64,000 nt of DNA from Eledone cirrhosa (lineage: Eukaryota): contig OZ024764.1 in the NCBI GenBank assembly GCA_964016885.1, forward strand, positions 3,162,001 through 3,226,000. Direction: 5' to 3'. The notes beneath the pieces were generated by a model. The model saw only the letters and a program-made list of their open reading frames with translations, was not told the origin of the DNA and searched no databases. Below, in pieces: positions 1 to 64,000 of this stretch. Every line of letters begins with the position of its first letter. The stretch's first letter is position 1. The position numbers and the translations under genes were made by a program.

Positions 1-3000
1 TGTCCCCAGAGTGGTTCCAGCTTTGGTAGGTGCTGTGGCTGTGTAGAGAGGGGTGGGGTCTGAGAGTTGTTCTTGTTGTACTGTCCCCAGAGTGGTTCCA
101 GCTTTGGTAGGTGCTGTGGGTGTGTAGAGGGGGGGGTGGGGTCTGAGAGTTGTTCTTGTTGTACTGTCCCCAGAGTGGTTCCAGCTTTGGTAGGTGCTGT
201 GGCTGTGTAGAGGGGGGGTGGGGTCTGAGAGTTGTTCTTGTTGTACTGTCCCCAGAGTGGTTCCAGCTTTGGTAGGTGCTGTGGGTGTGTAGAGAGGGGG
301 TGGGGTCTGAGAGTTGTTCTTGTTGTACTGTCCCCAGAGTGGTTCCAGCTTTGGTAGGTGCTGTGGGTGTGTAGAGAGGGGGGGGGTCTGAGAGTTGTTC
401 TTGTTGTACTGTCCCCAGAGTGGTTCCAGCTTTGGTAGGTGCTGTGGGTGTGTAGAGGGGGGGTGGGGTCTGAGAGTTGTTCTTGTTGTACTGTCCCCAG
501 AGTGGTTCCAGCTTTGGTAGGTGCTGTGGCTGTGTAGAGGGGGGTGGGGTCTGAGAGTTGTTCTTGTACTGTCCCCAGAGTGGTTCCAGCTTTGGTAGGT
601 GCTGTGGGTGTGTAGAGAGGGGGTGTCTGAGAGTTGTTCTTGTTGTACTGTCCCCAGAGTGGTTCCAGCTTTGGTAGGTGCTGTGGGTGTGTAGAGGGGG
701 GGTGGGGTCTGAGAGTTGTTCTTGTTGTACTGTCCCCAGAGTGGTTCCAGCTTTGGTAGGTGCTGTGGCTGTGTAGAGGGGGGGTGGGGTCTGAGAGTTG
801 TTCTTGTTGTACTGTCCCCAGAGTGGTTCCAGCTTTGGTAGGTGCTGTGGGTGTGTAGAGAGGGGGTGGGGTCTGAGAGTTGTTCTTGTTGTACTGTCCC
901 CAGAGTGGTTCCAGCTTTGGTAGGTGCTGTGGGTGTGTAGAGAGGGGGGGGTCTGAGAGTTGTTCTTGTTGTACTGTCCCCAGAGTGGTTCCAGCTTTGG
1001 TAGGTGCTGTGGGTGTGTAGAGGGGGGGTGGGGTCTGAGAGTTGTTCTTGTTGTACTGTCCCCAGAGTGGTTCCAGCTTTGGTAGGTGCTGTGGCTGTGT
1101 AGAGGGGGGGTGGGGTCTGAGAGTTGTTCTTGTTGTACTGTCCCCAGAGTGGTTCCAGCTTTGGTAGGTGCTGTGGGTGTGTAGAGAGGGGGTGGGGTCT
1201 GAGAGTTGTTCTTGTTGTACTGTCCCCAGAGTGGTTCCAGCTTTGGTAGGTGCTGTGGGTGTGTAGAGAGGGGGGGGTCTGAGAGTTGTTCTTGTTGTAC
1301 TGTCCCCAGAGTGGTTCCAGCTTTGGTAGGTGCTGTGGGTGTGTAGAGGGGGGGTGGGGTCTGAGAGTTGTTCTTGTTGTACTGTCCCCAGAGTGGTTCC
1401 AGCTTTGGTAGGTGCTGTGGCTGTGTAGAGGGGGGTGGGGTCTGAGAGTTGTTCTTGTACTGTCCCCAGAGTGGTTCCAGCTTTGGTAGGTGCTGTGGGT
1501 GTGTAGAGAGGGGTGGGGTCTGAGAGTTGTTCTTGTTGTACTGTCCCCAGGGTGGTTCCAGCTTTGGTAGGTGCTGTGGGTGTGTAGAGAGGGGGGGGGG
1601 TCTGAGAGTTGTTCTTGTTGTACTGTCCCCAGAGTGGTTCCAGCTTTGGTAGGTGCTGTGGCTGTGTAGAGAGGGGGTGGGGTCTGAGAGTTGTTCTTGT
1701 TGTACTGTCCCCAGAGTGGTTCCAGCTTTGGTAGGTGCTGTGGGTGTGTAGAGGGGGGGTGGGGTCTGAGAGTTGTTCTTGTTATACTGTCCCCAGAGTG
1801 GTTCCAGCTTTGGTAGGTGCTGTGGGTGTGTAGAGAGGGGGGTGGGGTCTGAGAGTTGTTCTTGTACTGTCCCCAGAGTGGTTCCAGCTTTGGTAGGTGC
1901 TGTGGGTGTGTAGAGGGGGGGTGGGGTCTGAGAGTTGTTCTTGTTGTACTGTCCCCAGAGTGGTTCCAGCTTTGGTAGGTGCTGTGGGTGTGTAGAGGGG
2001 GGGTGGGGTCTGAGAGTTGTTCTTGTTGTACTGTCCCCAGAGTGGTTCCAGCTTTGGTAGGTGCTGTGGGTGTGTAGAGGGGGGGTGGGGTCTGAGAGTT
2101 GTTCTTGTTGTACTGTCCCCAGAGTGGTTCCAGCTTTGGTAGGTGCTGTGGGTGTGTAGAGGGGGGGTGGGGTCTGAGAGTTGTTCTTGTACTGTCCCCA
2201 GAGTGGTTCCAGCTTTGGTAGGTGCTGTGGGTGTGTAGAGGGGGGGTGGGGTCTGAGAGTTGTTCTTGTACTGTCCCCAGAGTGGTTCCAGCTTTGGTAG
2301 GTGCTGTGGGTGTGTAGAGGGGGGGGGGTCTGAGAGTTGTTCTTGTTGTACTGTCCCCAGAGTGGTTCCAGCTTTGGTAGGTGCTGTGGCTGTGTAGAGG
2401 GGGGTGGGGTCTGAGAGTTGTTCTTGTTATACTGTCCCCAGAGTGGTTCCAGCTTTGGTAGGTGCTGTGGGTGTGTAGAGAGGGGGTGGGGTCTGAGAGT
2501 TGTTCTTGTTATACTGTCCCCAGAGTGGTTCCAGCTTTGGTAGGTGCTGTGGCTGTGTAGAGGGGGGTGGGGTCTGAGAGTTGTTCTTGTTATACTGTCC
2601 CCAGAGTGGTTCCAGCTTTGGTAGGTGCTGTGGGTGTGTAGAGAGGGGGTGGGGTCTGAGAGTTGTTCTTGTTATACTGTCCCCAGAGTGGTTCCAGCTT
2701 TGGTAGGTGCTGTGGGTGTGTAGAGAGGGGGTGGGGTCTGAGAGTTGTTCTTGTTATACTGTCCCCAGAGTGGTTCCAGCTTTGGTAGGTGCTGTGGGTG
2801 TGTAGAGAGGGGGTGGGGTCTGAGAGTTGTTCTTGTTATACTGTCCCCAGAGTGGTTCCAGCTTTGGTAGGTGCTGTGGCTGTGTAGAGGGGGGGGGGTC
2901 TGAGAGTTGTTCTTGTTGTACTGTCCCCAGAGTGGTTCCAGCTTTGGTAGGTGCTGTGGCTGTGTAGAGAGGGAGTGGGGTCTGAGAGTTGTTCTTGTTG

Positions 3001-4766
3001 TACTGTCCCCAGAGTGGTTCCAGCTTTGGTAGGTGCTGTGGGTGTGTAGAGAGGGAGTGGGGTCTGAGAGATGTTCTTGTTATACTGTCCCCAGAGTGGT
3101 TCCAGCTTTGGTAGGTGCTGTGGGTGTGTAGAGAGGGGGTGGGGTCTGAGAGTTGTTCTTGTTATACTGTCCCCAGAGTGGTTCCAGCTTTGGTAGGTGC
3201 TGTGGGTGTGTAGAGAGGGGGTGGGGTCTGAGAGTTGTTCTTGTTGTACTGTCCCCAGAGTGGTTCCAGCTTTGGTAGGTGCTGTGGGTGTGTAGAGAGG
3301 GGGTGGGGTCTGAGAGTTGTTCTTGTTGTACTGTCCCCAGAGTGGTTCCAGCTTTGGTAGGTGCTGTGGGTGTGTAGAGAGGGGGTGGGGTCTGAGAGTT
3401 GTTCTTGTTATACTGTCCCCAGAGTGGTTCCAGCTTTGGTAGGTGCTGTGGGTGTGTAGAGAGGGGGTGGGGTCTGAGAGTTGTTCTTGTTGTACTGTCC
3501 CCAGAGTGGTTCCAGCTTTGGTAGGTGCTGTGGGTGTGTAGATAGGGGGTGGGGTCTGAGAGTTGTTCTTGTTGTACTGTCCCCAGAGTGGTTCCAGCTT
3601 TGGTAGGTGCTGTGGGTGTGTAGAGAGGGGGTGGGGTCTGAGAGTTGTTCTTGTTGTACTGTCCCCAGAGTGGTTCCAGCTTTGGTAGGTGCTGTGGGTG
3701 TGTAGAGAGGGAGTGGGGTCTGAGAGATGTTCTTGTTATACTGTCCCCAGAGTGGTTCCAGCTTTGGTAGGTGCTGTGGGTGTGTAGAGAGGGGGTGGGG
3801 TCTGAGAGTTGTTCTTGTTATACTGTCCCCAGAGTGGTTCCAGCTTTGGTAGGTGCTGTGGGTGTGTAGAGAGGGGGTGGGGTCTGAGAGTTGTTCTTGT
3901 TGTACTGTCCCCAGAGTGGTTCCAGCTTTGGTAGGTGCTGTGGGTGTGTAGAGAGGGGGTGGGGTCTGAGAGTTGTTCTTGTTGTACTGTCCCCAGAGTG
4001 GTTCCAGCTTTGGTAGGTGCTGTGGCTGTGTAGAGGGGGGTGGGGTCTGAGAGTTGTTCTTGTTATACTGTCCCCAGAGTGGTTCCAGCTTTGGTAGGTG
4101 CTGTGGCTGTGTAGAGAGGGGGTGGGGTCTGAGAGATGTTCTTGTTGTACTGTCCCCAGAGTGGTTCCAACTTTGGTAGGTGCTGTGGGTGTGTAGAGGG
4201 GGGGGGCGTCTGAGAGTTCTTGTTGTACTGTCCCCAGAGTGGTTCCAGCTTTGGTAGGTGCTGTGGGTGTGTAGAGAGGGGGTGGGGTCTGAGAGATGTT
4301 CTTGTTATACTGTCCCCAGAGTGGTTCCAGCTTTGGTAGGTGCTGTGGGTGTGTAGAGAGGGGGTGGGGTCTGAGAGATGTTCTTGTTGTACTGTCCCCA
4401 GAGTGGTTCCAACTTTGGTAGGTGCTGTGGGTGTGTAGAGGGGGGGGGGGCGTCTGAGAGTTCTTGTTGTACTGTCCCCAGAGTGGTTCCAGCTTTGGTA
4501 GGTGCTGTGGGTGTGTAGAGAGGGGGTGGGGTCTGAGAGATGTTCTTGTTATACTGTCCCCAGAGTGGTTCCAGCTTTGGTAGGTGCTGTGGGTGTGTAG
4601 AGGGGGGGGGGGTCTGAGAGTTGTTCTTGTACTCTCCCCAGAGTGGTTCCAGCTTTGGTAGGTGCTGTGGCTGTGTAGAGAGGGGGTAGGGGTGTTCTGA
4701 GAGTTGTTCTTGTTGTATTGTCCCCAGAGTGGTTCCAGCTTTGGTAGGTGCTGTGGCTGTGTAGAG
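1..4766. repeat. ~82-bp G-rich tandem minisatellite (~58 units, continues off the window)
   Basis: Unit TGTCCCCAGAGTGGTTCCAGCTTTGGTAGGTGCTGTGGGTGTGTAGAGAGGGGGTGGGGTCTGAGAGTTGTTCTTGTTGTAC recurs at 1, 82, 165 and onward, with variable G-runs. Confidence 0.97.
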
Positions 4767-5083
4767 CAGGTATGTCAAACATGTGGCCCTTTACAAGCAT
4801 GCCTGTGGCCCACACAAAGCTTTTTACTGCGTCAGTATGTTTCATCTTCGTAAAATTAGTTGTAATGTGCGCAGTTAGTCATCGTGTGTCGCCCTCAAAC
4901 AACACATATGGGGCCCTCAAACAACACATATGTGACCCATGGGGCCCTCAGACAACACGTGTGTGACCCATGTGGCGCTCAGACAACACATGTGGCCCTC
5001 AGACAACATTTATGGGGCCCTCAGACAACACGTGTGACCCATGTGGCCTTCGGGGGGGGGGGGGCCTTAATTTGACATGCCTG
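4767..5083. mobile_element. hAT-type non-autonomous MITE
   Basis: TIRs CAGGTATGTCAAA / TTTGACATGCCTG; 8-bp flanks GTGTAGAG / GTGTAGTG (7/8 TSD match); internal GGCCC-containing subrepeats. Confidence 0.85.
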
Positions 5084-5345
5084 GTGTAGTGCACACTTCT
5101 TGAAAGACTCTCTCACTTTGATCCTTCTTGTCAGATGATGGCTTCAACAGACTTGAACTGTTTGACAGTCCTCGGCTTTTGACCTTACACTGTAGTCCTG
5201 TCAATTGGTTTGTTTCATCATCAACTTGGCCTTCTTAGCACTGATCTCCATGGTGTATGAGAGGCTGTGTAGAGCACACTACTTGCAAGGATCTCTCTGG
5301 CTTTGATCCATCTTGACAGATGGTGGCCCCAACGAACTTATAATG
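5084..5345 (-). pseudogene. Decayed RTE-clade LINE reverse-transcriptase fragment (related pieces at ~6265-6560)
   Basis: Minus strand reads MEISAKKAKLMM followed by frameshifted pieces resembling the RTE RT segment MEISAEKTKLM...LETVxxFKYLG...DEGSKPEILARIA. Confidence 0.6.
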
Positions 5346-5469
5346 ATTGATTTTAAATCAGTGATATAATTTATGGAGAAAAACTGCATTTCAATATTAC
5401 TCAATGTAAAATGTAATGCATGAAAAATTTGAAAACATTATTTTTCGTAATATATCAAATCAAAATTAC

Positions 5470-5928
5470 ATTATTAAATCTTATTTTGTTGCTTGTAAAT
5501 AATTTTTTTCTAAATATCAATTCAAAACTTTTGTGAATAGGCATCATATCTTGTTATTTACCTATGGTTTAAATTTCATATAAATCGAAGGGAAAACATT
5601 TCAGCAGGGGTTTGTGCCCTGGGGGTACCTAATAGGGGTTTAACCCCCATTAGGGTGTCTAAATATAATTGAAATTTTTTGAATAGGTATCATATCTTGT
5701 CATTTACCTATCGTTTAAATTTCATATAAATCGAAAGGAAAAGATTTTCAGCAGGGGTTTGTGCCCCCGGGGAACCCTTTGATTAAAATGAAATATACTT
5801 ATCCAAGTACCCTGGGCAATGTAGTTTCAGAATATATATGGTTATGGGGGGTCTATCTCCAAAACCATAGGAGGAGTTCGTGAACAAACAAACAGACAGG
5901 AACTACAACTTTATATATATATATTAGA
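5470..5928 (-). mobile_element. Helitron-like non-autonomous fragment
   Basis: Minus strand starts TCTAATATATATATATAAAG followed by a (GTTT/GTCT) tract, like the 5' ends of the Helitrons at 14018 and 21328; internal duplication; no clear 3' CTAG end. Confidence 0.45.
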
Positions 5929-5929
5929 A

Positions 5930-6262
5930 TGGAGGCACATGGCTTAGTGGTTAGAGCATTGGCCTTGCAATCGAAAGGTTGTGAGTTCAATTCTCAGACT
6001 GGGTGATGTGTTGTTTCTTTCAGCAAGACACTTTATTTCACATTGCTCCAGTTTACTCAGCTGTAGAAATGAGATGATAGGGACTGGGGTCCCTATCATT
6101 CCACTGCAAAGAGGTCGTGGAGGTGCCACAGTAAAAAAGCCCCCAACACTCACTGTAAATGAGGTTGGTGTTAGGAAGGGCATCCAGCTGTAGAAATCAA
6201 GCCAGAATCAGTTTCCGTCCCACCCTTGCAGGCAGGGAAAAGCGGACGTAAAATGGTAATAA
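5930..6262 (+). mobile_element. tRNA-derived CORE-type SINE with RTE-like 3' tail
   Basis: A box TGGCTTAGTGG, B box GAGTTCAATTC, CORE-like CAAGACACTTT...CAGCTGTAGAAATG, tail GGAAGGGCATCCAGCTG...GGACGTAAAATG; many near-identical copies in the window. Confidence 0.88.
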
Positions 6263-6737
6263 TATTACAGTCCTCAGCTCTTGACTTCACACTGTAGTCC
6301 TCTCTCAATTTGGTTTTCTCCATGCTACGGCTATATAGAGCACACTTCTTGCAAGGACCTCCCTGGCTTTGATCCATCTTGACAGATGACGACCCCAATG
6401 AACTTGTAATGCGTTACAGTCCTCAGCTCTTGACTTCACACTGTGGTGATGTCTAGTTGGTTTATGTTCATCATCCACTTTGGTCTTCTCACCACTGGCT
6501 CCCTGCTGTATGAGATGCTGTGGCTGTGATGCAGGGCCCTAACTGGCTCTGATCCCAATATAGTTGTACTGTGTCATAGTCTTCAGCTCTTAACCACTTC
6601 TTGTCATGCCCACAAGATTGTCAAGTACAAAGCTTGGCTAGATGTGGTTCAGCTGAACACATTGTTGTCCTTTCTCATTAACCCTTTAATTTTCAAACAT
6701 CATGCTTATCTGTTATATGCCCCCTGCATTATGTTCA

Positions 6738-7127
6738 GGGGGCGGTGAATTGGCAGTATCGGTAGAGGGTTGGACGCCATGCTTTGACGCATGTAGTTAT
6801 GGCCCTTGCTATTCTGAGTTCAAATCCCGCCGGGGTTAACTTTGCCTTTCATCCTTACGGGGTCGATAAAATAAAGTACCAGTAATGCACTGGGTAATTG
6901 CTGGCCTTGTGCCAAAAGTAGAAACAATTATTTTCAGAGGGCGGTGGATTGGCAGTATTGGTAGAGGGTCGGACGCCATGCTTTGCAGCATAGAGTTACG
7001 TCCCTTTACGGACTGAGTTCAATTCCCGTTGAGGTTAACTTTGCCTTTCATCCTTACGGGGTCGATAAAATAAAGTACCAGTAATGCACTGGGTAATTGC
7101 TGGCCTTGTGCCTAAAGTAGAAACAAT

Positions 7128-7130
<3 letters not shown>
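6738..7130 (+). mobile_element. Two tandem Meta-domain SINEs
   Basis: Heads GGGCGGTG(A/G)ATTGGCAG, B box GAGTTCAAATCCC, Meta-like GCCTTTCATCCTTACGGGGTCGATAAAATAAAGTACCAG, end AAACAATTAT; copies at 6738-6932 and 6939-7130. Confidence 0.8.
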
Positions 7131-7171
<41 letters not shown>

Positions 7172-7178
<7 letters not shown>

Positions 7179-7460
7179 AGATCAAAAGATGGTTAAAGGA
7201 GTTCAATATATTTTATTATGCGCATTTCAAAAACAAACATCATCAAACAATAATATTTGTGTTTTCATCAGATAAAACAGGAGAACATGATATGAAGGCT
7301 AAAAAAAACACTTGTTGATAGTGCAGTTTTAAATCAACATATCTCCTTTAACCATCTTTTGATCTTATATTATGCATACTCCAGTCCCACAAACTGTAGA
7401 GTGCTTCTTATCCGATATCTGCATTGCTTTATTGTACTACAATAAAACTCACCTCCTACA
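7172..7460 (-). mobile_element. Penelope-like non-coding element with inverted repeat, inserted in (TA)n
   Basis: ~30-bp inverted repeat at 7172-7201 / 7343-7372, contains a hammerhead motif, flanked by (TA)n; related pieces at ~15020-15140 and ~50400-50430. Confidence 0.6.
7210..7278 (-). ncRNA. Type I hammerhead ribozyme motif
   Basis: GUUUUAU-CUGAUGA-[stem II ~13/14 pairs incl. GU]-GAAA-UGCGCA-UA^AUAAAAU; stem I paired; palindromic stem III; predicted cut between 7217 and 7216. Confidence 0.78.
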
Positions 7461-7715
7461 TATATATATATATATATACATACACAGCTCAATGTAAAAA
7501 AAAAGAAGACAAACACAGTGAACAGTTAAATATATATATATTAGTTTCACACTTGTGAGAAAAGGAACTAAAAAGAAAGATGTCTTGATGTATCGGACTT
7601 TAGCTTTTCATCTGGTAAGAGTGGATTGTTTATAAATAACCCGTTGATAATGATGATGATGATCATCATCTTCATCATCACATCATCATCAACATCAACA
7701 TCACTATCGTCTAGT

Positions 7716-7769
7716 TTATTGGCCTTTATATTTCCGTGTACATGTCACCTCACCTCCTACACACATAGT
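7716..7769 (-). CDS. FABP: FABP coding exon 4 ([17 protein letters not shown])
   Basis: Acceptor TTTTTTCTCTTTTCCAG|ACT; 54 nt ending in TAA; contains the conserved R-x-Y ligand motif. Confidence 0.9.
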   Translation of the reverse strand, partial: TMCVGGEVTCTRKYKGQ

Positions 7770-8102
7770 CTGGAAAAGAGAAAAAATATATCTATATAAT
7801 ATACATATTACGATCGTGTCAAGAAACAGTCCACTAACTGAGGGGTCTCTTGATAAGCCTTATTAACCTCACAGTGATGGCGCATTTCTATAGTGCAGGA
7901 TTGCTGCAGTGCAACTTCTTGAAACTGCAGTCGGGAATTTGGAGAAAAAATAGGTATATTTTTGTCTAATAAATCCTCATATTTTTAATTTGATAAATAG
8001 CTCTGATTTATTGATTATTGGAACTCTTTCGGTCATTGAGTGAAACTGGTCAAGGCGGGCACCACACACACATATATGTATGTATCTGTGTGAGTATCTC
8101 AT

Positions 8103-8136
<34 letters not shown>

Positions 8137-11100
8137 CATCTATCTTCCATGGAGGCACATGGCTTAGTGGTTAGAGCATTGGCCTTGCAATCGAAAGGTT
8201 GTGAGTTCAATTCTCAGACCGAGTGATGTGTTGTTTCCTTGAGCAAGACACTTTATTTCACATTGTTCCAGTTTACTCAGCTGTAGAAATGAGATGATAG
8301 GGACTGGGGTCGTGGAGGTGCCACGGCAAAAAGAGCACCCAGCACTCACTGTAGATGAGGTTGGTGTTAGGAAGGGCATCCAGCTGTAGACATCAAGCCA
8401 GAATCAGTTCCCGTCCCACCCTTGCAAGTAGGGAAAAGCGGACGTAAAATGAAATGATGAAATGATGATATATATATAACATATATATATATATAAAGTG
8501 GACGTAAAATGATGATGATGATGATATATACATCATCATCATCTTCCACATTAGCATGGGTTAGACGGGAGTTGTCCCACTTGAGGCAAGGTTGGTCAGG
8601 TGACCGTGTCTCCCTCATATAAGACTGTCTGGCAGGTCTGCTACGGCTGGATGCCCTTCCTAACACCAACCACATTTACAGTGTGGACTGGGAGGTTTTT
8701 ACCGTGTTACCTACACGGCCACATTACAGCGTGGACTGTGTGTTTTTTTTGTCGTGACACCTACACGATCTCGATCTCCTTACCCCATTTATTTGGACTG
8801 GATGATGTGGTACCAACTTTACAGAGAGAGGGTGGTGTTGGTGGGAGTGGGAGGATAGGGTAGGGGTAGTGGATTGATAGATATATATATATATCATCAT
8901 CATCATTGTTTAACTTCTATCTTCCAGGCAAGCATGGGCTGGACAAGGTTGTCCCATTTGAGGCAAGATTGGTCGGGTGACCGTGTCTCCCTCGTACAGA
9001 ACTGTTTCTGGCAGATTTTCTATGGCTGGATGCCCTTCCAAACACCAACCACATTTACAGTGTGGACTGGGAGCTTGTTTACTGTGTCTCCTACATGACC
9101 ACTTTACAGTGAGGACTGGGTACTTTTTATTGACACCTACATGACCACTTTACAGTGTGGACTGGGTACTTTTTATTGACACCTACATGACCACTTTACA
9201 GTGTGGACTGGGTACTTTTTGTTGTGACACCTACATGACCACTTTACAGTGTGGACTGGGTGTTTTTTGTTGTGACACCTACATGACCACTTTACAGTGT
9301 GGACTGGGTGTTTTTTGTTGTGACACCTACATGACCACTTTACAGTGTGGACTGGGTGTTTTTTGTTGTGACACCTACATGACCACTTCACAGTGTGGAC
9401 TGGGTACTTTTTGTTGTGACACCTACATGACCACTTCACAGTGTGGACTGGGTACTTTTTGTTGTGACACCTACACTACCACTTTACAGTGTGGACTGGG
9501 TGTTGTTTGTCATGACACCTACATGACCACTTTACAGTGTGGACTGGGTACTTTTTGTTGTGACACCTACATGACCACTTTACAGTGTGGACTGGGTGTT
9601 TTTTGTTGTGTCACCTACATGACCACTTTACAGTGTGGACTGGGTGTTTTTTGTTGTGTCACCTACATGACCACTTTACAGTGTGGACTGGGTACTTTTT
9701 GTTGTGACACCTACATGACCACTTCACAGTGTGGACTGGGTACTTTTTGTTGTGACACCTACATGACCACTTTACAGTGTGGACTGGGTGTTTTTTGTTG
9801 TGTCACCTACATGACCACTTTACAGTGTGGACTGGGTGTTTTTTGTTGTGTCACCTACATGACCACTTTACAGTGTGGACTGGGTGTTTTTTGTTGTGTC
9901 ACCTACATGACCACTTTACAGTGTGGACTGGGTACTTTTTGTTGTGACACCTACATGACCACTTCACAGTGTGGACTGGGTACTTTTTGTTGTGACACCT
10001 ACACTACCACTTTACAGTGTGGACTGGGTGTTGTTTGTCATGACACCTACATGACCACTTCACAGTGTGGACTGGGTGTTTTTTGTCGTGACACCTACAT
10101 GACCACTTCACAGTGTGGACTGGGTGTTTTTTGTCATGACACCTACATGACCACTTTACAGTGTGGACTGGGTGTTTTTTGTCGTGACACCTACATGACC
10201 ACTTTACAGTGTGGACTGCGTACTTTTTGTCGTGACACCTACATGACCACTTTACAGTGTGGACTGGGTGCTGTTTGTTGTGACACCTACATGACCACTT
10301 TACAGTGTGGACTGGGTGTTCTGTCGTACCAACATAACTTTATAGAGAAAGGGTGGTGTGGGTGGGAGTGGGAGAATGGAATAGGGGTAGTGGGTTGGGG
10401 TGTATATTTGGTTAAGAGGTTCCTACTGACTGTAGGTTTAACTTTCTACGTAGGGAAGGCGGGTCCTCTGTATTACTGCGTAGCGCCAAAGGTCTCGATG
10501 CAGTGAGATGTCTTATATATATATATATGGCGTCATGCAGTAATACAGAGTACCCGACGTCCCATGGGTACAAGCTGAAGCATATAGACAATATGCCTCC
10601 ACACCCTCCCACTGTAAAGTGGTCGTGGAAGTGCCACGGCAAAAAAAACCCAGCACTCACTGTAAATGAGGTTGGTGTTAGGAAGGGCATCCAGCTGTAG
10701 AAATCAAGCCAGATCAGTTCCTGCATGAGCAAGGCATGGTCAGCCGACCAGACACTGCCCACAACAACACAACCCGTCTAACCCATGCTAGCCTGGAAGA
10801 ACGGATGTAAAACGGTGATGATGATGATATATATGTATATCATCATCATCATCATCATCATCGTTTAACGTCCATGTTCCATGCTTGCATGGGTTTGGAC
10901 GGGAGTTTTCCCACTTGAGGCAAGAGTGGTTGTCTTGCTCGCATAGGACTGTCTGGCGGGTTTTCTACGGTTGGATGCCCTTCCTAACACCAACCACATT
11001 TACAGTGTGGGGCTGGGAGGTTTTTACCGTGTTGCCTACACGGCCACATTACAGCGTGGACTGTCTGGCAGGTTTTCTACAGCTGGATGCCCTTCCTAAC

Positions 11101-14100
11101 ACCAACCACATTTACAGTGTGGGGCTGGGAGGTTTTTACCGTGTTACCTACTCGGATCACATTACAGCGTGGACTGTGTGGTTTTTTTGTCGTGACACCT
11201 ACACGATCTCATTTGTTTCGGCCTGGATTTTGTGGCACCAACATAACTTTACATTGAAAGGGGCGGTGTGGATGGGGTGGGGGTGGTGGGACGGGGGTGT
11301 ATTTTGTTAGAGATTCCTACTGACTAGGTTTTACTTTGTATTTAGGTAAGGCGGGTCTTCTCTATTACTGAGTACCGCCAAAGCTCTCGGTCCAGTGACA
11401 TTGTCTTGGAGAGGTGTAAGTGTGTGAGGTCGGAATTTATCAGCTCGTCTCATGTTTTTCTGGGTCTGCCTACTCCGTGGCTACCGTCTATCTTTATTGC
11501 CCTGCACTTTGCTATACAGCTGTCGTCTTTCATGCGCATCACGTGACCATACCAACGTAGCCTTCTCTCGAGTAAACAACATAATATGTATGTATACATA
11601 AATGAGAAAATTCAATGCAAGTATAGCTGTCTAAACAGCCAAAATGCTGTAATTGAAAACATTGGGTAAAATTATCTCAGGGAACAGTGAGACAATCCAC
11701 AAGGTGTGTGACAGGTAGATATATAATGCCTCAGTGACCAGTGGTCATCAGAGAGACAATACACAAGGTGTGTGACAGGTAGATGATATATAATGCCTCA
11801 GTGACCAGTGGTCAACAGAGAGACAATCCACAGGATGGGTGACAGGCAGATGATATATAATGCCTCAGTGACCAGTGGTCAACAGAGAGACAATACACAA
11901 GGTGTGTGACAGGTAGATGATATATAATGTCTCAGTGACCAGTGGTCAACAGAGAGACAATACACAAGGTGTGTGACAGGTAGATGATATATAATGTCTC
12001 AGTGACCAGTGGTCAACAGAGAGACAATACACAAGGTGTGTGACAGGTAGATATATAATGCCTCAGTGACCAGTGGTCAACAGAGAGACAATACACAAGG
12101 TGTGTGACAGGTAGATGATATATAATGTCTCAGTGACCAGTGGTCATCAGAGAGACAATCCAAGGTGTGTGACAGGTAGATATATAATGCCTCAGTGACC
12201 AGTGGTCAACAGTGAGACAATACACAAGGTGTGTGACAGGTAGATGATATATAATGTCTCAGTGACCAGTGGTCAACAGTGAGACAATACACAGGATGGG
12301 TGACAGGTAGATGATATATAATGCCTCAGTGACCAGTGGTCAACAGAGAGACAATACACAAGGTGTGTGACAGGTAGATGATATATGTCTCAGTGACCAG
12401 TGGTCAACAGTGAGACAATACACAGGATGGGTGACAGGTAGATGATATATAATGCCTCAGTGACCAGTGGTCAACAGAGAGACAATACACAAGGTGTGTG
12501 ACAGGTAGATGATATATAATGCCTCAGTGACCAGTGGTCAACAGAGAGACAATACACAAGGTGTGTGACAGGTAGATGATATATAATGCCTCAGTGACCA
12601 GTGGTCAACAGAGAGACAATACACAAGGTGTGTGACAGGTAGATATATAATGCCTCAGTGACCAGTGGTCAACAGAGACAATACACAAGGTGTGTGACAG
12701 GTAGATGATATATAATGCCTCAGTGACCAGTGGTCAACAGAGTGAGAGTCCACAAGGTGGGTGACAGACATGATATACAATGGCCAGTGGTCAACAGAGA
12801 GACAATACATAAGGTGTGTGACAGGCAGATGATATATAATGTCTCAGAGATCAGTGACCAGTGGTCAACAGAGTGAGAGTCCACAAGGTGGGTGACAGAC
12901 ATGATATACAGTGACCAGTGGTCAACAGAGAGACAATACACAAGGTGTGTGACAGGCAGATGATATATAATGTCTCAGAGATCAGTGACCAGTGGTCAAC
13001 AGAGTGAGAGTCCACAAGGTGGGTGACAGACATGATATACAGTGACCAGTGGTCAACAGAGAGACAATACACAAGGTGTGTGACAGGCAGATGATATATA
13101 ATGTCTCAGAGATCAGTGACTAATGGTCAACAGAGTGAGAGTCCACAAGGTGGGTGACAGACATGATATACAGTGGCCAGTGGTCAACAGAGAGACAATC
13201 CACAAGGTGGGTGACAGGCAGATGATATAGAAATGATTGAGAGAAGGGGAAGAAGGATATAAAGACGTGTGATGTATGAGGCAGGTTAACACATCTTCAC
13301 TGTGATCCGCTCTGATAGAGGGGTAGATGTTTGAGGTAAATATGATAGTCCTTACCATTGTCATGGTGTCACCCTCAACACAGCGTTTAATGACAACCAT
13401 AACACCGGTCCCGTACTGAGTTTCCACCAGAGTATCTCCATCTGTTTTCAAATTAACCTGGTGAAAGATATACATGTATATATTAGCATTGTATTGTATT
13501 GTATTGTAGTTTATATACATACATAGATATGGCCATCCAAAATCACCGGGAGAGATGACCCCTTAGCCTTTGTCAAGGCAGAATTCTAGGAGAAGGTAAA
13601 CTCTGATATAACACCTGCAACCCTGATGGTATCCAATGATGTTGACTTGTTCTTCTTTTTGGTAAATATCATCTTGGTTAAGAGAGTGGGACTGGCTTTG
13701 TGCAGTGCCTTTGCTCACTATAAAAGCTTCACGGCACAGGCATTGCTTTATATCTGGAGATCTCTCTGCACTTGTCGTCACATGGTACCATGGGCCCAGC
13801 ACGATGTGTCAATAATTGTCACAGGTGTAGTGTTTGTACCAGAGTTTTCAAGTCGCTGGCTGGACTAAAAAGTCACTCGTTCAGCGCATCGGTAGGGGTT
13901 CTCCTACATGGATATAAAGTAGTGGCCGTACTCGAAAACGAGTTGGCAGCCACCATATGTATGTATATATATATATATGTATATATTAGCATTGTATTGT
14001 ATTGTAGTTTATATACATCTTTATATATATAAAAGGGAGGATGTGTGTGTGTGTCTGTATACAACTTTGCATGCATAAGGCTTTCACAATTACCAACTGA

Positions 14101-14820
14101 ATTTGACCACATTTCCTGTGCACGTTGCACAGGTCGCTAAGATTGTCACATCACAAAGATTTTTCAAATCGACCCACGTTGAGCAATAAAAAATCGATAT
14201 CAAAATTATCGGTTGAAAAATTGATGTAAGGGAGATAACATACTTTATTGACAATCCTTATAAAAAAGGGAGATAACAAACTTTTCAGAAATTGGTTTAC
14301 CTCTTAATACATTGGTTCTGAACTGTCTGTTTTTTTTACAGATTTGCAACGTGTATTGTCTTTAATCATTTGTATAACTACATCCTGTTCAGTGTTTTCC
14401 TTCATTATCAGCATAGTTTTATGTGTACAAAGATTGCACTAAATATTCGTTTGCATTAATTATTGAAGACTTCTGCTTATTTTGACAAGTTGGGGACAAA
14501 TAATGTTCTTTTACTTCCTAGCTGTATATTCTTAGCATAATTTCAAACCCCGAGCAACGCCGGGTAAATCTGCTAGTACATATATATACATGTATATATT
14601 AGCACTGTATTGTATTGTAGTTTATATGTATGTATATATGTATATGTGTATATATTAGTATTGTATTGTAGTTTATATATATGCATATATATATGTATAT
14701 ATTAGCATTGTATTATATTATAGTTTATACACACATGTATATAGTCACATGTATATATATATATACATGTGTATATACTTATATATATATACATTTATGT
14801 ATACATATATATATATACAC

Positions 14821-14906
<86 letters not shown>

Positions 14907-14982
14907 GTGTGTATATATATATATACATATATATATATGAATGAATGAATATATATACATATATACATATACACATATATAT

Positions 14983-15017
<35 letters not shown>

Positions 15018-18000
15018 AGAAGAAATTAAAAGATGGTTAAAAATGTTCCATATATTTTATTATGCGCATTTCAAAAACAAATATCATCCGGGGACGATAA
15101 ATGCGTTCTCATCAGATAAAATAAGGTAACATGATATGATGCCTTAAAAAAAATATAAATTGTAATTACATTGTTATTACAACGAAGAAAAATTATTTCC
15201 AGAATTTAGTTATGGTTTATCAAGATCTCTGTTTTTATATTACTAACTTCATTAATATTCTAGACATCACTTTCCTCCAATATATTGTCTATCACCTTAT
15301 ATCTCAAATATTCAACATGGCTTCCCTCCAATATTTTATCATCATCTCTTCCTCCTCCTTCTTTAGTCATCCCTCCATTGAATGTAAAGCATTCATTTTG
15401 CTTTATCTAATGACTAAAACATATGCAGCTCACCCCACCTACATAACTGTAGATTCCTCCGATAACTGGGAGTAGTGCCAACACATTTTCGAATTGTTGA
15501 TCAACTGCGAAGTTACTGGTGTTTACCACAACAAGGTCATCTAATTAGACTGATAATCACCACATGAGTTACTGCTTATCATGAGACAAGCAGGCTTTTT
15601 GTCGAAGCTTACTCCTCTAGATGTCACCTGTTCTGCTAGACTATCTTATGATAGCCATATCAGAGACTCTAGATGTCACCTATTCTGCTAGACTATCTTA
15701 TGATAGCCATATCAGAGACTCTAGATGTCACCTATTCTGCTAGACTATCTTATGATAGCCATATCAGATGCTCTAGATGTCACCTGTTTTGCTAGACTAT
15801 CCTATGATAGCCATATCAGATGCTCTAGATGTCACCTGTTCTGCTAGACTATCTTATGATAGCCATATCAGATGCTCTAGATGTCACCTATTCTGCTAGA
15901 CTATCTTATGATAGCCATATCAGATGCTCTAGATGTCACCTGTTCTGCTAGACTATCTTATGATAGCCATATCAGATGCTCTAGATGTCACCTGTTCTGC
16001 TAGACTATCTTATGATAGCCATATCAGAGACTCTAGATGTCACCTGTTCTGCTAGACTATCTTATGATAGCCATATCAGATGCTCTAGATGTCACCTATT
16101 CTGCTAGACTATCTTATGATAGCCATATCAGAGACTCTAGATGTCACCTATTCTGCTAGACTATCTTATGATAGCCATATCAGATGCTCTAGATGTCACC
16201 TATTCTGCTAGACTATCCTATGATAGCCATATCAGAGACTCTAGATCTGGCCTGTTTTGCTAGACTATCTTATGATAGCCATATCAGAGACTCTAGATGT
16301 CACCTGTTCTGCTAGACTATCTTATGATAGCCATATCAGAGACTCTAGATGTCACCTGTTCTGCTAGACTATCTTATGATAGCCATATCAGAGACTCTAG
16401 ATGTCACCTGTTCTGCTAGACTATCTTATGATAGCCATATCAGAGACTCTAGATGTCACCTGTTCTGCTAGACTATCTTATGATAGCCATATCAGATGCT
16501 CTAGATGTCACCTATTCTGCTAGACTATCTTATGATAGCCATATCAGAGACTCTAGATGTCACCTGTTCTGCTAGACTATCTTATGATAGCCATATCAGA
16601 TGCTCTAGATGTCACCTGTTCTGCTAGACTATCTTATGATAGCCATATCAGAGACTCTAGATGTCACCTGTTCTGCTAGACTATCTTATGATAGCCATAT
16701 CAGAGACTCTAGATGTCACCTGTTCTGCTAGACTATCCTATGATACCATATCAGATGCTCTAGATGTCACCTGTTCTGCTAGACTATCTTATGATAGCCA
16801 TATCAGAGACTCTAGATGTCACCTGTTCTGCTAGACTATCTTATGATAGCCATATCAGAGACTCTAGATGTCACCTGTTCTGCTAGACTATCTTATGATA
16901 GCCATATCAGATGCTCTAGATGTCACCTGTTCTGCTAGACTATCTTATGATAGCCATATCAGAGACTCTTGATGTCACCTATTCTGCTAGACTATCTTAT
17001 GATAGCCATATCAGAGACTCTAGATGTCACCTATTCTGCTAGACTATCTTATGATAGCCATATCAGATGCTCTAGATGTCACCTATTCCGCTAGACTATC
17101 TTATGATAGCCATATCAGATGCTCTAGATGTCACCTGTTCTGCTAGACTATCTTATGATAGCCATATCAGAGACTCTAGATGTCACCTGTTCTGCTAGAC
17201 TATCTTATGATAGCCATATCAGAGACTCTAGATGTCACCTGTTCTGCTAGACTATCTTATGATAGCCATATCAGAGACTCTAGATGTCACCTATTCTGCT
17301 AGACTATCTTATGATAGCCATATCAGAGACTCTAGATGTCACCTGTTCTGCTAGACTATCTTATGATAGCCATATCAGATGCTCTAGATGTCACCTATTC
17401 TGCTAGACTATCTTATGATAGCCATATCAGAGACTCTAGATGTCACCTGTTCTGCTAGACTATCTTATGATAGCCATATCAGATGCTCTAGATGTCACCT
17501 ATTCTGCTAGACTATCTTATGATAGCCATATCAGATGCTCTAGATGTCACCTATTCTGCTAGACTATCTTATGATAGCCATATCAGAGACTCTAGATGTC
17601 ACCTATTCTGCTAGACTATCTTATGATAGCCATATCAGAGACTCTAGATGTCACCTATTCTGCTAGACTATCTTATGATAGCCATATCAGATGCTCTAGA
17701 TGTCACCTATTCTGCTAGACTATCTTATGATAGCCATATCAGAGACTCTAGATGTCACCTGTTCTGCTAGACTATCTTATGATAGCCATATCAGAGACTC
17801 TAGATGTCACCTGTTCTGCTAGACTATCTTATGATAGCCATATCAGATGCTCTAGATGTCACCTGTTTTGCTAGACTATCCTATGATAGCCATATCAGAG
17901 ACTCTAGATGTCACCTATTCTGCTAGACTATCTTATGATAGCCATATCAGAGACTCTAGATGTCACCTATTCTGCTAGACTATCTTATGATAGCCATATC

Positions 18001-21000
18001 AGAGACTCTAGATGTCACCTGTTCTGCTAGACTATCCTATGATAGCCATATCAGATGCTCTAGATGTCACCTGTTTTGCTAGACTATCCTATGATAGCCA
18101 TATCAGAGACTCTAGATGTCACCTATTCTGCTAGACTATCTTATGATAGCCATATCAGATGCTCTAGATGTCACCTATTCTGCTAGACTATCTTATGATA
18201 GCCATATCAGAGACTCTAGATGTCACCTATTCTGCTAGACTATCCTATGATAGCCATATCAGATGCTCTAGATGTCACCTGTTTTGCTAGACTATCCTAT
18301 GATAGCCATATCAGAGACTCTAGATGTCACCTATTCTGCTAGACTATCTTATGATAGCCATATCAGAGACTCTAGATGTCACCTATTCTGCTAGACTATC
18401 TTATGATAGCCATATCAGATGCTCTAGATGTCACCTATTCTGCTAGACTATCTTATGATAGCCATATCAGAGACTCTAGATGTCACCTATTCTGCTAGAC
18501 TATCTTATGATAGCCATATCAGATGCTCTAGATGTCACCTATTCTGCTAGACTATCTTATGATAGCCATATCAGATGCTCTAGATGTCACCTGTTTTGCT
18601 AGACTATCTTATGATAGCCATATCAGATGCTCTAGATGTCACCTGTTTTGCTAGACTATCTTATGATAGCCATATCAGATGCTCTAGATGTCACCTATTC
18701 TGCTAGACTATCTTATGATAGCCATATCAGATGCTCTAGATGTCACCTGTTCTGCTAGACTATCTTATGATACCATATCAGATGCTCTAGATGTCACCTG
18801 TTCTGCTAGACTATCCTATGATAGCCATATCAGATGCTCTAGATGTCACCTATTCTGCTAGACTATCTTATGATAGCCATATCAGATGCTCTAGATGTCA
18901 CCTATTCTGCTAGACTATCCTATGATAGCCATATCAGATGCTCTAGATGTCACCTATTCTGCTAGACTATCCTATGATAGCCATATCAGATGCTCTAGAT
19001 GTCACCTGTTCTGCTAGACTATCCTATGATAGCTGTATTACACGCTTATATTATAAAAATTCAGGGCCCAGCAGCTGAGCTCTTGTCATTTCAACAGCTA
19101 GTTCCAGTCTGTGAAAGGAGGGGGATAGAGACTACCCACTCCTCCCTCAACAAAACAACAAACCTTACCTTCACAAATCGTCCATCAAGGGTTTTTGAGT
19201 CAGCTTCTTCCCCAATTTTATAGATGCTTTCTCTTTCACCTATACAGGTGATTGTCTTAATTGTCCAGGTGTTACCACTGTTGCTGATTTCCTGACAAAG
19301 GTTTGACTTCTCGGAGAACTTCTCGTTAGCCAAGGCTCTGTTTTCTGGCAATACACCTGTAAATATAATGATGATGGTGTAATTAATAATTTTGGTAAAT
19401 CCCTTAAAATTCTTCATTAATTAAGTGACATACAGAATTCTTATTTAAAATTTAAATCTTCCAATATAACCTTATATAAGAACCTTATATTATGTTACTA
19501 TCTTAACCCTTTAGCATCTACATTACTCTATATATACTATTGTATTGTCACAGTAAAGGCTTTACCTCACATAATATCTCACATAACATCTACATTACTC
19601 TACATATACTATTGTATTGTCACAGTAAAGGCTTTACCTCACATAATACCTCACATAACATTTACATTACTCTATATATACTATTGTATTGTCACAGTAA
19701 AGGCTCTACCTCACATAATATCTCACATAACATTTACATTACTCTATATATACTATTGTATTGTCACAGTAAAGGCTTTACCTCACATAATATCTCACAT
19801 AACATCTACATTACTCTATATATACTATTGTATTTTCACAGTAAAGTCTTTACCTCACATAATATCTCACATAACATTTACATTACTCTATATATACTAT
19901 TGTATTGTCACAGTAAAGGCTCTACCTCACATAATATCTCACATAACATTTACATTACTCTATATATACTATTGTATTTTCACAGTAAAGTCTTTACCTC
20001 ACATAATATCTCACATAACATTTACATTACTCTATATATACTATTGTATTTTCACAGTAAAGGCTTTACCTCACATAATATCTCACATAACATTTACATT
20101 ACTCTATATATACTATTGTATTTTCACAGTAAAGGCTTTACCTCACATAATATCTCACATAACATTTACATTACTCTATATATACTATTGTATTTTCACA
20201 GTAAAGGCTTTACCTCACATAATATCTCACATAACATTTACATTACTCTATATATACTATTGTATTTTCACAGTAAAGGCTTTACCTCACATAATATCTC
20301 ACATAACATTTACATTACTCTATATATACTATTGTATTTTCACAGTAAAGGCTTTACCTCACATAATATCTCACATAACATTTACATTACTCTATATATA
20401 CTATTGTATTTTCACAGTAAAGGCTTTACCTCACATAATATCTCACATAACATTTACATTACTCTATATATACTATTGTATTGTCACAGTAAAGGCTTTA
20501 CCTCACATAATATCTCACATAACATTTACATTACTTTGATAGGTTTCGGCCAGTATTGGCCTGGGCTATGTCTAACTTAATAGACACACCTGGGTGCTAT
20601 ACACACAAATTCTCCAACACTACACCTGATATTCCCCCTCCATACACACATACACATGTATATCATGACTCATACACTGTTCACTTTCCTGACATTTGTA
20701 CATTATTCTATGTACTATACATGCACCTTTGATGAGTTGTAGTGCACCTGAGCACTGTACACAATAAATTTCATCTACTTATATATATAACCAGCAATTT
20801 CTCTGTCTGTCTGTCTGTCCGACAGTGGAAACACGTGCGTAGAGAGAGAGAGTGAGAGTGAAAGAAAGAGACAGAACACGAGAGGGGGATAGCGGGAGGG
20901 AGAGAGAGAGAGAGTGAATAGACGCTAAAACACGTGCTACAGAAACATTACCTTCCCCTCTCCACTGACTTTGGTCACTGAGGCCGAGGGAATCGCACTG

Positions 21001-23622
21001 TGCGCGTCATAATGACGTAATGCAGACAGCCAGACATACAGACAGATATTATAAGGGCGCAACGTTATATCTATGTATCTATCTAAAGAGAAAGACTAAG
21101 AATTATAGAGAGAGAACGCTAAATCGCCTAATGCGGTCCCTAGGGCATTGAAAATTTGAAATTATTTTTGCTCAAAACACTCACAGGACCATAAGTATTA
21201 CATGTCTAAAGTTTGAAAACAATCGGTTGAATGGTTCTCAAGTTTTAGTGAGCTGACAGACAGACAGACATTCTCTGTTTTAGATATATAGACTAGCAGA
21301 AAACCGCCCCCGGGTGGTTTTCTGCTAGTCTATATATATAAAACTGAGGATGTCTGTCTGTGTGTGTGTGAGTTTGAATCCCTAAAACTCGAGAACCACC
21401 CAACTGACTGTTTTCAAACTTTACACATGTAATACTTATGTTTCAGGGAGTGTTCTGAGCAAAAAAATTTTCAAATTTTCAATGCCCTAGGGACCGCATT
21501 AGGCGATTTAGCGATCTCTCTCTATAATTCTTAGTCTTTCTCTTTTTAGATAGATACATACATATAACGTCGCGCCCTTATAATATCTGTCTGTATGTCT
21601 GCTGTCTACATTACGTCACTTCCCTGAGAATGTCTGTCTGTGTGAGTTTGAATCCCTAAAACTCGAGAAGTACCCAACTGATTCTTTTCAAACTTTACAT
21701 GTGTATTACAACTTTTTTATCTCCTAGGGTCCGCATTAGGTGAAAAACTGCGTTTTTTCAAGTTTTTAGGGCTAATTTGAGGTGTTACGTCAGGCCGATT
21801 TCCTTAAAATTGTAACTATGTATTAGTCAGTCTCTTCTTCATACCGTGAGCAAAGAAAATCCAGCTTTTTTAAGGCCTAGGGCCTGCATTAGGTGAAAAA
21901 CTTTTTTTGAGCTTTTTAGGGCTTTTAGGAGGCATTATGTCTAGCTGCTTTTCCCGAAATTTCAAGGCATATTATGCACATAAAAAAAATGTATTTTCTT
22001 GATCCCCTAGGGCCCACATTAGGCGAAAACCTGCATTTTTCCTGCTTCATCGAGATAAATCTTAAAGATTATCCAGCCATCAGAGTATTCTGTTTATTTT
22101 CTTTACATATTGTCCAGGCATGCAGTTTTTCCACGATTAGGTCTGTTGGCGGCCCCCCGCGTCCCAAAATACCTTATCCCGTGCAACGCCGGGTACCACT
22201 GCTAGTTATTAATATAACTCTTTCCCACATAAACACATAGCCAGAAATTTAGAGGAAGGGTATGTCAAATATATCAAGCCCAGTACTTTTATCAGCCCCA
22301 GAAGAATGGATGACATGACAATTGAATCAAAGGATGGTTGGGACTAAACAAATTCTCTTTAAAATGATTAAGTAGTTATTTTTTAGTGTAGGTGTGTTAT
22401 AGTGACCAACAGTGACATGCAGGAAGGATATAGTGGATAAGAATGTGTGATGATGTAGTCCTAGATACACTTAGGTGTGAATAAATGATGGGATTGTCAT
22501 AGCTAGATCATTAATTATAGGTCTGCTGGATCTGGACTGACCTAGGGCTAAACAATAACAACTAGAAGGAAAGACACATTAAATAATGTAGTCCTAGGTA
22601 CACTGTGTCTGTATATAAGACAGGACACATTAGATAATGTAGTCCTAGGTACACTGTGTCTGTATATAAGACAGGACACATTAGATAGTGTAGTCCTAGA
22701 TACACTGTGTCTGTATATAAGACAGGACACATTAGATAATGTAGTCCTAGGTAGACTGTGTCTGTATATAAGACAGGACACATTAGATAATGTAGTCCTA
22801 GGTAGACTGTGTCTGTATATAAGACAGGACACATTAGATAATGTAGTCCTAGGTACACTGTGTCTGTATATAAGACAGGACACATAGATAATGTAGTCCT
22901 AGATACACTGTGTCTGTATATAAGACAGGACACATTAGATAATGTAGTCCTAGATACACTGTGTCTGTATATAAGACAGGACACATTAGATAATGTAGTC
23001 CTAGGTACACTGTGTCTGTATATAAGACAGGACACATTAGATAGTGTAGTCCTAGATAGACTGTGTCTGTATATAAGACAGGACACATTAGATAATGTAG
23101 TCCTAGGTACACTGTGTCTGTATATAAGACAGGACACATTAGATAATGTAGTCCTAGGTAGACTGTGTCTGTATATAAGACAGGATGGTCACAGCTGGAA
23201 CATCTTTTATCAGGATTGATCTGGGGCTAAACGACAAGAAAGGATATATAACCACAAATAACACTACCACTGCCAACAACACCCTCACCACCACCACCAA
23301 CAACATCCCCACCACCAAGAACAACACCCCCAACCCCATCAACACCATCAACACCAACACCACCACCAACAAACACTCCCACCGCCAACAACACCCCACC
23401 ACCACCAACAACAACACCCCACCACCACCAACAACAACACCCCACCACCACCACCAACAACAACACTCCCACCTCCAACATCACCACCAACAACAAGAAC
23501 ACCACCACCACCACCAACAACAACAACAAATACCAGAAGGACTACATACCTGCAGCTTCCATATATTCATCAAAATTCTCGCTGCTCACCAGCTTCCATT
23601 TACGACACAGTTTAGCAGACAT
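7716..23622 (-). CDS. FABP: Fatty acid-binding protein (FABP / intracellular lipid-binding protein), spliced CDS join(23622-23550,19356-19169,13457-13356,7769-7716), 138 aa
   Basis: [138 protein letters not shown]. All introns GT-AG, phases 1/0/0, exon sizes 73/188/102/54 versus the canonical FABP 73/173/102/~54; motifs [20 protein letters not shown] and R-x-Y. Confidence 0.93.
8150..8470 (+). mobile_element. CORE-type SINE copy (internal deletion)
   Basis: Same sequence as 5930-6262; lacks the CCCTATCATTCCACTGCAAAG segment; (ATG)n tail. Confidence 0.88.
8530..8875 (-). mobile_element. RTE-clade LINE 3' UTR fragment
   Basis: (CAT)n tail on plus strand, GGATGCCCTTCCTAACACCAACCACATTTACAGTG motif, homologous to 10840-11572. 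Confidence 0.7.
8895..10510 (-). mobile_element. RTE-clade LINE 3' fragment containing an expanded 48-bp array
   Basis: Tail and GGATGCCCTTCC motif at 8895-9060; 3'UTR/ORF-end homology at 10320-10510 to 11230-11400. Confidence 0.72.
9050..10320. repeat. 48-bp tandem array (~26 units)
   Basis: Unit ACCTACATGACCACTTTACAGTGTGGACTGGGTACTTTTTGTTGTGAC; explains the 449-aa repetitive ORF. Confidence 0.95.
10530..10826 (+). mobile_element. Non-autonomous element with RTE-type 3' tail (second copy on minus strand at ~26441-26780)
   Basis: GTTAGGAAGGGCATCCAGCTGTAG...CCCATGCTAGC...GGATGTAAAACGG(TGA)n; near-identical reverse copy at 26441-26780. Confidence 0.7.
10840..11572 (-). mobile_element. 5'-truncated RTE-clade LINE (ORF C-terminus + 3' UTR + (GAT)n tail)
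   Basis: Minus strand encodes [38 protein letters not shown]..., a typical RTE C-terminal motif; near-identical copy at 33014-33697. Confidence 0.85.
11685..13230. repeat. ~67-bp tandem array switching to a 131-bp dimeric unit at its right end
   Basis: Unit GTGACCAGTGGTCAACAGAGAGACAATACACAAGGTGTGTGACAGGTAGATGATATATAATGCCTCA; 131-bp period from ~12720. Confidence 0.95.
13356..13457 (-). CDS. FABP: FABP coding exon 3 ([34 protein letters not shown])
   Basis: Acceptor TCTTTCACCAG|GTT, donor ATG|GTAAGG; exactly 102 nt, as in canonical FABP exon 3. Confidence 0.92.
13530..13955 (+). mobile_element. Decayed RTE-like LINE 3' end with C-terminal zinc-finger remnant
   Basis: Encodes [17 protein letters not shown] followed by a short tail (GTACTCGAAAACGAGTTGGCAGCCACCAT). 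Confidence 0.55.
14018..14576 (+). mobile_element. Non-autonomous Helitron
   Basis: A|TC 5' end (TCTTTATATATATAAAA), subterminal hairpin CCCGAGCAACGCCGGG, 3' CTAG|T, no TSD. Confidence 0.85.
15053..15123 (-). ncRNA. Type I hammerhead ribozyme motif (FABP intron, sense)
   Basis: UAUUUUAU-CUGAUGA-[GAAC...UAUCGUCC/GGAUGAUA...UUUU]-GAAA-UGCGCA-UA^AUAAAAUA; perfect 8-bp stem I. Confidence 0.75.
15615..19032. repeat. 52-bp tandem minisatellite (~66 units)
   Basis: Unit CTCTAGATGTCACCTATTCTGCTAGACTATCTTATGATAGCCATATCAGAGA with a few diagnostic variants (GA/TG, A/G). Confidence 0.97.
19169..19356 (-). CDS. FABP: FABP coding exon 2
   Basis: Acceptor TTATATTTACAG|GT (completes a Gly codon), donor AAG|GTAAGG; 188 nt; encodes W-T-I-K-T...[13 protein letters not shown]. 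Confidence 0.92.
19503..20536 (+). repeat. 78-bp tandem array (~13 units) inside a truncated TTAA-flanked MITE
   Basis: Begins TTAACCCTTTAGCAT; unit ACATTACTCTATATATACTATTGTATTTTCACAGTAAAGGCTTTACCTCACATAATATCTCACATAACATTT; same unit as 27847-29339. Confidence 0.93.
20580..20773 (+). mobile_element. CR1-type LINE 3' tail fragment
   Basis: Matches 43010-43175 (CAACACTACACCT...GTGCACCTGAGCACTGTACACAATA); its tail AATTTCA|TTATT is split by the Helitron. Confidence 0.8.
20774..22205 (+). mobile_element. Composite non-autonomous Helitron with a large internal palindrome
   Basis: A|TC start, 3' hairpin CCCGTGCAACGCCGGG + CTAG|T; removing it restores the CR1 tail; inverted arms ~21015-21305 / 21315-21617. 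Confidence 0.8.
22575..23185. repeat. 51-bp tandem array (~12 units)
   Basis: Unit CATTAGATAATGTAGTCCTAGGTACACTGTGTCTGTATATAAGACAGGACA. Confidence 0.95.
23260..23530. repeat. (CAC/CAA)n low-complexity tract
   Basis: Degenerate trinucleotide repeat directly adjacent to the FABP exon 1 donor. Confidence 0.9.
23550..23622 (-). CDS. FABP: FABP coding exon 1 ([25 protein letters not shown])
   Basis: AAG-ATG context, in-frame TAA at -9; donor CAG|GTATGT; 73 coding nt; upstream acceptor TTTTTTGTTTTATCAAG| puts the exon start at 23642. Confidence 0.93.
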
Positions 23623-23689
23623 CTTAGCTTAATCACCACACCCTTGATAAAACAAAAAATATAGAAAACGATACGAGTTTAAATAAGTT

Positions 23690-24030
23690 TAAATATTTGA
23701 AAGCCCTACAATGCATACAATGTTAAAAGTGCCAAGGTAATAGGAGTTATAGAGGAAAGAATGAGGACGATAGAATTTTACCTTAGCACATTTATTTATC
23801 TCAAATATTTTCGGGCTCAAAAGCCCTTTGTCAAGAGAGGACCTGTGTGTAGCTGTTCAAAGAACAATTGGAGAAGAGTTGTTTTGATTTCAGATTTTAA
23901 ACCCGAAAATATTTGAGATAAATAAATTTGCTAAGGTAAAATGTTATCGTCCTCACTCTTTCTTCTATAACTCCAATTACCTTGGCACTTTTAATCTATG
24001 CATTGTAGGGCTTTCAAACTTATTTAAATT
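23690..24030. mobile_element. Palindromic Penelope-like element (~120-bp inverted arms)
   Basis: Left arm TTTGAAAGCCCTACAATGCAT...CTCAAATATTTTCGGG is the reverse complement of right arm CCCGAAAATATTTGAG...ATGCATTGTAGGGCTTTCAAA. Confidence 0.7.
23789..23838 (-). ncRNA. Variant minimal hammerhead motif (U3/A8 core)
   Basis: UCUC-UUGACAA-A-GGGC(UUUUGA)GCCC-GAAA-AUAU-UU^GAGA; 4-bp stem I, GC-rich stem II, palindromic stem III. Confidence 0.5.
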
Positions 24031-24167
24031 TGTATTTCCTATTCTACAATGCTTCAAGGAAACTACAACACTCTGATATAAAACAGTGTTGTCTCTGATC
24101 GAGATGAAGCAAGAGTGTATCTGACTCATATAGAAATGAGAAAACTTATCACTGGAACAGCCATTAA

Positions 24168-24346
24168 CGCTTTAGCATTTAAACCGGCCATATCCAGCCA
24201 GAATTCTCTCACCCTTTTCTGATTAAACTGGCTGTAACTGGCCAAAATAAATAACCTAAAAATCTCATAGATTCGATATTATGTGAGATAAAGTATTTAC
24301 CACAAAAATACAATAGTAAATGTAGAGTCATGTAAATGTTAAAGGG
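24168..24346 (-). mobile_element. Short TTAA-associated (piggyBac-like) MITE, unexpanded copy
   Basis: Ends (TTAA)CGCTTTAGCATTTA ... TAAATGTTAAAGGG; reverse-complement homolog of 27847-29339 with a single degenerate copy of the 78-bp unit. Confidence 0.7.
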
Positions 24347-24369
24347 TGTCAAAGACAGCAATGGGCAAA

Positions 24370-24930
24370 AATGTCTCAGAGGACAGGGACCAGTGACCAG
24401 TGGTCAACAGAGAGACAATCCACATGGTGGGTGACAGGCATATGATATATGATGTCTCAGAGGACAGAGACCAGTGGTCAGTGGTCAACAGAGAGACAAT
24501 CCACAAGGTGGGTGACAGGCAGATGATATATAATGTCTCAGAGGACAGAGACCAGTGACCAGTGGTCAACAGAGAGACAATCCACATGGTGGGTGACAGG
24601 CAGATGATATATAATGTCTCAGAGGACAGAGACCAGTGACCAGTGGTCAACAGAGAGACAATCCACATGGTGGGTGACAGGCAGATGATATATAATGTCT
24701 CAGAGGACAGAGACCAGTGACCAGTGGTCAACAGAGAGACAATCCACAAGGTGGGTGACAGGCAGATGATATATAATGTCTCAGAGGACAGAGACCAGTG
24801 ACCAGTGGTCAACAGAGAGACAATCCACAAGGTGGGTGACAGGCAGATGATATATAATGTCTCAGAGGACAGAGACCAGTGACCAGTGGTCAACAGAGAG
24901 ACAATCCACAAGGTGGGTGACAGGCAGATG
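24370..24930. repeat. 81-bp tandem array (~7 units), same family as 11685-13230
   Basis: Unit ATGTCTCAGAGGACAGAGACCAGTGACCAGTGGTCAACAGAGAGACAATCCACAAGGTGGGTGACAGGCAGATGATATATA. Confidence 0.94.
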
Positions 24931-25196
24931 AAATATAATCTAAGGGGGTGGTAGAGTTGATATAATAGTATATTAAATATCAAGGTGTCTTTGGCCCTAG
25001 GGTTACCTCCCTACTCACCACCATAGACGCTGAGCTGGGTACCCGCAGGTGTGAGCCTCACGAGATGGAATGGCTCTTCCAGCACATCTCCCTTACCATC
25101 CTCCGGGGAAACACCTTCTCCATTCTGTCCACTAGGGCCATGGGGTGGCCAGCACGAGCTCGTGGGACCCCATCTGCTCATATAACGGGGGAGGGC

Positions 25197-26085
25197 GATG
25201 ACAGCGGGAGTTTGGCTCCTCTGTGTCAAGACCTGGTGTACATGTGAGATGGGGAGGGTGAGAGAGATGGAGGTGATGACAGTGGGAGTTTGGCTCCTCT
25301 GTGTCAGGACCTGGTGTACATGTGAGATGGGGAGGGTGAGAGAGATGGAGGTGATGACAGCGGGAGTTTGGCTCCTCTGTGTCAGGACCTGGTGTAATGT
25401 GAGATGGGGAGGGTGAGAGAGATGGAGGTGATGACAGCGGGAGTTTGGCTCCTCTGTGTCAGGACCTGGTGTACATGTGAGATGGGGAGGGTGAGAGAGA
25501 TGGAGGTGATGACAGCGGGAGTTTGGCTCCTCTGTGTCAGGACCTGGTGTACATGTGAGATGGGGAGGGTGAGAGAGATGGAGGTGATGACAGTGGGAGT
25601 TTGGCTCCTCTGTGCCAGGACCTGGTGTACATGTGAGATGGGGAGGGTGAGAGAGATGGAGGTGATGACAGCGGGAGTTTGGCTCCTCTGTGTCAGGACC
25701 TGGTGTAATGTGAGATGGGGAGGGTGAGAGAGATGGAGGTGATGACAGTGGGAGTTTGGTTCCTCTGTGTCAGGACCTGGTGTACATGTGAGATGGGGAG
25801 GGTGAGAGAGATGGAGGTGATGACAGCGGGAGTTTGGCTCCTCTGTGCCAGGACCTGGTGTACATGTGAGATGGGGAGGGTGAGAGAGATGGAGGTGATG
25901 ACAGTGGGAGTTTGGTTCCTCTGTGTCAGGACCTGGTGTACATGTGAGATGGGGAGGGTGAGAGAGATGGAGGTGATGACAGCGGGAGTTTGGCTCCTCT
26001 GTGCCAGGACCTGGTGTACATGAGAGATGGGGAGGGTGAGAGAGATGGAGGTGATGACAGTGGGAGTTTGGCTCCTCTGTGTGCC
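25197..26085. repeat. 78-bp purine-rich tandem array (~11 units)
   Basis: Unit GATGACAGCGGGAGTTTGGCTCCTCTGTGTCAGGACCTGGTGTACATGTGAGATGGGGAGGGTGAGAGAGATGGAGGT. Confidence 0.95.
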
Positions 26086-26274
26086 AGACTATTATAGAAC
26101 TTTAAAGATGAGAATTTACTTCCACAACTGTGCATGCCTTCGTTTTATATATAAATATAGTAAAATACAAACTTTATTATATTTATCTATACATGTGTGG
26201 ACAGCTCACACCTATGCAGCTTTAGCTGGCCTCCTCCAAGGTATATATCGTTGGAGGTGTCTTGGGTAATTTAA

Positions 26275-26440
26275 TGATAGGGTCCCCAGTCGTATCATTT
26301 CATTTCTACAGCTGAGTAAACTGGAGCAATGTGAAATAAAGTGTCTTGCTCAAGGAAACAACACATCACCCGGTCTGAGAATTGAACTCACAACCTTTCG
26401 ATTGCAAGCCCAATGTTCTAACCACTAAGCTATGTGCCTT
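26275..26440 (-). mobile_element. CORE-type SINE, 5' half
   Basis: Reverse complement of the tRNA head + CORE of 5930-6100. Confidence 0.8.
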
Positions 26441-27414
26441 CATCATCATCATCACCGTTATACGTCCGTTCTTCCACGCTAGCATGGGTTAGACGGGTTG
26501 TCCTGTTGTGGGCAGTGTCTGGTCGGCTGACCATGCCTTGCTCATACGGGAACTGATCTGGCTTGATTTCTACAGCTGGATGCCCTTCCTAACACCAACC
26601 TCATTTACAGTGAGTGCTGGATGCTTTTTCGTGGCGCCTACACGTCCACTTTACAGTGTGGGCTGGGTGCTTTTTTGCCGGGGCACCTCCACGACCACCT
26701 TGCTGTGGAGGGTGTGGGGCCATATTGTCTATATGCTTCAGCTTATACCCATGGGAGGTCGGGTACTCTGTATTACTACTACTTCACATATATATATATA
26801 TATACATAGTATATATTATATTATTTATTATCTATAAATTAACGATTGTATTAATTATATGTTATTTACAGTTTGGGTGTAGGCAGGTCTCTCTGGAAAT
26901 AGGGTTGGGGGGGTGCTGAGGGTATTATCTGGTTGTGAGGGAGACAGGGCCCCAAAAGTTTGAGAACCTCTGGTCTAGATTATCAACAATAGGGAGATTG
27001 TCATGTCTTTGACATATGTGAAGGGCCCTCCTAGTTTGGCAGGTCTTCTATGGCTGGATACTCTTCCTATCACTAACCACTTTACAGGGTGTACTGGGTG
27101 TGTTTACTGTGTAGATCACCTAACACTAGGGAGGTTGTCATGTCCTTCACACAACTGAAGGGTCCTTCCGACCCTTTGTTTGGCAAGCTTGGAACATAAC
27201 TTAACAAAGGTTCATATGTAAAATTATAATGGGAAATTTTTAGATAAACAATTTGGTATCAAAGGGGTTAAAGAGGGTGTTTGGAACATAACTTAACAAA
27301 GGTTTTTAAATAAATATAAACAATTAAAAACAAGCAGTTTTATATCACAGAACCAGGAGTGTTTGGAAAATAACTTAAGATAGGTCCTTAGATAAAGTTA
27401 ATTATGTTCGGAAG

Positions 27415-27846
27415 TTTTTAGATAAATATAAACACTTTAACCCTTTCATTACCCTATTTCTAATGAAAGACACTGTTGGTGTTTGGAACATAACTTAACA
27501 AAGTTTCTTACATAAAATTATGATGGAACGTTTTTAGATAAATATAAACACTTTAACCCTTTCATTACCATATTTCTAATGAAAGACACTGTTGGTGTTT
27601 GGAACATAACTTAACAAAGTTTCTTACATAAAATTATGATGGAACGTTTTTAGATAAATATAAACACTTTAACCCTTTCATTACCATATTTCTAATGAAA
27701 GACACTGTTGGTGTTTGGAACATAACTTAACAAAGTTTCTTACATAAAATTATGATGGAACGTTTTTAGATAAATATAAACACTTTAACTCTTTCAATAC
27801 CATATTTCTAATGAAAGACACTGTTGGTGTTTGGAACATAACTTAA
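27415..27846. repeat. 116-bp tandem repeat (~3.7 units) of a TTAACCCTT-ended MITE segment
   Basis: GTTTGGAACATAACTTAAC recurs at 27481, 27597 and 27713; each unit contains TTAACCCTTTCATTACC. Confidence 0.85.
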
Positions 27847-29339
27847 CCCTTTAACATTTACATTACTCTATATAAACTATTATATTTTAACAGTAAAGGC
27901 TTTACCTCACATAATATTTTACATTACTCTATATATACTATTGTATTTTCACAGTAAAGGCTTTACCTCACATAATATCTCACATAACATTTACATTACT
28001 CTATATATACTATTGTATTGTCACAGTAAAGGCTTTACCTCACATAATATCTCACATAACATTTACATTACTCTATATATACTATTGTATTGTCACAGTA
28101 AAGGCTTTACCTCACATAATATCTCACATAACATTTACATTACTCTATATATACTATTGTATTTTCACAGTAAAGGCTTTACCTCACATAATATCTCACA
28201 TAACATTTACATTACTCTATATATACTATTGTATTTTCACAGTAAAGGCTTTACCTCACATAATATCTCACATAACATTTACATTACTCTATATATACTA
28301 TTGTATTGTCACAGTAAAGGCTTTACCTCACATAATATCTCACATAACATTTACATTACTCTATATATACTATTGTATTGTCACAGTAAAGGCTTTACCT
28401 CACATAATATCTCACATAACATTTACATTACTCTATATATACTATTGTATTTTCACAGTAAAGGCTTTACCTCACATAATATCTCACATAACATTTACAT
28501 TACTCTATATATACTGTTGTATTTTCACAGTAAAGGCTTTACCTCACATAATATCTCACATAACATTTACATTACTCTATATATACTGTTGTATTTTCAC
28601 AGTAAAGGCTTTACCTCACATAATATCTCACATAACATTTACATTACTCTATATATACTGTTGTATTTTCACAGTAAAGGCTTTACCTCACATAATATCT
28701 CACATAACATTTACATTACTCTATATATACTATTGTATTGTCACAGTAAAGGCTTTACCTCACATAATATCTCACATAACATTTACATTACTCTATATAT
28801 ACTATTGTATTGTCACAGTAAAGGCTTTACCTCACATAATATCTCACATAACATTTACATTACTCTATATATACTATTGTATTTTCACAGTAAAGGCTTT
28901 ACCTCACATAATATCTCACATAACATTTACATTACTCTATATATACTGTTGTATTTTCACAGTAAAGGCTTTACCTCACATAATATCTCACATAACATTT
29001 ACATTACTCTATATATACTGTTGTATTTTCACAGTAAAGGCTTTACCTCACATAATATCTCACATAACATTTACATTACTCTATATATACTGTTGTATTT
29101 TCACAGTAAAGGCTTTACCTCACATAATATCTCACATAACATTTACATTACTCTATATATACTATTGTATTGTCACAGTAAAGACTTTACCTCACATAAT
29201 ATCAAATCTATGAGATTTAGATATTATTTATTTTGAGAACAATACCTTAACATCAGTACGAGCGGCCAGTTACAGCTGGTTTGAACAGAAAGAGGTGAGA
29301 GAATTCTGGCAAGATATGGCTGGTTTAAATGCTAAAGGG
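27847..29339 (+). mobile_element. TTAA-associated (piggyBac-like) MITE with an internal 78-bp array (~17 units)
   Basis: TTAA|CCCTTTAACATTTA ... TAAATGCTAAAGGG|TTAC terminal inverted repeats; array 27855-29200. Confidence 0.8.
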
Positions 29340-29549
29340 TTACAGGCCACTGCAGCACTAGAACTACACTAGCAAGGAACCCAAACTCACCCTGGGTACT
29401 ATAAGACACAGGACGAGTTTCTGGGACAAAAATTCTGACTAATAAATTGTCAAATACCTTAACTGTTTAACGAGGTCTAGTTTGGACCCCTGGAGTTTGG
29501 GGTTATTGACTCTGCCGGTGTTAATACAGAATTTAATGTTAGTACTCAC

Positions 29550-29691
29550 GTCTAGTAATCCCTGGGTTGTGTTAGTCCTTGGTTTGAACCAGCAGTTCCT
29601 ATCAGCTTTGGGTGATAATGAAGTTGTAAGTAATCCTGTTGTCTCTTCGTCTAATTTTCTATTTGTCTGTCAGTCTGTCTCTCTGTCTGTC

Positions 29692-29724
<33 letters not shown>

Positions 29725-29889
29725 CTCTGTCTTTCTCTGTCTGTCTCTCTGTCTCTCTGTCTTTCTCTGTCTCTCTGTCTCTCTCTGTCTCTCTCTCTGT
29801 CTCTCTGTCTCTCTCTGTCTGTCTCTCTCTGTTTGTGTGTCTGTCAGTAAAATGCTTTAAATTTCTAACAGGAGCAAATATGAATGACT
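29550..29889 (-). other. FABP: Probable non-coding first exon (5' UTR) of FABP
   Basis: Starts at a putative initiator ~31 nt below the TATA box, contains no ATG, includes a GA/GACA microsatellite, and ends GAC|GTGAGT; a matching acceptor lies at 23643. Confidence 0.6.
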
Positions 29890-29913
29890 GGCTGTCTCTG
29901 GTGGTTTCTAATG

Positions 29914-29920
29914 TTTTATA
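29914..29920 (-). promoter_or_regulatory. TATA box (TATAAAA) with initiator-like CCAGTCATTC at about +1 = 29889
   Basis: Minus strand CTATAAAACATTAGAAACCACCAGAGACAGCCAGTCATTC; the first T is 31 nt upstream of the A in CCAGT. Confidence 0.6.
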
Positions 29921-29924
29921 GTGA

Positions 29925-30950
29925 GGAGGTGGTGGTGGTGTGGTGTGGTAGTGTGGAGGTGGTGGTGGTGGTCATGGTTGTGGTGATGGTGGTGGTGGGT
30001 GTGGTACTGGTATGGTAGTGGTGGTGGTAGTGTGGAGGTGGTGGTAGTGGTAACAGTGGTGGTGTAGTGGTGGTGGTGGTGGTGGTAGTGGTGGTGGGTG
30101 TGGTACTGGTATGGTAGAGGTGGTGGGTGTGGTACTGGTATGGTAGTGGTGGTGGTAGTGTTGTGGTGGTGGTCATGGTTGTGGTGGTGGTGGTGGTAGT
30201 GTGGAGGTGGTAGTGGTGGTGGTGATGGTGGCGGTGGTAGTGGTGGTGGGTGTGGTATTGGTATGGTAGTGGTGGTGGTAGTGTGGAGGTGGTGGTAGTG
30301 GTAGCGGTGGTGGCGGCGGTGGTAGTGGTGGTGGTAGTGGTGGTAGTGTTGATGTGTTTGTTGTTGTTTTCATAGCATTTATACACGCCCATAAATTAAC
30401 ACACACACATACACACATATAGCCTTACACATACATATCAATGGAAACTACTTAACACACACACACACACACATACTGCCTTACATATACACACGCATAA
30501 ACACCCAGACATACACACACAGTAACCACTTAAGAACACATACACAGCGCCACCACACCACCACCACTACCACAACCACTACACCACCATCACCACCTCC
30601 ACTTACACCACACCACCACTACTACACCACCACCACTACACCACCACTACTACACCACCACCACCACCACCACTACTACACCACACGACCACTACTTCAC
30701 CACCACCACTACACCACCACCACTAGACCACCACTACACTACTACACCCCCACCACTACTACACCACCACCACCACTACACCACCACCATCATCACACCA
30801 CCACTACACCACCATCACACCACCATCACTACCACCACCACCACTACACCACCATCACCACTACACCACCACCACCACAACCACCACTACACCACCATCA
30901 CCACCACCACCACTACACCACTACACCACCACAACCACCACACCACCACC
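29925..30950. repeat. (GGT)n tract 29925-30350 and oppositely oriented (CAC)n tract 30550-30950
   Basis: Degenerate trinucleotide repeats visible directly. Confidence 0.9.
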
Positions 30951-31195
30951 CCTCTCCCACATATTCAACCTTTCATTAAACTATGTCTATACCCCTCCTT
31001 CAATATCAGTAGGGATTTACCCATGAATTAACACATTTGCCTATCCCCTGCCCCAACCCAACCCTTTAATAAGGAAGTTATATTACTAAATCCCCCCAAA
31101 TTCTTGGTTATTTTCAAAAATATTTCGAAATTATAAGGGGACAGCGTCATTCATTAGAAATATGGTAAGTTATTTTCCAATATTGTATCTATATA

Positions 31196-31518
31196 TCATC
31201 ATCATCATCATTTCATTTTACGTCCGCTTTTCCCTGCTTGCAAGGGTGGGATGGGAACTGATTCTGGCTTGATTTCTACAGCTGGATGCCCTTCCTAACA
31301 CCAACCTCATTTACAGTGAGTGCTGGGTGCTTTTTTGCCGTGGCACCTCCACGACCACTTTACAGTGGAATGATAGGGACTCCAGTCCCTATCATCTCAT
31401 TTCTACAGCTGAGTAAAGTGTCTTGCTCAAGGAAACAACTCATCACCCAGTCTAAGAATTGAACTCACAATCTTTCGATTGCAAGGCCAATGCTCTAACC
31501 ACTAAGCCATGTGCCTCC
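31196..31518 (-). mobile_element. CORE-type SINE copy
   Basis: Reverse complement of 5930-6262 with a small CORE deletion. Confidence 0.88.
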
Positions 31519-31539
31519 ATCATATATATATATATATAG

Positions 31540-31845
31540 AAAAATGCGCATGAAAGACGACAGCTGTATAAAAAAGTGCAGGGCAATAAAGATAGACGGA
31601 AGCCACGGAGTAGGCAGACCCAGAAAAACCTGGGACGACCTGATAAATTCCGACCTCACACACTTACACCTCACCAAGACAATGTCACTGGACCGAGATC
31701 TTTGGCGGCACTCAGTAATAGAGAAGACACGCCTTACCTAAATACAAAGTAAAACCTACTACAGTCAGTAGGCACCTCTAACAAAATACACCCCCGTCCC
31801 ACCACCCCACCCCATCCACACCGCCCCTTTCAATGTAAAGTTATG
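31540..31845 (+). mobile_element. RTE-clade LINE fragment (ORF end + start of 3' UTR)
   Basis: [38 protein letters not shown]...DRDLWR, same family as 10840-11572. Confidence 0.85.
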
Positions 31846-32111
31846 CTGTGCATGCATTATACAATCTTGAGTTGATCAATTGCGTCAGTTGAAGCAACCA
31901 AAATTTTGGCTGCTTACTAAATCGTAGACACATAAAAAGATAAAACACACACACACAAACACACTAGATAACACGACATGCGGCTTTGACCGGGAGGGTC
32001 ATTTAGAGGGAATTTGGGGGGGGGGGGGGGGTTAAGGCTGCATGGCCCCACTTTCCGCCATGGCGATTGGACTGCATGCCCTGCTTTCCAGGTTACCCTT
32101 CGTCACTGATA

Positions 32112-32154
<43 letters not shown>

Positions 32155-32414
32155 GTGTGTGTATATGTAAGAGCTTTACAAAGATATGTTTTAACAGCTT
32201 GTAACTCTTTCATTAATTATTTTGCTTATCACAGCTCTGCTTAACTTTTACACTAAATATTAACCTTCTCTAATATTTAACCCTGAAAACCCAAGCATTG
32301 AGCACTTACGCATCTGCTTTAGGCATGTAATATTCTGTATCGCACCTCTTTATACCTCTTCTTTCTATCCACTTTTACAATACTGTAACCTATTATTATA
32401 TCATCATCATTTCG

Positions 32415-32675
32415 GCCCTTTCCATTCTGAGTTCAAATCCCGCCGAGGTTGACTTTGCCTTTCATCCTTACGGGGTCGATAAAATAAAGTACCAGTAATA
32501 CACTGGGGTAATTGCTGGCCTTGTGCCAAAAGTAGAAACAATTATATTACTGATTCTGAGTTTAAATCCTGCCGAGGTTAACTTTGCCTTTCATCCTTAC
32601 GGGCTCGATAAAATAAAGTACCAGTAATACACTGGGATAATTGCTGGCCTTGTGCCAAAAGTAGACACAATTATT
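32415..32675 (+). mobile_element. Two tandem 5'-truncated Meta-domain SINEs
   Basis: B box + GCCTTTCATCCTTACGGGGTCGATAAAATAAAGTACCAG present twice. Confidence 0.8.
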
Positions 32676-32724
32676 TCCTCATCATTTCATTTCATTTTAC
32701 GTCTGCCCTTCCCTGCTTGCAAGG

Positions 32725-32950
32725 AAAAAAGATGAAATCAAAATTGCAACTGAGGTCTTTTTAAGTATATTTATTTGTTTCCTTTACCAGTTTCACAGTT
32801 CTTATGCTTTTCCATAGTAGAATTGAGATGTAGGGTTTGTGCCTTCATCTCAATTCTACTTTTGAAAAGCACAAGAACTGTGAAACCGAAGGAACCAAAT
32901 AAATATTCTTATAAAGACTCCAGTTGCATTTTCGATTTCATCTTTTTTCC
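32725..32950. repeat. ~225-bp imperfect palindrome
   Basis: AAAAAAGATGAAATC...GTTTCACAGTTCTT...GTAGAATTGAGATG mirrored by CATCTCAATTCTAC...AAGAACTGTGAAAC...GATTTCATCTTTTTT. Confidence 0.8.
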
Positions 32951-33013
32951 TTATACTTTCACTCGTGTAGGACATGTTTTTTTTCATTTTGTAAAAAAAA
33001 CCTCATTTTCTAA

Positions 33014-33697
33014 TCATCATCATCATCATCAACGTTTAACGTCCGTGTTCCACGCTTGCATGGGTTTGGACGGGGGTTTTCCCACTTGAGGCAAGAGTGG
33101 TTGTCTTGCTCGCATAGGACTGTCTGGCGGGTTTTCTACAGCTGGATGCCCTTCCTAACACCAACCACATTTACAGTGTGGACTGGGAGGTTTTTACCGT
33201 GTTGCCTACACGGCCACATTACAGCGTGGACTATCTGGCGGGTTTTCTACAGCTGGATGCCCTTCCTAACACCAACCACATTTACAGTGTGGGGCTGGGA
33301 GGTTTTTACCGTGTTGCCTACACGGCCACATTACAGCGTGGACTGTGTGTTTTTTTTTGTCGTGACACCTACACGATCTCATTTGTTTCAGCCTGGATGT
33401 TCTGGCACCAACATAACTTTACATTGAAAGGGGCGGTGTGGATGGGGTGGGGGTGGTGGGACGGGGGTGTATTTTGTTAGAGATGCCTACTGACTGTAGT
33501 AGGTTTTACTTTGTATTTAGGTAAGGCGGGTCTTCTCTATTACTGAGTACCGCCAAAGGTCTCGGTCCAGTGACATTGTCTTGGAGAGGTGTAAGTGTGT
33601 GAGGTCGGAATTTATCAGCTCGTCCCAGGTTTTTCTGGGTCTGCCTACTCCGTGGCTACCGTCTATCTTTATTGCCCTGCACTTTGTTATACAGCTA
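33014..33697 (-). mobile_element. 5'-truncated RTE-clade LINE
   Basis: Near-identical to 10840-11525, including the internal ~110-bp duplication of the GGATGCCCTTCC segment. Confidence 0.85.
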
Positions 33698-33853
33698 TCT
33701 CTCTCTCTATATATATATATATAAGCAAGGGATATTTAATTTGTTGGTAATTCAACAAATATATTTATAACAGATTCGAAGCACTCAACAGATTTTCTGG
33801 AGTATAATATCAATGATATTAATAAATGGAAACTATATTTATAAAACCATATT

Positions 33854-33914
33854 TATTTCATTATACATATTTCAAGGGTACCAAAATTTTGGTACGATCT
33901 CATCAGATAAAATA
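33854..33914 (-). ncRNA. Type I hammerhead ribozyme motif
   Basis: UAUUUUAU-CUGAUGA-GAUC-GUACCAAAAUUUUGGUAC-CCUU-GAAA-UAUGUA-UA^AUGAAAUA. Confidence 0.68.
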
Positions 33915-34049
33915 CAAAATTTGTTTATAAATAGTGACATACCCAATAAACCAGACCTTATCGGTTCTGTTTGGATAGTCTATCCAAACAGAACTTCAAC
34001 CGTTAAGGTCTGATTCCTGGATATGTCACTGTTTATAAAGCAAACTTTG

Positions 34050-34110
34050 TATTTTATCTGATGAGAGCGTACCAAAGTTTTGGTACCTTTGAAATATATA
34101 TAATAGAATA
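34050..34110 (+). ncRNA. Type I hammerhead ribozyme motif
   Basis: UAUUUUAU-CUGAUGA(34058)-GAGC-GUACCAAA-GU-UUUGGUAC-CUUU-GAAA(34091)-UAUAUA-UA^AUAGAAUA. Confidence 0.75.
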
Positions 34111-34162
34111 AATATGGTTTTATAAATATAGTTTCTATTTATTTAATATCATTGATATATGT

Positions 34163-34195
<33 letters not shown>

Positions 34196-34236
34196 CGATA
34201 TTAAATAAATGGAAACTATATTTATAAAACCATATT

Positions 34237-34302
34237 TATTCTATTATATATATTTCAGGGATATCATATTAAAAATATGGTATGCCTTCATCAGACAAAA
34301 TA
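34237..34302 (-). ncRNA. Type I hammerhead ribozyme motif
   Basis: UAUUUUGU-CUGAUGA-AGGCAUACCAUAU(UUUUA)AUAUGAUAUCCCU-GAAA-UAUAUA-UA^AUAGAAUA. Confidence 0.77.
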
Positions 34303-34452
34303 CAATATAAACAGTCTTATAAATAGATAGATTTGACATACCTTACAACTTCAACTTCCATTTAAAAAGTTGACTACCAAATCAACTTTTTAAATGGAAG
34401 TTGAAGTTGTAAGGTATGTCAAATCTATCTATTTATAAGACTGTTTATATTG

Positions 34453-34518
34453 TATTTTGTCTGATGAAGGCATACCATATTTTTAATATGATATCCCTGA
34501 AATATATATAATGAAATA
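34453..34518 (+). ncRNA. Type I hammerhead ribozyme motif
   Basis: CUGAUGA at 34461, stem II 11/13 pairs, GAAA at 34499, UAUAUA, UA^, stem I with GU wobbles. Confidence 0.78.
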
Positions 34519-34794
34519 AATCTGGTTTTATAAATATAGTTTCCATTTATTTAATATCGTAAATATACTCCAAATACTTGTTGAGTGCTTTTATATCAGT
34601 TATAAATATTTACTCGTTGTAACCCAACAATTTAAATATAACTTTGCATATATATATATATATATATATACAAGGCGAAGCTTAGTAAAATCGAAGCTTT
34701 GGCCGTGGGCAAGCAAAGTCGACCTACAATAGGAATGAGTTAGTGAAGCACTCAATAAGGGTAGGTCCTTAGAGTAATAACATACGTTTAAATA

Positions 34795-34836
<42 letters not shown>

Positions 34837-34950
34837 ATATATTAATTGTTTCTACTTTAGGCACAAGGCCAGCAATTACCCAGTGCATTACTGGTACTTT
34901 ATTATATACAATATATTAATAAATGGAAACTATATTTATAAAACCATAAT

Positions 34951-35016
34951 TATTTTATTATATATATTTCAATGGCGACCAAGGTAAATTATGGTGCGCT
35001 TTCATCAGATAAAATA
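34951..35016 (-). ncRNA. Type I hammerhead ribozyme motif in a one-armed Penelope-like copy (34905-35140)
   Basis: UAUUUUAU-CUGAUGA-AAGCGCACC...GGUCGCCAUU-GAAA-UAUAUA-UA^AUAAAAUA; perfect 8-bp stem I. Confidence 0.72.
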
Positions 35017-35140
35017 CAGATTTATAAAATTCATTTATTAATATATTGTATATTTACTCCACTAACTTGTTGAGTGCTTTATATCAGTTATAAAAATGTT
35101 TATGCTTGTTGAATCCCAACAAATTAAATATAACCTCTGC

Positions 35141-35180
<40 letters not shown>

Positions 35181-35453
35181 ATATGTACGTATGTATATGT
35201 ATGAGACAGCAGTTGTATTGAATGTTGCAAATGCAGGTGCCCCCTGCAATCTCTTCCATCTTCTCTCATCCCTTCTCCCCTCCCTAGCTAACAATCTGAC
35301 ACACCTATAGAGATAAAGGCCCCTCTCATGGGACACTGTGATATCAACAGTCAAGACTGCTAGTCTCTCCATAAAAGGTAAACCTCACCTTGGTTTTAGC
35401 ACATAGTTTTGCTTGCATAATTGTCATACCTTGTGTGTGTGTGTATATATATG

Positions 35454-35499
<46 letters not shown>

Positions 35500-35574
35500 G
35501 GATATGTAAACACACCCTCTTCTCACCAAGCGTGAAGCTTATACCATTGACTCCTGCGTTTGTTTGTCATTTTG

Positions 35575-35626
<52 letters not shown>

Positions 35627-35812
35627 TAAGTTAATATGCCCACGGGTACTAAGTACCCCTGGAAATATATAGGTTGTCTATGATACAGGGTTGTTCAATG
35701 GTATTAATTTGACATACCAGAACTATAATATTGAGATAAGCAGAACAATCAAAATTCAAACAATTTTTTAAAATAAATTAAAAAATATAATTTAAATATT
35801 TACTTACTCCAG

Positions 35813-35923
35813 TGCTTTTACCGATCAGTTTCACAAAACATTAGAAATCCAAGGGACCTCGCTTCACAAAACATTAGAAATCCAAGGGACCTCCAATGGA
35901 AAAGTGAAGTTCATCAGAGAGCA
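35813..35923 (-). ncRNA. Hammerhead motif with an elongated stem II region (different family)
   Basis: UGCUCU-CUGAUGA-[~80 nt incl. ~33-bp direct duplication]-GAAA-CUGAUCGG-UA^AAAGCA. Confidence 0.5.
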
Positions 35924-36027
35924 TTTTCCTTTTCTTGGACAAAAAGTCCCAGGAACGGCAAAATATATTGCCATCTGCTAGCTAGTACAGGATTGAATGA
36001 GGCCAAAATTTGACCTATACTTGAACC

Positions 36028-36058
<31 letters not shown>

Positions 36059-36093
36059 TCATACACACACACACATATATATATATATATAGA

Positions 36094-36435
36094 TGCATGG
36101 CTTAGTGGTTAGAGCATTGGCCTTGCAATCGAAAGGTTGTGAGTTCAATTCTCAGACCGGGTGATGTGTTGTTTCCTTGAGCAAGACACTTTATTTCACA
36201 TTGCTCCAGTTTACTCAGCTGTAGAAATGAGATGATAGGGACTGGGGTCCCTATCATTCCACTGCAAAGTGGTCGTGGAGGTGCCACGGCAAAAAAGCAC
36301 CCAGCACTCACTGTAAATGAGGTTGGTGTTAGGAAGGGCATCCAGCTGTAGAAATCAAGCCAGAATCAGTTCCCGTCCCACCCTTGCAAGCAGGGAAAAA
36401 GCGGACGTAAAATGAAATGATGAATGATGATGATA
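36094..36435 (+). mobile_element. CORE-type SINE copy
   Basis: Full-length match to the 5930 family with (ATG)n tail. Confidence 0.88.
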
Positions 36436-36526
36436 TAATATATATATATATATATATATATACAATATATTAATAAATGGAAACTATATTTATAAAACCA
36501 TAATTATTTTATTATATATATTTCAA

Positions 36527-36716
36527 GGGGCGGTGAATTGGCAGTATCGGTAGAGGGTTGGACGCCATGCTTTCTAGCATAGTTACATCCCTTTACAGTC
36601 TGAGTTCAAATCCCGCCGAGGTTAACTTTGCCTTTCATCCTTACGGGGTCGATAAAATATAGTACCAGTAATGTACTGGGTTATTGCTGACCTTGTGCCT
36701 AAAGTAGAAACAATTA
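36527..36716 (+). mobile_element. Meta-domain SINE, full length
   Basis: Same family as 6738; flanked by the TSD-like pair TATATATATTTCAAG / TATATATAATTCAAG. Confidence 0.82.
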
Positions 36717-36779
36717 TATATAATTCAAGGGCTACCAAGGTAAATTATGGTGTCAATATTTATTTATAAAACAAATCTG

Positions 36780-36844
36780 TATTTTATCTGATGAAAGCGC
36801 ACCAAGAATGCCTTCGTTGCTCTTGAAATATATATAATAAAATA
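36780..36844 (+). ncRNA. Type I hammerhead ribozyme motif
   Basis: UAUUUUAU-CUGAUGA(36788)-AAGCGCA...UGCUCUU-GAAA(36825)-UAUAUA-UA^AUAAAAUA. Confidence 0.72.
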
Positions 36845-36884
36845 ATTATGGTTTTATAAATATAGTTTCCATTTATTAATATAA

Positions 36885-37113
36885 TAATAATAATAATAAT
36901 GAAATTATTGTGTAAAGTGCTCAGGTGCACTACAACTCGTCAATATAGTACATAGAATAATACACAAATGTCAGGGAAGTACATGTGTGTATGTGTTAGC
37001 TGTAGTGTTGGCGGATCTCGGGAAGCATGGAGGCCTTAAAGGATGCAGTGTCTCGACAGCTAACAACTGATGCAGGCAGTTTGTTCCATGCTTCAGCAAC
37101 TCTGAGCGTGAAA
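36885..37113 (-). mobile_element. CR1-type LINE 3' end (single copy of the 61-bp unit)
   Basis: Reverse complement of ~62920-63205; (ATT)n tail. Confidence 0.85.
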
Positions 37114-37201
37114 AAATTATATTGTGTATTTACTCCACACATTGTTGAGTGCTTTTATATCAGTTATAAAAAATGTTTAAGCTTGTTGAATCCCAACAAA
37201 T

Positions 37202-37249
<48 letters not shown>

Positions 37250-37744
37250 TATATTCCCTTTTGGCATATTCTACAGTGGAACTAGGGTTATCTAATTTTG
37301 AGCTCTGCTGACAATCGATTCCAACCGTGACCATCCCCACTGAAAGTTTCGTGAAATAGTCTTTTTAAGACTATACAGAGCATTTGTAGTTTTTCCAAAT
37401 TGTAGGATGAGTATTTAGACTTTATTTTATTCTGAGTTAAGGCTCTATTGATTTTTCAATGGATTTCACAAAATTCTGTAGATAAGTCAATGTCTTGATT
37501 TTTTTTTTAATTGAGTTTGAATTATTTTCCCACATCTTACGTTAACTATTTTTCCATTTTGACATTATAGTCACTTATATATTATGAAATACTGTTGGCT
37601 TCACGCTCACAATAATTTCTATACTTTAATTTATTTATATATATATTAAAGGAACGATCGACTTTCGTCAAATCGGACCGAGGGAACAATGTTTCCGTTG
37701 GTCTTTCCAATTGCTAATACTATCTATCGGTCGCAACTCCAGGT

Positions 37745-37869
37745 AGAAGGAGCAACGTGAAATAAAGTGTCTTGCTCAAGGACATAACGCATCACCTGGT
37801 CCAGGAATCGAACTCACAACCTTACGATTGCGAATCCAATTCTCTAACCACCCAGCCACACCACACGCC

Positions 37870-37872
<3 letters not shown>
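37745..37872 (-). mobile_element. tRNA-head + CORE SINE fragment (different subfamily)
   Basis: TGGCTGGGTGG A box, GAGTTCGATTCC B box, CCTTGAGCAAGACACTTT. Confidence 0.75.
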
Positions 37873-37942
<70 letters not shown>

Positions 37943-38053
37943 CAGCGATATAAAAGACACAGAAGCGAGAAGCGAAAACCAACCAAACAGTGAGTGTGTT
38001 CTGTTATTAATTCTGGCAATATTACACAAATATGACCCTCCCCAAGTATAACA

Positions 38054-38104
<51 letters not shown>

Positions 38105-38424
38105 ACCAGCAGCTATACGGATGTCTATATAGGTAGAGTAGAGTGAGAAAGAAAGTCAAGTACGAACAACAAAGTCACCTAGTTCACACTTTAGGAAATT
38201 GTTGTTGTCAATGTTGCTGTTGTTGTTGATGATGATGGTGGTGGTGGTGATTATGATGATGTAGTAGTAGTGGTGGTGGTGGTGGTGGTGGTGGTAGTAG
38301 TAGTACCTATGGTAACTATAGTTAGACATATCAGATATATAGATTCCTAGATTCCCCACGCTTTCCTCACACTGATAGATACATGATACTATGTATATAT
38401 AGTATAGTATACTACATATAAAAT

Positions 38425-39306
38425 AAATAATAATGAAATTATTGTGTACAGTGCTCAGGTGCACTACAACTCATCAAAGGTGCATGTATAGTACATAGAT
38501 CAATGTACAAATGTCAGGAAAGTGAACAGTATATGAGTCATGATATACATGTGTACGAGTGTATGGAGGGGGAATATTAGGTGTAGGGTTGGTGAATTAC
38601 TGGAAGTATGGAGGTTTTAAAGGATGCAGTGTCTCGACAGCTAACAACTGATGCAGGTAGTTTGTTCCATGGAGGTTTTAAAGGATGCAGTGTCTCGACA
38701 GCTAACAACTGATGCAGGTAGTTTGTTCCATGGAGGTTTTAAAGGATGCAGTGTCTCGACAGCTAACAACTGATGCAGGTAGTTTGTTCCATGGAGGTTT
38801 TAAAGGATGCAGTGTCTCGACAGCTAACAACTGATGCAGGTAGTTTGTTCCATGGAGGTTTTAAAGGATGCAGTGTCTCGACAGCTAACAACTGATGCAG
38901 GTAGTTTGTTCCATGGAGGTTTTAAAGGATGCAGTGTCTCAACAGCTAACAACTGATGCAGGTAGTTTGTTCCATGGAGGTTTTAAAGGATGTAGTGTCT
39001 TGATAGCTAACAACTGATGCAGGTAGTTTGTTCCATGGAGGTTTTAAAGGATGCAGTGTCTCGACAGCTAACAACTGATGCAGGGAGTTTGTTCCATGGA
39101 GGTTTTAAAGGATGCTGTGTCTTGACAGCTAACAACTGATGCAGGTAGTTTGTTCCATGGAGGTTTTAAAGGATGTAGTGTCTCGACAGCTAACAACTGA
39201 TGCAGGTAGTTTGTTCCATGGAGGTTTTAAAGGATGTAGTGTCTCGACAGCTAACAACTGATGCAGGTAGTTTGTTCCATGCTTCAGCAACTCTGAGAGT
39301 GAAAAA
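38425..39306 (-). mobile_element. CR1-type LINE 3' end with a 61-bp unit expanded ~11x (38609-39281)
   Basis: Unit ATGGAGGTTTTAAAGGATGCAGTGTCTCGACAGCTAACAACTGATGCAGGTAGTTTGTTCC; flanks match 42850-43175. Confidence 0.9.
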
Positions 39307-39649
39307 ATGTACTATACTATACTGTACTACACTACGCTGTACTATACTATACTGTAATATACATTACTATACTATATACATACAGTTCCTGTATGAGCAA
39401 GGCATGGTCAGCCGACCAGACACTTCCCACAACAGGACAACCCGTCTAACCCATGCTAGCGTGGAAGAATGGACGTAAAACGGTGATGATGATGATGATG
39501 ATGATGATAGTACTACACTATATTGTACCTATATATAGTACAGTACATTAGACATTAGTACACTTGTCCTACTATACTTCAAATGTGGACTTCCTCTACA
39601 ACAGATACCAGTTGGTCCTTGAAAACTGAAGTGGCACTTAAGGATAGGC

Positions 39650-39702
39650 CCCACACACACATATATACAGACATACACACACACACACATATATATATAC
39701 AT

Positions 39703-39737
<35 letters not shown>

Positions 39738-39804
39738 CATACATACACACACACACACATATATATATATACATATATACACACACACACACATATATAT
39801 ACAG

Positions 39805-39845
<41 letters not shown>

Positions 39846-39848
39846 CAT

Positions 39849-39879
<31 letters not shown>

Positions 39880-40240
39880 CATATATACACACACACACAC
39901 ATATATATATATACATATATACACACACACACACATATATATACAGACATACACACACACACACACATATATATACAGACATACACACACACATATATAT
40001 ACAGACATACACACACACACACACATATATACAGACATACACACACACACACACATATATATACAGACATACACACACACACACACATATATATACAGAC
40101 ATACACACACACACACACATATATATATACATATATATACACACACACACACATATATATATACATATATACACACACACACACACATATATATATACAT
40201 ATATACACACACACACCCACACACATATATATATATACAT

Positions 40241-40309
<69 letters not shown>

Positions 40310-40330
40310 CATACATACACACACATATAA
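39650..40330. repeat. Compound (CA)n/(TA)n microsatellite
   Basis: Direct inspection. Confidence 0.95.
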
Positions 40331-40554
40331 CGAAGCACTGTGACAAGTGGAGAGATGTTGTGTAGAATAGGACCTGTCCCACCCTTGTAAGCAGGGAAAA
40401 GCGGACGTAAAATGATGATGATGATACATACTTATACATATAGAGACATACACACTTGTATATACATATATACACACATATATATATATATATGTGTATG
40501 TATATATATGTATGATGTATATATGTATGTATAATATATATGTATTTTATTATA

Positions 40555-40588
<34 letters not shown>

Positions 40589-40743
40589 TATATATGTATA
40601 ATATATGTATTATATATATATATATATGTGTATATATGTATATATATGTATATATATATGCCTTTAACGTGTATATATATATATATATATTTATATGTAA
40701 TATATAAAACTCATCTACATATATATATATATATATATAGATG

Positions 40744-41050
40744 CATGGCTTAGTGGTTAGAGCATTGGCCTTGTAATCGAAAGGTTGTGAGTTCAATTCT
40801 CCTTGAGCAAGACACTTTATTTCACATTGCTCCAGTTTACTCAGCTGTAGAAATGAGATGATAGGGACTGGGGTCCCTATCATTCCACTGCAAAGTGTTC
40901 GTGGAGGTGCCACGGCAAAAAAGCACCCAGCACTCACTGTAAATGAGGTTGGTGTTAGGAAGGGCATCCAGCTGTAGAAATCAAGCCAGAATCAGTTCCC
41001 GTCCCACCCTTGCAAGCTGGGAAAAGTTGACGTAAAATGATGACGATGAT
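40744..41050 (+). mobile_element. CORE-type SINE copy (small deletion after the B box)
   Basis: Match to the 5930 family. Confidence 0.85.
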
Positions 41051-41084
41051 ATATATATATATATAAAACCATAGAGCAAATATT

Positions 41085-41350
41085 AATTAAAATAACAGAT
41101 TAAAGTTTAAGCAAAGAATCGCTGCTTTCACCCTTAACGGGATCCTCTGAAACTAAAAAATATCAATCTGTGAACACAGAAGTAAATATTTCGAAAAATG
41201 TTGCAACCGAAGGAAAACAAGAAGACGATACCTTGGTTCGTGGAGACGTTCCCTGGTGATGGACTAAAAAAAGCGAGGATAATTACATCATTATGTGGAG
41301 CAATGAGAACAATTACACGCAAAGACAAAACCACGTTTATGGTATAAATG
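41085..41350 (-). mobile_element. Dispersed repeat, possibly a Penelope-like terminus (second copy on plus strand at 57420-57672)
   Basis: Clear reverse-complement homology between the two loci; degenerate hammerhead-like CAGA(A/G)GA-UCCC(GUUAA)GGGU-GAAA. Confidence 0.5.
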
Positions 41351-41499
41351 AAGTCAATAGACTAAAATTATACTTAGATTAACCCAGTGATTCTCAACTC
41401 CAGAGTTTAAGAATAATGTAAATAAAGTTGTTAAACGAAAATGACAGAGGTTTTTATGCATATACATATATATGCTTTGACGTCACCTTAAAAATAAAC

Positions 41500-43175
41500 G
41501 TAACCATGCCTCTCCTGGTCTTGATGGTGTTACGTACCTGCTTCTCAAACGTGGTGGGTACTTCCATCTACACCAGCTATCATGCTTCTTTCAATTCTGT
41601 CTGAACAACAGTGCTACTCCAGGACAGTGGAAAACTGCCAGTGTCATTCCTCTGTTCAAAAAGGGTGACCGTACATCACCTGTGAACTATCGTCCAGTCA
41701 GTCTTACTAGTTGCATTGCCAGACTGATGGAATCCTGTGTCAGAGAAACACTTTGGAACTTCTGGAACTCTCACAGTCTTATCCGGCCCTCGCAATTTGG
41801 ATTTATCCCTAACTCCAGCTGCTGTGATCAACTTATCAAGTTTCTTGAAGACATCACCCGGATCACTGATGGCGGCTCATGGGTGGATGTTGTTTACCTT
41901 GACTTTGCTAAAGCCTTCAATTCTGTGCCACACAAAAGACTTTTGCCAAAACTCTCTGCAATGGGTGTGAAGGATGATCTTTTTAAAAGGTTGAAGTCCT
42001 TCATTCTCAGTCGAAGAGAGGTAGTCACGGTTGTAGGACAGCATTCCTCACCGTATGAGATGTCATCTGGTGAACCACAGGGATTTGTTCTTGGCCCCCT
42101 TCTGTTTGTGGTATATATTAATGACATAGATGCCAAATTAAAGAATGCCACAGTACTGAAATATGCAGATGACATCAAGCTGTACCTTGAGATAAAAAGG
42201 ACAAATCCTGAACACTATAGATCTTGCTTGCAGTCTGACCTGGACACAATGCAACAATGGATCACGGACTGGCAACTCAAGCTAGCTGTGGACAAGTGCA
42301 CCACCATGCATTTTGGGAGCAAAACCCAGTGTCCACATACTCCCTCCACAGCACTAATATCAAGAAGTCTTCTTGTGAACGTGACCTAGGCATAACGGTC
42401 AGCAGTGATTTGTGTTGGACGAAGCACGTCTCTAAAATTGTCAAGAGGGCCAAGGCTGTCTTAGCATCACTCAGCAAGACCTTTGTCAGCCGCTCTCCAG
42501 ATATCTATTTAAGGCTGTACATGGCTATGGTGCGGCCACACTTGGAATTTGCATCACCAGTCTGGAACCCCTATCTTGCTCAGAACATTGACCTCCTGGA
42601 AACTGTTCAGAGACGTGCAACCAAGCGAATACCCTCCATCAGGCATCTACCAATCTCTGAACACCTTGCTTCCCTGGGCATGGATACATTGAAGCTCCGA
42701 CGTCTGGCAACTGACTTGGTAAACACCCACAAAATTATTAACCATCTTGCCAACAACAACCCTGAGCACCTTTTTGAATTCCATGTGTCTAACGCACGTG
42801 GACATGCCCACAAAGTCAGAAAACAGCACAGCTCCCATGAGTTTCGGAAACATTTTTTGACGCTTAGAGTTGCTGAAGCATGGAACAAACTTCCTGCATC
42901 AGTTGTTAGCTGTTGAGACACTGCATCCTTTAAAACCTCCATGGAACAAACTACCTGCATCAGTTGTTAACTGTCGAGACACTGCATCCTTTAAAACCTC
43001 CATACTTCCAGTAATTCACCAACACTACACCTAATGTTCCCCCTCCATACACACACACACATATATATCATGACTCATACACTATTCCCTGACATTTGTA
43101 CATTATTCTATCTACTATACATGCACCTTTGATGAGTTGTAGTGCACCTGAGCACTGTACACAATAATTTCATAA
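41500..43175 (+). pseudogene. 5'-truncated CR1-type LINE: reverse-transcriptase pseudogene + 3' UTR
   Basis: NYRPVSLTS, QFGF, YLDFAKAFNSV, GEPQGFVLGP, YADD, then RPHLEFASPVWNP and LETVQRRATK; frameshift in the A-run near 42321-42324; CGA>TGA stop at 42914. Confidence 0.92.
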
Positions 43176-43289
43176 TTTTTTTAATATATATATATATGTA
43201 TTTATGTATGCATATATATGTATGTGTTTGAGTATGTTGTATATATATATATGTGTGTGTATTTATGTATATACATGTGTATGTGTGAG

Positions 43290-44320
43290 TATAAGAGGAA
43301 TCAGATGTAATGTACAGGAGAGAAGAGTGCACTGGTATAGACATGTGATGTAGTGTGTAAGAGAGAAGACTGCATTGGTATGGACATGTGATGTAGTGTG
43401 TAAGAGAGAAGACTGCACTGGTATAGACATGTGATGTGATGTAGTGTGTAAGAGAGAAGACTGCATTGGTATGGACATGTGATGTAGTGTGTAAGAGAGA
43501 AGACTGCACTGGTATAGACATGTGATGTGATGTAGTGTGTAAGAGAGAAGACTGCATTGGTATGGACATGTGATGTAGTGTGTAAGAGAGAAGACTGCAC
43601 TGGTATAGACATGTGATGTGATGTAGTGTGTAAGAGAGAAGACTGCATTGGTATGGACATGTGATGTAGTGTGTAAGAGAGAAGACTGCACTGGTATAGA
43701 CATGTGATGTGATGTAGTGTGTAAGAGAGAAGACTGCACTGGTATGGACATGTGATGTAGTGTGTAAGAGAGAAGACTGCACTGGTATAGACATGTGATG
43801 TGATGTAGTGTGTAAGAGAGAAGACTGCACTGGTATGGACATGTGATGTAGTGTGTAAGAGAGAAGACTGCACTGGTATAGACATGTGATGTGATGTAGT
43901 GTGTAAGAGAGAAGACTGCACTGGTATGGACATGTGATGTAGTGTGTAAGAGAGAAGACTGCACTGGTATAGACATGTGATGTGATGTAGTGTGTAAGAG
44001 AGAAGACTGCACTGGTATGGACATGTGATGTAGTGTGTAAGAGAGAAGACTGCACTGGTATAGACATGTGATGTATAGACATGTGATGTATAGACATGTG
44101 ATGTATAGACATACCAGAAGGTGTCAGTGGAAGGAAGCTGCAGTCGAGGAAGACCTTGGCAGAGGTTGTCAGAGTAGATCTTAAATAGTTGTAGCTCATA
44201 CAGGGGGAATGTAATAAAATGGGTGAGGTGGAGGGGGGGGGGGGGGGTACTGTGTTGGAAAAGACTTGGTGGCCAATCGATGTAAGCAGGGGAAAACGGA
44301 TGTAAAAGTATGATGATAAT
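43290..44320 (+). mobile_element. RTE-clade LINE 3' fragment with a 43/48-bp alternating array (91-bp higher-order unit)
   Basis: Unit encodes VRE-RLHWYGHVM-like sequence; downstream EGVSGRK.SRKTLAEVVRVDL and GGATGTAAAA(TGA) tail. Confidence 0.82.
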
Positions 44321-44674
44321 GTATATATACATATACATACATACTTATATATACACACACACATTATATATATATATATATGTGTGTGTGTTTGTGTATA
44401 GTATAAGAGCACAGTCAGTAGAATTTAGTTTATTCAAGCTACATCTAATCCCTAAACATACATATATATATATATATATAAACGCACACACATATATATA
44501 TATATACATACATACATACATATATACATGCATATATACACACATATATACACACATATATATATACACACATATATATATACACACATATATATATACA
44601 CACAGTATGACAACACCATTATACAAATAAACTGTGTGAACATGTCAATATTTTCCTGTCTTATATTTCAAACA

Positions 44675-45994
44675 CACTACCACCACTACTACACCACCAC
44701 CACTACACCACCACCACTACACCACCACCACCACTACACCACCACTACTACACCACCACCACTACTACACCACCACCACTACTACACCACCACCACTACT
44801 ACACCACCACCACTACACCACCACCACCACTACACCACCACCACTACTACACCACCACCACTACTACACCACCACCACTACACCACCACCACCACTACAC
44901 CACCACCACCACTACACCACCACCACTACACCACCACCACCACTACACCACCACTACTACACCACCACCACTACTACACCACCACCACTACTACACCACC
45001 ACCACTACACCACCACCACCACTACACCACCACTACTACACCACCACCACTACTACACCACCACCACTACTACACCACCACCACTACTACACCACCACCA
45101 CTACACCACCACCACCACTACACCACCACCACTACTACACCACCACCACTACTACACCACCACCACTACACCACCACCACCACTACACCACCACCACCAC
45201 TACACCACCACCACTACACCACCACCACCACTACACCACCACCACTACACCACCACCACTACTACACCACCACCACTACTACACCACCACCACTACACCA
45301 CCACCACCACTACACCACCACTACTACACCACCACCACCACTACACCACCACCACCACTACACCACCACCACTACACCACCACCACCACTACACCACCAC
45401 TACTACACCACCACCACTACTACACCACCACCACCACTACACCACCACCACCGCCACCACCAACACGACCACTACACCACCACCACTACTACACCACCAC
45501 CACTACACCACCACCACCACTACACCACCACCACCACTACACCACCACCACTACACCACCACCAGAACCACTACACCACCACCACACCACCACCACTACG
45601 CCACCACCACTACGCCAGCACCACCGCCACCACCACACCACCACTACACCACCACCACTACACCAGCACCACTGCCACCACCAACACCACCACCACACCA
45701 ACACCACCACCACTACACCAGCACCACCGCCACCACCAACACCACCACCACACCACCACCACTACACCACTACACCACCACCACACCACCACCACTACAC
45801 CACCACTACACCACTACACCACCACTACACCACCACCACTACACCAGCACCACCACCACCACCAACACCACTACACCACCACCACTACACCAGCACCACC
45901 GCCACCACCAACACCACCACCACTACACCACCACCACACCACCACACCACCACTACACCACTACACCACTATGCCACTACACCACCACCACTAC

Positions 45995-46025
<31 letters not shown>

Positions 46026-49000
46026 CACCACCACTGCACCAGCACCACCAACACCACCACTACACCACCACCACTACACCACCACCACTACACCACCACC
46101 ACTACACCACCACCACTACACCACCGCCACTACACCACCACCACTACACCACCACCACTACACCACCACTACACCACCACCACTACACCACCGCCACTAC
46201 ACCAGCACCACCACCACCACCAACACCACTACACCACCACCACTACACCACCACCACTACACCAGCACCACCGCCACTACACCAGCACCACCACCACCAC
46301 CACCACCACTACACCACCACCACTACACCAGCACCACCACCAACACCACTACACCACCACCACTACACCACCACCACTACACCAGCACCACCGCCACTAC
46401 ACCAGCACCACCACCACCACCACCACCACTACACCAGCACCACCGCCACTACACCAGCACCACCACCACCACCACCACTACACCACCACCACTACACCAG
46501 CACCACCGCCACCACCAACACCACCACCGCTACACCATCACTACACCACCACCACACCACCACACCACCACTACACCACTACGCCACTACACCACCACCA
46601 CTACACCACCACTACACCACCACACCACCACTACACCAGCACCATCACCAACACCACCACCACTACACCACCACCACTACACCAGCACCACCGCCACCAC
46701 CAACACCACCACCACACCACCACCACCACACCACCACTACACCACTACACCAGCACCACCACCACCACCATACCACCACTACACCACTACACCACCACTA
46801 CACCACCACCACCACCACCACTACACCACCACCACTACACCACCACCACACCACCACCACACCACCACCACACCACCACACCACTACCACCACCACCACT
46901 ACACCACCACCACCACACCACCACCACTACACCACCACCACCACTACACCACCACACCACCACTACACCACCACCACACCACCACCACACCACCACCACA
47001 CCACCACACCACTACCACCACCACCACCACCACCACCACCACTACACCACCACCACTACACCACCACCACACCACCACCACACCACCACCACACCACCAC
47101 ACCACTACCATCACCACCACTACACCACCACCACCACACCACCACTACACCACCACCACCACACCACCACACCACTACCACCACCACCACTACACCACCA
47201 CCACCACCACCACCACACCACTACCACCACCACCACTACACCACCACCACCACACCACCACTACACCACCACCACCACACCACCACACCACTACCACCAC
47301 CACCACTACACCACCACCACCACCACCACCACTACACCACCACCACTACACCACCACCACACCACCACCACACCACCACCACACCACCACTACACCACCA
47401 CACCACCACTACACCACCACCACTACACCACCACCACACCACCACCACACCACCACACCACCACCACACCACCACTACACCACCACACCACCACTACACC
47501 ACCACCACCACCACACCACCACTACCACCACCACCACTACACCACCACCACCACCACCACCACTACACCACCACCACTACACCACCACCACACCACCACA
47601 CCACTACCACCACCACCACTACACCACCACCACCACCACCACCACTACACCACCACCACTACACCACCACCACACCACCACCACACCACCACACCACCAC
47701 CACACCACCACCACCACTACACCACCACCACTACACCACCACCACACCACCACACCACTACCACCACCACCACACCACCACCACCACCACCACCACCACC
47801 ACCACTACACCACCACCACCACCACCACTACACCACCACTACACCACCACCACCACCAACACCACTACACCACCACCACCACACCACCACACCACTACCA
47901 CCACCACCACTACACCACCACCACCACAACTACACCACCACCACCACCACCACCAACACCACTACACCACCACCACCACACCACCACACCACTACCACCA
48001 CTACACCACCACCACCACACCACGACTACTACACCACCACCACACCACCACCACACCACCACTACACCACCACACCACCACCACACCACCACCACCACCA
48101 CCACACCACCACCACCACCACACCACCACACCACCACCACACCACCACTACACCACCACACCACCACACCACCACCACACCACCACCACCACCACACCAC
48201 CACACCACCACCACACCACCACCACACCACCACACCACCACACCACCACCACTACACCACTACACCACCACCACTACACCACCACCACACCACCACCACT
48301 ACACCACCACCACCACACCACCACACCACTACCACCACCACCACTACACCACCACCACCACCACACCACCACCACACCACCACCACACCACCTCTACTAC
48401 ACCACCACCACACCACCACCACACCACCACTACACCACCACACCACCACTACACCACCACACCACCACTACACCACCACTACACCACCACCACTACACCA
48501 CCACACCACCACCACACCACCACTACACCACCACCACCACCACCACTACACCACCACACCACCACTACACCACCACCACCACCACCACCACCACTACACC
48601 ACCACTACACCACCACCACCACCACCACCACTACACCACCACCACACCACCACACCACACCACCACTACACCACCACCACCACCACCACTACACCACCAC
48701 ACCACCACTACACCACCACCACCACCACCACCACTACACCACCACCACCACCACACCACCACACCACCACCACCACCACCACTACACTACCACCACACCA
48801 CCACACCACACCACCACTACACCACCACCACCACTACCACCACTACACCACCACCACACCACCACACCACACCACCACTACACCACCACCACCACCACCA
48901 CACCACCACCACCACCACCACTACACCACCACCACCACACCACCACTACACCACCACCACCACCACCACACCACCACCACACCACCACTACACCACCACC

Positions 49001-49474
49001 ACACCACCACTACACCACCACCACACCACCACTACACCACCACCACACCACACCACACCACCACTACACCACCACCACCACCACCACTACACCACCACAC
49101 CACCACTACACCAGCACCGCACCACCACCACACCACCACACCACACCACCACCACACCACCACCACCACCACCACTACACCACCACCACACCACCACACC
49201 ACCACTACACCACCACCACCACCACCACACCACCACCACCACCACCACTACACCACCACCACCACACCACCACTACACCACTACCACCACCACCACACCA
49301 CCACCACACCACCACTACACCACCACCACACCACCACTACACCACCACCACACCACCACCACACCACCACCACCACCACACCACCACACCACACCACCAC
49401 CACACCACCACTACACCACCACCACCACCACTACACCACCACCACCACACCACCACTACACCACCACCACCACC
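44675..49474. repeat. ~4.8-kb degenerate (CAC/CCA/CTACA)n low-complexity array
   Basis: Almost only C and A on the plus strand; no stop codons arise, which produces the spurious 1673-aa ORF. Confidence 0.95.
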
Positions 49475-49534
49475 CTCACAGCCAAGGCAACAAGCCAGAG
49501 TCATCATTACTCACCCATAGAGACAGCCGGTGAT

Positions 49535-51870
<2,336 letters not shown>

Positions 51871-52064
51871 ATAATTAGCAGTATTTTTACATCCACTTTG
51901 CTTGCACGAGTGGCTCGGATTATCACTGTTTGATACGGGGTGGGTTGCTATGACATCATCTCTCTCCCTTACTTTCTATTTTGGCATGGGCCTTAATGGC
52001 TGGATCCTACTCCTAGTGCCAACCACAATGGCTGTGTTTTTGCACTGGGAATGTTTTATTGTGG

Positions 52065-54880
52065 CAGGGAAAAGTGGATGTAAAATGCAAGGGTGGGACA
52101 GGTCCTATTCAGCACAGCATCTCCCACTTGTCACGGTCCTTCGTCATCTCCTCTGTGAACTTCGGTGATCTGAGGTCTGCTCTCACCACCTCCGCCCATG
52201 ATTTTCGTGGTCTTCCTCTACTGCGTCTTCCTTCTACTCGGATTTCTTGGCACTTCTTTACCCAGTGGTCATCCTCCGTGTAAATCACATGTCCATACCA
52301 TCTCAGTCTTCTGTCCCACACACTACAGTTTATCCCCCTTATACACAGTTTCTCTCTCAACACATCACATGTCCATACCATCTCAGTCTTCTCTCCCACA
52401 CACCACAACTTATCCCTCTTATACCCAGTTTCTCTCTCAACACATCACATGTCCATACCATCTCAGTCTTCTCTCCCACACACTACAACTTATCCCTCTT
52501 ATACCCAGTTTCTCTCTCAACACATCACATGTCCATACCATCTCAGTCTTCTCTCCCACACCACAACTTATCCCTCTTATACACAGTTTCTCTCTCAACA
52601 CATCACATGTCCATACCATCTCAGTCTTCTCTCCCACACCACAACTTATCCCTCTTATACACAGTTTCTCTCTCAACACATCACATGTCCATACCATCTC
52701 AGTCTTCTCTCCCACACACCACAACTTATCCCTCTTATACACAGTTTCTCTCTCAACACATCACATGTCCATACCATCTCAGTCTTCTCTCCCACACCAC
52801 AACTTATCCCTCTTATACACAGTTTCTCTCACAACACATCACATGTCCATACCATCTCAGTCTTCTCTCCCACACCACAACTTATCCCTCTTATACACAG
52901 TTTCTCTCTCAACACATCACATGTCCATACCATCTCAGTCTTCTCTCCCACACACCACAACTTATCCCTCTTATACACAGTTTCTCTCTCAACACATCAC
53001 ATGTCCATACCATCTCAGTCTTCTCTCCCACACCACAACTTATCCCTCTTATACACAGTTTCTCTCTCAACACATCACATGTCCATACCATCTCAGTCTT
53101 CTCTCCCACACACCACAACTTATCCCTCTTATACACAGTTTCTCTCTCAACACATCACATGTCCATACCATCGCAGTCTTCTCTCCCACACACCACAACT
53201 TATCCCTCTTATACACAGTTTCTCTCTCAACACATCACATGTCCATACCATCTCAGTCTTCTCTCCCACACCACAACTTATCCCTCTTATACACAGTTTC
53301 TCTCACAACACATCACATGTCCATACCATCTCAGTCTTCTCTCCCACACCACAACTTATCCCTCTTATACACAGTTTCTCTCTCAACACATCACATGTCC
53401 ATACCATCTCAGTCTTCTCTCCCACACACCACAACTTATCCCTCTTATACACAGTTTCTCTCTCAACACATCACATGTCCATACCATCTCAGTCTTCTCT
53501 CCCACACACCACAACTTATCCCTCTTATACACAGTTTCTCTCTCAACACATCACATGTCCATACCATCTCAGTCTTCTCTCCCACACCACAACTTATCCC
53601 TCTTATACACAGTTTCTCTCTCAACACATCACATGTCCATACCATCTCAGTCTTCTCTCCCACACACCACAACTTATCCCTCTTATACACAGTTTCTCTC
53701 TCAACACATCACATGTCCATACCATCGCAGTCTTCTCTCCCACACACCACAACTTATCCCTCTTATACACAGTTTCTCTCTCAACACATCACATGTCCAT
53801 ACCATCTCAGTCTTCTCTCCCACACACCACAACTTATCCCTCTTATACACAGTTTCTCTCTCAACACATCACATGTCCATACCATCTCAGTCTTCTCTCC
53901 CACACACCACAACTTATCCCTCTTATACACAGTTTCTCTCTCAACACATCACATGTCCATACCAACACAGTCTTCTCTCCTGTACACCACAACTTATCCC
54001 TCTTATACACAGTTTCTCTCTCAACACATCACATGTCCATACCATCTCAGTCTTCTCTCCCACACACCACAACTTATCCCTCTTATACACAGTTTCTCTC
54101 TCAACACATCACATGTCCATACCATCGCAGTCTTCTCTCCCACACACCACAACTTATCCCTCTTATACACAGTTTCTCTCTCAACACACCACATGTCCAT
54201 ACCATCTCAGTCTTCTCTCCCACACCACAACTTATCCCTCTTATACACAGTTTCTCTCTCAACACATCACATGTCCATACCATCTCAGTCTTCTCTCCCA
54301 CACACCACAACTTATCCCTCTTATACACAGTTTCTCTCTCAACACATCACATGTCCATACCATCGCAGTCTTCTCTCCCACACACCACAACTTATCCCTC
54401 TTATACACAGTTTCTCTCTCAACACATCACATGTCCATACCATCTCAGTCTTCTCTCCCACACACCACAACTTATCCCTCTTATACACAGTTTCTCTCTC
54501 AACACATCACATGTCCATACCATCTCAGTCTTCTCTCCCACACACCACAACTTATCCCTCTTATACACAGTTTCTCTCTCAACACATCACATGTCCATAC
54601 CAACACAGTCTTCTCTCCTGTACACCACAGCTTATCCCTCTTATACACAGTTTCTCTCTCAACACATCACATGTCCATACCATCTCAGTCTTCTCTCCCA
54701 CACACCACAACTTATCCCTCTTATACACAGTTTCTCTCTCAACACATTCACGCTGGGTCGTTCACGCACATCGACAATGCACATCCAACGGAGCATGCTT
54801 GCTTCATTTCTCTCCAGCTGTCGCATATCCTCTGTAGTTGCTGCCCTTGTCTCACTGCCATGCAACATCACACATCTCAC
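52065..54880 (-). mobile_element. RTE-clade LINE 3' fragment with an internal 78/80-bp array (~31 units, 52280-54745)
   Basis: MLHGSETRAATTEDMRQLERNEASMLRWMC...[27 protein letters not shown], then EGRRSRGRPRKSWAEVVRADL...DRDKW. Confidence 0.9.
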
Positions 54881-54910
54881 ACATATATATATATATGTGT
54901 GTGTGTGTGT

Positions 54911-55020
54911 GGAGGTGTGCGGCCTAGTGGTAAGGGTGTTGGGACTTACGATCATAATGTTGTGGGTTTGATTCCTGGGTTGTGTGTTGTGTTCTTGAGC
55001 AAAACACTTCATTTCACTGG
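54911..55020 (+). mobile_element. Old tRNA-head/CORE SINE fragment
   Basis: GGCCTAGTGGTAAG A box, GGTTTGATTCC B box, CTTGAGCAAAACACTT. Confidence 0.6.
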
Positions 55021-55134
55021 CCAAATGAGCCTTCTGACTTAAGAAGGATGTTAGACAGATTTTAGACTTTATATATATATATATATACATATATGATATT
55101 AAATAAATGGAAACTATATTTATAAAACCATATT

Positions 55135-55200
55135 TATTTCGTTATATATATTTCAGGGATATCATATTAACAATATGTTATGCCATCTTCAGACAAAATA
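55135..55200 (-). ncRNA. Type I hammerhead ribozyme motif (CUGAAGA core) in a one-armed element (55095-55240)
   Basis: UAUUUUGU-CUGAAGA-UGGCAUAACAUAU(UGUUA)AUAUGAUAUCCCU-GAAA-UAUAUA-UA^ACGAAAUA. Confidence 0.65.
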
Positions 55201-55468
55201 CAATATAAACAGTCTTATAAATAAATAGATACGACATACCTTTCAATCACCTTGCATTTGGGAGGTTGATTTGGCAGTAAAAAATATTGTGGACAGTTGT
55301 AAAAAGAAAGAGATAAAGAGAGAAAGAAAGAGAAACGAAGAAAAAGAAGAAATGCATGTGACTAAATAGAGGGATAAAGAGAAGAACTTCATGTAAAGAA
55401 ACAGAGAGAAATATATATAGAGAGAGGAAAATACATATATATATATATATATATATATGTGTATACAA

Positions 55469-55522
<54 letters not shown>

Positions 55523-55524
55523 AT

Positions 55525-55755
55525 TCAGGACTGGAAGTTGTGGTACCAACATAGCTTTACATCGAAAGGGGTGGTGATGGTGGGAGTGGGGGGATGGCGT
55601 GTATATTTGGTTAAGAGGTGCCTACTGACTGTAGGTTTCATTCTGTACATAAGCAAGGCTGGTCTTCTGTTTTATTGCGTGGTGCCAAAGATCTCGCTCC
55701 AGTGACATTGTCTTAGAGAGGTGTAAGTGTGTAAGGTCGGAATTTATCAAATCAT
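55525..55755 (-). mobile_element. RTE-clade LINE fragment
   Basis: Homologous to 11225-11445. Confidence 0.75.
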
Positions 55756-56319
55756 CATATATATGTGTGTGTGTGTGTGTAAAGTGTTCGTTTTGGTGCC
55801 TCGATTAAAAGCACCAGGCCCATAGTGAAAGACAGACAGTCCCATCTCCTCAGTTAACCTCTGGAAATCACTATAGTTTTGGTTCATTAAGGTCGATACT
55901 CTTCATTCCAGTAGACATTGGGATATAACAAAACAGGTAGAGACATGTTATATACCTTTAGGTGAGTTACACAAATATAAAGTGTACAAGGGGTTAGCCA
56001 GAGGAGAGAAATAGTAAAATATATATATATATATATATATTATGTACACAAATTAAATGTTTAAGCAAACAATTTCAGCTTTCACACTTATGCAGTATCT
56101 TTTGAAAGTCAGATGATATATGTATCATCATCATCAGCATCATCATCATCACCGTTTAATGTCCATTTTCCACACTAGCATGGGTTAGAGGGTTTGTCCC
56201 ATTTGAGGTAAGTTTAGGTCAGGTGACCATCTCTTGCCCATACACAACTGATTTTCGCTTGTTTTCTATTTATATATCATCATCATCATTATGTCCGCTT
56301 TTTTCCATCCGTTAAGTGC

Positions 56320-56359
<40 letters not shown>

Positions 56360-56680
56360 ATGTATTAACCCCCCACCCCCCGGCTGCCATTAAACTATTT
56401 TTTTTTTAAAGAGGTATTAGTATTAACACTTTAGCATTTAAACCAGCCATAATTCTCTCACCTCCACCACACCACCTCCACACCACCACCACCACCACCA
56501 CCACCATCACCACCACCACCGTCTATTACTACCCCCCACCTCCACCCACCACCGGCTATTGCTACCTCCACTCCACCACTGCTCTATAATTTACATAATT
56601 TATGAGGGTTAAAGTCTGTTTTTCAGATGGATGTGTTAGGCTGTAGATTATTGGAGGGAGTCTCACACACACACACACAC

Positions 56681-56737
<57 letters not shown>

Positions 56738-56859
56738 CACAGTTGTCACCTACCAGGCTTCAGCAAAAACTTTGTGAAGCCTGGTGACGATGGTTACAAC
56801 CTTAAAATTCATAGCGAAACGCCTTCAAATGTGTTTCATAAATATCCAATATATTATTC

Positions 56860-57418
56860 ATCCAGTCCACACTGTAAAGTGGTCATGTAGGAGACATGTC
56901 AAAAAGTACCCAGTCCACACTGTAAAGTGGTCATGTAGGAGACATGTCAAAAAGTACCCAGTCCACACTGTAAAGTGGTCATGTAGGTGTCACAACAAAA
57001 AGTACGCAGTCCACACTGTAAAGTGGTCATGTAGGTGTCACAATAAAAAGTACCCAGTCCACACTGTAAAGTGGTCATGTAGGAGACATTTCAAAAAGTA
57101 CCCAGTCCACACTGTAAAGTGGTCATGTAGGTACCACAATAAAAAGCACCCAGTCTACACTGTAATGTGGTCATGTAGGTATCACAACAAAAAGTACCCA
57201 GTCCACACTGTAAAGTGGTCATGTAGGAGACATGACAAAAATTACCCAGTCCACACTATAAAGTGGTCATGTAGGAGACATGACAAAAAGTACCCAGTCC
57301 ACACTGTAAAGTGGTCATGTAGGTGTCACAACAAAAAGTACCCAGTCCACACTGTAAAGTTGTCATGTAGGTGTCACAACAAACAACACCCAGTCCACAC
57401 TATAAAGTGGTCATTTAT
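56860..57418. repeat. 48-bp tandem array (~11 units), reverse orientation of the 9050-10320 unit
   Basis: Unit CCAGTCCACACTGTAAAGTGGTCATGTAGG(A/T)G...AAAAAGTAC. Confidence 0.93.
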
Positions 57419-57705
57419 ACTATAAACGTGGTTTTGTCTTTGCGTGTAATTGTTTTCACCACTCCAAATTATGACGTATTATCTTCGTTTTTTTCCGTTC
57501 TTTGCCAGGGAACGTCTCCACGAACCAAAGTATCGTCTTCCTGTCTTCCTCCTGTTGCAACGTTTTTTGAAATATTTACTTCTTCGTTCACAGATTGACT
57601 TTGTTAGTTTCAGAAGATCCCGTTAAGGGTGAAAGCAGCGATTCTTTGCTTAAACTTTAATCTGTTATTTTAATAAATATATATATGTATGTATGTATGT
57701 ATATA

Positions 57706-57736
<31 letters not shown>

Positions 57737-57824
57737 CATAAATTAAGAATGAACAACTATCTTGCTCAGGATATCCTGCTGGTTGGTTTTGCCCATAAAA
57801 TCTGTCTAAATATTCTTTACTGAG

Positions 57825-58716
57825 ATATTCTAACCACATATCAGTAGTATCAGAGCTGTGATCTCTCAATTCAGATATTCTTTCCTGAGACATTCTAACC
57901 ACATGTCTGTAGTATCAGAGCTGTGATCTCCCAATTCAGAGATTCTCTCCTGAGACATTCTAATCACAAGTGTATAGTATCAGAGCTGTGATCTCTCAAT
58001 CCAGAGATTCTCTCCTGAGACATTCTAACCACATGCCTGTAGTATCAGAGCTGTGATCTCTCAATTTAGAGATTCTTTCCTGAGACATTCTAACCACATG
58101 TCTGTAGTATCACAGCTGTGATCTCTCAATTCAGAGATTCTTTCCTGAGACATTCTAACCACATGTCTGTAGTATCAGAGCTGTGATCTCTCAATTCAGA
58201 GATTCTTTCCTCAGACATTCTAACCACATGTCTGTAGTATCAGAGCTGTGATCTCTCAATTCAGAGATTCTTTCCTCAGACATTCTAACCACATGTCTGT
58301 AGTATCAGAGCTGTGGTCTCTCAATTCAGAGATTCTTTCCTGAGACATTCTAACCACATGTCTGTAGTATCAGAGCTGTGATCTCTCAATCCAAAGATTC
58401 TCTCCTCAGACATTCTAACCACATGTCTGTAGTATCAGAACTGTGATCTCTCAATTCAGAGATTCTTTCCTCAGACATTCTAACCACATGTCTGTAGTAT
58501 CAGAGCTGTGATCTCTCAATTCAGAGATTCTTTCCTCAGACATTCTAACCACATGTCTGTAGTATCAGAGCTGTGATCTCTCAATTCACAGATTCTTTCC
58601 TCAGACATTCTAACCACATGTCTGTAGTATCAGAGCTGTGGTCTCTCAATTCAGAGATTCTTTCCTGAGATATTCTAACCACATGTCTGTAGGATCAGAG
58701 CTGTGATCTCTCAATT
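57825..58716. repeat. 65-bp tandem array (~14 units)
   Basis: Unit TTCTAACCACATGTCTGTAGTATCAGAGCTGTGATCTCTCAATTCAGAGATTCTTTCCTGAGACA. Confidence 0.95.
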
Positions 58717-58922
58717 TATAGAAGTAGTGCTTCTTTAATCTGTTGTTCATAATTCCTCATAAATCTGTCTTTATGTCATAAACATAAATCTATTTGTTGG
58801 TAATAAAAGATATAAATATATATATGTGTGTGTGTGTAAAAGATAAACAGAAATAACAACACAATTGGTACAGTATATGGAAGGGATATATTAGGTTAAC
58901 GCTTGATATAGCAGGAAGAGGG

Positions 58923-58958
58923 TCTTAATGTTTCGGACGCTACTCCTTCATCAGAAGA
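58923..58958 (-). ncRNA. Degenerate minimal hammerhead motif (separate family)
   Basis: UCUU-CUGAUGA-A-GGA(GUAGCG)UCC-GAAA-CA-UU^AAGA; neighbouring 58985-59050 has an inverted homolog at ~37665-37730. Confidence 0.5.
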
Positions 58959-59174
58959 AAATATATTTGTGCAGGTGCAGTGGCTATCGATAGATAGTAT
59001 TAGCAACTGGGAAGGCCAATGGAAACGTTGTTTCCTTGGTCCGATTTGACAAGCTCCACCCCATTTGTTAAGCGAATGAGGTCTGAGATCTTGTCAATCG
59101 ACTGTCATATATATATATATATACACAATATATTAATAAATGGAAACTATATTTATAAAACCATATTTCTCTTA

Positions 59175-59503
59175 TTAGTGGTTAGAGCATTGGCCTGGCA
59201 ATCGAAAGGTTGTGAGTTCAATTCTCAGACCGGGTGATGTGTTGTTTCCTTGAGCAAGACACTTTATTTCACATTGCTCCAGTTTACTCAGCTGTAGAAA
59301 TGAGATGATAGGGAGTGGGGTCCCTATCATTCCACACTAAAGTGGTCGTGGAGGTGCCACGGCAAAAAAGCACCCAACACTCACTGTAAATGAGGTTGGT
59401 GTTAGGAAGGGCATCCAGCTGTAGAAATCAAGCCAGAATCAGTTCCCGTCCCACCCTTGCAAGCAGGGAAAAAGCGGACTTAAAACGAAATGATGATGAT
59501 GAT
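59175..59503 (+). mobile_element. CORE-type SINE copy
   Basis: Match to the 5930 family, slightly 5'-truncated, (ATG)n tail. Confidence 0.87.
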
Positions 59504-59713
59504 TTCAAGGGCGAACAAGGTAAATTATGGTGTGCTTTCATCAGATAAAATATAAATTTGTTATATAAATAAATATTGACATACCCGGGAAAAAGACAAT
59601 CTCAACTGTTGAAATCTGCTGGATATATCTATCTATATCACTATCCAGCACATTTCAACCGTTGAGGTTGTCTTTTTTTCCGGGTATGTCAATATTTGTT
59701 TATAAAACATCTG

Positions 59714-59779
59714 TATTTTATCTGATGAAAGCGCACCATAATTTACGTTGGTCGCCCTTGAAATATATATAATAAAATA
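59714..59779 (+). ncRNA. Type I hammerhead ribozyme motif
   Basis: UAUUUUAU-CUGAUGA(59722)-AAGCGCACC...GGUCGCCCUU-GAAA(59760)-UAUAUA-UA^AUAAAAUA. Confidence 0.75.
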
Positions 59780-59913
59780 ATTATGGTTTTATAAATATAG
59801 TTTCCATTTATTAATATATTGTGTATTTACTCCACTAAACTGTTGAGTGCTTTATATCAGTTATAAAAACTTTTAAGCTTGTTGAATCCCAACAAATTAA
59901 ATATAACCTCTGC

Positions 59914-59963
<50 letters not shown>

Positions 59964-60217
59964 AAGCACACAGTCCATGTTGTGGTGCCACAATAAAAAG
60001 GACCCCCCAGTCCACACTGTAACAGGGTCAACATTAGGAAGTTTACCCAACTGTAGAAACTAAGCCAATATACAGTCAGATAAGCATGAAGTCTCCTGAC
60101 GCGACACATCATTCATAAGATGACAACTTGTCTAACCCAGGTAAGCATGGAAAAATAGACATTAAAAGATGATGATGATATACACACACATACACGTATA
60201 TATATATATATATATAT

Positions 60218-61417
60218 AATTGTTTCTACTTTAGCCACAAGGCCAGCAATTACCCCAGTGTATTACTGGTACTTTATTTTATCGACCCCGTAATAATTGT
60301 TTCTACTTTAGGCACAAGGCCAGCAATTACCCCAGTGTATTACTGGTACTTTATTTTATCGACCCCGTAATAATTGTTTCTACTTTAGGCACAAGGCCAG
60401 CAATTATCCCAGTGTATTACTGGTACTTTATTTTATCGACCCCGTAATAATTGTTTCTACTTTAGGCACAAGGCCAGCAATTATACCAGTGTATTACTGG
60501 TACTTTATTTTATCGACCCCGTATTAATTGTTTCTGCTTTAGGCACAAGGCCAGCAATTATACCAGTGTATTACTGGTACTTTATTTTATCGACCCCGTA
60601 TTAATTGTTTCTACTTTAGGCACAAGGCCAGCAATTACCCTAGTGTATTACTGGTACTTTATTTTATCGACCCCGTATTAATTGTTTCTACTTTAGGCAC
60701 AAAGCCAGCAATTACCCCAGTGTATTACTGGTACTTTATTTTATCGACCCCGTAATAATTGTTTCTACTCTAGGCACAAGGCCAGCAATTATACCAGTGT
60801 ATTACTGGTACTTTATTTTATCGACCCCGTATTAATTGTTTCTACTTTAGGCACAAGGCCAGCAATTACCCCAGTGTATTACTGGTACTTTATTTTATCG
60901 ACCCCGTATTAATTGTTTCTACTTTAGGCACAAGGCCAGCAATTACCCCAGTGTATTACTGGTACTTTATTTTATCGACCCCGTATTAATTGTTTCTATT
61001 TTAGGCACAAGGCCAGCAATTACCCCAGTGTATTACTGGTACTTTATTTTATCGACCCCGTAATAATTGTTTCTACTTTTGGCACGCACAAGGCCAGCAA
61101 TTACGCCAGTGTATTACTGGTACTTTATTTTATCGACCCCGTATTAATTGTTTCTACTTTTGGCACGCACAAGGCCAGCAATTACCCCAGTGTATTACTG
61201 GTACTTTATTTTATCGACCCCGTAATAATTGTTTCTACTTTAGGCACAAGGCCAGCAATTACCCCAGTGTATTACTGGTACTTTATTTTATCGACCCCGT
61301 AAAGATGAAAGCCAAAGTTAACCTCGGCGGGATTTGAACTCAGATCATAAAGGGCCGTAACTCTTTGTGCAAAGCATGGCGTCCGACCCTCTCCCGATAC
61401 TGCCAATCCACCGCCCT
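60218..61417 (-). mobile_element. Meta-domain SINE whose 3' 77 bp is tandemly expanded ~14x
   Basis: One head at 61417-61300; unit TTGTTTCTACTTTAGGCACAAGGCCAGCAATTACCCCAGTGTATTACTGGTACTTTATTTTATCGACCCCGTA(A/T)TAA. Confidence 0.9.
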
Positions 61418-61517
61418 AAATATATATATATATAATGAAGGAAATGTGGTAAGGAACCAGGTGGACCATAACGCACCAGAGTACTCAATACTTGGGGTAG
61501 TAGAGTGGGTATTAGCA

Positions 61518-61617
61518 AAAGAGTCAGGACCCCGGCGTCTGAGCTCTGGCCATTTCGACAGCGAGATCTAGCCGTCGAAACGGCCGGAGCTCACCCGTCG
61601 AGGTCCTGACTCTTTTC
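61518..61617. repeat. ~100-bp GC-rich imperfect palindrome
   Basis: AAAAGAGTCAGGACC..GAGCTCTGGCCATTTCGAC / GTCGAAACGGCCGGAGCTC..GGTCCTGACTCTTTT. Confidence 0.8.
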
Positions 61618-61718
61618 ATATATATATATATGTAGTTGTCTCTGTGGCCTAGCGGTAAGTACTAGAGACGGTGGAGATCCTGGCCTTGTTTCAATCCTGG
61701 TCAAGGCGTACATGTAAT

Positions 61719-62058
61719 GGAGGCACATGGCTTAGTGGTTAGAGCATTGGCCTTGCAATCGAAAGGTTGTGAGTTCAATCCTCAGACCGGGTGATGTGTT
61801 GTTTCCTTGAGCAAGACACTTTATTTCACATTGCCCCAGTTTACTCAGCTGTAGAAATGAGATGATAGGGACTGGGGTCCCTATCATTCCACTGCAGAGT
61901 GGTCGTGGAGGTGCCACAGCAAAAAAGCACCCAACACTCACTGTAAATGAGGTTGGTGTTAGGAAGGGAATCCAGCTGTAGAAATCAAGCCAGAATCAGT
62001 TCCCGTCCCACCCTTGCAAGCAGGGAAAAGTGGATGTAAAAATGATGATGATGATGAT
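61719..62058 (+). mobile_element. CORE-type SINE copy
   Basis: Full-length match to the 5930 family. Confidence 0.88.
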
Positions 62059-62417
62059 GTGTATTTATATATATATATATATATTAGTGTGACTTCACAT
62101 GTGTTAATTGAATGTATATAGTATATATATATATACACACACGCACACACACACACAGATATATATATATGTGTGTGTGTGTGTGTCTGTCGATATATAA
62201 TGAGTTTAAAATCAACAAACAAACTATTTGAGCGCCAAAAGACCTCCTTAAATGGAAAATAAGATTTCTAAACATCTTAAGAATTTCAAGATGTTTACCA
62301 ATGTTAATTGGTAGAAAATTAGTTTTTCAAAGAGGAAAAAATATCATTTAATTGGTGAGGGTAAGTTGTTCTTCCGCTCTTAGGATGTTAGATATATATA
62401 TATAATATATATATGTG

Positions 62418-62463
<46 letters not shown>

Positions 62464-62489
62464 TATATATATATTATATATATATTATA

Positions 62490-62826
62490 TCATCACCATC
62501 ATTTTACGTCCGCTTTTTCCCTGCTTGCAAGGGTGGGACGGGAACTGATTCTGGCTTGATTTCTACAGCTGGATGCCCTTCCTAACACCAACCTCATTTA
62601 CAGTGAGTGCTGGGTGCTTTTTTGCCGTGGCACTTCCACGACCACTTTACAGTGGAATGATAGGGACCCCAGTCCCTATCATCTCATTTCTACAGCTGAG
62701 TAAACTGGAGCAATGTGAAATAAAGTGTCTTGCTCAAGGAAACAACACATCACCCGGTCTGAGAATTGAACTCACAACCTTTCGATTGCAAGGCCAATGC
62801 TCTAACCACTAAGCCATGTGCTTCCA
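62490..62826 (-). mobile_element. CORE-type SINE copy
   Basis: Full-length reverse-complement match. Confidence 0.88.
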
Positions 62827-62839
62827 TATATATATATAT

Positions 62840-63205
62840 TCGATTTCCATGTGTCTAACACACGTGGACATGCCCACAAAGTAAGAAAACAGCACAGTTC
62901 CCATGACTTTCGGAAACATTTTTTCACGCTCAGAGTTGCTGAAGCATGGAACAAACTACCTGCATCGGTTGTTAGCTGTCGAGACACTGCATCCTTTAAA
63001 ACCTCCATGGAACAAACTACCTGCATCAGTTGTTAGCTGTCGAGACACTGCATCCTTTAAGGCCTCCATGCTTCCCGAGATCCGCCAACACTACAGCTAA
63101 CACATACACACATGTACTTCCCTGACATTTGTGTATTATTCTATGTACTATATTGACGAGTTGTAGTGCACCTGAGCACTTTACACAATAATTTCATTAT
63201 TATTA
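62840..63205 (+). mobile_element. CR1-type LINE 3' end (two copies of the 61-bp unit)
   Basis: FHVSNTRGHAHKVRKQHSSHDFRKHFFTLRVAEAWNKLP; (ATT)n tail. Confidence 0.88.
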
Positions 63206-63227
63206 TATATATATCAAACAAATTTTG

Positions 63228-63289
63228 TATATTATCTGATGAGAGCGTACCAAAGTTTTTGGTACCTTTGAAATATATATAATAGAATA
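63228..63289 (+). ncRNA. Type I hammerhead ribozyme motif in a half-element (63215-63335)
   Basis: UAUAUUAU-CUGAUGA(63236)-GAGC-GUACCAAA...UUUGGUAC-CUUU-GAAA(63270)-UAUAUA-UA^AUAGAAUA; near-identical to 34050-34110. Confidence 0.7.
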
Positions 63290-63332
63290 AATATGGTTTT
63301 ATAAATATAGTTTCCATTTATTAAAATCATTG

Positions 63333-64000
<668 letters not shown>

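Follow-up and report, generated by a model that had tools for sequence, protein, structure and literature searches.

In the window (the whole 64-kb stretch of DNA that was analysed), seven loci belong to one family of short elements, family A, and two belong to a second, family B. Five of the family A loci (E1, E2, E3, E4 and E6) have the same layout, an inverted tail-less arm followed by a direct arm, a tail and a (TA)n run, and the other two (E5 and E7) are single arms without a tail. Three of these elements are clustered. The first, E1 (33725-34158), lies on the minus strand. Its tail of about 82 nt (33725..33806, minus) contains a TACTCC..GAGTGCTT hairpin and a terminal CAACAA hairpin and ends in (TA)n. 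The direct, pLTR-like arm (33807..33978, minus) carries a 5' hairpin, a donor-like GGTATGT at 33942 and a hammerhead motif at 33906-33862, and the inverted tail-less arm (33980..34158, plus) carries a hammerhead at 34058-34102. The outer arms of this palindrome (33807-34158) match at 92% over 106 nt. The second palindrome (34188-34567) has 186-nt arms that match at 98% and belongs to E2, which is made up of an inverted tail-less arm (34194..34373, minus; hammerhead 34294-34245), a direct arm with the fixed 5' start (34374..34561, plus; donor-like site at 34414, hammerhead 34461-34510) and a tail of about 87 nt (34562..34648, plus) that is followed by (TA)n. The palindrome loop of E2 is the first 8 nt of its direct arm. 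A previous reading of the DNA from sequence only had described two complete palindromes with one motif per arm; both palindromes are present, but they are not symmetrical, as the tail is on one side only.

Downstream of E2, a tail-only piece of a third family (34671..34792, minus) lies between two (TA)n runs. It has a TACTC..TTGAGTGCTT hairpin motif and no second match in the window. A truncated interspersed repeat (34843..34907, minus) is unrelated to the elements and is presumably SINE-like. The third element of the cluster, E3, consists of an inverted, 5'-truncated tail-less arm (34904..35028, minus; hammerhead 35008-34959) and a direct part with the last ~20 nt of the arm and the whole tail (35032..35141, plus), followed by (TA)n. 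The most plausible origin of the cluster is a series of insertions into the same (TA)n hot spot.

The remaining family A copies are dispersed. E4 (36457..37210, plus) has an inverted arm, a direct arm with a hammerhead (36788-36836), a LINE 3' piece (36885-37112) and then the tail; a SINE-like insert with a duplication of about 15 nt (36530-36712) splits the inverted arm. E5 (55093..55278, minus) is a single tail-less arm that reaches the fixed 5' start and has a hammerhead at 55192-55143 with CUGAAGA. E6 (59118..59914, plus) has an inverted arm broken by a SINE-like insert (59177-59501), a copy-specific 16-nt loop of simple repeat, a direct arm with a hammerhead (59722-59771) and a tail. E7 (63212..63337, plus) is a single, 5'-truncated tail-less arm with a hammerhead at 63236-63281. 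Four further copies had been proposed and all are found in position, but not all are intact, E4 and E6 having been interrupted later by other repeats. The copy given as 36462-36883 has one core only, its SINE-split left arm being cut inside stem II, and the element continues to 37210. Of the two motifs in the copy at 59125-59915, one is intact and the other SINE-broken, and the copies at 55095-55240 and 63215-63335 are single arms. In family B, B1 (7171..7459, plus) contains an inverted arm with a hammerhead (7271-7217, minus), a 31-nt direct remnant, a one-sided tail and (TA)n. It repeats the family A layout although its sequence is otherwise different. The second family B locus, B2 (15017..15140, minus), is a single tail-less arm with a hammerhead at 15115-15061. 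None of the copies seen contains an open reading frame.

In a descriptor scan of both strands of the whole window, 11 type I hammerhead motifs are detected. Five of these are within 33862-35008 (three minus-strand, two plus-strand), in agreement with the five motifs claimed within about 1.2 kb. Dinucleotide shuffles of the cluster region contain a mean of 0.003 motifs (maximum 1 in 1000 shuffles), and block/dinucleotide shuffles of the window contain a mean of 0.2 (maximum 2 in 200) against the 11 observed. All 11 motifs have CUGANGA, GAAA and an AUA triplet, as had been stated, with the core elements CUGANGA, GAAA and NUH in order and with stems I-III. Ten of the 11 have a stem III that is a perfect palindrome of 6 nt. 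The exception is the 33906 motif, which has UAUGUA, and the claim of a self-complementary UAUAUA in every motif is correct for the other motifs of the cluster. Nine motifs form family A (stem III UAUAUA), within which stem II separates three subfamilies, and two form family B (7271 and 15115; stem III UGCGCA, long stem II). The family B motifs and the third-family tail piece had been overlooked.

Pairing is retained in 97.9% of the 187 cells in the alignment of the 11 motifs, and 7 of the 17 pairs show two-sided (compensatory) changes. These changes come from few independent lineages and are found in 4 of 5 pairs of stem II, 2 of 4 pairs of the stem III palindrome and 1 of 8 pairs of stem I. 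Stem II stays paired while its sequence changes, as claimed, and covariation is supported in stems II and III. The covariation score is not reached by any of 500 shuffles; because the copies are related, which inflates this control, and the structure was drawn from the same sequences, the score is support and not a probability. A core more conserved than its flanks is seen when family A is compared with family B, but not inside family A, where the sequence 3' of the cleavage site is equally conserved. Among the best 150 of 200 Rfam matches listed, no hammerhead model appears and the palindromes have only microRNA-type hairpin matches, all sub-threshold, including a match of E2 to a plant microRNA model (E 3e-11) that is below the model's cut-off. 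A covariance model adds one SINE-broken motif, 59481-59556, and otherwise nothing convincing. An unpaired C occupies the fourth position of stem II (alignment column 23) in all 11 hammerheads of both families. It faces C or U after three stem II base pairs and possibly makes a tertiary contact.

When the core is held open, each of the three arms tried folds with a stem I of 8 bp that an internal loop separates from a 12-bp closing helix, at 0.4-2.4 kcal/mol above the free minimum. Closure of stem III in the monomer has a predicted cost of 1.7-2.9 kcal/mol, and the octamer is predicted to pair with a second copy. Cleavage of the family hammerhead is predicted to need either a dimer, formed through the palindromic stem III, or the help of a protein, which agrees with the dimer-type hammerhead proposed earlier. 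Dimer cleavage of small PLE hammerheads is reportedly the subject of a 2017 paper by Lunse et al. The energy pattern of monomer and dimer is the one that Cervera and De la Pena give for dimer-acting PLE hammerheads in the available part of their paper (PMC4209133). A transcript that spans the palindrome of E1 or E2 is predicted to form one hairpin (-209 to -277 kcal/mol), in which the hammerhead core is paired at a probability near 1 on both strands of both elements. The statement that transcription of either strand would give an RNA with a hammerhead in its 3' half is therefore true of the letters only. With the core buried in the read-through hairpin and the centres differing between copies, the palindrome makes an implausible ribozyme RNA and does not move as a unit, and cleavage is predicted only in an RNA that holds one arm.

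All arms stop at one of two fixed 3' points, which are about 85-90 nt apart. The tails are 82-93 nt long and occur at one end of the element only. All 10 of the tail-less arm ends examined stop a few bases before the start of the tail, one of them being cut there by a LINE insert. Reads of other copies leave the reference for (TA)n at 59809-59826, which is the arm/tail border. Families A and B have six tails; five of these stop at (T/A)(G/A)CA or TGC before (TA)n, and the sixth about 9 nt earlier. Each tail holds two hairpins, the terminal one being CAACAA. The pattern ACTC-N5-22-GAGTGCTT occurs seven times in the window against 0.08 expected, and the seven sites are the five family A tails, B1 and the third-family tail-only piece. 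A (TA)n run is at, or within a few bases of, 16 of the 17 outer ends shown, which supports the proposed targeting of (TA)n; the lone outer end without one abuts a LINE (TAA)n tail. Within (TA)n, target-site duplications are unreadable. The insertions end about 45 and about 140 nt beyond the cleavage site, and for this reason hammerhead cleavage as the source of the priming end (a 5' product ending in UAUAUAUA) was rejected.

These palindromic elements are very probably of PLE origin, as the sequence-only reading had proposed, on the basis of their layout, the one-sided tail and the two fixed 3' ends. In E1, E2, E3, E4, E6 and B1, an inverted, 5'-truncated pLTR adjoins a direct pLTR, and the hammerhead sits inside the pLTR-like arm. 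The insertions of endonuclease-bearing PLEs, in the available text of PMC3846280 and PMC8557442, have the same head-to-head inverted arm, one-sided tail, junction palindrome, 5' truncation, bias to (TA)n targets and hammerhead within the pLTR. Unlike these published insertions, the copies seen here have no open reading frame, a common 5' start, about 10^5 copies, arms apparently from different templates and a tail of about 85-90 nt, where 30-40 bp is the length usually reported (PMC8557442).

The hammerheads resemble the minimal PLE hammerheads of PMC4209133, as far as these are described in its available portions, in being type I with a long stem II and a palindromic stem III that is predicted to make them dimer-dependent. 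The same text describes hammerhead pairs of Schistosoma mansoni that lie on opposite strands, 100-700 bp apart. The motifs of the window differ in their 6-nt stem III palindrome and their 8-bp stem I with a 12-bp closing helix. They also differ from the consensus in that they lack the G10.1-C11.1 pair (A-U or G-U here) and a bulged base after A9, and invariably carry an unpaired C as the fourth position of stem II. Further similarities exist to Poseidon PAc of Anolis carolinensis (Frangieh et al. 2024, PMC11167929, in the sections available), which also has two tail-bounding fixed ends, an AC-rich outer stem-loop and AT-rich targets, and whose hammerhead is copied uncut, as would be the case here. 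In PAc, the reading frame begins inside the hammerhead and the tail is coding, whereas the corresponding region here has no conserved frame. The Hydra clade PLEs in supplementary files S1, S2 and S7 of Craig et al. 2021 likewise have (TA)n targets and a hammerhead 35-150 nt from the 3' end. A GCTC/ATTC..GAG-like hairpin is near the ends of five of their six new Hydra clade consensus sequences, a resemblance to the tail hairpin that was judged by eye and is a lead only. The Hydra clade stem III contains a 7-8 nt insert in place of a perfect 6-nt palindrome, the hammerhead of the octopus Hydra-1_Obim differs in sequence, and six probe motifs of families A and B have no match to a PLE end in the parts of that supplement compared.

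Six arms have a common start, ACTA(T)CC or CT(A/G)(T)CCA, which is 72-87 nt from the core on its 5' side. At another locus, a joint hits the same base as the arm start (59641), and in one contig of another organism the arm start directly follows simple repeat. The first bases of all six arms pair with GG(G/A)TA about 40 nt on, without two-sided change, and the resulting 5' hairpin is individually weak (z -0.7 to -2.6). The 5' end of B1 is also at the base of a hairpin. The motif GGTATGT, which we take to fit the splice-donor consensus, is at +36 to +43 from the start in five of the six start-reaching arms, where it overlaps the 3' strand of the hairpin stem. The window has 11 GGTATGT sites, six of them within family A arms, and family B lacks GTATGT. 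Neither a splice acceptor nor a spliced copy was identified, and the hairpin may be the sole reason why the donor-like letters are conserved. In Drosophila virilis Penelope, the available sources describe an internal promoter and an intron that starts 46 nt after the start site (PMC2377424) and ends at hammerhead helix I (PMC4209133). By this parallel, the 5' start of the arms is likely to be the transcription start of the pLTR. The fall in read depth at this point could be partly an effect of the edge and of divergence. Conservation in family A is highest in a stretch 3' of the cleavage site that has ATATAG as its last bases (59790-59801 and homologous sites). Were ATATAG a splice acceptor, the hammerhead would lie inside an intron of about 118 nt, which is speculative.

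Another origin of the copies, as 3' ends of a long autonomous PLE that were truncated at random on their 5' side, is unlikely; the common start would then mark a hot spot of stalling or fold-back in place of an RNA 5' end. Several arms are indeed cut elsewhere (E3, E4 and E7; joints 59656, 59682 and 59763-59782), and longer copies are possible among a further 326 loose ends. However, none of the six start-reaching arms in the window passes the start. This start is at the 5' base of the hairpin, past the point of an expected stall, while stall-like ends are at the 3' base (59682). Upstream of the hammerhead there is also no coding remnant with a frame conserved across subfamilies. Truncation of this kind alters the reading of the 5' end only and leaves the PLE assignment unaffected.

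The centres of the palindromes differ between copies. E1 has a 1-nt spacer in a 14-bp perfect palindrome (33965-33993), E2 has an 8-nt loop that belongs to the direct arm, E6 has its 16-nt simple-repeat loop at single-copy depth, and E3 and E4 have short microhomologies. Ten of the 15 joints listed (of 21) change strand, and they do so at different places. Head-to-head joints like that of E3 connect 59641 to 59828, 59656 to 59871, and 59682 to both 59714 and 59841. Other strand-changing joints are tail-to-tail over a short TA run, like E1/E2. The elements do not have equal terminal inverted repeats with a common interior, given the one-sided tail, the copy-specific centres and the varying joints. 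Because the centres and inversion joints are copy-specific, the palindrome is likely to be built at each insertion.

The two arms of one element are not always most closely related to one another. The inverted arm of E1 differs from E7 at 3 of 109 sites and from its own partner at 7 of 109, and it has three diagnostic changes in common with E7. The direct arm of E6 differs from E3 at 2 of 54 sites and from its own partner at 5 of 54. In E2, the arms have only three aligned differences before the arm end, two of which are family-wide GA/AG alleles. Since family-wide alleles differ within arm pairs, the comparison in these three elements favours separate RNA templates for the two arms, although the difference in E2 could come from gene conversion by the adjacent E1 arm.

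PLE junction palindromes are read as the product of self-priming in the available text of Arkhipova et al. 2013 (PMC3846280), and a fold-back of this kind is a further explanation. One cDNA would prime itself to form the inverted arm, and later mutation and gene conversion would diversify the arms of what would still be a PLE insertion. The arms of E2, which are 98% complementary about an 8-nt loop, and the perfect 14-bp central palindrome of E1 are consistent with it. A fold-back from one cDNA cannot, however, give E3 or B1, in which the inverted arm is much longer than the direct part. Joints also connect positions that are not neighbours, for example 59641 with 59828 and 59682 with 59841, and different family-wide alleles occur on the two arms. 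Taken together, this makes fold-back a poor candidate for the inverted arm.

A non-LTR retrozyme, in which successive hammerheads cut out a circular RNA, is a very improbable source. The animal retrozymes of PMC7229834 and bioRxiv 10.64898/2026.07.22.740005 are, in the portions available, short and non-coding with a type I hammerhead and are proposed to be PLE derivatives, and the unit of about 275 nt and low GC content found here are like theirs. They are head-to-tail tandems, while the elements here are head-to-head pairs or single arms. No head-to-tail tandem is present in the window, which speaks against the previous label 'retrozyme-like', no tail-to-start joint is among the 15 joints listed of 21, and insertions end past the cleavage site and not at it. 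A MITE-like DNA transposon with a captured hammerhead, moving as a whole palindrome into TA target sites, would account for the short, non-coding elements, long inverted repeats, TA flanks and very many copies, but this reading (and the earlier label 'MITE-like') is largely refuted by the unequal ends, copy-specific centres, varying joints, single arms, tail-only pieces and covarying RNA fold.

The formation of the elements by double-primed copying of an RNA leader, in which the reverse transcriptase-endonuclease of a PLE copies the 5' leader of an RNA from both nicks in (TA)n, is probable. In the available text on PAc, the protein, predicted to be a dimer, acts on AT-rich DNA by cutting and extending both strands; its reverse transcription begins at two internal, tail-bounding sites in an AC-rich stem-loop, and the RNA that it inserts is uncleaved (PMC11167929). 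By analogy with this Anolis Poseidon, the PLE enzyme would nick both strands of a (TA)n run; copying from the outer site at one nick would give the tailed arm, and copying from the inner site at the other would give the tail-less arm. Both cDNAs would run towards the 5' end of the RNA, stop there or earlier, and fuse head to head, with a short microhomology or a small fold-back as the link. The RNA would be copied with its hammerhead uncut. A start near the RNA 5' end would result in short products with a fixed far end and no reading frame. The template would be either the mRNA leader of an autonomous element or an RNA of about 275 nt made from earlier stubs by an internal promoter, and the two are about equally probable. 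An RT/GIY-YIG partner is absent from the window, in which the one Pfam RT match among five open reading frames scanned looks like a LINE protein.

It is doubtful that the unit of about 275 nt is itself a self-propagating non-coding RNA, a SINE-like Penelope passenger at about 10^5 copies that is delivered as a dimer to both nicks. Each arm would keep an internal promoter, and a stub would fire outward from its centre to give two one-arm RNAs. These would pair through the palindromic stem III, and the dimer would bring two different templates to the two nicked strands. If so, the hammerhead would be a dimerisation device for double-primed insertion, and the two tail hairpins would be an RT-binding signal common to three families.

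One arm and tail (59626-59920) was compared with 4 of the 15 sequencing runs listed. In run X1, 6297 contigs fit this query. The summed depth reaches 3.1 million on the conserved arm and 8.4, the single-copy depth, on the loop of E6. The resulting ratio of about 4 x 10^5 is not a copy number, according to the tool's own warning, but it agrees in order with 11 arms per 64 kb if the genome is assumed to be gigabase-sized. The family is thus present at roughly 10^5 copies, which upholds the high copy number proposed before. In run X13, 28,991 of 12.47 million raw reads fit the query, and the family is present in two other organisms (59 and 3 contigs). None of the 40 variants shown, of 90, falls in CTGATGA, GAAA or the cleavage site. 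Two A to G variants on the 3' side of stem I (59774 and 59775) are wobble-compatible, each at about a quarter of the depth. A stem III variant at 59767 makes up 1.8% in X1 and is dominant in X13, where few loci supply most reads. Metagenome contigs contain no exact copy of a 28-nt family motif, and viral contigs contain no match to the hammerhead pattern. The eight matches to a looser pattern in metagenome contigs all lack stems by eye and look like chance, and no relatives were found in either set.

The layout and the ribozyme type of the elements are already in print, and no new system is presented here. How PLEs make inverted ends and what their hammerhead does are stated to be open questions in the available parts of PMC8557442 and PMC11167929. 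With about 10^5 short copies that have subfamily alleles and a fixed start and end, a count of insertions with arms from different RNAs is feasible, and such a count would separate two-template priming from fold-back. Double-primed leader copying also offers a possible reason for the large excess of short pLTR stubs over full elements, in that copying begun near the RNA 5' end would run off after a few hundred bases. Palindromic stubs of this kind are easily mislabelled as MITEs or microRNA hairpins. No description of the family was found in the literature covered, which excludes most subscription journals. The repeat types of the window suggest an octopus host. In the accessible text of PMC13282606, PLEs make up 6.83% of the O. 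vulgaris genome in 190 families, and for this reason the family is probably already part of the automated O. vulgaris repeat library (Zenodo), or may be in Repbase/Dfam.

Several other repeats are present in the window. An unclassified piece at 35626-35900 follows a (TA)n run. It has no hammerhead core; a GGGTACTAAGTACCC hairpin, GGTATGTC on the minus strand at 35718 and the remnant TACTCCA-GTGCTTT are present in it, and it is possibly a decayed relative. An unrelated, imperfect palindrome of about 200 nt (32739-32936) lies directly upstream of the cluster; it has a microRNA-type Rfam match below the cut-off, and no hammerhead was found in it. The LINE 3' piece at the arm/tail border of E4 (36885-37112) is 99.5% identical over 201 nt to a second piece, 63006-63206, that abuts E7, and both have a relative in the LINE remnant at 41481-43180, which bears an RT (Pfam RVT_1, E 3e-34). 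A tandem array at 60211-61300, with about 14 units of about 77 nt, is derived from the 3' end of the SINE-like repeat that interrupts E4. Long minisatellite and simple-repeat arrays (for example 57850-58720, 52174-54837, 44456-49549 and 15600-16500) account for nearly all long open reading frames in the window.
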